A DNA stretch of 64,000 nucleotides. It comes from Polymyxa betae A26-41. Lineage: Eukaryota; Protista; Endomyxa: Phytomyxea. A program made the position numbers and the translations under genes. Each line of letters opens with the position of its first letter. Position 1 is the first letter of the stretch. The stretch covers positions 124,001 to 188,000 of the forward strand of contig RBZT01000633.1 of NCBI GenBank assembly GCA_003693705.1, read 5' to 3'. Of this stretch, positions 1 to 64,000 are shown piece by piece. The notes beneath the pieces were generated by a model that was not told the DNA's origin, searched no databases, and saw only the letters and a program-made list of their open reading frames with translations.

Positions 1-1312
1 AAGATGCATAAGCTAGCAGCGAAATGTTATACTAATAAAAATATCAGGGGTTTTCTCGAAGTGCAAAAGTCAATTACTTGTTTGGCAACCGGTTCTGAAG
101 GGGGTTTGTTGTAGTCAAGAAGAGCTTCTATCAGCGAGATGTAAATTGAGTTTTCGCGTAACAACGACACAGGTGGAGGATCATTGCCGGAATATAGCGA
201 GTAAATATTCTTAACATCGGTGGCCGTCAAGCGCGAACCTTTCGCGACTGCGTTCAACGCCTGGTACATTTCTGCCAGCAGATCAGCGAGTCAATACATC
301 AATTGATAAAAAACCATTCGACCGGTATATTTTGGTGCGAGAGTTAATAACAAATTGACAGATTGGACTCGCGAACCGTGCTGCTCTTCAGCATGAGCTG
401 AAATGGCTTGCGACAGGTTCTGGAACAGGACGCCATGTGAGGGATGCTGAGCCAACGCAGATAGAATCAATTGAGCGAACACGTAGGCACTAAAGAGAAA
501 ATGCTTTCAGCATGTATGCAAACATAAGAAGATTGTACAGTATTACTCCTGTGTTTGACAACATAGTCTCTGTAGTTCAAGCACCGATCGTTGAAAATGT
601 TCTTGGTCGGATTTCGTCAGCGTCAACAGAAGAGCATCACGAAAAACGCTCTGAAACATCGCAAACTTCATATCGCCGGGCCTGAAAGCGAAGCACAATC
701 AACGAATGTGACACATGAAGAACCCTCCAACCTTGCAGCAACCGGTAGCTCATCTCCATGTCCTTCCTCACTGATTTTTCGTATAGCAAAATTTAACAAC
801 AGGCAGTTAGGATGTTCATGCGATAATGAATACAGAACCGATCGCCACGTGGAATCGCGAATCATGAAGCTCAGCCATTCGGGTTCTCCCTTTGAAAAAG
901 AAACTGTTCATAATTTTAATCTGCAGCAGTTGATGGAACCCAAACCTTGGTCGGGGCGCTGAAAATCGAATCGGCTTTTGTGACATCAAATTGCTGAACG
1001 GCAAGGTCCTTTAAATGGTTCATGACGATCTCATTGATCTCCTTTATACAGCATTTGTAAAAGTTTGCAATATCAACTGGGCAAACATACATCTTCAGAA
1101 TCGCCTAGAATGTCGGTGGCCCATGTTCCAAGTATATTGCAGATCTGGGCTCGGCCCTGATATGATTCGGCCAGCTGACGAATGGCTTCTTTGACCCGTT
1201 CTGGCTGGCTGAGAGGGCCACCGCCGCTGGAGATGAACGCCTTCAATTCGGCTAGCACGCCCGGCTCCATGATCGAGTCCGGCGCCGATAGCGCCGATCC
1301 CGACGACGTCAT
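1..1312 (-). CDS. NELFCD: Negative elongation factor C/D (TH1-like), multi-exon, 3' end beyond the window
   Basis: Spliced translation DSIMEPGVLAELKAFIS..AIRQLAESY..ADSIF..PEWLSFMIRDSTWRSVLYSLSHEHPNCLLLNFAIRKISEEG aligns by eye with TH1L (DYIMEP..ADSIF..PAWLEQMI..WRDLFYKLAEAHPDCLMLNF). GT-AG introns. Confidence 0.85.
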
Positions 1313-2807
1313 GGTCGCCGGCACGAGCTTCGACGACGGAGTTGCCGGAGACGATTCAACAATGACATTGATATTGGGACTCGACAATGTCTAAATGACT
1401 AATTGTCACGTATTATAGATCTTAGGGCTGTTTGTCTGCATATCTATAGTGAGGGATTTGCCGCTTGGAAATGGCGCCCAATTCCCAACTCACAACATCA
1501 TTCAGTGATGTAATGTTACAACATGCCTATGGAGGAGGCCGTCGTCAGTCTGGGCCATTCAATCATCTCTACATTTCGGGGAGCTTGCTGGCCTGACTTC
1601 GGAACGTTCATACTTCACAGATTCAGGTTCAGATGAATAGAAGACTATGATATCAGATTCGAATCGATTCTGAAACATTCGTTTTACACGAGTGACCAAA
1701 TGTCCATGGATATCAGAACTCTGTTTGATCGGTTTTTTGACAACCATTGTGCTGGTGCCTTGTTCTCTGATGAAGGTACGGCGCATAAACCCATCCAAAT
1801 CTGGTTCGAAAGGAATCAACACGTATGCAATTCGATGAACGTGGCAAGGCGTTTCCGCACGCGGGCAAGCTGGGACACCAAGACAAATTTCCAGCTATGA
1901 AGAATAAACACCTACAGTAAAGTTCCCGATACGTTTGATAATATCAAGTTCTAATGATTTTTGTGCTTTCGACGGAGAGAACGACTACAAGACAAAATTC
2001 GTGTGGCATTACACCGGCCCAAATTGAAAATCCAGAGACTGACATTAGGCCTGAGAAAGCAGAAAACCCACGACGGAAATTCAAGCTCAGTTACTTCAGA
2101 TGGCCATTTCGACCAACTTGGGTCTCTTTATAAGAAGTCCAGGTGACCAAAGCCTGCATGCCCTGAGTAGGATAAAAACGCTTTCGCATCGAAGTGTCGT
2201 GGCGACACTAACATTGTTATGGCAATGTCGAGATCAATGCAAACCGGTTGATAAATAGGTCAGAAAAATTGGATTGCAGAGCATCACTGCTGCCCACCTG
2301 AAACGATTGGGCTCTACTGCTGTGTAAAAAGGCCAACCAAACATCATTGCTGCAGAACATATGCAATTTCAGACTTTAGTTTGGCCGAGAAAATGATAAA
2401 AAAGCCAGCATTGATTATGAAGTCGATTCCCGAAACGGGTCGAAGGCTAGACTAATTCAATCCCCAGCCAAAGTATTATCCCAGGTCCAATAACGGTGGA
2501 CTGCAGCAACGAACAACGATTGAAGGCATATCGATCGACTTACTATCTCCAACTGAACAGAACGGCTTCAAAGAAGTTGCCCTAAGTTCGATGACGACAG
2601 CATTCATCTGCACCGCTGAAAGTTTTTGACAATTTTTCTGCTTTCTTCGAATGACTGGTGCGAATTTACTGCTGCGGAAAAAGCTTGTACGACATAGCGA
2701 TGCCGTCATGCCCTGTGTTGTTGGTTTGACGGGCAGCACCCCTAACTAATCGAGATTTTCTTGCAAGAGCGACGGGGCGGTCTACAATCCGATTTGCGGA
2801 TCGCCCA

Positions 2808-4201
2808 ATGAAGCTCGAGTTTTTGCGCTTCCAATGGAGCACATCGGCCGCCAAACAGTTGCATAGCAAATCTCGCACGACGCTGGCCCTGGTCCGGAAA
2901 TCGCTGCCTGACATCCCCTCCATTAACCTGAACGAATGGAGAGCCGCCATATCACAAAGACGATCGTGGCAAAAACGTCTTTTGGCATCGCAAGACGCTC
3001 TTTTGAAAAGGCAAAGTTTCACCAAAAACAACAAACCTTGAAAATCCTGATTTGCAGTTCAGGTATGTTCGAAGCCGATTTCGCCAGAAACTCGTCCAGA
3101 CCGGGTCGGCATCCCTGAATACGATCGAAATCCTGCCAGCTGAACCTGACAATGAAATCCCCATTGTTCTAACTCATGGATACGGATCGGGATCTGGGTT
3201 CTGGAGCATGACTCTGGATGAGCTCAGTGATCATGGCCGACGTCATGTTATCGCAGTCGATTGGAATGGAGTAAGGATAACCTAACTTCGCTTCCGTTAT
3301 GCTGATATTCAAGCGGTCAGATGGGAGCATCGGGTCGAAACCCGTTCTCAGCCGGCGAGGCGTATTTCATCGAACCGCTGGAAGAATGGCGCCGGATGAT
3401 GGGCTTAAAAAAGATGGTCCTGGTCGGGCACTCGTATGGAGGCCTGCTATCAGCAGCGTACGCCATCAAGTACCCGGAGGCGGTCGCGAATCTGATTCTG
3501 GTGTCGCCGGCCGGGCTGTTGCCGGTCCCGGCATCGTCACAGACGCCAGTGGCGGCGACTCTGGGCAGACGCCTCGTGGCTTCCGGCTGGGCGAACAATA
3601 TCACACCGCAGGCGATTATCAGGGCAGCTGGGCCTTGGGGCTATCGCCTCACTGAGCAGGCCGTTCGAGCTCGGTTTCGCCATCTGAATGCAGGCGACAT
3701 TAGACTCATCACAAACTATCTATATGAAATATCGGCTGCACCTCCAGTAAGTCGTCAATTTGACACGTTTCAACTTTTGAAATTTTTTTAAATTTTTTCA
3801 TCCTTAATACCACGCTTAGCGCGCCTTTTCGTCTTTCACATTCGCAATTTTTCTATTAAGCTCATTCTACGACTTTCAACTCCTAAATATTGGCGGTGTA
3901 TTGATTGTTGTAGGGCGGCGAAAAATCGCTGAAGACTCTCTTGGTGCTAACCAAAGACCATCATGGCGTGTTCGCTCGAAATCCCATTGGATCGCGGCTA
4001 CTCCAGGACTTGCCGGATTCGATTCCGATCACAATAATGTTCGGCGATCGCGACTGGATGTTCAACAACGCCATCCCGGAACTGTCCCTGATCCGATCTG
4101 GCCGGGCCAGGCTCGTCACGATCGAACGTAGTGGCCATCATTTATATATGGAGAACATCAGGCGGTTTGTCGAGGCCGTCAACGAGGCAGCAAAACCGTA
4201 A
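2808..4201 (+). CDS. Alpha/beta hydrolase, ABHD4/ABHD5/Cld1 family, 4 exons, basic N-terminal leader
   Basis: Motifs HGYG, GHSYGG, LILVSPAG, FGDRDWM, GHHLY. Introns 3011-3062 (GC-AG), 3271-3320, 3747-3913. Confidence 0.85.
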
Positions 4202-4395
4202 GACGCCCAGTAGATTCCTCCATGAACCTTCTAAGGCCAGTTGACTTTCCGTGCTATTGAAGGCCTGGACAATGTTCGACAACGTTAATATTACGACCAA
4301 ATTGATACAATTTCTATAGCTAATGTAACGCGAACATTCTTGGCAACTCGAAAGAATATATTCGAAATGACGAAGAGAGAAATGTGCGCGGAGAA

Positions 4396-6817
4396 ATGGA
4401 AACTGCGCTGTGCGTGGCGAGGCCTCCATTGAGCCTGCTTCTGCTGCCTTCTCTGAAATGGATCGTCCAAATCTTGATCATCTTGTGCAGATCTATAACC
4501 AATGGAGGGCCGATTCATCCCTCCAGGTCCCCGATTTCCTTCAGATCGCCGCTGCTGCCGTTGATAAGTTCATCGAAGACAATTATGTCTCGGCATTCCA
4601 ACAGGAACAGTTCGCCCAGGAGGGCTCACTGGAGATCGACGGTGACGACATCATCGTTCCGGTTCGTAATCGAGGCCTTCTTCTTTTAGCAGAATCGCTT
4701 GTTGAAGGCAACCAAGACCCAGCTGCGGCTCGCCTCTCGCTGCATTGTGCCGTCCTGCATCAATCGCTGCTCTCATCTCCATCGCCTTCGCTGCTAAAGC
4801 GAATTGACGCCGCTATCTCAGTTCTGTCGAACGGCGACCTCGATGGTCGATTAGTTGTGGAAATCGCCGTCGCTTTGATTGGTGCCGGGCAACATGTTCG
4901 TGCGAAGACCTTCATTGAGAAGGCGCAGGTTGCTACCGGCTTGAAAGCGACGTTAACGGGCGCCATGGGAAAGCGAACGAAGTTCCAGAAAGAAGATCGC
5001 GCCCAGCTTGTTGTTCGTATTGAGACCGAAGACCGCTCCGAGCGATCTGAAGCGGATGCATTCCCGGGTTTGATTGATCAAATGCTGGAAGACGATACTC
5101 TTTTAGAAGAGATTCAGTTCAGCACTCCTGAAGAGTATCATGTGCCGGTTTTATCCCCTGTTCAAACAGCTATCATGCTCGCCTGCGCTGATATTGTCGA
5201 TTATGAGGTCGATTCTCGTTTCGTGTTTTCTTGTTCATTATGTTACAGAGTCTCTCTCCCCCCAATTATTTTGTCTGGCACTGCTGTGCTTTTTTATAAG
5301 AACGAATGCCATTTGATGTTTTCTGCACTGTTTCGGTGATCTGAACCTGTTACAGAACTTGGTGGATGATATCAAGAGGCTGGAGCAGCTGGCGTATCTC
5401 GAGCACAGCCTGAAATCATCATTATGGAGCGTCCGTCTGCGCTCCCTACTTCGGCGCTCGATTCTCGAAGGCAACGATATCCATCGCCGGATTCGCAGCC
5501 TGCGCCAGCTTGAGTCGCTTGTCGTCGTCGCCTCCGAACGCAACCAACCTGAACGGCACGACGACTTCTTCCTCGCCCTTCCCGTCTCGGTTGCAGCGTT
5601 GAAACTTTCGCTCGCCAAACAACACGAGATAATGCTGCTGAATTCTTCGGTACGGCGTCCATACTGGCCCGTCCGTCGGATTGGCTGATGGGTGAATGCT
5701 TTGTTTGCAGGCTCTGGCGATCTATTCGGAGTTGGATATCTGGGAGCCTATGATGCGGCTGCATGTCAAGCTCGGACGCAGCACAGAAGCGCAGCAGATG
5801 CTGAAGGATAAGATGGAGCGCAATGGGCCAACACCGCGCCTGCAGTGCATCCTCGGTGACGTTACCATGGACCCGGAGTGGTACGAAGCCGCCTGGCGCC
5901 TTTCAAACCAGCGCTATTCGCGAGCTCAGCGTTCGCTTGCCGAACGATCGTTCACGCTGCAGAAATGGGCCGATACGATCGAGCATTATCGCCTCGCTCT
6001 GGCCATCAACCCGATCTTCCCACATGCCTGGTTTAAGATGGGTTATGCTGCCCTTCAGCTGAACGACTATACGACCGCAGCCATGGCTTTCTCACGAAGT
6101 GTCAATCTTCGCCCAGATGACGGAGATGCCCAGAACAACCTGGCCGCCGCCTACCTGGAGACGAAACAGATGCCGCTGGCGTTCCAAGCTTTGAAAGCGT
6201 GCGTTCGTCTAAAAAGCGGCGAATGGAAGGTCTGGGATAATTACCTGACCGCTGCTATGGGCGTCTCCGATCTGCAAGCGGCAGCCTACGCGTTCTCAAA
6301 GGTTCTCGAGCTGCAGCACTCCAAAATCGATGCCCAGCTACTGAAGACGTTTTGCGACGCCGTCGTCGAAAAGCGTGGCGACGACTTCCTGCAAAGGCGC
6401 ACGAAAGAACTGCTGCACGATATCTGTAACCAGATCACCGATAATGCCGATCTGTTTGGAGTCGCGAGCGAATTCTTCGCATCTATGGGTGACAATGACG
6501 TCGCCGCCGATTTCTGCTATAAGCAGTGCCTGGCTTTGGAGAGTCCAGACGACTGGTCTCGAGATTTGACATCGTTCACTCGCCTGGTCAACGTTCTGGC
6601 CGAGTTTGTCAACCTCAACAACGCTGGTCGCAAAGCGCGTCTATTGCTGCAACGGGTTCTGTCGAACGCTGCGAAGTGTCCCAATCTGCCTTCGTCATCG
6701 GTCGACAATCTTCGTGATTTGCTGTCACGCTGTGGCAGTCAGACATCGGCGGCTGCTGAACAGAAAAAGATGTCATCATCAGATGTTTCAGATATCTATG
6801 TATCTGATTATATATGA
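4396..6817 (+). CDS. TTC27: TPR protein TTC27/Emw1 (start uncertain: 4396 with a frameshift, or 4458)
   Basis: LTGAMGKRTKFQ and DDTLLEEIQF signatures, WYEAAW..S..RYSRAQRSL, C-terminal TPRs. Introns 5209-5355 and 5650-5710. Confidence 0.88.
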
Positions 6818-7500
6818 GTAAACGACATTGCTAAAACGTGAGCGAGGGTCGATGTGGTCACTGGCTGTTTAGATGCCATTACAAGACGCCTCCGACAAGG
6901 TCGTTCGTAAACTCAGATGATCTGTTCACTTTTCGGCAATATGGCCTTGGTCATTTGTCACAGAACTCGCTCATAATCTGACAATGGAGAGATTAGAAGT
7001 TGCCTTCGTTCGTTTGTGTTTCAGACCTGTCAGTCAGAAGTTGCATGTGAAGGTACCTGATGTTCAGGGTTAGCTGTGCTTTGTTTCAATGTTCGATTAG
7101 ATACCCAATACACTAATCGGTCGCAGAAACAGACCTGATTTGCATTCGGCTGTTGCTGCCGTGAATTTCGGTACACAAGAGGTAGGGACTTCATTCGCTT
7201 CTGAAACTGTGATATGCTAATCATACGATGGGTCAGATTGCTTCAATTCACTCTGTTTCGGAAAACGATTACATCCATGAGAATCGTAATGCCTTCCTGC
7301 ATCGCAATGCATTGTAGATTAGATCCACTTAGCTTTACGATGTATCTACGAAGATCGATCAATGGCGTCTGCTTGAACAGTTCACAGCGGAATGAATCTT
7401 CTTTATTCTGTTTCGTAAACAGTTCTCTATGACGGAATGAGAGCCAACTGGCTGAATTGACACGTTTGTGTTTAGCCATAGTATAGATAGCTTGATGGGT

Positions 7501-8460
7501 TTAGGCGGGCAAGGCTGCGGCTCCAGCACCATAATGACCTTCGCCTTCTCTGCCCCCGTTCGATTTTGCCTCCATCAGCGACCATGCCACTAGCAATGGA
7601 ATCGTTGTGGCCACCATTGCTGCATTGAACGAGAATGTGGCGATGTACAGCCCCGACCATGGATCAGCGACGTTGCCCATGTATCGGCTGACGAAATTGA
7701 AGACCCATTTGCCAGACATGAACACCAAAGCCAGCGACGCCCCGAATAAAGCTCCCAGAGCAAGGTGCGTCTTCAGATAATGCAGACGAACCAGATAGGC
7801 GTAAATCAGGACGCTGATATACGCCACAGCATTGATAATGAGAGCGAATCCCTGCTGGCTTTGAACCTTAATAATCAACCACAACATACAGATTGCTGAA
7901 GCTAAAGTCGCTATTGACCATATCAGCGCTATGGACAGTTCGAAGGCTTTGAACCCTTTCGTGAACCATCGGGCGCTGACCGTCACCTTCTCAGCAGATG
8001 GTCGTGAAAGCAATGTCCAGTAGATGAAGATTCCACAGAAGATGAGCCCGCCCATAACGGCGCTTAACACCGATACACCTGCGAATGTAGCTGAGGGTGC
8101 ACTCCACCAAGCTGACGATTCGCCGATCATGAACAAGGCGAACGGATAGCTGAATCCGACCAAGACTCCATGCAGGAAAGCGTAATTATGATGTCGGAAA
8201 TCGGGAGCCGCGAACATGACGGCGATGGCGGTCAACAGGTATATCAGAATCATAGCGAGAAAGAAGCAATGCTCGACAATCGTGTAAGTGATGGTTTGAG
8301 CACCGGTTCGCCAGGCTAATACAGGTGATGTGACCATGCCTGCGATTATGAACAGGAGTAGAATGATGAGCCCGATGATGGCTAAGGCGGCGTATAATCG
8401 CGACATGGCCAGACAACGTTCTGCCCATATCCGGTCTTCATTTGAGACGCTGGTTTTCAT
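7501..8460 (-). CDS. Multi-pass membrane protein of unknown function
   Basis: Long ORF with about 8 hydrophobic segments; ATG at 8460 chosen; no family recognised. Confidence 0.65.
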   Translation of the reverse strand: MKTSVSNEDRIWAERCLAMSRLYAALAIIGLIILLLFIIAGMVTSPVLAWRTGAQTITYTIVEHCFFLAMILIYLLTAIAVMFAAPDFRHHNYAFLHGVLVGFSYPFALFMIGESSAWWSAPSATFAGVSVLSAVMGGLIFCGIFIYWTLLSRPSAEKVTVSARWFTKGFKAFELSIALIWSIATLASAICMLWLIIKVQSQQGFALIINAVAYISVLIYAYLVRLHYLKTHLALGALFGASLALVFMSGKWVFNFVSRYMGNVADPWSGLYIATFSFNAAMVATTIPLLVAWSLMEAKSNGGREGEGHYGAGAAALPA

Positions 8461-8880
8461 CCTGGAAATGGTTTGAAATGAATGCGGCTGGCTCGGAACC
8501 AGTGCCGATTTATTTGAAGCTCGTCGGCCGACTGACCAATACGGTCCGTTCGTGTTGATAGAGAGAAATTCCAAAAATATTTTCTTGAAATATAGGCTGG
8601 AAACGATCGCTGCTAATAGATCGATCTGAAGGACGTAGCTTTGTTGATGAAGGCAGGGTTAATACATCGGGGCGGTCAACAGAAAGGGCGGCTAATCGCT
8701 TATCATATGTAAATCCGATAGCGAATTGGCTAAAGCAGCCAATCAGCAAATATAAGAAAGTAAACAGGTGGCACATTGCGGTATGGGATTTAGGGCTAGG
8801 GTTTGGAAGACTCTTGATGGCCGATTTATGTTACTTGCTAGACATGATCTCTTCAGTCCTCTGATAAATCATTCAGCCAA

Positions 8881-10688
8881 ATGCCTCTGGACAGATATGA
8901 TGCAATGCTGTTGGGCATGGCCATCGCTTACATCGTCGTCTGTCCCTTCACCAAGGTCGAAGAGAGCTTCAACGTTCAAGCCACACACGATCTTATCTAT
9001 CATCGCTTCAATTTAGATCGGGTTGATTCGTATTCCTTTCCTCGTTTCTCGCTCACATGTTTTTAGTATGATCATTTTGAGTTTCCAGGGGTGGTTCCTC
9101 GAACGTTTTTGGCTCCAATTGTGCTATCGTTATTAGCTACACCTTTCGTTTATTTGCAGCAATCGCTTGGTAATAATTCAAGAACGTTGTGAAGATCGCG
9201 TGTGAATCGGTTCTCAGATTTGCCCAAACTGCTCACGTTATATGTAGTTCGAATAATCCTTGCGTTCATATCAGTTGTCAGCATTGGTATGTTTCGTCGG
9301 GCGTTAGTCAGACAAACCCATGATAGAGCGCTCGGTATGCTGATATCGTTAGTATGTGTGAAAGATCGAAACAGTTTGTCATCCATTCCTGATCATTTCT
9401 TGCAGCTAACAGCGTGTCAGTTTCATATCTTATTCTATTGTAGCAGATTGCTACCAAACACTATCTCGCTGATAATCTGTAATCTAGCACACAGCGCATG
9501 GCTATCGCAAAAGTGCTATCTCGCTCTGAGTTTGTTTGCTTTTAACTCAGTTGTTTTCCGAAGGTACAGAACTCAGCTTCGTCGGAACCCAATTAAACGT
9601 AGTTTAGTGACTGTGCTGTCTTTGCATTCCCTCAACTCTTGTTGTTGCTGTTTCGAGGCAAGATGCAACTGCAGCGTTTATTCACTGTGGGAATTGCGGC
9701 TACGATTGTGAGCGCTTCTATCACAACTTTGGTAGATTCGGTTTTCTGGAGACGGCTGATATGGCCTGAACTAAACGTTTTCGCTTTCAACGTGATCGAG
9801 AATAAGAGCTCGGAATGGGGTGTTTACCCGTTTCACTCGTACTTCACGAGTTTCTTGTTGGAAGATTTCCTGCCAATTTTTTGTCAAGGACTGACGCTCT
9901 CGCAGGCCAAAGGCTCTTCTCGCTGCAGCAGTCTTCATTCCGTTTGGGGTGCTCACTACTCTGCCGAGCACTGGCGTCTTGAAACAGGCACATTTTCGTA
10001 TCAACATAAGTATCATCGAGGGAACTAATCACCGCTTGAACTAAGTTTACGCTTAGACCAACATGCTGTCAACATTGCATTTCCAGCTACGGTTTCAGTT
10101 ATTCTGTACTCGTTCCTACCTCATAAGGAAATCCGATTTCTGTTCCCCGTTCTACTTCCTCTGAACGCTGTTGCCGCTATGGGTAAAGCAACACCTCATT
10201 CGAGTACAGTTAGCTGAAGTACTTTAGGGATTCTTTCCATTTACCGGAGCTGTAAACAGAAGAACATTCGTTCTGTATTTTCTCTGTTTGTGTTCCTGTT
10301 AATGATTGCCACTTTGATGGGATCTCTGCTCTTCCTGTACGCATCAAAATTCAATTATCCAGGAGGATGGGCATTCCATGAGTTTCACAAGCACACCAAT
10401 GGAAATGTATCCGTTCATATCGATAACTTAGCGGCCATCAGCGGTGTTTCGCGATTCGGAGAGATGGACAATAGATCTATTGTTTATAGCAAAGCTGAAG
10501 GCCTCTCTAGCAGTGATCTTGAACGAAGCAATTTCGACTTTCTTATTCACGAAACTACGGTTGCCGGTTATCAAGTCATCGCATCGGTCGATGGCTTTAC
10601 AGGATTTAACTTCAGAAGTATTCCGCCTAAACTGTTGCTGTCGCCAAAATTGCATATTTTGAAAAGAAAATCAACAAACAATCCTTAA
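8881..10688 (+). CDS. ALG12: Alpha-1,6-mannosyltransferase ALG12 (GT22), multi-exon
   Basis: [51 protein letters not shown] motifs. Confidence 0.93.
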
Positions 10689-10710
10689 TGAAAGATATCG
10701 ATTTCATGAT

Positions 10711-12097
10711 TTATTTATTTTCCACTTTACAGGGTTTCAGAATGCCCTTTGGCTTCCACAAATTCGAATCCTTCAACATTTTTCGTTTGGCCTTTTTGCC
10801 AACTACCCAGTTGGCATGGACAATTACTGGTGACCTTTTAGGCACATATGTGTCTTTATTCTTCCACCGAGCATCATTCTTAAAGTACATATATCCTGGA
10901 GGATAGGCATCTCTTTCAGCAATTTTATATCTAATCAAAGCAATGGTTAATTATGCAGATAGATTGAGACGGCGACTGCCTACTTGATCCTAACATTGTG
11001 ATTTTTGTCGGCTTCATTGTTCCATTTATGCAGCGCGTCACTGAAACTGGCTTGATTTACATCGGCATTGATCTCAACAAGAATCTTGTGCCAGTTTTCT
11101 AACAACCTGATTGTAGGGTATGTTGCTTCTAAGTAAAGCATTCCTGTGCATATATTGTGATCGCCAATATCGTCATCCGGGCTTTCCGGATGCGAATCAG
11201 TTGCGCCCTGCAGAAAGAATCAACGCTGCTGTCATGAAAAACAGTATTTGCAAACCTGAAGGTCATAATCGCCTTGTCGAATTTCATCAAATGGGTTCTT
11301 CATCCAATAGGTGTCAATATCAGAATAAAATATCGTGTAACCTGAATGTGGCCGTCAATATATCAAGTAAACATGCCTAATTCGATGATAACAGGGTACC
11401 TTGTTTAAGAAAAGGAAGCAGCAAAAGCGGACGAGATCTGACAACATTGCCAAATTCTTGCGATCCATAATTTCTTGCTTTGGGATCCGGATCTTCAACA
11501 ACGGCTTCCGCAGGTTTGTTCTCTGCAGAGGCGGCAAACGACAAGATAGTATGTTCTGGATATGTTTGCATTAGAACGTCATAGCTACAACAGCAAATTC
11601 AGATGACGGCAACGATGTCGAGAGAGCAATTACGCGTTCTGGTCAAGAGCAATTAGGATGTAATTAGTGATCCCAAGTGCTTCCAGCGATGCAAGCCAGT
11701 TATCAACAAAATCCAAATACCTTAACATTGACAAGATTAAGTCAAGCAATTGACATGAAACTAGCAGAACCAACCCGCAGTTGACCGCAGCTACAATGAG
11801 TCTATTAGCGATAGCATTGTTGGCCAATATTTCTGGGTCTGGCCATATCTGAGTTCTATTGGGAGCGCCAGAAAACTCCACCCTCTCTGTCACAAGGCCA
11901 TTTTTACCATCTCGCATCTGTACAACATGAGAAACAGAAATAGGAAGAACTCGAAGTATGACTTGGACGAACAGTACGAAAACGACAATGGTGGCGAGGG
12001 CGCTGAAAATCACGAATTGCATGATCCGATCACGCCGCGGTGCTTTCGAGTAGGCGACGAACAGACCACGATCTGATGATCGCCTCATGTCAATCAT
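10711..12097 (-). CDS. Type II membrane nucleotide-diphospho-sugar transferase (GT77-like), multi-exon
   Basis: N-terminal TM; NCGYLDFVDNWLASL..NYILIALD; YSDID (DxD); VHANWVVGKKAKRKMLKDSNLW. Confidence 0.8.
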
Positions 12098-12277
12098 TTA
12101 CCAAACAGTGATGGGCCCAGGTTGGGCAATAAATGGGGTCTACAAGCAGTAGGTTGCAGCGACCCCAGTGACGATCACACCAGTTTACGTTAAACCTTAA
12201 ACCCTAGTCCGATGCAAACCCTCTTTGCTCTTTGATAATAATCGCGACGAGGAAAGCTTCACTTATTCGATTGAAAA

Positions 12278-13041
12278 TTGGATTTCGATCAACTTGGGGT
12301 CTTCGCTGTTAACACAAAGATTTGCAGGAAACAACACGTAGATTTCGCGAGAAGAACCAACAGCCTTCATCTTGTGATCTTTGAGCGAATTCGGATTGAG
12401 AGATACGACTTAGCTATCGGTATGGGTTACAATCGCCATGCGCGATTCAGACTGTTATGAAATGTGCGACAGCAGATTTACAACTGATACAGAGTCTGAA
12501 CGACCATCTTCACTTTTTGCAAGATCTTATTGAATCGTTGATCTATCTTCATTCGAAACGTATCGTTCACCGGGATATCAGCCGAGGCAATGTCATGTTC
12601 TCTGTCACAGACGGGCGATATAAGTTCATTGATTTCGAGTCAGCCAAGGTTCTGCCAAATAATCAGGATTTTCTTGCCGACGATGCTGCGATCGGGACCG
12701 AATCATATCTGGATCCGTTTGTCAAGGAAACTCACCAGTATTCCTTCTTTAGTGATTGGTACAGCCTTGGTTCGGTATGCTTCGAGCGTATCGTATGGGA
12801 TTCGAGTCCCGTTATGGATTCCTACCCATCAGACTCGCCTCTATGGCCTATCAATAATAGCCTCTGTGATATTCCGTCAGACATGATGGAATTCCGGGAG
12901 AAATCATCGATCCAATCTGACAAGCTTCTGAAGGACGTCGCATTAATCCGTGCAAAAATCCAAGCTCTCCGAAGTTGTGCATTCAGACGGCTGATCATCG
13001 TATCGAAGCTTTTAATTAGCATCTATCGGAGCATAAAATAA
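12278..13041 (+). pseudogene. Truncated or frameshifted protein kinase (C-lobe only)
   Basis: HRDISRGNVM, IDFE, GTESY, SDWYSLG present in 12457-13041. The frame is closed by TGA about 20 codons upstream; no Gly-loop or VAIK motif in frame. Confidence 0.6.
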
Positions 13042-14490
13042 ACATTGTCGTGTTGAGTTCAAACACTGATGGCATCGTAGTAGAATAGCTTTCATTGCAC
13101 AAACAATGCATCAAAGAGCTCTGTGACTCATATTTGAATCGCTCGGAGCAAAATGAAGCAATTCGGTCGGTGGCATATGCTTATGCCTATTCCGCTTTGG
13201 TTTTGCGATTTCGACAGTAAAGCAGGGAGATTAGGCCATTAGGGCCTCAATTTAAACCAGTGCACACTAGATTGTGTGATTTCAATCTATCGAATATCAG
13301 ACGATCGGATATTGGACGATCAAATTTTGGATATAGGCTGGTTTTTTTCAATGCTATTGCGTTCTGTTTGTTTATTTGATTGTCTCAGACCAAACAGCTT
13401 CAGGCATTTTCCAGATTTTTGCATGTCATCGTAGTTTTGTTCGAGGTATTGTATATTCCTATTGCTATTGCTGCTTGTGGCCGTATCGGGACAATTGTCG
13501 GCCTGGGCGTCAAATGTCGATCGCTGAATGACATCACGTCACGAGCCAAAAGGCTATCGTAGCCCAGCGGGATGCTTATTGCATTGCTTAAAAAATCATG
13601 AACCTTAGCCTGTAAGCTTTCGATATATTGTTTCTGCATCTCCCAGAATAAGTTGATTCCTTGCTGATTGTGTCGTATCATCTTTGTTTTGCATTGATTT
13701 GGAAGCTATTTCTCTCTCCAGGTAAATTTTCCACATTATGTTAAATGTCGTTTCGTGGTAAAATTTTGGCTTCTTATTAGGCTAATGCTGGCATCTCAGT
13801 TTAGGCACTTGTATTCTCATTAATTAATCGTCCTTTGGTCTATCTCGTGATAGTTTCAGCTCTTTTCTCTAGCTAATGCAGATGTCTGAGTCCTGGCATA
13901 TTTGAACCTTAGGTCTCGGGACTACAGTGATAACACGTACATTAATTACCAACCAATGGTGCTGTTGGATAGAAGTCGTCGGATTGGTTAATGGCATCTC
14001 TTTCACACCATGTCGCCGTCGATTTCCGAAATTCACGACTAACACCAAGTGTAACTAAAAACATTCGTTCACAAATAATCCACATCTCAACAAAGATTAA
14101 AATCCGAGAACAATGAAGATACCTAATGGTCATTTTACCTGCGATGTTCAATAAATTGTGTTTGCGAACAGGCCAGAACGATTTCAATATAAGACATCAA
14201 GCTCGACATTGGCTAGGGCGGCAGGGCGGCGGCAAGCTGAAGCGGCGATGAGCGGATGACTTCCTCGGCTGTGATGCGTCTTCCCGCGTCCCAGGCGCTA
14301 TAAACCGAATGGAATGTTGTCCTGATACTGGAGTACGATTCTGTGAAATAGGGGAAATGGAGTGAACAAGGCGCCGCTGCCCTAATTCGGTGACAGTCGA
14401 TGGGATTTGGACATCTGTAAAAAACTATCTGGCTGTGCTATCTGATATTGTTTGAAAGTGAGAGCCTGCCTTAAGAGAACGTTTTCGAAA

Positions 14491-15311
14491 TCAAAAAGGA
14501 AGATCTGATAGTTTAACAAAACTCTTCCAATTTGATTTACAGATCCAATAAACGGCAGCAAATGGTCCATAAATAACTCCAATGTAGACCGGTGTGTTTA
14601 CAACAGAAGATGGGATTCCCAGAGCATCAGTGAATACGACGATTGTTAAGAATACGGCCGCGACGATAACCATAAGAACAGGGAATAATAATAGTGTCTT
14701 CATTAGAGCGAGAATATAATGCGGGAGCAGATCCATCGGTTGGATAGTTCGAGATTGTTGTCGAATATCATACAAACATACAACGAAGAACACTGCTGCG
14801 ATTGTTGCTAAGCGAAACTGAACTAGCAGAGATAGATGGATGCCAGTTATAAACATAAACATAAACACAGATACAAATACTGCAGCTGATGTGGTCATAG
14901 CAGTTCTAGCAGAATATTTCTTAGAATTGACCATAGGCACCGATGACGAAAGAGCAATCAAAAATGCAAATACAACCAGCTCCATACTGATGCGTTGGAT
15001 TAGTTCAAATCAAAATGATTTTAAAGATCATACCTAGGAGAAACAAATGATTCGATGAGCCTAGCAGAAATGAAGGGGAAAGAGGCAATCAGCTCAATTG
15101 CCTGCAGGATTGGATATCGATGAGAAGCATAGAATGCGACCAGAGCCCAGAGCAGGTTGGGGACCAGAAACACGACCAGGTAGGTCGCCCATTGTCTTTG
15201 TGTCTGCAAGACATGGTCCCAGTTGTTGATGAATATGACAATGAAGAGAGCGTTAAAGAGCTGACATATGAATCCAATATCAGATAATCCATGTCCTAAT
15301 AATACATCCAT
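14491..15311 (-). CDS. Multi-pass membrane protein of unknown function, 2 exons
   Basis: Two hydrophobic ORFs joined by a short GT-AG intron at about 14988-15033. Confidence 0.65.
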
Positions 15312-15360
15312 TCACTTACGCTTGTGAAGGCCACTTGAAACGTTGATAAGCTGGCTGAAG

Positions 15361-15369
15361 AAAAAAAAA
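15361..15369 (-). terminator. Pol III oligo-T terminator of tRNA-Ser
   Basis: T9 run starting 4 nt after the tRNA 3' end on the minus strand. Confidence 0.85.
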
Positions 15370-15373
15370 GTTT

Positions 15374-15455
15374 CGATTCGGACGAGATTCGAACTCGCGC
15401 GCCCAGAAGGCAGCCACTTAGCAGGCGACCGTGTTAACCACTCCACCACCGAATC
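15374..15455 (-). tRNA. tRNA-Ser(GCU)
   Basis: Minus strand GATTCGG..GTCGC-CT-GCT-AA-GTGGC..long variable arm..GCGAG TTCGAAT CTCGT CCGAATC G; 82 nt, discriminator G. Confidence 0.95.
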
Positions 15456-15688
15456 GGCCTATATGTCAGGATTAGTGTTACGCATTATAGAAGTTGATGG
15501 AATGTAATGTTACACTTAGCTTGCTGCAACCTCCATTGTCAAGGCCATTTCTTATTTCATCACAATGATGCAAAACGTTTTAGCAGATAGTTATTATTGG
15601 TCTTTAGTCAATAGATGGCTGATGATCAACCTGAGACCAACGCTCCGGACATAACCATTGGGTGATGGTGGTTGTCAGGGTGTCGGGC

Positions 15689-17758
15689 ATGCTCTGGCCC
15701 GGCTCCCTTCGACTTTTACGTCGGACGATCACAACTGGTTCGTTATCTTCTCGGCTGGTTACGCTGCAGGATCGTTGGCAACAGTTTAAGCATATCCAGA
15801 CGGATCTGCTAGAGACCGGATTCACACATGAGGCGATGGCCATATCAGCAATCCCTGAGAAACATCGTTTATTGCATGGCAGCTACACAGCTCTTTTGAA
15901 ATCAGTCATCAAGAATGAAAAATCTTGCACTAAAGATGTCATCCTTGTGTTCGACAGCATTTGTGCTCGCTATCGCCCTTCGAAAAGCGATTTGATGTTA
16001 ATGATCGAGTGGTTTCGAAACAATCGTGACCCAGATAACGCTATTAAAGTCTGAACCATCGTGTTTGCTTTTTCTTGCCTGCCATTGAGTCTTTGTTAGA
16101 TCTTGCAGACGATGTTCCACTCTGGATGTCCACTAGAGCCAATCGCTTGCAATCAAGTCATCAATGTTGTAGCAACCGAGTCAGGATCACAAGCAGCCAG
16201 TAAATTGATTGATCGTCTAATCTCGATCGGTGTGGACCCTGTCAAATTCGGGATATATTCTCATGTGGTGGCAGGATAGGTTTCAAGCCTGATCATTATA
16301 CTTATGCGAGCATGATTAATGCATCTGCTATTGAGCGTAATGTCGTGCTAGCAGAACATTGGTAAAAGTTTTTACGACGTGCTGTTTGCTCGATTGCTAA
16401 CTCTATTCGAGGTTTCAGCAGTATCTGGAACATGACGAGGCGAAGGATAATGTTGTTGTGTATGGCGCTTTAATGAAGGCATACCTTCGAGCGGAGCTGC
16501 TTGAAAAGTGTACTGCACTGTTAGATGGATCTGTAAAACATGTTGTCCATTATTGTTTAGTACTGACATGCTTCTTTAGGCTTCAGTTCAACCAAATGTC
16601 TTTATGTACACAACAGCTATTGAAGCCTATCGCCGATCAAACCAGGCTGATCGGTGTATTGAGCTTTACGGATCCATGATAGATCGGGGGCTTTCTCCAA
16701 CTATAAGGACCTACAATCAGTTAATTGATGCTACTTCTTCTACTGGCGATATAGAATCTTCGATGAAGTTCTATGAAGACATGAAATGTAATGGTCGCTT
16801 GCTTTGCTCGAAGTTCTAGCCTGATCTGTTTTAGCCAGAGGCTTGTCTCCAGATATCATGACGTTCACAAGCATCTTGAAAGGGCACCTCATCGAGATAG
16901 AAACCGGCGCGAAATTAACATGTACGTCGCCAAGCCAGCATCGCAGCAAGTTATCGAGTGTTTCGCGGTCGCTTCTTTCAGAAGCAACGCTCAAATACGG
17001 CGTGGTTCCAGATTTAGCCATGTACACAACCTTGGTTATACTGTGCTGAGTAATGCTCTCCTCCCGGCTCTCAACCTTATAATCAGGTCAATATCTTCAC
17101 ATTAACAGGTCACCTGACAGATGCTTTGCTCTGTGTTGTGGATATGATGGTTACGGGCATAAAACCGGATTTGAAGCTGCTCGGTGCTATTCTCTCCTGT
17201 TTATCTCATCATGGATCTTACCATCAGTGTCGAAATCTCTATGGTACCATGCTTCGTTGTGGTATAGCTCCTAACCTATATTGCTACCAAGCGATTATAA
17301 GTAGTCTACGTATGTTCATTTGACATTGAAAGTTTTTATTTCAAGGAACTTCAGGGAATCATCAATCTCTTGCTGGAGACACTCTTTACTATTTGGAAGA
17401 AATTAGAGCGCGCGATGTCATTCCGGATGTTAAGCTCTACTGTACTATTATGCAGGTGCTAGGACGTGCTAATCAGGTCCGACTTTCTGCTAAAGTATTT
17501 ATCGAAGCCTCCAGATATCATAATGACTGTAAATTTTCATTTTCAATTTATGTTGTCTTAGGCTAACTGTAATGTACAGTTTCAACTCAAGATTGGTGCG
17601 CCATTATTATTGCAGCAATTCAGTTCCTGCCAAATCCAGGCTCAAAATCTCGTTTCTGGCAAAAAATTCATCCTGCGCTACCTTTTGAGAAGCATAGTTA
17701 TACTGACGATCTTAATAATATTACACAATCACTGAATACTAATGAAAATAAAAGGTGA
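15689..17758 (+). CDS. Pentatricopeptide-repeat protein, probably mitochondrial, multi-exon
   Basis: Repeated PD/PN..TY..LI motifs (PDHYTYASMI, PNVFMYTTAIEAY, PTIRTYNQLI, PDIMTFTSIL, PDVKLYCTIM); Arg-rich N-terminus. Confidence 0.88.
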
Positions 17759-18096
17759 AATACTTTTCATTAAGAGGTTAAAGAATTTATTCTCTTGGTA
17801 GATTAGAGGCTTGCACATGTGACGCGTTATGACACGAATTTATCACACATTTGGACGTGATTTAGTGTATCCTTCATTTGCAGTAATGCCTCACTATGAG
17901 ATCGTACAGGGCCGATCGCTACTAGGACTTTCGAAACTGGTGATGGCTTTATAAACACTAACTTGATGAAATCTACACGTTCCTGGTCGGCAATTCCGCC
18001 GCCTCTCATCAACCCGAACGGCACGACACTACAGAGGACGACCTCGGCTCCCTTACCGGTACCTGTGCTAAACCTTCTCGATAATGCAGTCTGATA

Positions 18097-20019
18097 ATGG
18101 AGAAGCAGTCAGATATAGTTCGAGAGCCTGTTGTCAAGCCATCAGATAATCCATGGCTGAAAGTAGAGAAATCGGTAGTTATGACCCCGACACAGCCTCA
18201 GCTAAACGTAGCATGGCCGAAAGAATCAAACCAGGTCGATCTCGAAGTAATTATTGCTCATAATTGATTTGCTGTTTGTTTCTGAAGAGATTTATCAGAC
18301 GGTCATTAACCTGGTCTCCGCTTTAAAAAAATGTGGAAGGGACCCTGCATCATTGCGAAAAGCCTTCACATTTACCCATGTGGCACGTTTGTTAAAACAA
18401 GCTGAAACCGGTAACGCCCTCGAGTTAACATTATTGATTGAGAGTTGACTCTCGTGAATCAGTTTTGCAATGCGAACCGAACATGTACAAAGCTATTATA
18501 TTTACAATCGCCTGTTCATTTCAATGTCAGATTGCCAGTAATTCCTTCATCCGAACGTGTTCGTTTAGCTGTTCTGGGCGATACACACGGTAATTCAGTG
18601 TCTGTTCATGTCGCTTCTGCCTGGACTGATTTGATCATCAGGCCAATTTTATGATGTACTTAAAGTGTTCGAACTGAATGGCTATCCATCTGATAATAAT
18701 TGGGTACAGTCTTGCATCTCCTAACTTCATTTGATTAAATTAAAAGTGTAGTATTGTACGTTAGCAAGCAAATCCAACCTTGATTTAGCCCACTCAGTTA
18801 TAATCTGATAGTATTCAATGGCGATTTCGTTGATCGTGGAAGCTGGGGAATCGAGTTGGCATTGACTCTGTTCGCTTTCAAAATCCTGGTTTGACCAAAC
18901 CTCTCTGGCACTGTTCTGTTGATTTGCTTATTGACTGTTTTAGTATCCGCAATCTGTATATTTAATTAGAGGCAATCATGAGACATTGTATTGTACTAAA
19001 ACCTATGGTATTCTTCCGCTAGCAAACAACGTTTTCCATGAACTGGTGTCATAAAGGATTTCTTGAAGAATGCAAACAAAAGTACTCGAAGGCAGTTTAT
19101 CAGAAGTTCCATTCTACATTCGCAAAGTTACCATTGGCTTCTGTTATTCTACCTTTGGGTTCTGATCCGGAACCATTACTTAAAGGTGTGGTGCTCTCCA
19201 TACTGCGGTTTGAGTTTCATACAATGTGCAAACAGCCGTCCAAAGAGAAGACTCGAAGATTGCATCAGGTTTGGGAATTCTCGTTATGCATGGAGGATTG
19301 TACAGGAATGTTGATGGGTCATTTGGAACCATACGTTTGTTACAAGGCGTAAAAAGGCTGGCCAAAGACCCTCAAAGTCAGTTTCCTTTGCGTCTTCAAA
19401 TCAAATGTTGCCAGTTTGTCTTTAGATGAAGTTGTGGTCGATACGCTTTGGTCCGATCCTCAACTGAAACCGGGTTTGGAAGAAAACGAACAAAGAGGCT
19501 GTGCTATGTAAGATTCACCCAAGTCAATATGCAAAACGAAGCTAACTCTCATCACAGCCTGTTTGGACCTGATATCACTGAATCTTTCCTCCATTTACAT
19601 GGTCTCTCATTGTTAATTCGGTCACATGAAGGTCCCGATGCTCGAGAAAAACGGCCCGAGATGCCAAATGGTGAGCTAGCAGGCGGTTTCTTTAGAACGA
19701 GTATTAAACGAATTTAGACATGATGTGTGGATATGCCATCGACCAGACTTATCGCGATTCTGGTCGCCCGCTTTGTATCTCGATATTCTCAGCTCCAGAT
19801 TATCCAATGGGTCCTAAATCTAGGAAAAACAAGGCAGCATTTATCAGATTTGCAAACCAGACTCTTAGGTAATGCTTTTCAAACTGTTTTTGATCCATGA
19901 CGTGATTCCCATCTTGCAGAACATTGGAACCTGAATTCATTCAGTTTGATGCCGGCGAAAGACCAGAAGTTCCGATTTACATTGAGGACTGTGGTGATCT
20001 AACAGATATGGAAGAATAA
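18097..20019 (+). CDS. PPP-family Ser/Thr phosphatase, PP7-like, many exons including a 4-nt microexon
   Basis: GDTHGQ, FNGDFVDRG, RGNHE, HGGL, LWSDP, RSHEGPDAREKR, FSAPDYP motifs. Confidence 0.9.
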
Positions 20020-20108
20020 AGCCGTATTTCGGCCACAAAAAGATTGCAATCGCCGATGAGGCGACCTGCGTCAACGCCCGTAATTCCTGTCATTTTGTAT
20101 AAAATATT

Positions 20109-20834
20109 ATGCCACGAACAGCAATTATCATTGTACTGTTAGCCGTCTCTGAGTTAACTAATGCCTATCACTTACACGGCTGGCATCATGATCTACCAGA
20201 TAAGAAGAAGAAGCAGCCTGTGAATCACGGCGGCCTTAGCCGATTACAAGCGATCAGTGCTGGTTTACCTCGAGCATATCCTGGAGATGTGATTCTACCT
20301 CCAGCTTATGATGGGCGTGCTGTGGTCTCTCAAGACCAGGTTCACTCTGAAAGAGGACGTCGCGGATTCACCCGCGAGGATCTATTCACGAACCAGCTTC
20401 TGGGGAACGAATATAATCATAGAGGATATGCTCGAGGAGGGACCGAGATCGATAAATCACAATCGGCAACGCTTGCAGGACCATTCAGCCAGGGCGGCAA
20501 AGCAGAATCATTTCGGGTGAAAGCAGATTCCGGCAGCCGGGTCTCTCAGGGCATTCACAGATCGGATGAAGCCGCCCGGGATTACGAAGCCGAGCTAAAC
20601 CGCGACTATTCCAACTCGCGAATATCACAGCTGACGGATCTGGGAATACTGGACCCAGCCCAAGCTGGGATCATGATGAACTGGAAAAATGATGGCATTG
20701 ATAGCGTGGCGGTGAAGTCCAATCAGAAATCATCTGTGAACCGTGGAAAAGGCAGAACCGTTGATGTTGTTAACGATCGCGAATATGGCGCTGGTAATGC
20801 AGAGACAGCGAAGATAGTCTCGGTCCCGTTGTAG
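20109..20834 (+). CDS. Intronless secreted protein, 241 aa, candidate effector or wall protein
   Basis: Signal peptide MPRTAIIIVLLAVSELTNA|Y, no TM segment, no Cys, KKKK cluster; AATAAA downstream. Confidence 0.7.
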   Translation: MPRTAIIIVLLAVSELTNAYHLHGWHHDLPDKKKKQPVNHGGLSRLQAISAGLPRAYPGDVILPPAYDGRAVVSQDQVHSERGRRGFTREDLFTNQLLGNEYNHRGYARGGTEIDKSQSATLAGPFSQGGKAESFRVKADSGSRVSQGIHRSDEAARDYEAELNRDYSNSRISQLTDLGILDPAQAGIMMNWKNDGIDSVAVKSNQKSSVNRGKGRTVDVVNDREYGAGNAETAKIVSVPL

Positions 20835-21005
20835 AAAAGTTTTACAGCTGTACAGACTTATGTACAATAAAAACGATTTTTTTTTAATGAACAAGAGAAC
20901 GGGATGTGGAACGATAGTTAGAACCCTGATTCGAAGTCGTCAGAATATGAGCAGATGAAGAACAATCCTTCTTGAGGGAATGTGGAGAAAATAGTCTTTA
21001 ACTGA

Positions 21006-21377
21006 TCATTTCCGGTCGTCTTTGTGTACATAATACGAATCCATATACGCTGGAACCGGCTGCGATTTACGTCGTAGTTTATCATGCTTTCCAGCTGGAA
21101 TCGTATTTGGCATGACGTTATACAGGCGTGGAGCAGCTATTCCATAATGCTGAGCCAATTCAAGCCTATCAAGGGCCTATTTTACCAGACCAAAAGTAGA
21201 CCTTAAATTATATTACCTGGTCGTGCCCTCGAAAAGTTTCGCGGCGATCAGATCAGGATCGTTTAACGATGCATTCTGACGGAACAAAGCCGATGCCTCG
21301 GATTGAACCGCTTTGCGTGTCTCTGGATCGAACTGTCGAGCCGCTCGTAGAATACGACGATAAAGCTGCAGTGCCAT
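21006..21377 (-). CDS. LYR-motif protein (LYRM1-like), 2 exons
   Basis: ALQLYRRILRAARQF..EASALFRQN..RLELAQHYGIAAPRLYN. Confidence 0.85.
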
Positions 21378-21634
21378 AACGATAAGGATTTGTGCCAACC
21401 GTATGTACAGTTCATAAAACAAGAATTCCAACGCAATTTATTCGATCTTTTTGAATTACAAAACGAGAAAGCATTTTGGAGTTTGAATTTGCGCGCACTT
21501 TTCAAAAAGGAAAGTTCTGAAGTTTCGTTTGGTGCGTTGTAAAGGTAGGTGAAAGCTCACTTGGCAAGTTGGAGGTTTAAATCAAGTCGTCCGCTCCTTT
21601 GTCTCTTTATTCCTTTCGTTGGTCGACTTCCACC

Positions 21635-23495
21635 ATGTCTGCGCCTTCGGCCTCGGCCAGATCGGTCGACAACCCGCTTGTCACCCGATATGCCAGTAAA
21701 GAGATGCAGCGAGTGTTCTCAGCTCAGAACAAATTTGGTATCTGGCGACGACGTACGTACACTCTTTCATTTTTGTTGTATTTTCGTTTCTGAAACTTGA
21801 TAATAGTTTGGCTGGCGCTGGCCGAGACGCAAAGGGAGCTAGGCTTACATCAAATCACTGAGACCGCTTTGACCGAAATGAGGGCCCATCTCGACGATAT
21901 CAACTTCTCCGAGGCAGAAACGTTTGAAAATTCTCTAAGACATGATGTTATGGCACATATCAAAGCGTAATGTCATCAAAGTATTCCCACAAACACTTAA
22001 TCTGAATTCAGTTGGGGTTTGCAATGCCCAAATGCAGTGAAAATCATCCATCTTGGGGCAACATCATGTTTCGTCACGGATAATGCCGATCTCATTCAAA
22101 TGCGCGAAGGAATGCGAATTATTCGTAGAAAGATACTGGGCTTGATTGCTGCCATGAGCGTGGAGGCCAAGAAGTATAACGATGTGCCAACTCTGGGCTA
22201 TACACATTTACAACCAGCGCAACTAACAACGTAATTGTATGTTTCGTTATGGTCATCATCGGAAAAATGATGGTCATTGCAGCATAGGAAAGCGGATCTG
22301 TCTTTGGATTCACGATCTGCTTTTTGACTTTCACGACATCGATCGGCAGATCAAAGAGCTGCCGTTTCGTGGCGTGAAGGGGACCACAGGAACTCAAGGG
22401 TCGTTTCTGTCGCTGTTTGAAAATGTCAGATAAGTGCGACTTATTTGACATTATTCATCAATTCAAAGGCAGGACCATGCCCAAGTTTTAGCTTTGGATC
22501 AAATCGTGACGAAAAAGGCCGGTTTCGATCGGTGTATTAGTGTCTCTGGGCAAACGTACACTCGTAAAATTGATTTTAGAGTTTGCAGCGTTTTGTCAGG
22601 TTGGAATTCTCGACTTTAACTGTAATATTTGCTGATACACTGCTCGATTTAATTCAGGGATTGCTCAATCGATCCATAAAATGTGCACTGATTTGCGTCT
22701 ACTTGCGAGTTTCCGTGAGATTGAAGAGCCGTTCGGCGTTGATCAGGCAAGGGCGTTTTAACTGCGGATGTATTCATTAGTAATCTTTTGAGTAGGTTGG
22801 GTCGTCAGCAATGGCATATAAAAGAAATCCAATGCGATGCGAACGTGCTTGCTCTATTGCTAGACATGTAAATTCTTTGTTATCAAATTCGATCAACACA
22901 ACTTGTACGCAATGGTATCTGGCGATTCTGAATATTTAGTTTTCAGTGTCTCACGTGTACATAAGGTTGGAAAGAACCCTTGACGATTCTGCCAACCGCC
23001 GAATCACCCTGTTTGAATCTTTTCTGGGTATCGATGCGATCTTAGACATTGCCAGGAACGTGTTCGGCGGACTGCAGGTAAGAAATGGGATTTAGGTTAG
23101 GTACTACCGCTGAACATGTTCAGGTGTGGCCAAAAGTGATTTCAAAACGCATAGCTGCTGAACTGCCTTTTATGGCCACTGAAGCTATTATGATGGCTTG
23201 TGTTAAAGCAGGCGGTAACCGCCAGCAAATTCACGAGGCAATTCGCGAACATTCATTGGCTTCGGCGAAAGCAATGAAACAAGAAGGTGCTGAGAACGAT
23301 CTCCTGGAGCGACTTTCTCTCGATCCGCTTTTCTCTCCAGTAGCTGGCTTACTTGGTCAGTTGACTGATTCAGCAGCTTTTATTGGACGTGCTCCTCAGC
23401 AAGTTGAGGAATTTCTCGAAGCGGATGTTCGTCCATTGTTGAAAGTTTACAGTGCAGAAATCGATCTGTTGACTCCTGTGGAATTGGCTGTTTAA
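21635..23495 (+). CDS. ADSL: Adenylosuccinate lyase, multi-exon
   Basis: [55 protein letters not shown] signature. Confidence 0.97.
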
Positions 23496-24026
23496 ATCAA
23501 TTGCCTGCTTGTTTAGTCAATTGTCATCATACTAAGTAAATAAGTTATTATAGTTGTCGTCTGCCTTGACATTCCCTTGATCAAATCACATGTTCTTTAC
23601 TTGAAAAAAGCATCATGCTCAAGGCCGATGACGATCTGTGCGCCTAGTTTATGTGATACAACCTGGTTTTACTGGATTAATCACTGAATAATGGTATGTA
23701 CTCGTTTGTTGCCAAACGCACTCCAGACCGTGATTTCATAGGTACTTGCAGAATTGATAAACACAAACCACCCGTTTTTGATAAGAACTATTATATGAGA
23801 CTATGGAATGAAGGAAATATCTAAAATTGAAAATCTATAATAATTCAGATGTGGGTTGATTATTACGAGCCCGAGTACCACGATGATGAATCTGAATCAG
23901 CCTACGAAATGGAACAATTCCTTGAGCATTAAGAAGAATACCCCGAACCTTTTAAAGATTGCAATGCCTTTTTTCCGAAGAGACAATTACGATTTACAAC
24001 TCCATTTTATATCCAGAAAACATAGG

Positions 24027-24084
24027 AATAAACAATTGTATCCCCTCCCTAATCAAATAAACAATTGTATCCCCTCCCTAATCA
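24027..24084. repeat. Perfect 29-bp tandem duplication
   Basis: aataaacaattgtatcccctccctaatca twice. Confidence 0.9.
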
Positions 24085-24256
24085 GAAACAACAATTCACC
24101 ACCAGTATTCAAACGAACCCTTATTCTTTTCTGTTTTTTTCATCTGGAAAAAAATATTTCCGGACAACTCTACCGTAGATGTATTTTACCATACTATAGG
24201 TATAGGAGTCATCCCCATATTCCACTTGTCACTTCTGTCTGTTGGCATTTTGTCAG

Positions 24257-25386
24257 ATGTCAAAGTTTCGTAAATCTACGTCAACTTTTCAACTTCTGCA
24301 ATCTGATTTTGAGGCCTTATCTCGGAAAATAACACAGCCTGATCTTAGCGATGATGAGTTGGAACAAGCAGATAAAACCGCCTCTGACCTGCATACGTAT
24401 AGCTCGATGTTTCCTTTATGGTTTCTCTCTGACTTTATTTCTAGACGATTGGAGGAACTGGTCTCAGCTGTTGAAGACCTGGTAAGGTTAGCGTCGGAAA
24501 CAGACCCGGATAGGAAAGTTTTCGGCGATTCAATGGTCGCCAAAGTCAAACAGCTTGCAGCTCAATTGGACGAGTTCAAAGATACGGCCTACAATGCGAT
24601 TCGCTCAGTTAAGGAGAGGTACCAACCGGTTTTAGATCGTAAACGCCAAGAAGAGGAAATGGCTCGTTGTAAGATACTTGAAGAAGTCGTTCTGTTCTTT
24701 TGGGACCAACGACGATTAACTTAACGATTTGTTCAGAAAGAGCTATTGGAGAATCAAAGACGATCGGCAGCAAAAGCCGAAGAGGAAAGGCTGAGACAGC
24801 TTGAAGAAACAGCTCGTCAAGAAAGGGCCATTAAGGCTGAGCAAGAAGCAGCGGCAAATGAAATGGAGCGAAAGTCCTATGAGATTGAACGCGATATCAG
24901 AAATGTTATCAAATCAGCAGCTGCCCAAGACGAGCAGCGTTTGGCCCAACGTCGCGAAGCTGCCAAAACGATGCCACTAGCCGAAGTGCTTGATATTATT
25001 GAAAGCAACAACTCGGGATCGGCTTATAAGAAAGCTGTTAAAGCTTTACAAGACATCGCCGATAATATCGTGGCGAATCCAGAAAACCCACAATTCAGGA
25101 CTATAAAGAAGGCGAATGCAAAAATACAAAGTGAGTTGCGAGGAGGCGTTGGTAGCTGCTAGTAACAATTTCCACAGGCGATTTGCTATCTGCTGATGGC
25201 GGCATCGAAGCGATGATATGTCTAGGATTCGTTGAGAAGGAAACCGATGGCTCGAGCTCGACGAAAGAGATGCTGCTGACCATGATCGAGCCTCCGGTTG
25301 AGGATTTCGATCAGTGGTCTGCCTGGTTCGATAGACTACAAAATAACCAGACGCTACTACAAACGGTATATAACGGATTATCATAA
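24257..25386 (+). CDS. Coiled-coil protein with C-terminal PUB domain, 4 exons
   Basis: AVKALQDIADNIVANPENPQFRTIKKANAKIQ..GGIEAMICLGFVE is PUB-like; preceded by an E/R/K-rich coiled coil. Confidence 0.8.
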
Positions 25387-26029
25387 TGATTTAAAGCAGA
25401 TGGTTTATTGATTATCATGAGAAGCAACAGAAATCTATAAAGATTATCACCGAAATGTTTGCCATTATGTAGCCCGAAAGAATTTCTAAATTCGTCGGGT
25501 TGTTCGACAGCAGTATCGCTCTAGGAACAATCTTCGGATCAAACAGCTATGGCTTCAGCTGCGATCCAGCCTTATGTGTTCCATGAAACGGTGAACTCAT
25601 AAAGACGACAAACCCATCATAACCCGACCTCAGTCTGATTGAGGTTTACACCAATCAAAGACGAACACGCAATGGTTCACTACGGATTGCAGACACGATG
25701 TTCGAAGAAGGAAGCGAGCTGTTTTATAGAACGGAAGAGCAGGACGACAATATGAAGTCATTAAGATGCTCGAAAGACAAATGAGGCTACGGACTTTTTA
25801 TATCCTCACTTATCAGACTGGTTTTTCTTTCAAGTTCTTAAAGTTGAGTTATAGAAAGAAGCAAAAGATTCGATTCTGGGTGAAATTTCGAATGTGAAAC
25901 CGTTCAACCATTTCAACTCTCAACAGAGGTCAAACTTCCGGATGCCGTCACAGGGACAAAGCTCAGGAGGTGTCCCTCATAACGAGGAAATTTGAATACG
26001 TATTTTGAGGATATCTGGCGCATGGGCGC

Positions 26030-26365
26030 ATGGCGGCCGTTTTGATCGATGCTGTGATAGCTCGCATTCTGGAGCGATTAGAATCTCCAGAGAGCGGCAC
26101 TTCAGGATTGCTAATCGCCTTCTTGATCGTTGCGATTTTATCGTCAGTTAAACGAGGAAAAAAATCCCTTATTTCAGCCTATTCCATTTGGCAGGTAAGT
26201 CGAAGATTCAATCGAATTTCGTATGCTGAAATTTGACAGCTAGTTCAATACATATTAGCCGGATTTCTGCTATTTGTTTACGTCAAAGACCCAATTGTTC
26301 GATCAAGGTTGTCGTACCATTTCTACGACATCGTTGACAGTATATGGCGGCTTCAGCAAGTTTAG
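26030..26365 (+). CDS. Small membrane protein of about 96 aa, 2 exons
   Basis: ATG, strong donor cag|gtaagt, in-frame second exon ending at TAG; two hydrophobic segments. Confidence 0.55.
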
Positions 26366-26519
26366 CAATCCCCATTGTATTCACCTGGATAATAAAATAA
26401 CGCTAGGGTGATGCTGTGTTTCTCTGAAGATCGGCCTCAGTTGTTTTGGCCTCTGCATGGACTAATCAGGGTTCTTGATATCCCATACAAATTGTACTAT
26501 TGTGTTAGATACGTAGTAA

Positions 26520-26612
26520 AGCCATGACGCAACCCTTCATTGCCATTAATTTAGCCTTGACGCGACCCTTCATTGCCATTAATTAAGCCATGACGCAGCC
26601 CTTCATTGCCAT
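26520..26612. repeat. 33-bp minisatellite, about 2.8 copies
   Basis: Unit agcc(a/t)tgacgc(a/g)(a/g)cccttcattgccattaatt(t/a). Confidence 0.9.
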
Positions 26613-26777
26613 AGTTGTCTCTCTATAACCAACCATGAAGAATGGACTGCGACTACGAAATGAATTGATAGCGAAGCTCCAGAACAGGATTTTTTGACAT
26701 CGTTAGCTACCACGTGCCAAATATCTTAGAGCGAAGCAGGAATCCGGGCTTACCGTTATGTGGCGTTTCCTCTGAAC

Positions 26778-28645
26778 ATGCTGTATGGTGTTTTCGTGTT
26801 GATCGCCGTTCTTCCATCGATCTATGGACTCCATTGTAGCCAGTTAATGATCCGGGATCTGCCAACAGAGATGGGGATATTAACAACTCTGAACTTATCA
26901 TATTCGGGACTTAATGACCACGATATGCTTGAATTATGTCGTTGTGAAAACAGTCATGAACAATTGTCAGCAGTTCAGCTGCTGGATTTAAAAGGCAACC
27001 AGCTCACTGGGCGATTCCTTTCAACTGCATTTTCATGCATGCGTGATGTCCAGTTCTTATTTCTGTCATCGAACCCAATCGTAGAGCTGGACGATTCGTT
27101 GTTCGACGGTGCACAGAATCTGCAGTATCTCGACATGAGCAGAGCGCCTATGAAGAAGCTGAGCTCTACTGCGCTTCATTCCATTTCGCGATCTCTGCAT
27201 TATTTGTATGCAAAGTTTTTGGTTTCTTGGGTTACTTAGACTATTGTAGGATTCTGGAGGAATCGCTATTAGAAAGTATCCCCGGCGATCTGTTTCTTGG
27301 CGAGTGGCCATTACAAAATTTGTATCGGACGAATCGAAAATCGATAAAACTTTTTCTTATAATTATCGGCAGGAGTTTAGCTGGAAATCGATACCTATCT
27401 GAACTACCCGGCGACATCTTCCAACATTTACCAAATCTACAATCGATGTATGAATTTCCTGATGTTCAAATCAATGCTTAGCTTTACCGCAGCAATGTTT
27501 CCGCAACTGCAATTCCATGCTGGCCACCATCAGGCAATCCTCACTTAAAACGATTTCCTTCTTCCATAGTCGATTGTCCAGCCAAAAGGAATGCGTCTAT
27601 TTATCTAGGCACTAATGATCCCGCTAGTATAGGAAAGCGGAGGCTTTTGTGGGCATCTGAGACGTTCTCAACTCAACGAGTTGTGTTTTGGTTAAACCTT
27701 GATTGCAGAACAATGACAGAGCCGGAGCAGTCAAAGACAATACTCGAGCTGATAACCGATATCTCCCATTCAGTTGGAGTTGACTCCAGCAGAATTGTCA
27801 ACGTGGAACTTGGACCGGGTCATCCAGGCACAACAACGGTCCAGCTCGATATTATTGAGGGAAGCTCGCCGACCTCAGAGCAGGCTGTCGCAACACTGAA
27901 GAACCAATCGTTGTCTGCAACCAGCGCTTTTCGGTTGAGCCCACGTTCTGATTGTAAATCTGAAACTGAGTGCTTTTTTAGAACCGGATTTGTGACCTCT
28001 TACTTCGACCCATCGCTGTTTCTCATCTCGATACCTGCCCAGGTTCGGTCATGCTCATCAACATTATATGTTGATATAACTGAATCCTGCCAAACGCTGG
28101 TGCAATCCAGTTCTTTCTACTCGCTCAGGTAAGCGTTTACACGAAATCCGACCGGAGCTTGATGATTTTGCAGTAATATCTGGATATATGTTATTGTTGG
28201 TGTGTCACTCCTTGTCATGATTATATCCATATGCTTCGTTCGAATCTCAGCCCGATACCGAGCTAAAACGCGATTGCGAGCAGCGATGACAGATGTTATC
28301 AATCTTTCAATAGAAAGAGATTTCGCCTTGCCGCCATCAATTCAGCTTTATATGGCTCCATCTCCTTCGGTGGCACCAGCAGACAAACCCTATGTGGCGT
28401 TATCGCCTTCGGTTCCGTCGATACCATCAGAACCAGATTTATCACCTGTAGCAAAGGCACAGGACTTCGAATTTGGGAGAGATTATTACCAACCGAGCGA
28501 GGCGAGAATAAATAGTTCCAGGACGCAATCGTCAGTTACGCTGGTGAAGAGACCTGGATTGAATGCTATTCGAAGCAAACGAATGCTTCTTCTAACAAGT
28601 CCTGAAGGTGATGAATCAATGCCTGATACAGATGCCGAGTTTTAG
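26778..28645 (+). CDS. Type I membrane LRR protein, multi-exon
   Basis: Signal peptide, LxxLxLxxN repeats (LDLKGNQL, LFLSSNPI, LQYLDMS, LAGNRYL), one TM (IWIYVIVGVSLLVMIISICFV), Pro/Ser-rich tail. Confidence 0.8.
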
Positions 28646-28798
28646 TCTAGCATTTGGAAATCCATTTTCGCTTTCATGGCTATATGTCTTCAATAAAGTT
28701 TGGTCAATATAGGGGGGTTCCCTTCATAAGTGCATTGAAGAATCGAATTAAAATTGCAATTGAAGTCAATTAAACGGAGAGTGCGAAGTTCCAATTGA

Positions 28799-29877
28799 AT
28801 GCTCTCTCTGCATTTGCGCAGATTGTTGCTCAATTTGCCTGGCGAAATGAACCTTGGTGGATTTTTGCTTATCAACAAACCTGCTGGCGTGCTTTCGTAT
28901 TCCGTTGTACGAAGGTCTGAGTATCCAGCCAATAGGGAAAAACGATATATTCACCCTAGTTGCAGGGTGAAATCGATTCTCCAACGGCAGCTGAACTCGT
29001 CAAATGCCAAAGTCGGTCATGGCGGAACTCTGGATGCCTTCGCCGATGGTCGAACCATCCGTCTCAACTTACAAACCCAGCCATTAATTAGCGAATAGGT
29101 CTACTGATCGTCGGGATTGGGCCTGCCTGCAAACATCTCACCGCAATCCTAAAGGGATCAAAACGGTATGCTGTCGTTGGCCAGCTCGGCACCGAAACCG
29201 ATACACTCGATCCAGCCGGCACCATCACCAACATGAACAGTTTCGGTACGATACGGTGTGCTTGGAGTCTTTACACGCAGCTCAATGACCATCTGGTCAG
29301 ATCACATCGACAGAGAGAGAGTTATAGAGACACTGCCCAAGTTTGTAGGAGAGATCCTTCAGACTCCGCCTTTGTAAGACCCCATTATTACCCCATCACC
29401 CTACCCTATAATCGCTCTTGACACTTTAGGTATTCTGCTATCAAGATCGGCGGCCAACGGGCCAGCGATCGTATTCGTAGAGGAGAGGCGATCGCCATCC
29501 AATGTCGCCCTGTCACTGTTTATAACCTGCAATTAACAGGATTTCGACCGCCCGTCTTTAGTCTTGGTTTGCTTCTGTAAGCCCCTGGCTAACCAGCACT
29601 AACCTGATAACAGATATCCATTGCAGCTCGGGGTTCTACGTTCGTAGTCTGGTTTGCACGTCCGGATTGGTATTCTCTCGTTTGCTGATTGTTGTAGGTT
29701 AGGGATCTGGCTCAGGCTCTGGGCTCTTGCGCCCATGCAACTGCCTTAACCAGGACACAAAACGGTCCATTTTCATTGGCAGATTCGCGAGTCATTCAAT
29801 GGGATGATTTGAGTCCAGAATCGTTGATGAAATGTTTAGTCCCGTTTGAACAAACGAAACAAATCATCACGAGATGA
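28799..29877 (+). CDS. TRUB1: tRNA pseudouridine synthase TruB/Pus4-like, multi-exon
   Basis: INKPAG..SYSVV, KVGHGGTLDAFADG, GTETDTLD, QTPPLYSAIK, CSSGFYVRSLVRDL. Confidence 0.9.
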
Positions 29878-29904
29878 CAACCCTTTAATGAAGAACTAAA
29901 ATTA

Positions 29905-30629
29905 TCAGGCTTCATTCATAGCGGACTGTGATTCAAGACTTTGCCCTCCGGTGATGGAGGCGAAAGTATATTGATGATGAGGCAGGTGAGGAAGCAGCTC
30001 GGGCGGGATATCGATGTTCCGATTATGAGCCACGTCACCAATATCCATGTTTCTGATGTCAATCGTGATCTTTTGTGGGATGTTTTCATCACCCGCCCAC
30101 CAGCATTTGTAATAATCCTGATTGTAAGATAGAAGACCGCCTCGCTTAATACCCATACAGACTTCTTGGTTCTCTAAAAGCACGGGCACCTGGATCAAAT
30201 ATTTCTTGAAAGGTTCGAACTTCATAAAGGTCACGTTCACCTACAATAAACACCATTGTGAGCATTGCGTTCAGTAATAAATTTGCTTCAAGGTTTTTAG
30301 AAACGAACAAGAAAAAAAAAACAGAATTTTGAAGCTGATTTTACCGTGTTATGATAGTACATGTAATGGCGTTGATGGCATCGAGGGATCACACGGAATG
30401 TTCCTTTGCCTTCAACATTGATATCATAGACTGTGTTCCAGAACCAAGGCGTTCGTCGAACACGTGCGATATCGCGATGATCGAACGTCACCAGAAGTTT
30501 ATCGTCCGGACGACGGCCGTGAATGATGGCAGGGACTCGGCCTTGTCCACGAAGAGCACGTGCGACATGAGTCCCGGCAGCAGTACGACCCACAGCTTGC
30601 AGGATGGGGATCTCCCGTTTCGATGTCAT
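29905..30629 (-). CDS. Ribosomal protein bL25/CTC-like (5S rRNA-binding), probably mitochondrial, 2 exons
   Basis: R..AG..VARALRGQGRVPAIIHG (L25 domain) plus VPVLLENQEVCMGIKRGG..IPQKITIDI..MDIGD (TL5 C-domain). Confidence 0.82.
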
Positions 30630-30832
30630 CGTGATAAGCGGATTATGTCGGAATGACGGTAAAGGTCACCTCATGAGCAGAGGTGCGTTTCGCAGTTCTA
30701 TGAGATGGCTCTCATATCTTCTTCATATTGAAACAGTGATGTTTGCTGATCTTAACAAAACGGAGGGAATGGTGGATAACTCTGCACTAGTTTGGAACCT
30801 TATTCGCTATGGAAAAGTTGAACCTTTTTTCA

Positions 30833-31791
30833 TTAAAATTTGGGTTTCCGTCTTCTGCATGTATATTTGGAATCACCAGCGACCTTATATCCCTTCTGTC
30901 GCATTGAATCCTTCTTCTTCTGTACCCATTCGCGATCCTTTACAGCTTTGCCTTTCTTGGAGCGCGATCGCTTCAACGTCCCGCTGGCTGTGAACTCGAT
31001 CGTGTTCTTCTTTTTCATGGCGTGCTCATTGCTCAGCCCTTGAGGCATCTCGCTGGGCGTCCCGGCGAACAGCACCAAGAAATACTTCTTCGCTTTCGTA
31101 CTGTTCGGGTAATCGACGACGACGCCACCGCCGAAACCGACTTGCAAGGCGCTGGTTGTGATCAACTCCAGCGATTCGGCTGATTCGGGATAAAATTGGA
31201 ACACCGCTCGAGCGCCTTTCTAGAACAGAAGACTTAGTTACCGAGCAAATGAAAACGTGAAAGTGATCTTAAACAAAACCTAAACCTTGTTTACCTTCAA
31301 GCAATTATACAGCGATTGAAAGAATCGAACGAGACGCTGCTTCGGATTATGGCACGATTTATCGGCATTGCAAAGCCATTGCAGGACAGAGACAGATATG
31401 GCGGCATCGAATGTAGCTGGGCGGTAATACAGGCCCTGGCCGATATCGGACAGGAACAGGTCGCCTTCCACCTCACGCGCTAAAGCTATCTGGAGCATTG
31501 ATGGGGCGATATCACATCCGACCCAGATGTGACCATGATGGGTGAGAACCTCGCCGGATAGGCCTGAGCCACAGCCGAGATCGAGGACGTACGATGAGCG
31601 CCTCGGCGGCAGGTTCAGCAGCTCGATAGCGCGATCGGTCATGGCGCTCTGAATATCGATGATACGCGTGCTGAGCAGAGATTATTCGGCGGCGGCCAAT
31701 GAGAACGATGGACTTACTTAGCAGCATACTTCTTGGATTCATCATCGTTATAAAAGATCTCTGGCGGGTTCAGATGTTCTGGGCGACTCAT
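30833..31791 (-). CDS. BUD23: 18S rRNA m7G methyltransferase BUD23/WBSCR22, 3 exons
   Basis: MSRPEHLNPPE, LDLGCGSGLSG, SVLQWLCNAD, GGVVVDYPNSTKAKKYFL, YTCRRRKPKF. Confidence 0.95.
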
Positions 31792-32039
31792 TGCAGAGCT
31801 GAAATTTCGAAATTTTGGAAAAAATCTGCAAAACTGCGCAACCCGCGATCACGCGCAGCTTTTTTTGCGTTCAGATTTTCAGCTCATATCGACCATATGG
31901 CAACATCGACTTAATAAAAGGATTCGTATTCTATTGTCTTTATTGTCTAATGGCGAATTAGGTTAAACATTGTTTGACAGCCAAATGGCTCGACAATCAG
32001 ATGCGGGTTGCCTTATATCAAATTTAGTTAACAGATGGT

Positions 32040-32977
32040 TTACTTTTTTATGGTTTTTGATGGTTTGGTTTTAGAACCCTTTTTGGTTGCAGGTTTTTTG
32101 GCACCCTGTTTCTTTGAGATTTTTGAGAAAGCGTCGGTCGGTGCCAGCGTCCCTGCTTCAATGAGCGCAGCGATGTGCTTGATGGTCGTGGCTCGGCTAG
32201 AGTTGACGTAATGCATGATCTTGGAAATTTGACCTTGATGCTGCTTGTACGCCTTAACGATCAGTTTGGAATCCTGGCAAACAATTAATACTTCGAAAAG
32301 CCAACACAAGTGTATTAGAAAGCAAAACCAAATCGCCTATAAACGAAAAGACTGAATATTCATGTGAAGCGCTTTAAAATAAAGCTGTAAATAATAATGG
32401 ACCTGTTCGCTGATATTGTCACGAGCTTCTTTAATAGCATCCTGAACAGTCTGACTATCAACCTGTCTGACACGTTCAAAGATGGCCCGAGCTACGCCCA
32501 ACAGCTCATCGGTCGACATGTTCTCGTCGATTCGAATATCACCATCGTCGACATCGCCTTCGCGATCATAGACGGCCCGTTTTTCAGGATCGGATAGGAT
32601 GCTGTAAGCTCGCGATAGCTCCTATCAAACATCACCAACCACATCACCGGTTTCACTGGGGATTCTTACCTGAAACCGAGCGCAAGCTTCAAGCGATGGA
32701 TCCTGCAATCAATTAGTATAAAGTACTTCAGCAATGCTGTTTGCTAGATAAATTTAAAAGAAATTTAGCAGGTTATATGTTAATACCGAATATGAAAGAA
32801 TCGCAAAAAATAGCATTTGTGGACCTTATCAGGGTGAACGAGCAGAGCTTTGCTGTAATAGGCCTTCTTCAATACAGCGGCTGAAAGGTCAGCTGTCGGG
32901 TCGACGCCAAGCAAGTCGTAGAGAGAAGCCGACACAGGTGCCGGGACCGGTGCCGCTTTCTTCCTGTTCAGCACCAT
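32040..32977 (-). CDS. J-domain protein (DNAJC9-like), multi-exon
   Basis: LYDLLGV..KKAYYSKALLVHPDK..RFQELSRAYSILSDPEKRAVYD; Lys-rich tail. Confidence 0.85.
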
Positions 32978-33304
32978 CTATTGTCTATAATGCGCCTTCT
33001 TGTCTCAGATGGCGTTCAAATGTCGTCTTTCGTAATATAGAAGCAACTCTTCATATATAAGCTAATTACGCATCTGACAGCCCATACTGACTTCTCAGTA
33101 TTTAAAAGACGAATATGTATTTTTGAAACAAACTTTCTCATGATATCAGAATGAGATTAGGAAGTCGCCCAGGTGAGCGGACTGAACGAAATGGTTCCGC
33201 TCCTTGTGTGACGAGATGAAATTTTGAGCAACCATGCCACGAAACAGGTGTTGGGAAGTGTCACTGAAGTTAGATTTTAGCTGGACATTCAACAATCAAC
33301 AGTA

Positions 33305-33931
33305 ATGGAGGGGGCCAGATTGAACGAGACAGATCCGAAGGAAAACTCGACGCCGCCGACAGAAGATGCTCCGAAATTCGGCAGAAGGCAGCATCGACAG
33401 GTCTCCAGCATTGAAGCGTCGGACGCACAACCAAAAGAGGCCCAAGGTAAGGTTGTGCCAGACGATAGCCTAACTAATTCGAATTAGAAGCAGCGAAGGC
33501 GGCTCCGACTCAAGAGAAATGGGTCGATGATATTGTAGCTGATGTTGATGCCATTCCTGAGATGGCAGATGCCAATGTTGGATTACGTCATAGCATCCAG
33601 CAATCTCTCAAAATTCGTGTAGGACAATAATGCGATAGCTAATTTGTTGTCCTCCACGCCGACGTTCAAGACAACCAATAGCATCCAATCGCTGAAGGAA
33701 CTGGACGGCGAGATCGGGTTGCAGTTAAGCGCGAACGTACAGAGATAATCGTGTTAGATGTCGCTTGGATTGAATGATGCATAGTCTGAAGGAATCGATC
33801 TTTCGTTGCTGACCCGGGTGATGTTCCCTCACGAACTACTCGTTGAACCTGACGTAGCTTGGAAGATGGATCTTCTAATGTCGGAAATAGCATCGGAGGC
33901 TCAGATTAAAAAGGATAGCCGATTAAAATAA
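33305..33931 (+). CDS. IFT43: Intraflagellar transport protein 43, multi-exon (not resolved by the ORF track)
   Basis: Spliced C-terminus IQSLKELD..EGIDLSLLTRVMFPHELLVEPDVAWKMDLLMSEIASE matches the IFT43 core (DGIDLKLLTKVL.P...V.EDD..W..D.L..EV.SE). Confidence 0.8.
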
Positions 33932-33994
33932 TTGTTTTGGACATTGGGAGCAATTATTATGTATACATACAACTAGGAGGAAACCAATCAATAG

Positions 33995-34549
33995 TTAGAT
34001 GCCAGGAACAGCACAGAATCTCAAGAATACATCTGATGATGCTGCTTGTTCGATCCGTAGAAGCTTGTTCAGATAATATTCGAGGAGAATCCGCCGATGC
34101 TCCACGAAGACAGGGTCGGTGTGGTCGTGCAGGACTCGTGACTTCCTGGCAGGTGGCGCAATCGGAAGTCGTTGCAGAACTATCACATCGAAGATCAGCA
34201 AGCAATAGGCCGAAATAAACAATATCAAACTCACCGAATGGCGCATATACGGAAAGCTCCTGGCGAAGGTTCTTCATCATGATATGAAAATCGGTGAAGC
34301 GTTTCAACGAGACCCAGTGCGAATGAAGATGCTGGGAATCGGGATCTCGTGTCGAGCTGCAATGGATCTAGCAGTGAATAATTAGTATAGGATAAACGCA
34401 GTTGAGGATGCTGCGACCTGATACAGGACATGATCCGACATGATTTTCGCCTGAGGGATGGCAATTTGGCGAATTTCTTGCCCATCTGGAAACTGGTACT
34501 CGTCATTATCCAGCGCTTTCAGCATCTCCGAGCTTCCTTCTCCGGTCAT
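33995..34549 (-). CDS. Small PX-domain-only protein, 3 exons
   Basis: HVLYQI..WVSLKRFTDF..LPIAPPARK..FVEHRRILLEYYLNKLL..SDVFLRF. Confidence 0.8.
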
Positions 34550-36781
34550 GTTGCCGCATTTATCGCTGCTGCAAAAATGTGAGAAAATTGCAATGCATTT
34601 CTCGGTTTTCAGTACCTAAGGAAATTAAGCAGCAGCGTGCTTTTCTTGACAGCATGTGAACATAGGCAACGTGTTAAATAATATTCAAGTAAGATGCGAC
34701 GCTCCTCAAGGAATTCAGGAGACTGCCCTAGAAATCTATACATATCAGAAATGCCAATATAAGGCTACACGTTGACTTTTCACTTAAGGCGTTTTGAAGG
34801 AAGTGCCGATACCTCGGCAATCGGAAGGTGCGATTTAATCTGTTTATCGAGATCTTCGAACTGGCTAAATCGCTTCAGAACAAGATATGGCCGTCCAGAG
34901 CACGGCTTAACCAGAATCTATGGATAATTCGTCACTACTACAGCAACAGCAACCCAGGTCCAGTTACTTTAAAGAATATCGTCTTGCGAGGCGGCAACAC
35001 CTCATATGCAGGAATCGTGGCCTTAGCAACGGCGAAAGCGCCGGGATTCCGGCAATCGTCGCCGGTGCTGGACATGACGACCCCTTCGACTTACGAATAA
35101 GACGTTAGCAGGGGATAGATAGTGACCAAATAGGAACTGAACGCAGCCTCAGACTCAGTAACAAAGCAATCTAGGGTTTGTAAAGCACGCTGACCATGAA
35201 GTAGCTGGACATAGAGGGGGCCACTGTACACACGGGACCAACATGCTACGGGGGTGCACTGCCCACAGGACCGAGCGAGCCGCTCTGGAAAATGCGTTTC
35301 CTGCACGCCCCATCATCCCATGCAGAACACAATGTGTTTGTTAGGTAAGTATGTACCCAGTCATTCGCATACGTAGTTGCAATCAGACCGTCAAAACGAG
35401 TATGTCAGTACTAATGCCGTCAAGAACGATAGATTCTGCATTCACATTTGCACCAACTTGTGGAGCTTTGTATGGCGGATGCAGAACATGAAAGATTCAT
35501 TATTAACCTCGTGTGACCTGCTTCGATTTGTTTCTCACATGCATTCCTGTGCATCCAAGTTCTTTTGCGATTACTATGTCGAACCACGTTCGAATCAACG
35601 TACATTTCGTTACCAATCAGCAATCACTTCTCAGCCATCATTAAGCACTTTTACAAAAATCTAGCATTTCCTCCCAAAAAAATGAGACTACAGTACTACA
35701 GCGTGCAATCTTTCCATTCTCAGTTTGAAGAACCGCAACAAACCCATGTGAGTTCTTGCTGTAAAAAATTAAATCGTCCTGATTGTATTGTTACGCAACC
35801 GGCGGATGGACGGTGAATGGGTAGATGAAGCAGTTGGGTTTTGCCAGTATCATTCAGTACATACATATTCAAACCGGGATTAACGGAGCGCTTTACAACT
35901 ATAGCGATCGACGTGCGTTGCAATCGGGCAAATGTAGCTGCTTTTTCAATTTTGACTCAGCACCAACTGATCCCAACGTTCTTCACGGCGACGAGCTTCC
36001 CGCAGACCTTTCCGAGGCTCTTGCCGCTGAGCCAGTATGTTCCGCTGCCTGCTATCTACCGAGTAGGTAAACATTGCACACGTAATGACAGAGGCGATAA
36101 GAGCTTCAGATAATACGATGATTATGAAAGGTAATGGTCGAGTTGAATTCTTTGATTGTGAACAGACGGAAGTCTTGGTTTGCATCCCGATTGTGGTTGG
36201 GCCTGGCGCGCTTGCTCTTGGAGAGGATATCCCGCTAACGGCGATCTATTAGGCAGTCGTTAGGGCATGCCACGACATCACGATAAGGACTGCGAACAGC
36301 ACAGCAAAACGAACGGAAACTTTCGATTTTTTATTACTGTTCACTGGTTATCATAAAGAAGAAAACCTTGTCTGCTCTATGATGCAATTCTCACGACCTG
36401 CACGTGATATTGTGACAGCATTATATTGAGGCTGCGGTGGCAGTATGCGACAAGCTTTACATCCAAGAATCAACGCAACGAGAACTCGAAAGTCGAGAAT
36501 CGAAACATGGTGGAGCGGCCGCCTTCCTCCGTTCGCGAATACCGCAAGCTGGGTGCTATTCTTCATTATGATGGATTAACGGTTGATCGATCGGTTCACT
36601 GAAAAGGACAAAGCTCAACAACACCTTGCGGCAGTTTTGGATTCCAGGGAAGTTATCCGAAAATTGCGGTAGAAAAAATAGAAAAAAAAATCGCCGAAAA
36701 TTGCTCGAGTTAGCGAATTGCGCGAACGCAGTCCTTCTCTTGTTTGTTGCGCATAGAGCAGAGAGAAATCCTCGCCCGACG

Positions 36782-37402
36782 ATGGACGGCGTATCTGAGT
36801 CGGTGTCACGGCTGTGGCGAGCCCGAAGGACTGTGGCCCAGATGCTGTCTGACCGTAATTACCTGGTCGCAACCGAGGACACGCACATCACTCTAGATGA
36901 TTTCAAGAAGCGTTTTGGCGAGACGCCCGAACGAAACAAGCTGACCTTGCTCTGCCAGAAACGTGACGATCCGACCGATCAGATCTTCGTCTTCTTTGCC
37001 GATGAGGCCAAAGTCGGCGTCAAGACGATTCGTGGCTACGCCGAGATGATGGAATCGGAAAAGATCTTTCGCGCCATCGTCGTCGTTGAGCAGGGCATCA
37101 CGCCGTTTGCCAAGCAGGTGTTGCAGAATCTGGCGCCCAGGTTGCATATGGAGCAGTTCCATGAGTCCGAGCTCTTGGTGAACATCACCGAACACGTCCT
37201 GGTCCCGAAACACATCCTTCTGCAGCCGGATGAGAAGAAATCCCTGCTGGAGAAGTACACGCTCAAGGAGACGCAGCTACCGCGAATTCAGCTGCAGGAC
37301 CCTATCGCCAGATATTATGGCCTCAATCAAGGCGATGTGGTGAAGATTATCAGACCTAGTGAGACCGCTGGTAGATATATCACATATCGACTATCCATGT
37401 AG
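36782..37402 (+). CDS. RPB5: RNA polymerase I/II/III subunit RPABC1, intronless
   Basis: RLWRARRTVAQMLSDRNY..ELLVNITEHVLVPKH..QLPRIQLQDPIARYYGL..RPSETAGRYITYR. Confidence 0.97.
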   Translation: MDGVSESVSRLWRARRTVAQMLSDRNYLVATEDTHITLDDFKKRFGETPERNKLTLLCQKRDDPTDQIFVFFADEAKVGVKTIRGYAEMMESEKIFRAIVVVEQGITPFAKQVLQNLAPRLHMEQFHESELLVNITEHVLVPKHILLQPDEKKSLLEKYTLKETQLPRIQLQDPIARYYGLNQGDVVKIIRPSETAGRYITYRLSM

Positions 37403-37711
37403 TAATTCACCTCTAAATATATCTACTTTTCCTTATTCGTTTCCAATTTGTTGTCATTTCATGGAAACTGCACTCGAATGCGATTTTCAGGAAACCCCAT
37501 TTAGGAGTATCAAATTCTATCAGTCTAAATTCAGCTTTGTTTTTGACGAATCCATCGTTTCTTATGCTTGTCCAAGATGCCAGAACGGAAAGATTCAACA
37601 TACCTGTTTTAAATCATTTAATTACTGCTATTTGTGATTATTTACATCTGGAGGCAAGGCAGCCTAAACACCGATAATTCACCGCGACGTCTTATTAGAA
37701 CTCAATACGAT

Positions 37712-38121
37712 ATGTTCCATCAGCGTCTCGTTCTCATATCGCAGCGTCGGTTGCTGTCCACGACAAGTCAGGCAGAATCTAGCACCGACCGTCTCAAACG
37801 CTGCATCAAGCTCTACGGCCCTACAGCCATCGCCTGCCACATCGGCCTGTCTTTGACATCTCTAGCCGGATGGTGACAGAGCACAACTATAGACGAACTT
37901 GATTGCTAAATGATTGTAGGTATGGGGTTGTCTCTTATGGAGTTGATGTCGTCCATATCTTAGAACAATTTGGCGTTCCCGAATCGTCGATCGCTTCCAA
38001 TACAGGGACATTTGCCTTGGCTTATCTCATCCATAAAATGACAGTGCCGGTTCGTGTCCCTTTGACACTGGCTGCCACTCCCTACTTCGCGAAGTATGCA
38101 CCGAAATTCCTGCAGAAATGA
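37712..38121 (+). CDS. FAM210B/DUF1279-like mitochondrial membrane protein, 2 exons
   Basis: Presequence, LKRCIKLYGPTAIACHIGLSL..GVDV..GTFALAYLIHKMTVPVRVPLTLAATP. Confidence 0.85.
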
Positions 38122-38559
38122 TATGACACATAGCGATTCTCTGTCGCATAATGCCCAAAGATTCCTTGCCTATTTGGCCTTTACAACTAACTAAATAACT
38201 CATTGAAATGGCCATTACCTGTGTCGCGCTAAGCGCTCTGATTCCAGCATATATTTGATCAGAAGTACGAAGGCTGACAGGTACCTGATTGTCACTTATG
38301 CGCAACCCGACCTGCTCTACGATCGCTTCTTCAGTGTCGATTTGGACTGTGTAACGGTTAGTTGGGGCGCCCCTGGAACCCCATTGTCTTGGGCTTTGCT
38401 GCTTTGGTCGCGCGTCCTCCTAACCCTGTTACACCCCTTACCCGGTCACAACAGTCTTCGATCGTCGCCGTCGTGGTCTGGATCGAGAAGAATCCTTGGT
38501 CTCGGTGCTCTTGCCCTTGTTCATAGGAGCGCTCATAATATAATTGGCTGCATTTCAGA

Positions 38560-40925
38560 ATGTGGAGTCGTGCGTTTCGTCTGACACATGGGACAAATCG
38601 CGTGAGGCTGGCGGCGCTCGGTGCTGTTGCCGGGACCACTCTGCTTTGGCCAAGATACAATGCCGATGCCTGTGGAATCGTCGCATACGTCGGGAACGAC
38701 AGTGCTTTGACGTATTTGTTAGAGGGATTGACTATTCTACAAAACCGAGGCTACGACTCGTGTGGAGTTGCTACCCTAGCGGACGATGCTGAGCACTCTC
38801 TGGTTACGACCAAATTCGCCTCCAGAGGCTCAACCTCGGACTCTATCGCTATTCTGAAGAAGGAAAGCCCTCCTAAACATAAAGGCCACCACATAGGTGT
38901 TGCACATACACGCTGGGCAACCCATGGTGGCAAGACAGATGAAAACGCTCACCCTCATAGTGATGCCAAGAAGCGAATTGCATTGGTGCATAACGGAACT
39001 ATTGAAAACTCTGACAAACTGAAACAAGAACTCATTGCCAAGGGCATTCAGTTTGATGGACAAACTGACACAGAGGTCATTGCCAAGTTGATCGGAGCCT
39101 ATCTAGACGACGGCCTTCCATTAATGGAAGCAGTCAAGACAACGCTTAGTCGGCTGCAGGGCACTTACGGTTTGGCTATCATCGCGAAAGACCAACCGGA
39201 TCAAATTATCGCTGCCAGAAATGGATCCCCTCTAGTTATTGGCATTGGGAAGGACCAGATGTTTGTCGCCAGTGAGCATACAGGTAAACTCCTGCATCTA
39301 GCTATAGATCGTAAATGTTGACCTGTTTGGTAGCCTTTGTCCGTCATACGAACGAGTACATTTCCTTAAACGATGGGGAAATTGCTGTTATTACTCCCAA
39401 GGATGTCGGCTTGGACAAATCGAGGATGGAACGCTCTGAGAAAGAGGACATTCTTCTTTCGCCTGAACCTTATCCTTACTGGACTATCCGAGGTACAAAC
39501 AATCATCTCGCTTAATTTTCCGTTGATAACTGTTTTAATAGAAATAATGGAACAACCTGAGGCTGTTGCTAGGGCGCTGAACTACGGTGGCAGGTTATGG
39601 TCCAGTGCCCGAGTCAGGCTTGGTGGTCTTGAATCCAATCAAAAAATGCTCATGAACATCCGTCATCTGACCATCTCTGCTTGTGGTACAAGGTTCGTAA
39701 TATTGAATTATCTTTAAAGAAAAGTGTGACCATCTTGCAGTTACTTTGCTGGGCAATATGGGGCCGCTCTAATGCGTCATGTCCATGCTTTTGATACTGT
39801 CCAAACTGTCGATGCTGCTGAACTGAACCTACCCTATCTTCCTCATCCTCATAATGAAGCCGGACTCTTGGTCATCTCTCAATCTGGAGAAACCAAAGAC
39901 GTGCATCGAGCAATAAAACTTGCTGAGGAACAGGATATCCCACGGTTCTCTGTTATCAACGCTGTTGGGTCTTTGATTGCCAGAACAACTCGCTGCGGTT
40001 TGTGAAAGAATCGCCATAGTTTTGTTGTTTTTTGAAAATATTTTCAGGTGTCTATGTTAATGCCGGTCGTGAACATGCTGTTGCATCGACTAAAGCTTTT
40101 ACAACTCAGGTTTGTATTCGAACTCCAGAGCCCACAGCTTATAACCTAGCTGAATTAGGTTACGGTCCTTGCACTGATCGCTGGGTGGTTTGCCCAAAAT
40201 CGTGAAGCTGACCCTAAAAGTCCGCTTGCGCTTCAACGTCGGCAGGAATTAGCCAATGCTTTGCATCGTTTACCCACTTATGTCGGTATGAGTTTACATG
40301 ACAGGGAGAATGTCCAAAAAATCGCTCAAAAAATCAAGGTATCTTGATTGTGGGCTGCCCAAAAATCTGATAATGTTGGCGACAGGATACCGAACACATC
40401 TTTGTTCTTGGCCGGGGCTTCGGAGAGCCTATTGCTCAAGAAGGCGCTTTAAAGATCAAAGAAATCACTTATATTCACGCTGAAGTATGGATGCTCTCTC
40501 TGTGTTGCATAAAGTTCACTTACCAAAATATAGGGCTACTCAGGCGGTGCTTTGAAACATGGCCCGTTTGCCTTGATTGAGCAAGGGACTCCAATTATTA
40601 TGTTAATTCTAGACGACCAGAACGCATCCTTTATGCGAACAGCAGCCGCAGAGGTTTCTTCTATCTTGGGTCTGACCATCTTCGTTGTCACTAAGAATTA
40701 TATCTTTAGGTTCGAGCTCGTGGAGCTCATACTATTGTAATCACTGACAACCCATCGCTTGCTGCTGATATAGCTGACGATACCATATTTATTCCTTCGA
40801 ATGGTCCTTTGACAGCTCTTTTGGGTGTGGTCCCTCTGCAACTGCTCGCATATGAGCTTGCCATTGCTCGTGGAATTGATCCTGATAAGCCCAAGAACTT
40901 GGCCAAGGCTGTCACTGTCGATTAA
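38560..40925 (+). CDS. glmS: Glutamine-fructose-6-phosphate aminotransferase (GlmS/GFAT) with a 37-aa N-terminal leader, 9 exons
   Basis: [64 protein letters not shown]; eight GT-AG introns. Confidence 0.96.
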
Positions 40926-41319
40926 ATATTCTTGTAAATACCGCAACCTTTTCGACTCCTGTAAAATTATTCCGGAATGTGCGAAAAATACTAAAATGTG
41001 ATATTAAAATTGGATTTCTGTTTCATGAATGAAGGCACGCGTCTCTAACAAGCTATTCAACAGCTCTGTGCTGAAGCGTGGCGTTGTTGGCGGCATAGAG
41101 GACGATTTCCGGTGCGGTGCCAAGCAATCAAAGGAGCTGAGCTATATCTTGATTGATATAGAGACAGAGCCACGGATCGGACCTTGGGCTGGGAGTGGTC
41201 CTGGTGAAAGTTTACCTGGTGGCCACGCTCACGTCTGGACGCCAGGGCAGATCGCAGAGGCAAGCCAGGCAGGGGTGGATTGGGCTAACGTGATCTCTCC
41301 CACAAGCCCATAACAGTCA

Positions 41320-42647
41320 ATGCCACCTGTCCAGTCAGTACATGAGCATGAATCCACATCCGAGCCAGCTTTAGAAGTCCCCACTGATCACGATACATCT
41401 CAGGTCTTATTCGTCATTTCCTTTTGCATACATTAGATTGAATCAATGTAGCCGGTCATCCCATCGCCAGTCGTCGGCTTCTCTCTTGCTACCCCCAAGA
41501 CTGGTCCTGAGCAGGCGCCCTTTTATGTCAACTTCTCGCCATTGTTTACAAGCACGCCACAGCAATGCAATGGCATCCAGCAGCCAATCCCCATCAATCT
41601 GGCTGGTGGTGGCATGATGCGTTCACCAAGGCTAGAGGCTTTAGCCGCTCTTGCGAAATCTGCATCCAGTCAACCAATGGCATCGATATTTTCACCTCCT
41701 GCACTCTACTCGATACCACCATCGACCGCTACAGAGTTTGCCCAGCCTAGTATGGACGAAACTCATACAGCTAGCCCTTTTGCTATAGCCCCACAACAGC
41801 AAAATGAGATGTCTATGCTGGAAAGATACCAGAGATATGCGGACGAGCACCGACCGGGTGAGCGTTGCGATCGATAATCAAACCAGGCCTTTGACTGATT
41901 TGCTACAGAACTGGATATCGAATCTACGCCAAAACGTAGGCGAGTATATGACAACTTAGATGATTCGTCATCCCAAATATGGGCTTTACCTGCCCAGCAA
42001 ACTTTTGTTGAAGAATATCAGAATGAAGTATCTCAACCCGCAGTCATTCTCAATGTGGGATTCACCTGTCATCAATTGCACATTATTTATTTGTATCACA
42101 GAAGGGTACCGAAGAGAATGCCGCCACTTTCAATCAGAGGATGACGCCCAAGACCAAAGTTCCTGTCGGAGCTGGTGGCAGTAGCTGTCATCAGTGCAAA
42201 AACAGACGAGAAGCTAACCAGCTCAACTTCTGTAGAAATCGTATTCGGTCTGAAACCAATCCCAAAAGAAAGGTATGCTTGCTGAGTTAGGTTCGTCATC
42301 TGACCTTTCTTCTGTTGTAGATCTGCAGGAAGAAATTCTGCGATCACTGTTTGGTTAAGTTCAGGTATAATCAGGTAGTGCCCCGAGGGAATAAAGACAT
42401 GGCTGATTGGGAATGTCCTTCGTGCTTGGGAATCTGTGTTTGTGCGGCCTGCAAACGCAAAGCTGTAAGTACAACGATGTGATGATCAAGTACAGGTGAC
42501 TTACGATCACGTTAGGATCCTAGCCTACAATTCAGACCAGAAATGAACAAAGATCCTCAAGAATATACTGTCACAATGTCGTTTGCACACAAGCTTTTGA
42601 CTGATCCCACCCTCATCTCTCATGCACAATCTTCCAATACCTTATGA
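41320..42647 (+). CDS. zf-4CXXC_R1 (CDCA7/JMJD1-type zinc finger) protein, multi-exon
   Basis: SSCHQCK..C..CRKKFCDHCL..RY..WECPSCLGICVCAACKRK; disordered N-terminus. Confidence 0.85.
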
Positions 42648-42881
42648 ATTAGATTTAGTTGGATGAAAACCGCAACTCAATGTCTAACGTATGATAACCA
42701 AGCGGTAAATTGAACCAGGTTATCTCTTGAGATGGATTTTCGTCATCTCATTCTCAGGTGCGGTAATAAATATTTATTCTGTATGTAAAGTCTTTGTGGC
42801 ATCAGTAACGACGTGTATGGATGGCGATGATAATTTTATCCACTAATACGAACCAGAAGAATCCAATCGAAGGGCCTTCGG

Positions 42882-45145
42882 ATGGACCTGAGACGTGAGT
42901 CATCGATCATTTGGCAAGGTCAATCAATGCCATCGGAAAACACCAGAACGATGTCGAAGTTTTCTCCAAAAATCCCCATGAAGCTCATAAACCCAGTTTT
43001 CCTGAAACGAATGCGAACTCTCTTCCGCCTGATTGGTCTTGCTGTAGTCTTCGATCGTCTGATGCTTGCATTAGAGAGGACATTCATGACCGCCTCTACT
43101 TTAGATGGCGGTAATGAAGCGCATTACGTTCTAGTATTCAACAATCGTTGCAAGAAATCCGATAAACGGCGTCAGGCGAAACTATCCCAGAAGAAGCGCC
43201 TTCTATCCGAGCTCCATGAAATCGGACTACAAACTGAAGAAATCAACTCTTCGTTTTGGAACGATACCGACTCAGAGGATGTCAGCGTGTATGCAGTTCG
43301 GTCAACATATGATGCTCTAATCCATTATGCAAAGCAAATGGATCTCAAGAAGCGCATCAAATCTACTGGAGCTCTGGTCCCATTCGACGCCTCCATTGGT
43401 CGCAAGTTTGCCGGCTATGCTCCTGGTGATGCCTCCTTGTTCACACAAACTGAACAGCAACGTATCACATTGTTCGCGATGCGCTCGATCCGGTACGACG
43501 ACGGCCGTGATCTGCTGAGCGTTGCCCAGCATAGCGGTGTTCTGAAACAGGTGTTTCCTTTATCCGATCCAGTTCAAGCTCGGGAGATTCTATGGTCGTG
43601 GTCCAAGGCGCCAGGCTCACTTCCTGTCATCAAACAAATCGCTGACTATTTCGGTACAGAGATTGCTTTCAGTTTCGTCTGGTTAGCAGCATATACTCGA
43701 TTCCTCTGGTTGCCGGCTCTGATCGGTGTTATCGTTCATCTGCTCGCTAATGATACGGCTGATGATCTCTGGTCCATGACATTCGCCGCCATTATGCCCA
43801 TCTTCGCCACCATCTTCCTCGAGCAATGGAAACGCCGCTCCAGTCGTCTCCAATACGAGCTGGGCGTGCACGATCTGGAGAGCTTTGAGCGTCCCCGTCC
43901 AGAATACAACCCTCAGGCGATCCGAATTCCGTGGACATCGTTGCAGATGACGCCGCGAGTTCGTAAGGCGATCATAACGGTGGCATCATTCCCCGTCATG
44001 GCCATCTTACTGATGGGTACCGCCGTAGCCATGCTGGTTCAGTTCCAGACACAGGAATTTCTGCAACGTAATCGTCCCGGATCCATGCTGGTCCATGCGC
44101 CATCCGTGCTGTTCAGTATCGTTCTGCCTCTACTCAATGAGGTTTATGTGAGAGTAACGACCTGGATCACCGATCTGGAGAATCACCGAACCCAGACGTC
44201 GTACCGATCCGCATTACTAACCCGACATATCGTATTGACATGTACGAGCTCATTTATGTCACTGTTCTATCTGCTGTTTTGGGTTCAAGACCTGGGGCGG
44301 GTACGTCAGCAACTAGCTGCACTATTGGTCTCATCACAACTTATCGGACAGTTCAAGGTTGGTTGGGTTTTGGATGCTTGATGCGATTCAGGGTTTTAGG
44401 GTTTGTACAGGAGGTTGGTTTGCCTGCTATCAATGGTATCGCCCGAGCTGTTCGCTCGAAGAAGACGTCCGATGAACTGCGACGTGATCGGGATCGGCTA
44501 CGTGCTGGACGTCGTGTTTCAGTCGACAGTCATACTGGACTGCGAAATATTCCCGCTATCGAAGATGAATCTGTCCGGGAACGTTTTCCCAATACTGACG
44601 ACGACTACTCGGAGATGATCATCCAGTTCGGCTATGTACGTGCGGTGTCGTACCAGCCCCCGCCGGGCATCCTCTCTGACATGAATGATTAGGTGTTCTT
44701 ATTTGGGTGGAGCTGGCCCTTAGCTGCCCTCTGTGCATTATTGAATAACCTGACAGAGATCCGGACCGATTGTTTCAAATTATGTATTGTTATGCAGAAA
44801 CCCGAATCACGTTCTGCTAATAATATTGGTGTGTGGTATTATGCATTAGAAGCTATTACTGTAGCAGCAGTGCTTACTAATACTGCTTTTATGTTCCTAC
44901 GTATATGTACTGGACAATCAGATGCATTCTTACCTGGATATGGAATCGGGGCGAAATTGGCTCTTATCATCATATTGGAACATGTGATCCTATTTGCGAA
45001 ATTTGCATTGGATTGGATGATATCAGATATACCAAGCGATATTCGTGATCAAATACATAGACATCAAGTGGACTTTGCAAGAGATCAAACACGACAATTG
45101 ATGGGATCTCGATCTTCAATCATCGAGAAAGCCAAAACTGCATAA
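42882..45145 (+). CDS. Anoctamin/TMEM16 (ANO10-like scramblase); start may be near 43087
   Basis: IADYFGTEIAF, FLEQWKR, TDLENHRTQTSY, DDYSEMIIQFGYV.LF, NNLTEIRTD.FK, IILEHV. Confidence 0.93.
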
Positions 45146-45351
45146 TCCACAAAATTCCCATAAAAACTCCTCACACATTTCTGACATCGACTTTACAATC
45201 GTGAAATGTCGCACGAATCAAATCGAGATCGTTCTCTTTGTCTATCTTAATCAGAATCTTCGATCGCGACCAAGGTACCCCCCGTTAGTCATCATCGGAT
45301 CCCGGGAGGAGGGGGGCCTGTATCAACGCACCAGGCGCCGTACTGGTCCCG

Positions 45352-48300
45352 ATGGCCGACTCCACTACCAAGGTGGCATTACGGATCCGTGTCGAATTAG
45401 ACGATGGCCAGTTCGTCATGGTTCCAGTACGGCTGGGCGTTCCACCCCGGACGCAGGCCGAGCTGATCCAGAGCCAGTACGGCCAGCCCGCCGAACTCGT
45501 CGATGTCCTGGCAGGTCGTATTCAGGCCGCCCTTGACGACGCCCATCCGGCGCAATCCAACGCCCGTCGCCTGATCCGAGACGGCGTCGATGCCGCCCAG
45601 GACGTCGCCGAGCTCAGCTATCGCGAGTTCCCGCTGCGCCTCGACGAGACCGACGACGACGACGAATCGGATTGCGACGACGGCCAGGACGGCGGCTGGG
45701 AACCGCGGCGGCCATCGCCTGCCGGGCAGCGCAATGCCGGCGATGATCTGGTCGTACACGTCATGATCAACGATCACGACGAGGCCGTCTTAACTGTTGG
45801 ACACGGGGACGCCATCGCCGCCGCTGTCGACGAGTTCGTGGTCCAGCACGGCCTGTCCGCGTCTAAACGTCAGCTATTAACAGATCATGTTCTTGCACAT
45901 TTACCAATGGAGAGTATTGGCGCTCATACAATCGTAGCGGTTGTCACAGTTATGGTTCAAGATCGCTTTCTAGATCGTCTGGAGATCAGATCTCATGACG
46001 ATCTCGTTCAACGACTTCAGGTCTGGCAGCATCCCGTTTCTATCAAATGTGCCGGATGTCGTCTGATGATTTGGATCGTTCAGGAAATCGGAGATCGTAA
46101 TGAGTTCACACCGGTCCAACGGCGTCGTCTAACAGCCAGTCTGTTCGTGAACATGGAGCGTATTGAACTCAGTCTGGATCGTGATCGATGTCCAGCCACA
46201 TTTGTGATCCGCCTGGATGCGGGTGCTGGAGGCAGTACGACCCAGCTGGACGATGTTCTCTGCGATGACGATCTCATGTCCATGCTGAATGTTGATAAAG
46301 TTTTGGCATTCTGTGATCGTCGTCAAGTTGCGACGCGATCCCAACAACGCCATTCATTGGTTCAGGCGATCGCTGCCAGCCGACAACCAAACCCGGCCAC
46401 AGCCACCGCCGCCGTCATCGTCGATACCCCTCCGGAGCCCTGTTTATCGCTCAAGACCAGCACGGACATGTTCGAGCTCTTCAACGGCGACGACGTCCTC
46501 GATAAAATCGGCGCTTTTGCCGACCGCCACCTGCTCGACGATGATGCCCGCCTTGATCTGATCGCCGACGTCCTGTGTGCCCTATCGCAGCTATCTTCAT
46601 TCGACGCTGACTCCGCCCTGCAATTCGCTGATCGTCATCGTCTCAGCTGTGATCGACAAGCGCGACTTCTTCTCATCCATGAAATTGAACGTTTCCGATC
46701 GAGGAGTGCACCAACACCCTCTCAGGCGCCCTCCTTCAACAGCCGCCCGCAAATGCCAAAACCACATCGAAGATCACGATCAAGTCAATCGCAGGTGTTT
46801 CATCGGCTTTATGCTGAGCATTTGATACGTAGAAGGAAACATGAAAATAGTGAGACACGACATGAAAGGAAACCATCATCAGCTCGTAGTGCTGTTTGCG
46901 ATCGTCTCTATACTGAAGGTCGGCATCTGTTTATTCTGGATTGTGTTATTTCCAACATTATAAGACGATGTTTGCTCTGGATTCATTTTCTGTTTCTGCT
47001 CCTCAACGTGATAGTTAATTGAGTGTAACGTAACCTGTCATGTTCAGGTCTGAAATTTCTGCATCGTCGTAATCAGTCGTCTACGACGTCCATCAGTCTG
47101 GATGATGAGCTCACATTCCGACCTCACGTTGCATCCGATACGAAGCGACATCATCGGCGTCAGTTCTCATCTGGACGGACGTCATCCCGCACGCAGCAAC
47201 GTCAATTACAATATCTTATTGAACGCCAACACCAAGAGTACGAGCTCGTTCGTACTGGTCCCGTATAACCATTGACATCTGTTTGTAGAATGTCGGCCTG
47301 TACATTCCGTCCCGAAATTCGCAGCGATTTTCAGCCCCCTCAGGGACCAGTTCATGAGCGTCTCTATCGTGATGGGCAGGCACGATCGCAGCGCCAGGCC
47401 GCCCGGCAAGCTGTCGCCGAGGAAATCCAGCATGACAACCGCAACGGCTCCGATCCGAATTTCGTCGATCGGCTCCATAACCACAATGTCTATCAGAAGC
47501 AGGTAATACCGACCCTGGGTTGTCGGGGTGCGATCTGTGTGAATGAATGCCTTAATAGGCAATCGAATCATTTCGGAAGCGATATCATGATTTTGATGCG
47601 GATGGAAATCGCCTGTTTAATATCAGTGATTATATGGGAAATTCAACGCCACGAATGGAGCCGTCTCGGGTCGCCGACTATCTCTATTCGACGCCAACGC
47701 AGGCATCGCGACCGCCGGAATCCTCTTCGTCACTGCCACTTTCCAATCCGATTGAGGCGCGCTCTAACACCATTATCCGAAAGGTTGGCTACAATATTGA
47801 AGACCGGCAATCGAGCTGAACGATCTTAGGCTATTCAGAGCCGACTTCGACGATTGTATGCAGTATTGATGCATGATGGTGTTATTGATAGTCTGAGCGC
47901 ATTACGAATTAAGAGCGATCAGAGTCAGATTCCTCGACATTTGAGGACATTGGTAAAGGATGTTGTCACTGAAGGGACCAGTCAAGGAAGGACTATGAAT
48001 TTCGATCAGTTCTCTAAACAGGTCCTACAAGCATGTCAATGTACAGGTGTACTTCCATCAGATTTCATTGAGTCCAGGGTATTTACATTGTTGTGGTCGA
48101 CCATAGAATTGAATAGTCAATCAATTATACAGAAGTCGGAAGGAACCAACGAACCTGCTGTGAAGAAATCAGTAAAGAAGAAGCCAGAACGTGACGTCTT
48201 CAATGAGTTATATCGAGGATCTCGAACCTTGAAAGACAGAAGATTTGTGCTACAGTATAAAGCAATGGCTTTAGAATCAGGTAAGAGCAAAATTATGGAG

Positions 48301-48390
48301 TTTGGTCACTGTCCTGAGACGAGCTTAGCGAGGAGTTCGTCCGAGGATCGACGAGACAAACACATTTCAGGATCATTAACAGCGAGATAG
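45352..48390 (+). CDS. Large protein with tandem PFU-like repeats, 'RLY' motifs and a degenerate EF-hand region; exon structure uncertain
   Basis: 556-aa ORF plus downstream exons; repeated beta-beta-alpha-alpha units; VFHRLY, VCDRLY, VHERLY, VFNELY, CTFRPEI. Confidence 0.65.
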
Positions 48391-48448
48391 AGAACTGATC
48401 ATTGATTTACAATAAATATTAAAGGATAGGTCTACAATCTGTATATCG

Positions 48449-49498
48449 CTAGTGGTCATCTGTAATATCGCGGCCGGAATGCACGATGATTCGATCATCG
48501 CCACCTGCTTCAAGATTACTGATCCCGTGCTCGATATTGGGATGCGTGAAAATGGCATTGGTTGAATTCCTTTTACGTTCAAAGAACGGGAATTTTCGAT
48601 TACTTGTAACTAGCATATATATGGACCAGATGGCGATGATGGCGGCAGCAACAATCTTGACGATATTGAACGAATGGTATAGAAGCAGCGACGAAAAGCT
48701 TCTCGGAATGAATTCCGTATTCGGATACGATGGTGCAGACAGCACAATAATGGTTTCCTGTAGGATGACGGGAACAAAAACGAGCCATATGATCCCTGCC
48801 AATATCACAATCCATCGCATAAGCCGTCCCGCTCGCAAACGAATCTGTAAAGAGACCGCACTGCTGATACCCATTTCGACATTCGACATTCGCTTCACAA
48901 TACCATAGGCGAAGATCGCAGCTGAACCATATGTAGCAGCCAGCGTAATAATTGTCAATAGTAGAGGAATACCTTTCAAATAGCGAGTATAGCGATGGGA
49001 CAATGTCAGTTGCAGTAAAGGAATGCCAATCCAGACAATAACAGCGATGCATTGGCTGATGCTATAGATGCGAGTAATCAGACTAATATGAGATAAGCCG
49101 CTGTCGCTGAGAAGCAGCATACTTCGCATCGATCGGAAAACGAAACTTAGCGCTACCGAGAGCAGAATTAATGAGGTGAATGCTGAGCCAAGATCGAGCA
49201 TGGGAGTGCTAATAAGCCCATAGTATCCCAATGGGTCAGGAGTTAGTAAAACAAACACAATCATAGAGCTTGCAATACGAATCAGTACAGGATCTGGTCT
49301 ATTCAACGATGGGAGAGCGACTGGCCTATTCCTATTGCACTTCCATGCAATTGATGCAAAAGTGGGTACAGCAACGGTGGTTGTCAAAACCGAATAAAGC
49401 AGAACATAATTGGAATATATCGATCCAAGCTGGTCCGCTATTGTAGCCGTACATGAAGGTGGTATTAATGGAAACTGGCAAGATGCTCTGGCCGCCAT
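48449..49498 (-). CDS. Intronless 7-TM (GPCR-like) protein
   Basis: Seven hydrophobic segments with a short Cys-containing N-terminus and a polar C-tail; ATG at 49498. Confidence 0.65.
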   Translation of the reverse strand: MAARASCQFPLIPPSCTATIADQLGSIYSNYVLLYSVLTTTVAVPTFASIAWKCNRNRPVALPSLNRPDPVLIRIASSMIVFVLLTPDPLGYYGLISTPMLDLGSAFTSLILLSVALSFVFRSMRSMLLLSDSGLSHISLITRIYSISQCIAVIVWIGIPLLQLTLSHRYTRYLKGIPLLLTIITLAATYGSAAIFAYGIVKRMSNVEMGISSAVSLQIRLRAGRLMRWIVILAGIIWLVFVPVILQETIIVLSAPSYPNTEFIPRSFSSLLLYHSFNIVKIVAAAIIAIWSIYMLVTSNRKFPFFERKRNSTNAIFTHPNIEHGISNLEAGGDDRIIVHSGRDITDDH

Positions 49499-49985
49499 CT
49501 TCACAAATTTCTCGCGTAGGGCAGCGGTCCAGTATACACCTGGATACAAACCCAGGAAATGCAACGTTCCAGATCGTGCTGCCCTGCAGTTAGTCTCACT
49601 CAGTCGGGAATGCAGCTTCAAGTCACTCCCGCATGCAATTCAACCGAGACTCTTCGTTTCCGAGTGGTCACCGCCCATGATGTCTATCGAACGGTGCCCG
49701 CCAGGACGTTCCAACGTCTTCACCGGCGCCCTTATCTCCAGGAGAGAAGGAGATAGAAGGACGACGACGAACGAACGACGAATAGAAAATGAAACGTGAA
49801 AGCTGAGTTTCTTCACAAGTCACTAAGTACAAACACCTGCGGGGTGATGGGGGCGCGGCCACGCAGTGTCGTCCATAATGACAAGTTGAACGGATCGGGA
49901 AGTCGCCCCACGTTCTCCTTTCCAACGACAAGCCAGGGAGACGAGTCATTATTGCATTTATTGGTTATAACAGCTTTCTGGTGTC

Positions 49986-52900
49986 ATGGTCGAGTCGATA
50001 TCCGAGCCAAGCGATTCGGCACAGAGCCTAGGATGTCCAAATAAGCAGCGCAACGGCATCTTGGTTGCTTATGATCAGCGACCATTCCCGAAAAAGGGTT
50101 GGAAATTCGATGCTTACATCAAGTTTTTTAGTAACAGACCGCAGGCGAAATTTGGTATTTGATCTCCTCAAAATGGTGGCAAACGTATATAGTTCATGGC
50201 ATCCCCACAACTACGTTAGACAGTTCTGATATCCTTGATCCTGATACGAAAAGATTAAAACCAAACCTCTTTGAAGGTCTGCAAGCTTAGCTTACCCATT
50301 CAGCGAAAGCCTAATCATGAATTTCACGTAGGACCGGACAGTGACTACCTTCTCATCGACAACGATCTGTGGCAGCAAATAAAATCCGGGCTTGAGGTGC
50401 TGCCTGGCTCCGAAATAGCGAGGAGTGTGATTGAAGCATCGAATGGTAGCGCCCGAGTGGAGGTATACCCATTTGAATTTCAAGTCCGAGCCAGACGAAT
50501 GAATGGAACTGAAAATGTGAATTACGTCTCGACACGCCGTATGCTCCGAATTCAATTATTGTTCAGATGGAGGAATGGACCCATGTCACATATAGCTGCA
50601 AAGATACCATGAGGTCGATTCTGAATTCTGTTGTCAAAATTCTGGAGATCCCTCCTGGCAGCGATATGCTTTGGAAGAGGAGGCCTCAGTATAACCTTGC
50701 ATGTTCTGAATTACATCGCACCTGATGGCTGGTAGGGACAGTGTGGACACAGACTTCCAGCTTGTGGATCTTGAAAATATTTCTTCTTGCGGAGAAGATA
50801 ACACTACGTTAGATCAGGTCAATGTTGCCCATAATGATTACATTGTAGTTGAGTACAAAAGTCCTAATGGTACTTTGCTGCTATTATTTTCTTGTGTCTG
50901 TCTTCTGATGGTTTTGGCTCAGTATCCTGGGCAGACGATTTACCATTGACGTCTTCTTTAGAGAAAAGGAAATTCTCATTGGGAAGTACTGTATCGGTTT
51001 TTCTTTTGGAGAAATGGGTTGATGGCAAAATTATCGAAGTTAATCAACTTGCTGAAAAGGTCTCTAGATTTTACTGGATTTACTGTTCGCTTAAATTGAA
51101 GTCAGGTTCTTGTACAACCTGATAATCTTCCAGAGAATTATGCTAGATATTATACTTTTAACTCCGAAGAAATCAAAAAGAAAGATGAGATTCAGTCAGC
51201 GAAACCCAAACCCCCATCATCCCCCGATTCGTCGACTTCGTCCGGAAGGTTGGATGGTTAAAAAGTCTCTCGCAGTGTATTTATTTTTGTAGTTTTACTC
51301 GAAGCAAAAGGGTTCTGGATGGCGAATTGACATCAGGTGCAAATGGCTCAGTACCTGTAGCATCTCGCCTAAGATTAGGGCGCGGGATTAAAGGCTTGCA
51401 AAATTTAGGCAACACGTAGAACACTTTTCTATGCTTTTTGTTTTGCTTATTTTCACCAGATGTTTTATGGCATCCACATTACAATGTTTGAACAGAACGA
51501 AGCCCTTTACAGAATATTTCATCTCAAAGTAAGCGCAGCTTAGAACTCCATGGATGATTGATGATTCACACATAGTCTGTACAGGAACTATGCTCGTGAT
51601 TTAAATTTTACTAACCCACTTGGATTAAAAGGACAGCTTGCTAAAGAATATGCCAAGCTTCTGCATGATATCTGGTTCGAGCCTCCGGACAGGTGGTTGT
51701 ATTTGAAGATGCTCTCAATACTTCCCAAATATAATGTTTTAGGCCCAGTGGAGGTTCATCGTCGATTGCTCCCTTCGGCATAAAGAAGGTGATTGCTACT
51801 CATGCACCAATGTTCTCTGGATTCCGGCAGCATGACTCCCAGGTTCGTCTCCGATCATAAAATATATTATTAGTCAACAGAAATCTTACAGGAGTTGCTT
51901 GCTTTCTTATTAGACGGACTTCATGAGGATGTTAATCTTGTTACTAATAAGCCATACACGACAACTGTTGAAAGCAATGGGCGTGACGACGAAGTCGTTG
52001 CTGAAGAGGTCTATATGATAACTCACAAGCTGTTGATTGTTGCTCTAATTTCTTTATTCAGGCTTGGAATACGTATCTGGCAAGAAATCGCTCGATTGTC
52101 GTCGATCTGTTTCAAGGCCAGTTGAAATCCACTGTGATATGTCCTAACTGCCAGCGCGTTTCAGTGACCTTCGGTGGGCTTACGCTTGTCTGCAGATTAT
52201 CACTATTACTGATGCTGTCTTGTTTAGATCCCATGATGTATTTATCATTGCCTTTGACTGCACTTGATATTCGCTGTCTTTCAGTCACTATAATTTATGC
52301 AGATATCACTAAGAAACCTGTTGTTAAGACTCTGGAGGTACTATATTCCCACTAATTTCATGCAACGATTTCTCATAGCAAAACAGTTTCCCAAACGGGG
52401 ATATGTGACTGATATGGTCGCTGTCATTGGCCAACGGGCAGGGATCAGGCCAGACCAGCTTACGATCTGCGAAATTTATGCAAACGACGTGATTAAAGTT
52501 TTTTCTGCTACAGAGAAGGTATTCTTTGTGTTCATCTTCTGTGCGATTTTAACTATTCAATTAGATCTCTGCGATCCAATCTTCCGATATTATCTTCGCC
52601 TATGAATTTCGTATTGAGGTTCCTAACCTTCCGCTTTCATGGTAATCTTTCTGTAAGATCCTCTGTATCAACTTACTGTAAACTTCTCAGGGTGAAACAT
52701 GCTCATGTTTCTTCGCCTAATAGTACAATGCTCCCGATTAACTCGAGCGCTTTCTTTGCATATCCGCGCCCTATTTTCATTCCTCAGGGAACGTTATTGT
52801 CTACTGTTCATTCCGATGTGCTGGAAGCTGCTTCGTCTCTATGCACTTCACAATCAACGAAACTGTCTGCAGACGACATAATCATCAAAATTGTTCCAAA

Positions 52901-53752
52901 ATCTCCCGGATTTTCCTACAGTCAGCAAGTAATTCATAGCAATGATGCCTCCGTACCTAATTTTCACAGAGTGCTTGCTTTTATTTAAACTGGTTTTCAG
53001 GAATGGAGCTTTCCGTCTAAAGTTCCATGCGACATCGTTGTCCATTGGAGTGCTCAAGCCCATGCATTCAAGTACGATAGTTCGCAAAATCTCATGATAC
53101 GCTCTCTGTCCTCGCATCGTCAAGCGTCACCCGATGTCACTTTGCAAGATTGTATCGAACTTTTTACTGCAGAGGAGGTTTTGAGTAAAGATGATCAATG
53201 GTGAGTGAAATGTTTGCTCTGTAAAGGTCGATTAATCTTCCTCTGCAGGTATTGCTCTACGTGTAAAGAACACCAACAGGCCACGAAGAAATTTGAGTTG
53301 TGGAGGTTGCCCAAGATCTTAATCGTTCATCTAAAGCGATTTCAATATACGACTTATTCAAGAAGCAAACTAGATAATTATGTTGATTATCCGACCGAAG
53401 GATTAGATTTGACTCAGTAATGGCTAATGAGACACGTTTTTTGATTTCATAAGTTCTCCGTTCAGATTCGTGAAAGGACCGCAACGAGACTCTCCTGTCA
53501 TCTATGATTTGTATGCAATATCAAACCATTACGGAGGCTTTGGTAAATCTTTCTGTTCGGAATATGGCCTAGATTTCAAAGCTTGTAACGTTAGGTGGAG
53601 GGCATTATACTGCATATGGGAAGGTTTCGGATAATCAGTGGTATTCCTTTGACGACTCATCTACCCACCCTATATCTGTTGATCAGATAAAGACACGAGC
53701 TGCGTATGTGCTCTTTTATCAGCTTCGGGAAAATGCAGACAATCCTACTTAA
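49986..53752 (+). CDS. Ubiquitin C-terminal hydrolase, USP4/11/15-like (DUSP-UBL-USP), many exons
   Basis: WYLISSKWW (DUSP), [54 protein letters not shown]. Confidence 0.92.
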
Positions 53753-53768
53753 ATAAAATATATCTATA

Positions 53769-53841
53769 TAGACTTGTTAATTATTGGTTGATATAGATTG
53801 TTGATTATTGGTTGATAGATTTGTTGATTATTGGTTGGTTG
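53769..53841. repeat. Degenerate tandem repeat of about 23 bp, 3 copies
   Basis: (taga)ttgttgattattggttga units just after the USP stop codon. Confidence 0.75.
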
Positions 53842-54625
53842 CTGGTGAGATCTGGCCTCAATGGCGGCATGGGGATGAAAACATTCTCGGGTGCTAAAAC
53901 AAATTACAATGTCATATCTGAAGGCTACGTATCGAGTTCACCTAAATAACATGTATCCGATAGTTCAGGTTTGGAATCATCAGCGACACGTTCTGTCATA
54001 ATACGTCCAAGATCGACAACGCTTCCGGGAGGGCATTGGTGTTTCTGATAAGAATGTGATGCAGAATGACCGTCGCTCTGCTTAAACGACATGTTCTTGG
54101 CCTAAGCGATTTTGAATCAGTGTCACCCCTTTCTCTACTGGGCAGCAAAAACGCGAACCCCAACCACTTCAAAGTTCAAAAATCCGATTCGCAATAAAGA
54201 GATGTTTTCCGCATTCGAAAATTCCATTGCAGTTGTTTTTTTGAGACTATTGCCAATCTTTCGATTAACGAAAACGTTACCTACAAGAGTTTCGATCGGA
54301 TTTGTAGTGTTTAATTCAAGGATCCTATCAAATGCCAAGATTAGCAGATACCATTTAAAGGAGACAATCGCATTCACCAAGAAAATCAACTCTCTTCTGA
54401 TGGCTAATCAAGGTTGACAATCTCGTCAATTAAGGCAGATTAACTCTTGCCTGCTTGGCTCGGCAAAGCCCACGTTACCAACCGTCCATCTTGCGTAACC
54501 GGAAACATCACGGAATCGTAGAATCAGCTGGCTTCTCTGTTAAGGCTGATCGAACATGGCACCAATCAAAAGACGATTCCCAACCAGGTCGTTGATCACT
54601 TTGCTGCTTCAACGCTAATATCAGC

Positions 54626-55450
54626 ATGTCGTCGTTGTCCTTTGTTTTCATTGCAACAGTGCTATCGATGACATGCTGGATTAGTGTACAAAGTCAAACA
54701 CTAGTAACCCAGCAAGAAGCTGATCAGATCGTGGCCATGCATAACGCAGCTCGGGCTGCTGTATCCCCTGCTGCATCGAATATGATGCAAATGAGCTGGG
54801 ATCCCCAACTTGCTACCAGTGCTCAAAATTACGCCAATACGTGCCCATCTGGTCATAGTGGCATCAAAGGCCTGGGCGAGAATCTGAGCTGGGGATGGCC
54901 CGCCATGCTTGTCACCAAGGCGATCACGATGTGGACGGATGAGAGGCCTTTTTACACATACTCCAGCAACAGCTGCAAACCTGGTCAACAATGCGGTCAT
55001 TACACCCAGATGGTTTGGGCTACCAGCACCAAGGTTGGATGTGGAAAGAAGACCTGCTCTTCTCTTATGGGACACGGAAAGGGTGATGCCTGGGTCTGCC
55101 ATTATTCACCAGCTGGTAACTGGGTCGGTCAGTTGCCCTACAAGACAGGAGCACCATGCTCTCAATGCCCTACTGGTTCTACTTGTATTCAGAATCAGTG
55201 TTCTGTATCGGGGTCCGGGGGTGCCCCAGGTCAGCCATCAGCACCAGTCTCTCCCACTCCTGCACCTGTCTCTCCTGCTTCGTCACCAATCACACCATTA
55301 CCTGCCAATGTTCCGACAACACTGACCTCGGGGTCTGTCGTTGTTCCCATCATCCAGACACCTAACGGACCCATGGTTCCTATTACCATTACCAAGCCTC
55401 AACAGCCAGCCGTGCAGTCACCCATGACGTTGCCTACCAATCAAGCTTGA
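54626..55450 (+). CDS. Secreted CAP/SCP/PR-1 superfamily protein with Cys-rich hinge and Pro/Ser/Thr tail, intronless
   Basis: Signal peptide; HNAAR, GENL, W.DE, GHYTQMVWA..KVGCG, VCHYSPAGN; C-x2-C hinge. Confidence 0.93.
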   Translation: MSSLSFVFIATVLSMTCWISVQSQTLVTQQEADQIVAMHNAARAAVSPAASNMMQMSWDPQLATSAQNYANTCPSGHSGIKGLGENLSWGWPAMLVTKAITMWTDERPFYTYSSNSCKPGQQCGHYTQMVWATSTKVGCGKKTCSSLMGHGKGDAWVCHYSPAGNWVGQLPYKTGAPCSQCPTGSTCIQNQCSVSGSGGAPGQPSAPVSPTPAPVSPASSPITPLPANVPTTLTSGSVVVPIIQTPNGPMVPITITKPQQPAVQSPMTLPTNQA

Positions 55451-55745
55451 GCGTGCTGCGAATCCAGAATGTCCAAGAAATTTTTATGAGCTATTAATCA
55501 AGACTATAGTATAATACACTGATGCCAGTCGTTTTCTTTCCAAGGAATTGTGTGAAACTGAGTTTTCAATAGGAAGAGCGACCCTTGCAAGCATGTAAGC
55601 TTCTCACGTCAAATCGATCGAGAGTGGAAGTGAGAGTCTCGCGAGACCGATAGGCGATACCTGTGACTGTTTTGGATCTGTATCATTCCGTCTATAGGTC
55701 TGGAAGGAGGCGTTCCTGAAGCAATTGCTGGCGGTGGCAGCAGAC

Positions 55746-56302
55746 ATGTCGCGACGGTGCTCGCGATACCATTCCATGACCGAACCCGAGCATGTATTCC
55801 CCTTCCTCCCTGAGCTTATTAATTTGGCTCCTCTTCATCATGGTAATCTTCAAGATATCAGCCTAGCAGCATGTAAAGATTTTGCCAAGTACAATGACAC
55901 TGTATTGTTTTTGAAAGCATGGCTGACTGCTTGTTCTTAGAAAATACCATTTGTATTTGATCTCAAGAGCAGAAGGTAAATGAATGTCTTGCTTAGTTTC
56001 ACTATTGTAAAAATGGTACAGCAATGACATCCTCGGGAAGGCGCTGGTCTTTAACTGGTCGGCAGCATTCTCCATTATCGATGGAAGACATTCGTAACGC
56101 GGTTGAAGATCATATGCCCGATAACATCAAGGACATAGTCGCTCTACGTCGGCATTCGATCGAGTTTGAGCCGGATCTCGGATCGATTTCAGAAAAAGGT
56201 CTTTTCCTAGCACCAACCAATGATCAGTTTCTCACAAAGTTGCCTTCGTTAGATGCTAATACCCACTTTCATGACTTTACAGATGATATGAATGACTATT
56301 GA
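55746..56302 (+). CDS. Small protein with a possible histone fold (TAF9/TAF10-like), 3 exons
   Basis: Two GT-AG introns join the ORFs in frame; ISLAACKDFAKKY..LSMEDIRNAVE. Confidence 0.5.
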
Positions 56303-56754
56303 TCGCAACCGTCCAATGACACAGCACCGCCCGTTTGACATCAACAAACCATTCGAACCCAATCCAATTCATCGCAGCCGTCCATCACCTAATATTTGTC
56401 ATTAAACAACAAGTAATACGGACACATTTTCGGTTTCCAGCATTTGATGGATATTCAAATCATCTCTATACTGACGGCGAATCGTAACGCGTTGGTGTCT
56501 TGTTTTCATTGATATCGCTGCATGTCTAGATATCTGTGGCAAAATTTGAAGACAATTCAAAGAGAGATTTCAATTGGTGAATGTTGTAATCGCAAAATCA
56601 CGATTAACTGTGATGATATCATTCTCATGTATCACGTTACGGCTCTGATAAAGGCGGAGCCTCCTCAAAAGTAACATTTATATGTGCCAACAGCCCGCTG
56701 TGTTTGCCGGTTTCACTTTCGGATTACCATCCTGCTGGTTGTATTTTTAATTTG

Positions 56755-59005
56755 ATGGAGGTCATTGCTGGAGCACTCTACCTTGCTGACACCGAGGTTC
56801 CCGTTGTGCGTCTGGATATCCAGCATCATTTCGAGACTTTGACCCACCAAGAGAAAAAATATGCTCATCATTTTAGCCGGGCCTCATGGCTTGGGAGAAG
56901 GTAGCTGGGTTGTCAACTCTTTTGAAGCGTCTGTATTAAGACAGTATCACGTAGGATTATCGCTGCTCAGCTTTCTCGTGATGCAACAACATTGTATGAT
57001 TTTATAATCTCCATCTTTTCGACGGACCATGGCAGTATGAGGAACATTGAATCTCTAAAGAAGTCTAGCAACGTGAGCGATGATGCTTTTTTAAATTTTC
57101 TCGAGTATGCAGCCCAGGTCCTTGCAAATATTGGACAATATAGAAGCTTTGGTGATACCAAATTCATTCCCAGAATCGATCTAGAGGAGTTCGCAAAGGC
57201 AATAATCTTGTTCGTCAAACTTCAACTTCTTATTTTATTCAGATTGTTGACTCGACAGGTTCTGAATCTGCTAAGAAGCTATTTGAAGAATGCAAGCGAT
57301 TCATGTATCAGGTGACCCCGGAGGCTGTTTGCCGATTAGGATTTCCTGCTGATGGGCATGTCTCAGGTCATTTCTGGTTTCTCCTAGATAGTTTCTCTCA
57401 TTGATGGACACTTTCAGGCTATTATTCTGACAACATCTCGAAAGCCGATATCGAATTAGTTCAGAAGGCCTTGGATTCGGAAAACATCTCGGCGTTGAAT
57501 ACTCGCCTATTCAAATCCAGCTCCGATCCAAAATCCTTCGATTTACGAATTGCTTCATCAAGTACCCGGCATCCTATCATTATCAATAAGGATGGTATCA
57601 CAATTCGGGTTGTGTATGGTGATTTTAGCAAAGAGATGGCGCAGATCGCTGCTGAGATTACATTAGCGGTTGAAGTAGCCGCCAATGAGACCCAGAAGAA
57701 AATGTGCATTGCTTATGCGAAATCGTTCGAATCAGGCAGCATCGAAGACCATAAAGAATCGCAGATCCACTGGGTTCGCGACCAATCCCCAACTGTGGAA
57801 ACTAATATCGGCTTTATTGAAACGTATCGAGACCCAGCTGGGGTACGTGCCGAATGGGAAGGATTCGTGGCTGTTGTTAACAAAGAGATGACGAAAAAAT
57901 TTGGCGTCCTGGTTTCAAGTGCTCAGGAATTTCTCAAGTTGCTACCATGGCCGGCCGATTACGAGAAAGACACGTTCCTGCGTCCAGATTTTACATCTCT
58001 TGAAGTGCTTTCATTCGCAACCGGAGGTCTTCCAGGTAAATTTATTCAACTCGTTGCAAACGTTATGCTGATGTCATTGTAGCTGGTATCAATATTCCGA
58101 ATTACGACGATATTCGTCAGAAGATCGGATTTAAGAATGTATCTCTAGGAAATGTTCTCAATGCTCATAGTCCCAACGAGAAAATCTTCTTCCTTTCTCA
58201 ACAGGACAAAGAGCTGTTTACCAAATACCGAGGACCGGCCTTTGAAGTTCAAGTCGGTCTTCATGAACTGCTCGGGCATGGTTCTGGAAAGCTGCTAGCT
58301 GAAGAATCACCAGGCGTTTTCAACTTCGACAAGGCAAATCCACCGAAGTCGCCACTTACTGGAAATCCGATTACAACGTGGTATAAACCAGGGCAGACCT
58401 GGGGCAGCGTCTTTAAGGGCATCTCCAGCAGCTACGAAGAATGCCGCGCTGAAACCGTTGCCATGCACCTAATGTTGAACAAAAAGGTTCTGTCGATTTT
58501 TGGTCACGAAGGACAGGAAGCTGATGATATCATTTACGTCGGGTATTTGTCGATGGCGAAAGCAGGGCTGCAAGCATTGGAATTCTACGACCCGATTACA
58601 AAGAAATGGGGCCAGGCACATATGCAGGCGCGTTTTGCCTTGCTGAAGGTGTTCATTGCAGCTGAGCTGGCTGTTGTAAACGCCACCAAAGACGATGTCT
58701 CACTCGTTGTCCATCGTGATCGCATTTTAACTCATGGAGCTCCAGCTGTCGCGAATTTCTTAACGGCTCTGCAGGTCTATAAAGCAACAGCTGATGCCGA
58801 GCAAGGAACAGAATTTTACGTAAAATCTACTTCTGTAGAGGACTCCTGGCTGCCGATTCGGGATGTGGTTCTTTATCGCAAGCAGGCAAGGAAGATTTTC
58901 GTTCAGTGTAATACGGTTATGAATCCAGATGGGTCGATCGCCATCAAGGAATATCCGGCAACCCTTGAAGGACTAATATGCAGTCATGTCGAGCGAGGAG
59001 TTTAA
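56755..59005 (+). CDS. DPP3: Dipeptidyl peptidase III (M49), multi-exon
   Basis: GFIETYRDPAG, AGINIPNYDDIRQ, HELLGHGSGK, EECRAE, GQAHMQAR. Confidence 0.97.
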
Positions 59006-59171
59006 CAATCTTTATTGACATTGTCAAATACATAACGAATTCATTGTATAAATCAGTTGTCGTTAGTTTATGGCTGTTTACATCAGTCGAAAATTTAAAG
59101 ATGAAACACTACCAGTACCTAAAGAGGCAGGGAAAGATTGGTAGAAATTGATGTCGCAGAAGTTTACAGGA

Positions 59172-59871
59172 ATGGGTCAAGAGAATCCCTGGTCTCCGGC
59201 TAATACCGGCAGCCTGGAATCGATATTGGCAACAGCAGCCAAGCTGAACTTGATAGACCAGGATGTTGGAGAGCAGAGCGCGGCCGAAGGCGACGGCGAG
59301 CTACTCGTAGAGAAATGGATCAGGCTGAAGAGAGATCTGAATGAGGCTACCTGCTCTCTTGAGTTATCTCGCCTTGTTCATCAATATCAAAGTGTACGCT
59401 GGTGGATTTATTGTAAATGGAAAGCATTTATATTGGTGCTTATTGCTTGTTAGGTGTTTGATGAAAAACATCCAGAATTGATAAACTCGTTACTGCGTTA
59501 TTATGAGCGTCTGATGGCCTGTAAGCAACGGATACGAAATCTGATATCAGCTCCAATCTGCCAACAAGCTCTCATTGTACCGAAACGCTATCACAAGTAC
59601 TTCTGTTTATACGAACGAACTGGATTCACTTTAAACGATTCTCAGGGATATCGTTCAAGTTTTCACAGAGATTCAATTAAGTTTACCAGAATTGAGAGGT
59701 TATGAGAATGACCTGCAATGGGCTAGCGCCCAATGTCCTGACGGCGTTGATCAGATCGATCAAGTGTGTGCTAAACTCAATCAAAGGCTGGGGCAGCTAG
59801 AGCGATATTATGAGGTCCTTAATCTGGTTCGTTCAGAACTTGGGCAATATTCTGCTCTAATTTGCAAATAA
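59172..59871 (+). CDS. HAUS2: Augmin subunit HAUS2-like, 3 exons
   Basis: N-terminal NPWSPA; KQRIRNLISAPICQQALIVPKRYHKDIVQVF resembles HAUS2 [31 protein letters not shown]. Confidence 0.7.
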
Positions 59872-60589
59872 ATCTGAAGTTTATTAACTACACTGTATCC
59901 AACTTGATTACTGAAAGTCTGCAAACTCTTCTGACTAACATGTACCGGTATTATTTTTTGTTTGTACAGCCCCTATGTCGGATATATTGGGCTGTCCTCT
60001 AATAATAAGATGTCACCAATTCTCGGAGTTGCGGATCTCATGCTGAGGCGCGGCACTGCCGGTCTTCATTTCCATTGCTGTCGCTCGGTGAATTGGAGCC
60101 GTCTCTCAGGTAATGTCGAGCTGCTTTCTTTTCGTTTGAACCTTGCATATGATGAACTCTTTAAATACCAAGATCTGTTCCGAAATATTTTGAAGACGTT
60201 ATTCGTGTCTGAAACTTCCCAACAATTTCGTTTCCGCTGTGTTTTGTTTCAACATGTATTAATACGGCTTCTCTTTTACAGGCTCCTCCCGCACTACATC
60301 ATCTTCAATCTTGTCATTCTAATATTCGTAATAAAAATGGTGCCATTTTCTCAACGGTTACAAAACTATTAGCTTCAAACTCGTACTTGATGTTTTCGAG
60401 GAAAGCTGCTTACCTGTAAGCTGTTTAAATGTCGAAGTCTAGGCAAATGTTTGGAACCGGCAAGGCAGTCATCCTTTCCGAATATAGCTCCTATACACAA
60501 GGCATGAAGATGCACTTCTGCTACCATACTCGAAGTTCATGCTGATACTGTATAAGAGGCGCGGCCTTCTACTTTATTCTGCTAACTCG

Positions 60590-62196
60590 ATGTTCTTATT
60601 GACATCGCTGTTTACCAGGTCGCCGATCGTGTTTAATCGATGTTTTTCGAAGGTGACGTCATCGCATGCACCATCTTCCATGGTGATAGCACATTTGTTG
60701 ATTTGTAATCGAGTTGCTGACCAACTTGAAGTATCGGTGGCTGGTTGATTCGGGTTCGCTACGAAGCGATCCTCGTCAGATTCGGGTTTTAGACCGCTTG
60801 GACCGTTTACATCACGAGCTGGACAGTTATCAGCCTCATCATTCGTTATCGAGTATTTCCAAACAAGGTCTTTCTACCTGGATGATCCGCATGACTGGAC
60901 TCGGTACGAAACAGCCTGCCAAGCCGCCCAAAGGACTTTACATCTATGGCTCTCCCGGAACGGGAAAGACACTCTTAATGGTCGTTCACCACTATTCGTC
61001 TTCTTGGTTCTCAAAACTGATGAGTATTGTAGGACATTTTATATGATTGTGCTCGTGTTGCACATAAAAAACGGGTACATTTCAACACGTTCATGATTAA
61101 CGTTCATGAGAGAATTCATCGTTGGCGCCAAACACGAACGGATACTGATGCTGATCCCATTCCGCCATTAGCCCATAGCATTGGCTCTGAGGCTCATCTG
61201 CTTTGCTTTGACGAATTTCAAGGTTTGTCTCAGGTCTGACAAAACATCACGTTTTTCCTGAATGTGTTCATAGTTACCGATGTTGCTGACGCGATGATCC
61301 TTAAAAGGCTATTCGACAAGCTGTTCTCTGATGGCGTGGTTGTCGTTGCAACATCAAATCGTGCACCGAGTGAGCTTTATAAAAATGGGATTCAGCGAGA
61401 TTTATTCTTGCCTTTTATCGATCAGGTGCCGTGTTTCATTATTTAGCCTGGATATGAAGATTTATCGGCAAGCAGTTATGCGATTACTGTGAAGTTGTCA
61501 ATGTCGATACGGAAGTCGACTATCGTACTTTAGGCATGTCGCTTTCTGGGACCTTTTTCCATCCCTCGGATGAAAAACGCTCCGAATTTGAGGCGGCGTT
61601 TAAGGAAGTCGTTGGCGCGTCGCCATTACGATCTTTCGAATTACCTGTTGGGTAAGCTCAATAGACATTCTGTTATCACACTTTCCAAATATCAATAGGC
61701 AAGGACGATCTATCACCGTGAGCTGTGCTAGCAAAGGCGTTGCCAAATTCAGTTTTGACGAGCTGTGTAATGCAGCGCTGGGCTCTGCGGATTATGCTGC
61801 AATCGCCTCCGAATTCCACACTGTGTTCTTGGAAGGAGTCAGAAATCGTCGCTTTTCGGTTTCCTTCAAACTTATTGTTGACCCAGGTACCGCTTTTCGA
61901 TATCGAATCTAGAAATGTCCTCAGGCGCTTTATACTTCTTGTGGATGAATTGTATCAAAACAAAGTCAGAATGGTATGCTTAGCGGGGGCGGCACCGGGA
62001 GATTTATTTAAGTAATATGTTTCTGTTTGTTTTATCGATCTTTATTGACTCTCGGTGTAGATATGATTCCCGAAACGACAAATACGATGAAGTGTTTGCT
62101 TTTCAAAGATGTTTGTCAAGGCTAAGTGAAATGCAAAGCAAGGAGTATTCTGTTGCTGGTGATTTGCATCGGAAGAAGCGGTCAGCGCAAGGTTAG
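60590..62196 (+). CDS. AFG1: AFG1/LACE1 (ZapE-like) mitochondrial ATPase, multi-exon
   Basis: [56 protein letters not shown]. Confidence 0.93.
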
Positions 62197-62229
62197 CACC
62201 ACGAATGTTTAAAAATGTATTAAAGTATT

Positions 62230-64000
62230 CTACAATCCGTGAAACGCTTGTAAAGTCGTTCGTTTTACTGGCGTTCCACGCATGGTTCGCTGTGTAGCTG
62301 AGTCAATTTTCACAGACACGTAGCTACCTACAGCAGGAAGCTCTAACTTTTCATCAAAGGTACTTCTCAGAGGAGTCTTCTGGAAGACGACTTTGATATT
62401 GGAATCAGAACGACCACTAAAGAAGTCGCCGGACCTGCATTTCCGATCAGAAGTGCCAACTATGTAACATTGAGATCGTCGAACCGTTTGCTGTCTCCCT
62501 CTATTAGTACGAGCTGAGTTGTTCCAACATATTTTTCAGCACGTTCTCGAGCCATGTTATGGAAAAGGTTAGTCATTTCTGTCAGTCTCCTGGCTTTAAC
62601 ATCTTCCGGTACATCATCTTTCAGGTATGAATGGGCATGAGTTTTCTCTCTAAATAGACTGTTACAACGGCGATAATCGCGTCTCTCATTGTTTAAACCT
62701 TGCGGAATACGCGAACATAAAAGCGTGTGAGTATCCGACATCTTTGATCAAGTCCTGCCCGTTATCAGGAAAAAACGCGGCGTTCATAAATCGGTGTCAT
62801 ACCAAAGTCATTCGATGATCGTCCTCTGTTTCCCCACAGAAGCCTGTGATGAAATCACTTGTAATAGCACAATCAGGTATCATTTCGTAAATGTTCCTAC
62901 AGTCAAATATTGAAAATCATTAATTAAGGAAGTTATCGATAGGCAACATACGAAATTAATTGCCTGTATGCTGTGCTAGTGTAGTCTCGCTTCATAGCAG
63001 CCAGAATAGCATCACTGCCACTTTGAGCTGGAATGTGCAATGAATTGCAAACATTCTTGTAGTTGGCGACAACCTACGAAAATAATAAAAGGAGATTCCT
63101 AAAGCGAGAAAATATGATACCTCTAAAAGGTCGTCTGGGAAATCTTTGGGGTGTGGTGAAGTGAAGCTGAAAATAAGGTAAGCGATGAGCAGGCCTTTAA
63201 GAAAGCCAAACATACCGAATTCTCAATTCCGGGTCGATCTCTGCACACTGGCGAAGCAATTCAGGAAACCGGACGCCCAATCGAAACGTTCTCTGTGTGA
63301 CCAATGTGAAGAGAGGAAACTCGATAACTAGAAAAAGTAACCTTGGTTTTTTGTGAGAATCCTTCTGTAAGATTGAAGTCTTTTAAGGTATAATTGCCCT
63401 TTGGCGCGCGGCTGATGTCATTGTACGAGTTGACATTCTGTCCGAGCAAAGTAACCTTTGCAGTTTTTAGAAGCTAACATAACAGTGGGAACAGTCAATA
63501 TCTTACCTCTCTAAATCCTTGTTCTGACAACCGACGAATTTCTTGTAAAATACTCTCAATGTCACGGCTTCGTTCGCGGCCACGGGTGTAAGGAACAATG
63601 CCTAAACAATGTTCACGCCTTTGATGGATGCTGAGGATTCAAAATCATACAGTATGAGCAAAGATTGTTGCATCCTCTCATAATCGAAACGAACGCAGAT
63701 ACATTGTTTGAACTGTGGCGAACTGGAGCGATATCTGCATAAGTCTCCTGAATAATACATGATGTTAACTGAATGCACCGCCGCAAAGCTCAATTTACAT
63801 CTAAAGACAGGATGACGTTCACAGCTGATTGGCCGTCACTGGCAATTGACAGCAATCTGGGAAGATCGCGATAGCTATCAGGTCCAGCTACAACATCCAC
63901 CAATTGATCGCTTTCAAGCAATTTTGTCTTTAAGCGTTCGGCCATGCTTAGCAAAGTCAAACGTTGTTGACAATCGCAGATGAGATCTTTACCATCCCAA
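62230..64000 (-). CDS. CDK5RAP1: tRNA methylthiotransferase CDK5RAP1/MiaB (radical SAM + TRAM), 5' end beyond the window
   Basis: [59 protein letters not shown]. Confidence 0.95.

Follow-up and report, generated by a model that had tools for sequence, protein, structure and literature searches.

A glutamine:fructose-6-phosphate amidotransferase of Polymyxa betae with a bipartite mitochondrial-type leader before its catalytic cysteine, and its relatives among protists

[quoted passage not shown] The reaction limits the rate of hexosamine synthesis and is taught as a cytosolic one. In a window of 64,000 nucleotides from Polymyxa betae A26-41, we analyzed a GFAT gene whose product has the same domain order, Cys1, and active-site motifs as GlmS/GFAT but in which a 37-residue targeting leader, rather than a lone initiator Met, stands before Cys1. 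Since Cys1 and its partner residues are invariant and class II enzymes need a free Cys1 amino group, this leader must come off. The locus thus raises the questions of where the leader takes the enzyme and of what removes it.

The gene is intact and expressed, and its 9 exons form a single open frame of 655 amino acids. The features of the locus, with coordinates in the window, are as follows.

36692-37402, + strand: gene for RNA polymerase subunit RPB5, an ordinary neighbor
37712-38121, + strand: FAM210A/B-like gene (PF06916), 120 residues, two exons, intron confirmed in RNA
38170-38218, - strand: antisense GT-AG intron, spliced in one RNA run
38317-38559, + strand: 5' untranslated region of GFAT (minimum extent), unspliced, without ATG; RNA contigs start at 38317, 38342, and 38358
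38560-38607, + strand: N-terminal part of the leader (amino acids 1 to 16), basic, without acidic residues, amphipathic, of the matrix-targeting type
38608-38649, + strand: hydrophobic Ala/Leu/Gly stretch of the leader (amino acids 17 to 30), candidate stop-transfer signal
38650-38670, + strand: polar spacer of the leader (amino acids 31 to 37), ending in Ala-Asp-Ala, a small-residue -3/-1 site
38671-38673, + strand: catalytic Cys38, equivalent to Cys1 of mature class II glutamine amidotransferases, invariant in the alignment
38671-39283, + strand: remainder of exon 1, coding for the glutaminase (Ntn) domain, active-site motifs complete (PF13522, TIGR01135)
39334-40925, + strand: exons 2 to 9, linker and two SIS isomerase domains (RNA joints, open frame, motifs)
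39334-39492, 39542-39692, 39741-39997, and 40048-40109, + strand: exons 2 to 5
40159-40338, 40386-40484, 40534-40653, and 40710-40925, + strand: exons 6 to 9
42882-44381, + strand: anoctamin gene, an ordinary neighbor

The FAM210A/B-like protein, encoded directly upstream of GFAT, has a mitochondrial-type N-terminus. The antisense transcript between the two genes shows no clear reading frame and perhaps diverges from the GFAT promoter.

The eight GFAT introns are of the GT-AG type and 47 to 56 bases long, the first beginning at 39284 after the end of exon 1 at 39283, and every joint was seen in four RNA runs. The frame opens with the ATG at 38560 and reaches the Cys codon as residue 38. In alignments, this Cys corresponds to residue 1 of E. 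coli GlmS (1xff) and to position 1 of TIGR01135. Exon 1 matched PF13522 (E value, 9e-23) and TIGR01135 (2e-67) and scored 152 bits against E. coli GlmS and 95 bits against human GFAT1; profiles, alignment, and a motif check located Cys1 and all glutaminase motifs of the class II domain. The exons cover TIGR01135 up to position 607, and the SIS part carries SQSGET, KEITY, KHGP, and the C-terminal Lys motif in frame. In a structure model, residues 38 to 241 were folded at high confidence; leader residues 1 to 37 remained below pLDDT 50, and the model is thus uninformative on the leader. Judged from its intact motifs, the gene is predicted to encode a catalytically equipped glutamine:fructose-6-phosphate amidotransferase. 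Searches were made with exon 1 or related proteins as queries, and the joined 655-residue protein was used for frame, motif positions, and leader statistics.

An acceptor-like TTTCAG is found at 38553-38558, directly 5' of the ATG, which made it necessary to look for an upstream exon in RNA. In four RNA runs (3 samples, 2 studies), the contigs extend unspliced from 38317-38358 across the ATG to 39284 and leave this site unused; upstream of 38560 they contain no ATG, and an in-frame TAA is present at 38536. The original prediction had noted that neither a Met nor a splice acceptor adjoins the Cys codon, and this was borne out: there is no in-frame Met, the last AG ends at 38654, and the ATGs at 38660 and 38666 are out of frame. 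The contigs of the four runs, which as assemblies lose rare isoforms, likewise revealed neither an ATG directly before the Cys codon nor any alternative start. A true start elsewhere, which would leave the leader untranslated, could appeal to the acceptor-like site and to isoforms concealed by contigs, for example, a minor upstream exon. Given the unspliced RNA across the ATG and the conservation of the leader at the protein level in the paralogue, Spongospora, and SAR at large, it is hardly credible, and a mis-annotated start or upstream exon was rejected.

We then considered the GFAT complement of the genome (27.09 Mb, 1001 contigs; introns of 47 to 56 bases), which was searched with a protein query, TIGR01135, and PF13522. 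It contains two GFAT genes, both of which bear leaders. The paralogue (contig C804) has a 38-residue leader that ends in Ala-Asp-Ala before the Cys, shares 61% identity with the window GFAT over exon 1, and is found as a complete protein (P0240) in assemblies of RNA. Among named proteins, those of Spongospora subterranea come nearest (78% over exon 1); this species has orthologues of both copies, each with a leader. The second, cytosolic GFAT for which the original prediction recommended a search does not appear in the genome, as the three queries returned no leaderless or third copy. The third PF13522 locus encodes Asn synthetase, another class II enzyme, with a plain Met-Cys start. No match to PurF or glutamate synthase was obtained in the genome (PF13522 gave the two GFATs and the Asn synthetase, and PF00310 gave none), a result that may stem from loss of de novo purine synthesis or from the limits of the search. 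The genome also contains several chitin synthase loci. Leaders on UAP1 and AGM1, which had been raised as a possible check, were not seen; by eye, these frames start without one. Two further candidates were rejected, namely, a bypass of GFAT by GNPDA, as the sole PF01182 locus resembles 6-phosphogluconolactonase by eye, and a viral origin of GFAT, as a narrow pattern search found no relative among viral contigs.

The leader of the window GFAT had been described as acid-free, which is correct for amino acids 1 to 16 but not for the whole leader, since Asp36 occupies position -2. Its N-terminal part has a net charge of +4 and a hydrophobic moment of 0.59, compared with +3 and 0.62 in the organism's own cytochrome c1; the best 13-residue hydropathy is 1.88 versus 1.52, and the hydrophobic stretch ends 8 residues before the Cys. 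Three homologue searches yielded 246 scorable N-termini that simple rules assigned to three main classes, the counts of which represent sequences and not independent events, as kin share labels. Class (a), with a hydrophobic leader, comprises 124 of the 246 and includes Rhizaria (Spongospora, Paulinella, Nonionella, and Amorphochlora), stramenopiles (Ectocarpus and chrysophytes), and alveolates (Colponema, as well as Eimeria and Cyclospora). The build of the window leader, a basic N-terminal part followed by a hydrophobic stretch, a spacer, and a -3/-1 site, was found in the paralogue and in about 120 homologues, well beyond chance, and the suspicion that other SAR protists carry such leaders proved correct for all three groups, in which the leader ends at the Cys. 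The homologue searches returned neither the Toxoplasma nor the Plasmodium sequence; to judge from Eimeria and Cyclospora, these GFATs would carry the leader as well.

A number of features characterize the class (a) leaders. (i) Their median length is 72 residues, and the averages for the first 25 positions are 4.2 basic and 0.26 acidic residues. (ii) The hydrophobic stretch is composed of 27% Ala, 18% Leu, and 12% Gly and in 80% of the 124 leaders ends 6 to 16 residues before the Cys. (iii) The motif [AVTS]-x-[ANCS] precedes the Cys in 108 of 123 homologues, compared with a mean of 19.9 and a maximum of 33 after shuffling; among the 124 leaders, P3 is Ala in 80, P1 is Ala, Asn, or Cys in 115, and Asn is found at -1 in 27. 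(iv) No propeptide residue is conserved other than a frequent acidic P2, which is Asp or Glu in 59% of these leaders and in 85% of the amoebozoan PTS2-type leaders described below. The small-residue fit at P3 amounts to 91% in the mitochondrial clade versus 31% in the PTS2 clade. (v) The rules of matrix peptidases do not apply at the Cys site (Arg at -2 in 2 of 123, Arg at -3 in 0, Oct1 pattern in 0), and of 93 long leaders, 46 have an MPP-like R-x-[FLY]-[SA] site farther upstream, compared with 21 after shuffling. This enrichment would be expected if MPP made an initial cut and IMP the next one, as happens with two-step bipartite signals. One homologue (P0120) has a leader but Ser at the Cys1 position.

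Class (b) contains 39 N-termini with a PTS2-like R-[LIV]-x5-[HQ]-[LI] and no hydrophobic stretch, and its named members are all Amoebozoa (Dictyostelium, Balamuthia, Pelomyxa, Luapelamoeba, Ceratiomyxa, and Rhizamoeba). The nonapeptide is located 10 to 35 residues before Cys1, and most of these leaders end in L-x3-[DE]-[TCV] before the Cys (examples are P0148, P0134, P0139, P0169, P0204, P0171, P0179, and P0195). From this signal, the amoebozoan GFATs are probably peroxisomal and matured by the PTS2 protease or by themselves. Class (c) consists of 49 proteins with a Met-Cys start, of which the named ones belong to Patescibacteria in a true bacterial context; at prokaryotic GlmS loci, the ATG directly preceded the Cys in 80 of 80. 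The Patescibacteria GlmS group (P0122, P0192, and P0214; L113:5001-6827) shows 59 to 67% identity to an amoebozoan-type GFAT query and in free trees sits with Amoebozoa inside the protist clade. The three classes form a single clade (SAR, Amoebozoa, and some Patescibacteria) far from ordinary GlmS, with 35 to 42% identity to ordinary bacterial GlmS, and in the unrooted tree, a branch with full support separates class (a) from the rest. The AU test (p 0.41) decides neither the root of the clade nor the direction of the transfer between protists and Patescibacteria.

The reading that we favor, with a probability of roughly 0.6, is one of stop-transfer import followed by cleavage, through which the inner-membrane peptidase (IMP, one of the type I signal peptidases) would free Cys1 in the intermembrane space; activation by IMP in this compartment is what the original prediction had proposed. 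GFAT would be made as a precursor, the basic N-terminal part of which carries it through TOM into TIM23, where the hydrophobic stretch would halt transfer in the inner membrane; a cut by IMP after Ala37 would then both release the protein to the intermembrane space and liberate the alpha-amino group of Cys38. Fructose-6-phosphate and glutamine could enter and glucosamine-6-phosphate leave through VDAC, with the subsequent steps cytosolic. The IMP substrates cytochrome c1, cytochrome b2, Mcr1, and Gut2/GPD2 share with the GFAT leader the basic N-terminal part, stop-transfer stretch, spacer, and -3/-1 site, and the cytochrome c1 of the Polymyxa genome itself has the same build and ends in Ala-Ala-Ala before Glu. 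In such bipartite substrates, the cut releases or trims the protein, whereas in GFAT, it would also create the catalytic group, with Cys at P1'. In yeast Cyt1, which Imp2 cleaves, residue +1 is Met. Asn at -1 is a hallmark of Imp1, the listed sites of which have Asp or Glu at P1', Cys not being among them (PMC8835746); the Cys at +1 of the GFAT site thus does not match the acidic +1 of yeast Imp1 sites, a rule that covers Imp1 sites only. An IMP1-like gene is present in the genome at contig C510:1932-2398 (L017), in which a gene for the second IMP subunit was not detected and may be missed or absent.

Published data on orthologues support the mitochondrial location put forward in the original prediction, as they place Toxoplasma and Plasmodium GFAT at mitochondria and not in the cytosol. 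Correlations that we computed from a Toxoplasma fractionation study on a handful of markers, with a weaker third replicate, were 0.82 with VDAC, 0.84 with DHODH, 0.71 with matrix Hsp70, and 0.59 with matrix Hsp60, compared with -0.7 for the cytosol, -0.41 for the apicoplast, and -0.18 for the ER (PMC7670262). Complex IV BioID captured Toxoplasma GFAT along with cytochrome c and DHODH, the list for matrix SOD2 does not contain it, and its fitness score is -4.57 (PMC12292971). With matrix-targeted APEX and BirA*, it reached log2 values of 2.2 and 2.3, just below the authors' cut-off, and cytochrome c was not enriched by matrix APEX (PMC6156079). In a hyperLOPIT map, in which position does not equal classification, Plasmodium GFAT is found at (-31, -80) and SdhA at (-31, -78), close to MPP and NDH2 and far from apicoplast and ER markers (PMC13369866). 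One N-terminomics supplement contains no GFAT entry, and the main texts on the Andalucia, Babesia, Perkinsus, Plasmodium, and Dictyostelium proteomes do not mention GFAT.

The main rival to cleavage by IMP, which we regard as serious although unlikely, retains the mitochondrial route but has the folded GFAT cut itself, Cys38 attacking the preceding bond as in the Ntn autoprocessing of PurF/GPRAT, so that the hydrophobic stretch merely sorts. Glutamate synthase propeptides end in D-[ANS] before the Cys, and an acidic P2 with a small P1 is common to class (a) and PTS2-type leaders; as the latter are beyond the reach of IMP, the shared acidic P2 hints at a common self-cleavage signal. Moreover, GPRATs shed their propeptide by autocatalysis, also where a plastid transit peptide precedes it (PMC7056826), and self-cleavage is general among Ntn enzymes (PMC9140057). 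However, P3 is kept small in the mitochondrial clade only, for which a signal peptidase accounts and self-cleavage does not, and all 80 prokaryotic GlmS loci begin with Met-Cys. In addition, N-terminally tagged GlmS/GFAT has been reported to be inactive and not self-trimmed. PurF/GPRAT and glutamate synthase precursors resemble GFAT in having an extension that masks Cys1 and that in plants follows a transit peptide, but PurF/GPRAT removes a short propeptide autocatalytically, whereas GFAT has a hydrophobic stretch and a signal-peptidase-type site and, apart from the frequent acidic P2, lacks conserved propeptide residues.

Improbable, in our estimate, is import into the matrix, in which a weak hydrophobic stretch would pass TIM23, maturation would be by self-cleavage or an unknown peptidase, and a hexose phosphate carrier would be needed. 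The labeling of Toxoplasma GFAT by matrix APEX/BirA* (PMC6156079) and matrix glycolysis in stramenopiles speak for it, as do the predictor calls of diatom and oomycete GFATs as mitochondrial, which come without a sub-location. Against it, Toxoplasma GFAT fractionates nearer to membrane than to matrix markers (PMC7670262), matrix import offers no role for a hydrophobic stretch conserved at a fixed distance from the Cys, the Cys site does not obey the rules of matrix peptidases, and the supply of fructose-6-phosphate is unaccounted for. Still less probable is that the rhomboid PARL, which processes comparable bipartite precursors, replaces IMP or that the cut enzyme goes back to the cytosol after mitochondrial transit. 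Such transit has been described for yeast Ptc5 on its way to peroxisomes (PMC7217942), but the GFAT site lies 6 to 16 residues outside the hydrophobic stretch and obeys the -3/-1 rule, and the orthologue anti-correlates with cytosol markers (PMC7670262). Finally, the short plasmodiophorid leader taken alone fits the n/h/c build of a signal peptide for the ER, where the signal peptidase complex follows the same A-x-A rule; GFAT would then be luminal or secretory. Weak ER predictions have been noted for Cyclotella GFATs (PMC5124317). We consider this very improbable, as the median leader has 72 residues with MPP-like sites, the hydrophobic stretch is weak and rich in Ala and Gly, and orthologues do not follow BiP (PMC7670262, PMC13369866).

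Masked Cys1 residues, bipartite signals processed by IMP, and predicted mitochondrial GFATs in diatoms and oomycetes are already known; a masked Cys1 is in itself not new, since PurF and glutamate synthase have one. Mitochondrial GFAT was predicted for Cyclotella in 2016 (PMC5124317) and for Thalassiosira rotula and Phytophthora in 2026 preprints (bioRxiv 10.64898/2026.07.09.737548; 10.64898/2026.07.27.741032), and these proteins very probably belong to the same clade as the window GFAT. As far as the accessible passages show, these papers offer a predictor call alone; they describe neither a bipartite build nor a sub-location, name no protease, and draw no connection to Cys1. One of them, on oomycetes, describes GFAT as cytoplasmic in every non-stramenopile, a statement that is contradicted by the rhizarian, alveolate, and amoebozoan leaders found here. 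Traller et al. pointed out that no fructose-6-phosphate arises in the matrix, a puzzle for a mitochondrial diatom GFAT (PMC5124317); an enzyme in the intermembrane space would reach cytosolic fructose-6-phosphate via VDAC, which would remove this puzzle. In a literature search that lacked most subscription journals, we found no paper on GFAT in the intermembrane space, the coupling of IMP to Cys1, the bipartite build, the occurrence across SAR, or the PTS2 form of Amoebozoa.

For this second eukaryotic GFAT family as a whole, the chances are evenly balanced that SAR GFATs stay inactive until they are cut by IMP in the intermembrane space and that amoebozoan GFATs go to peroxisomes by a cleavable PTS2. 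The SAR scope of this family-wide reading, for which the odds are likewise even, takes in Plasmodium, Toxoplasma, oomycetes, diatoms, and plasmodiophorids, in which the synthesis of UDP-GlcNAc, GPI, and chitin would then need mitochondrial import. If this is true, much of eukaryote diversity would run the GFAT step at the mitochondrion, with an import protease as the activator, and the puzzle of the "mitochondrial" diatom and oomycete GFATs would be answered. The apicomplexan mitochondrion would gain an essential non-respiratory job, and predictions would follow for the fate of GFAT in SAR lineages that are amitochondriate or bear mitosomes. In plasmodiophorids such as P. betae, formation of the chitin wall of resting spores would be tied to mitochondrial import.
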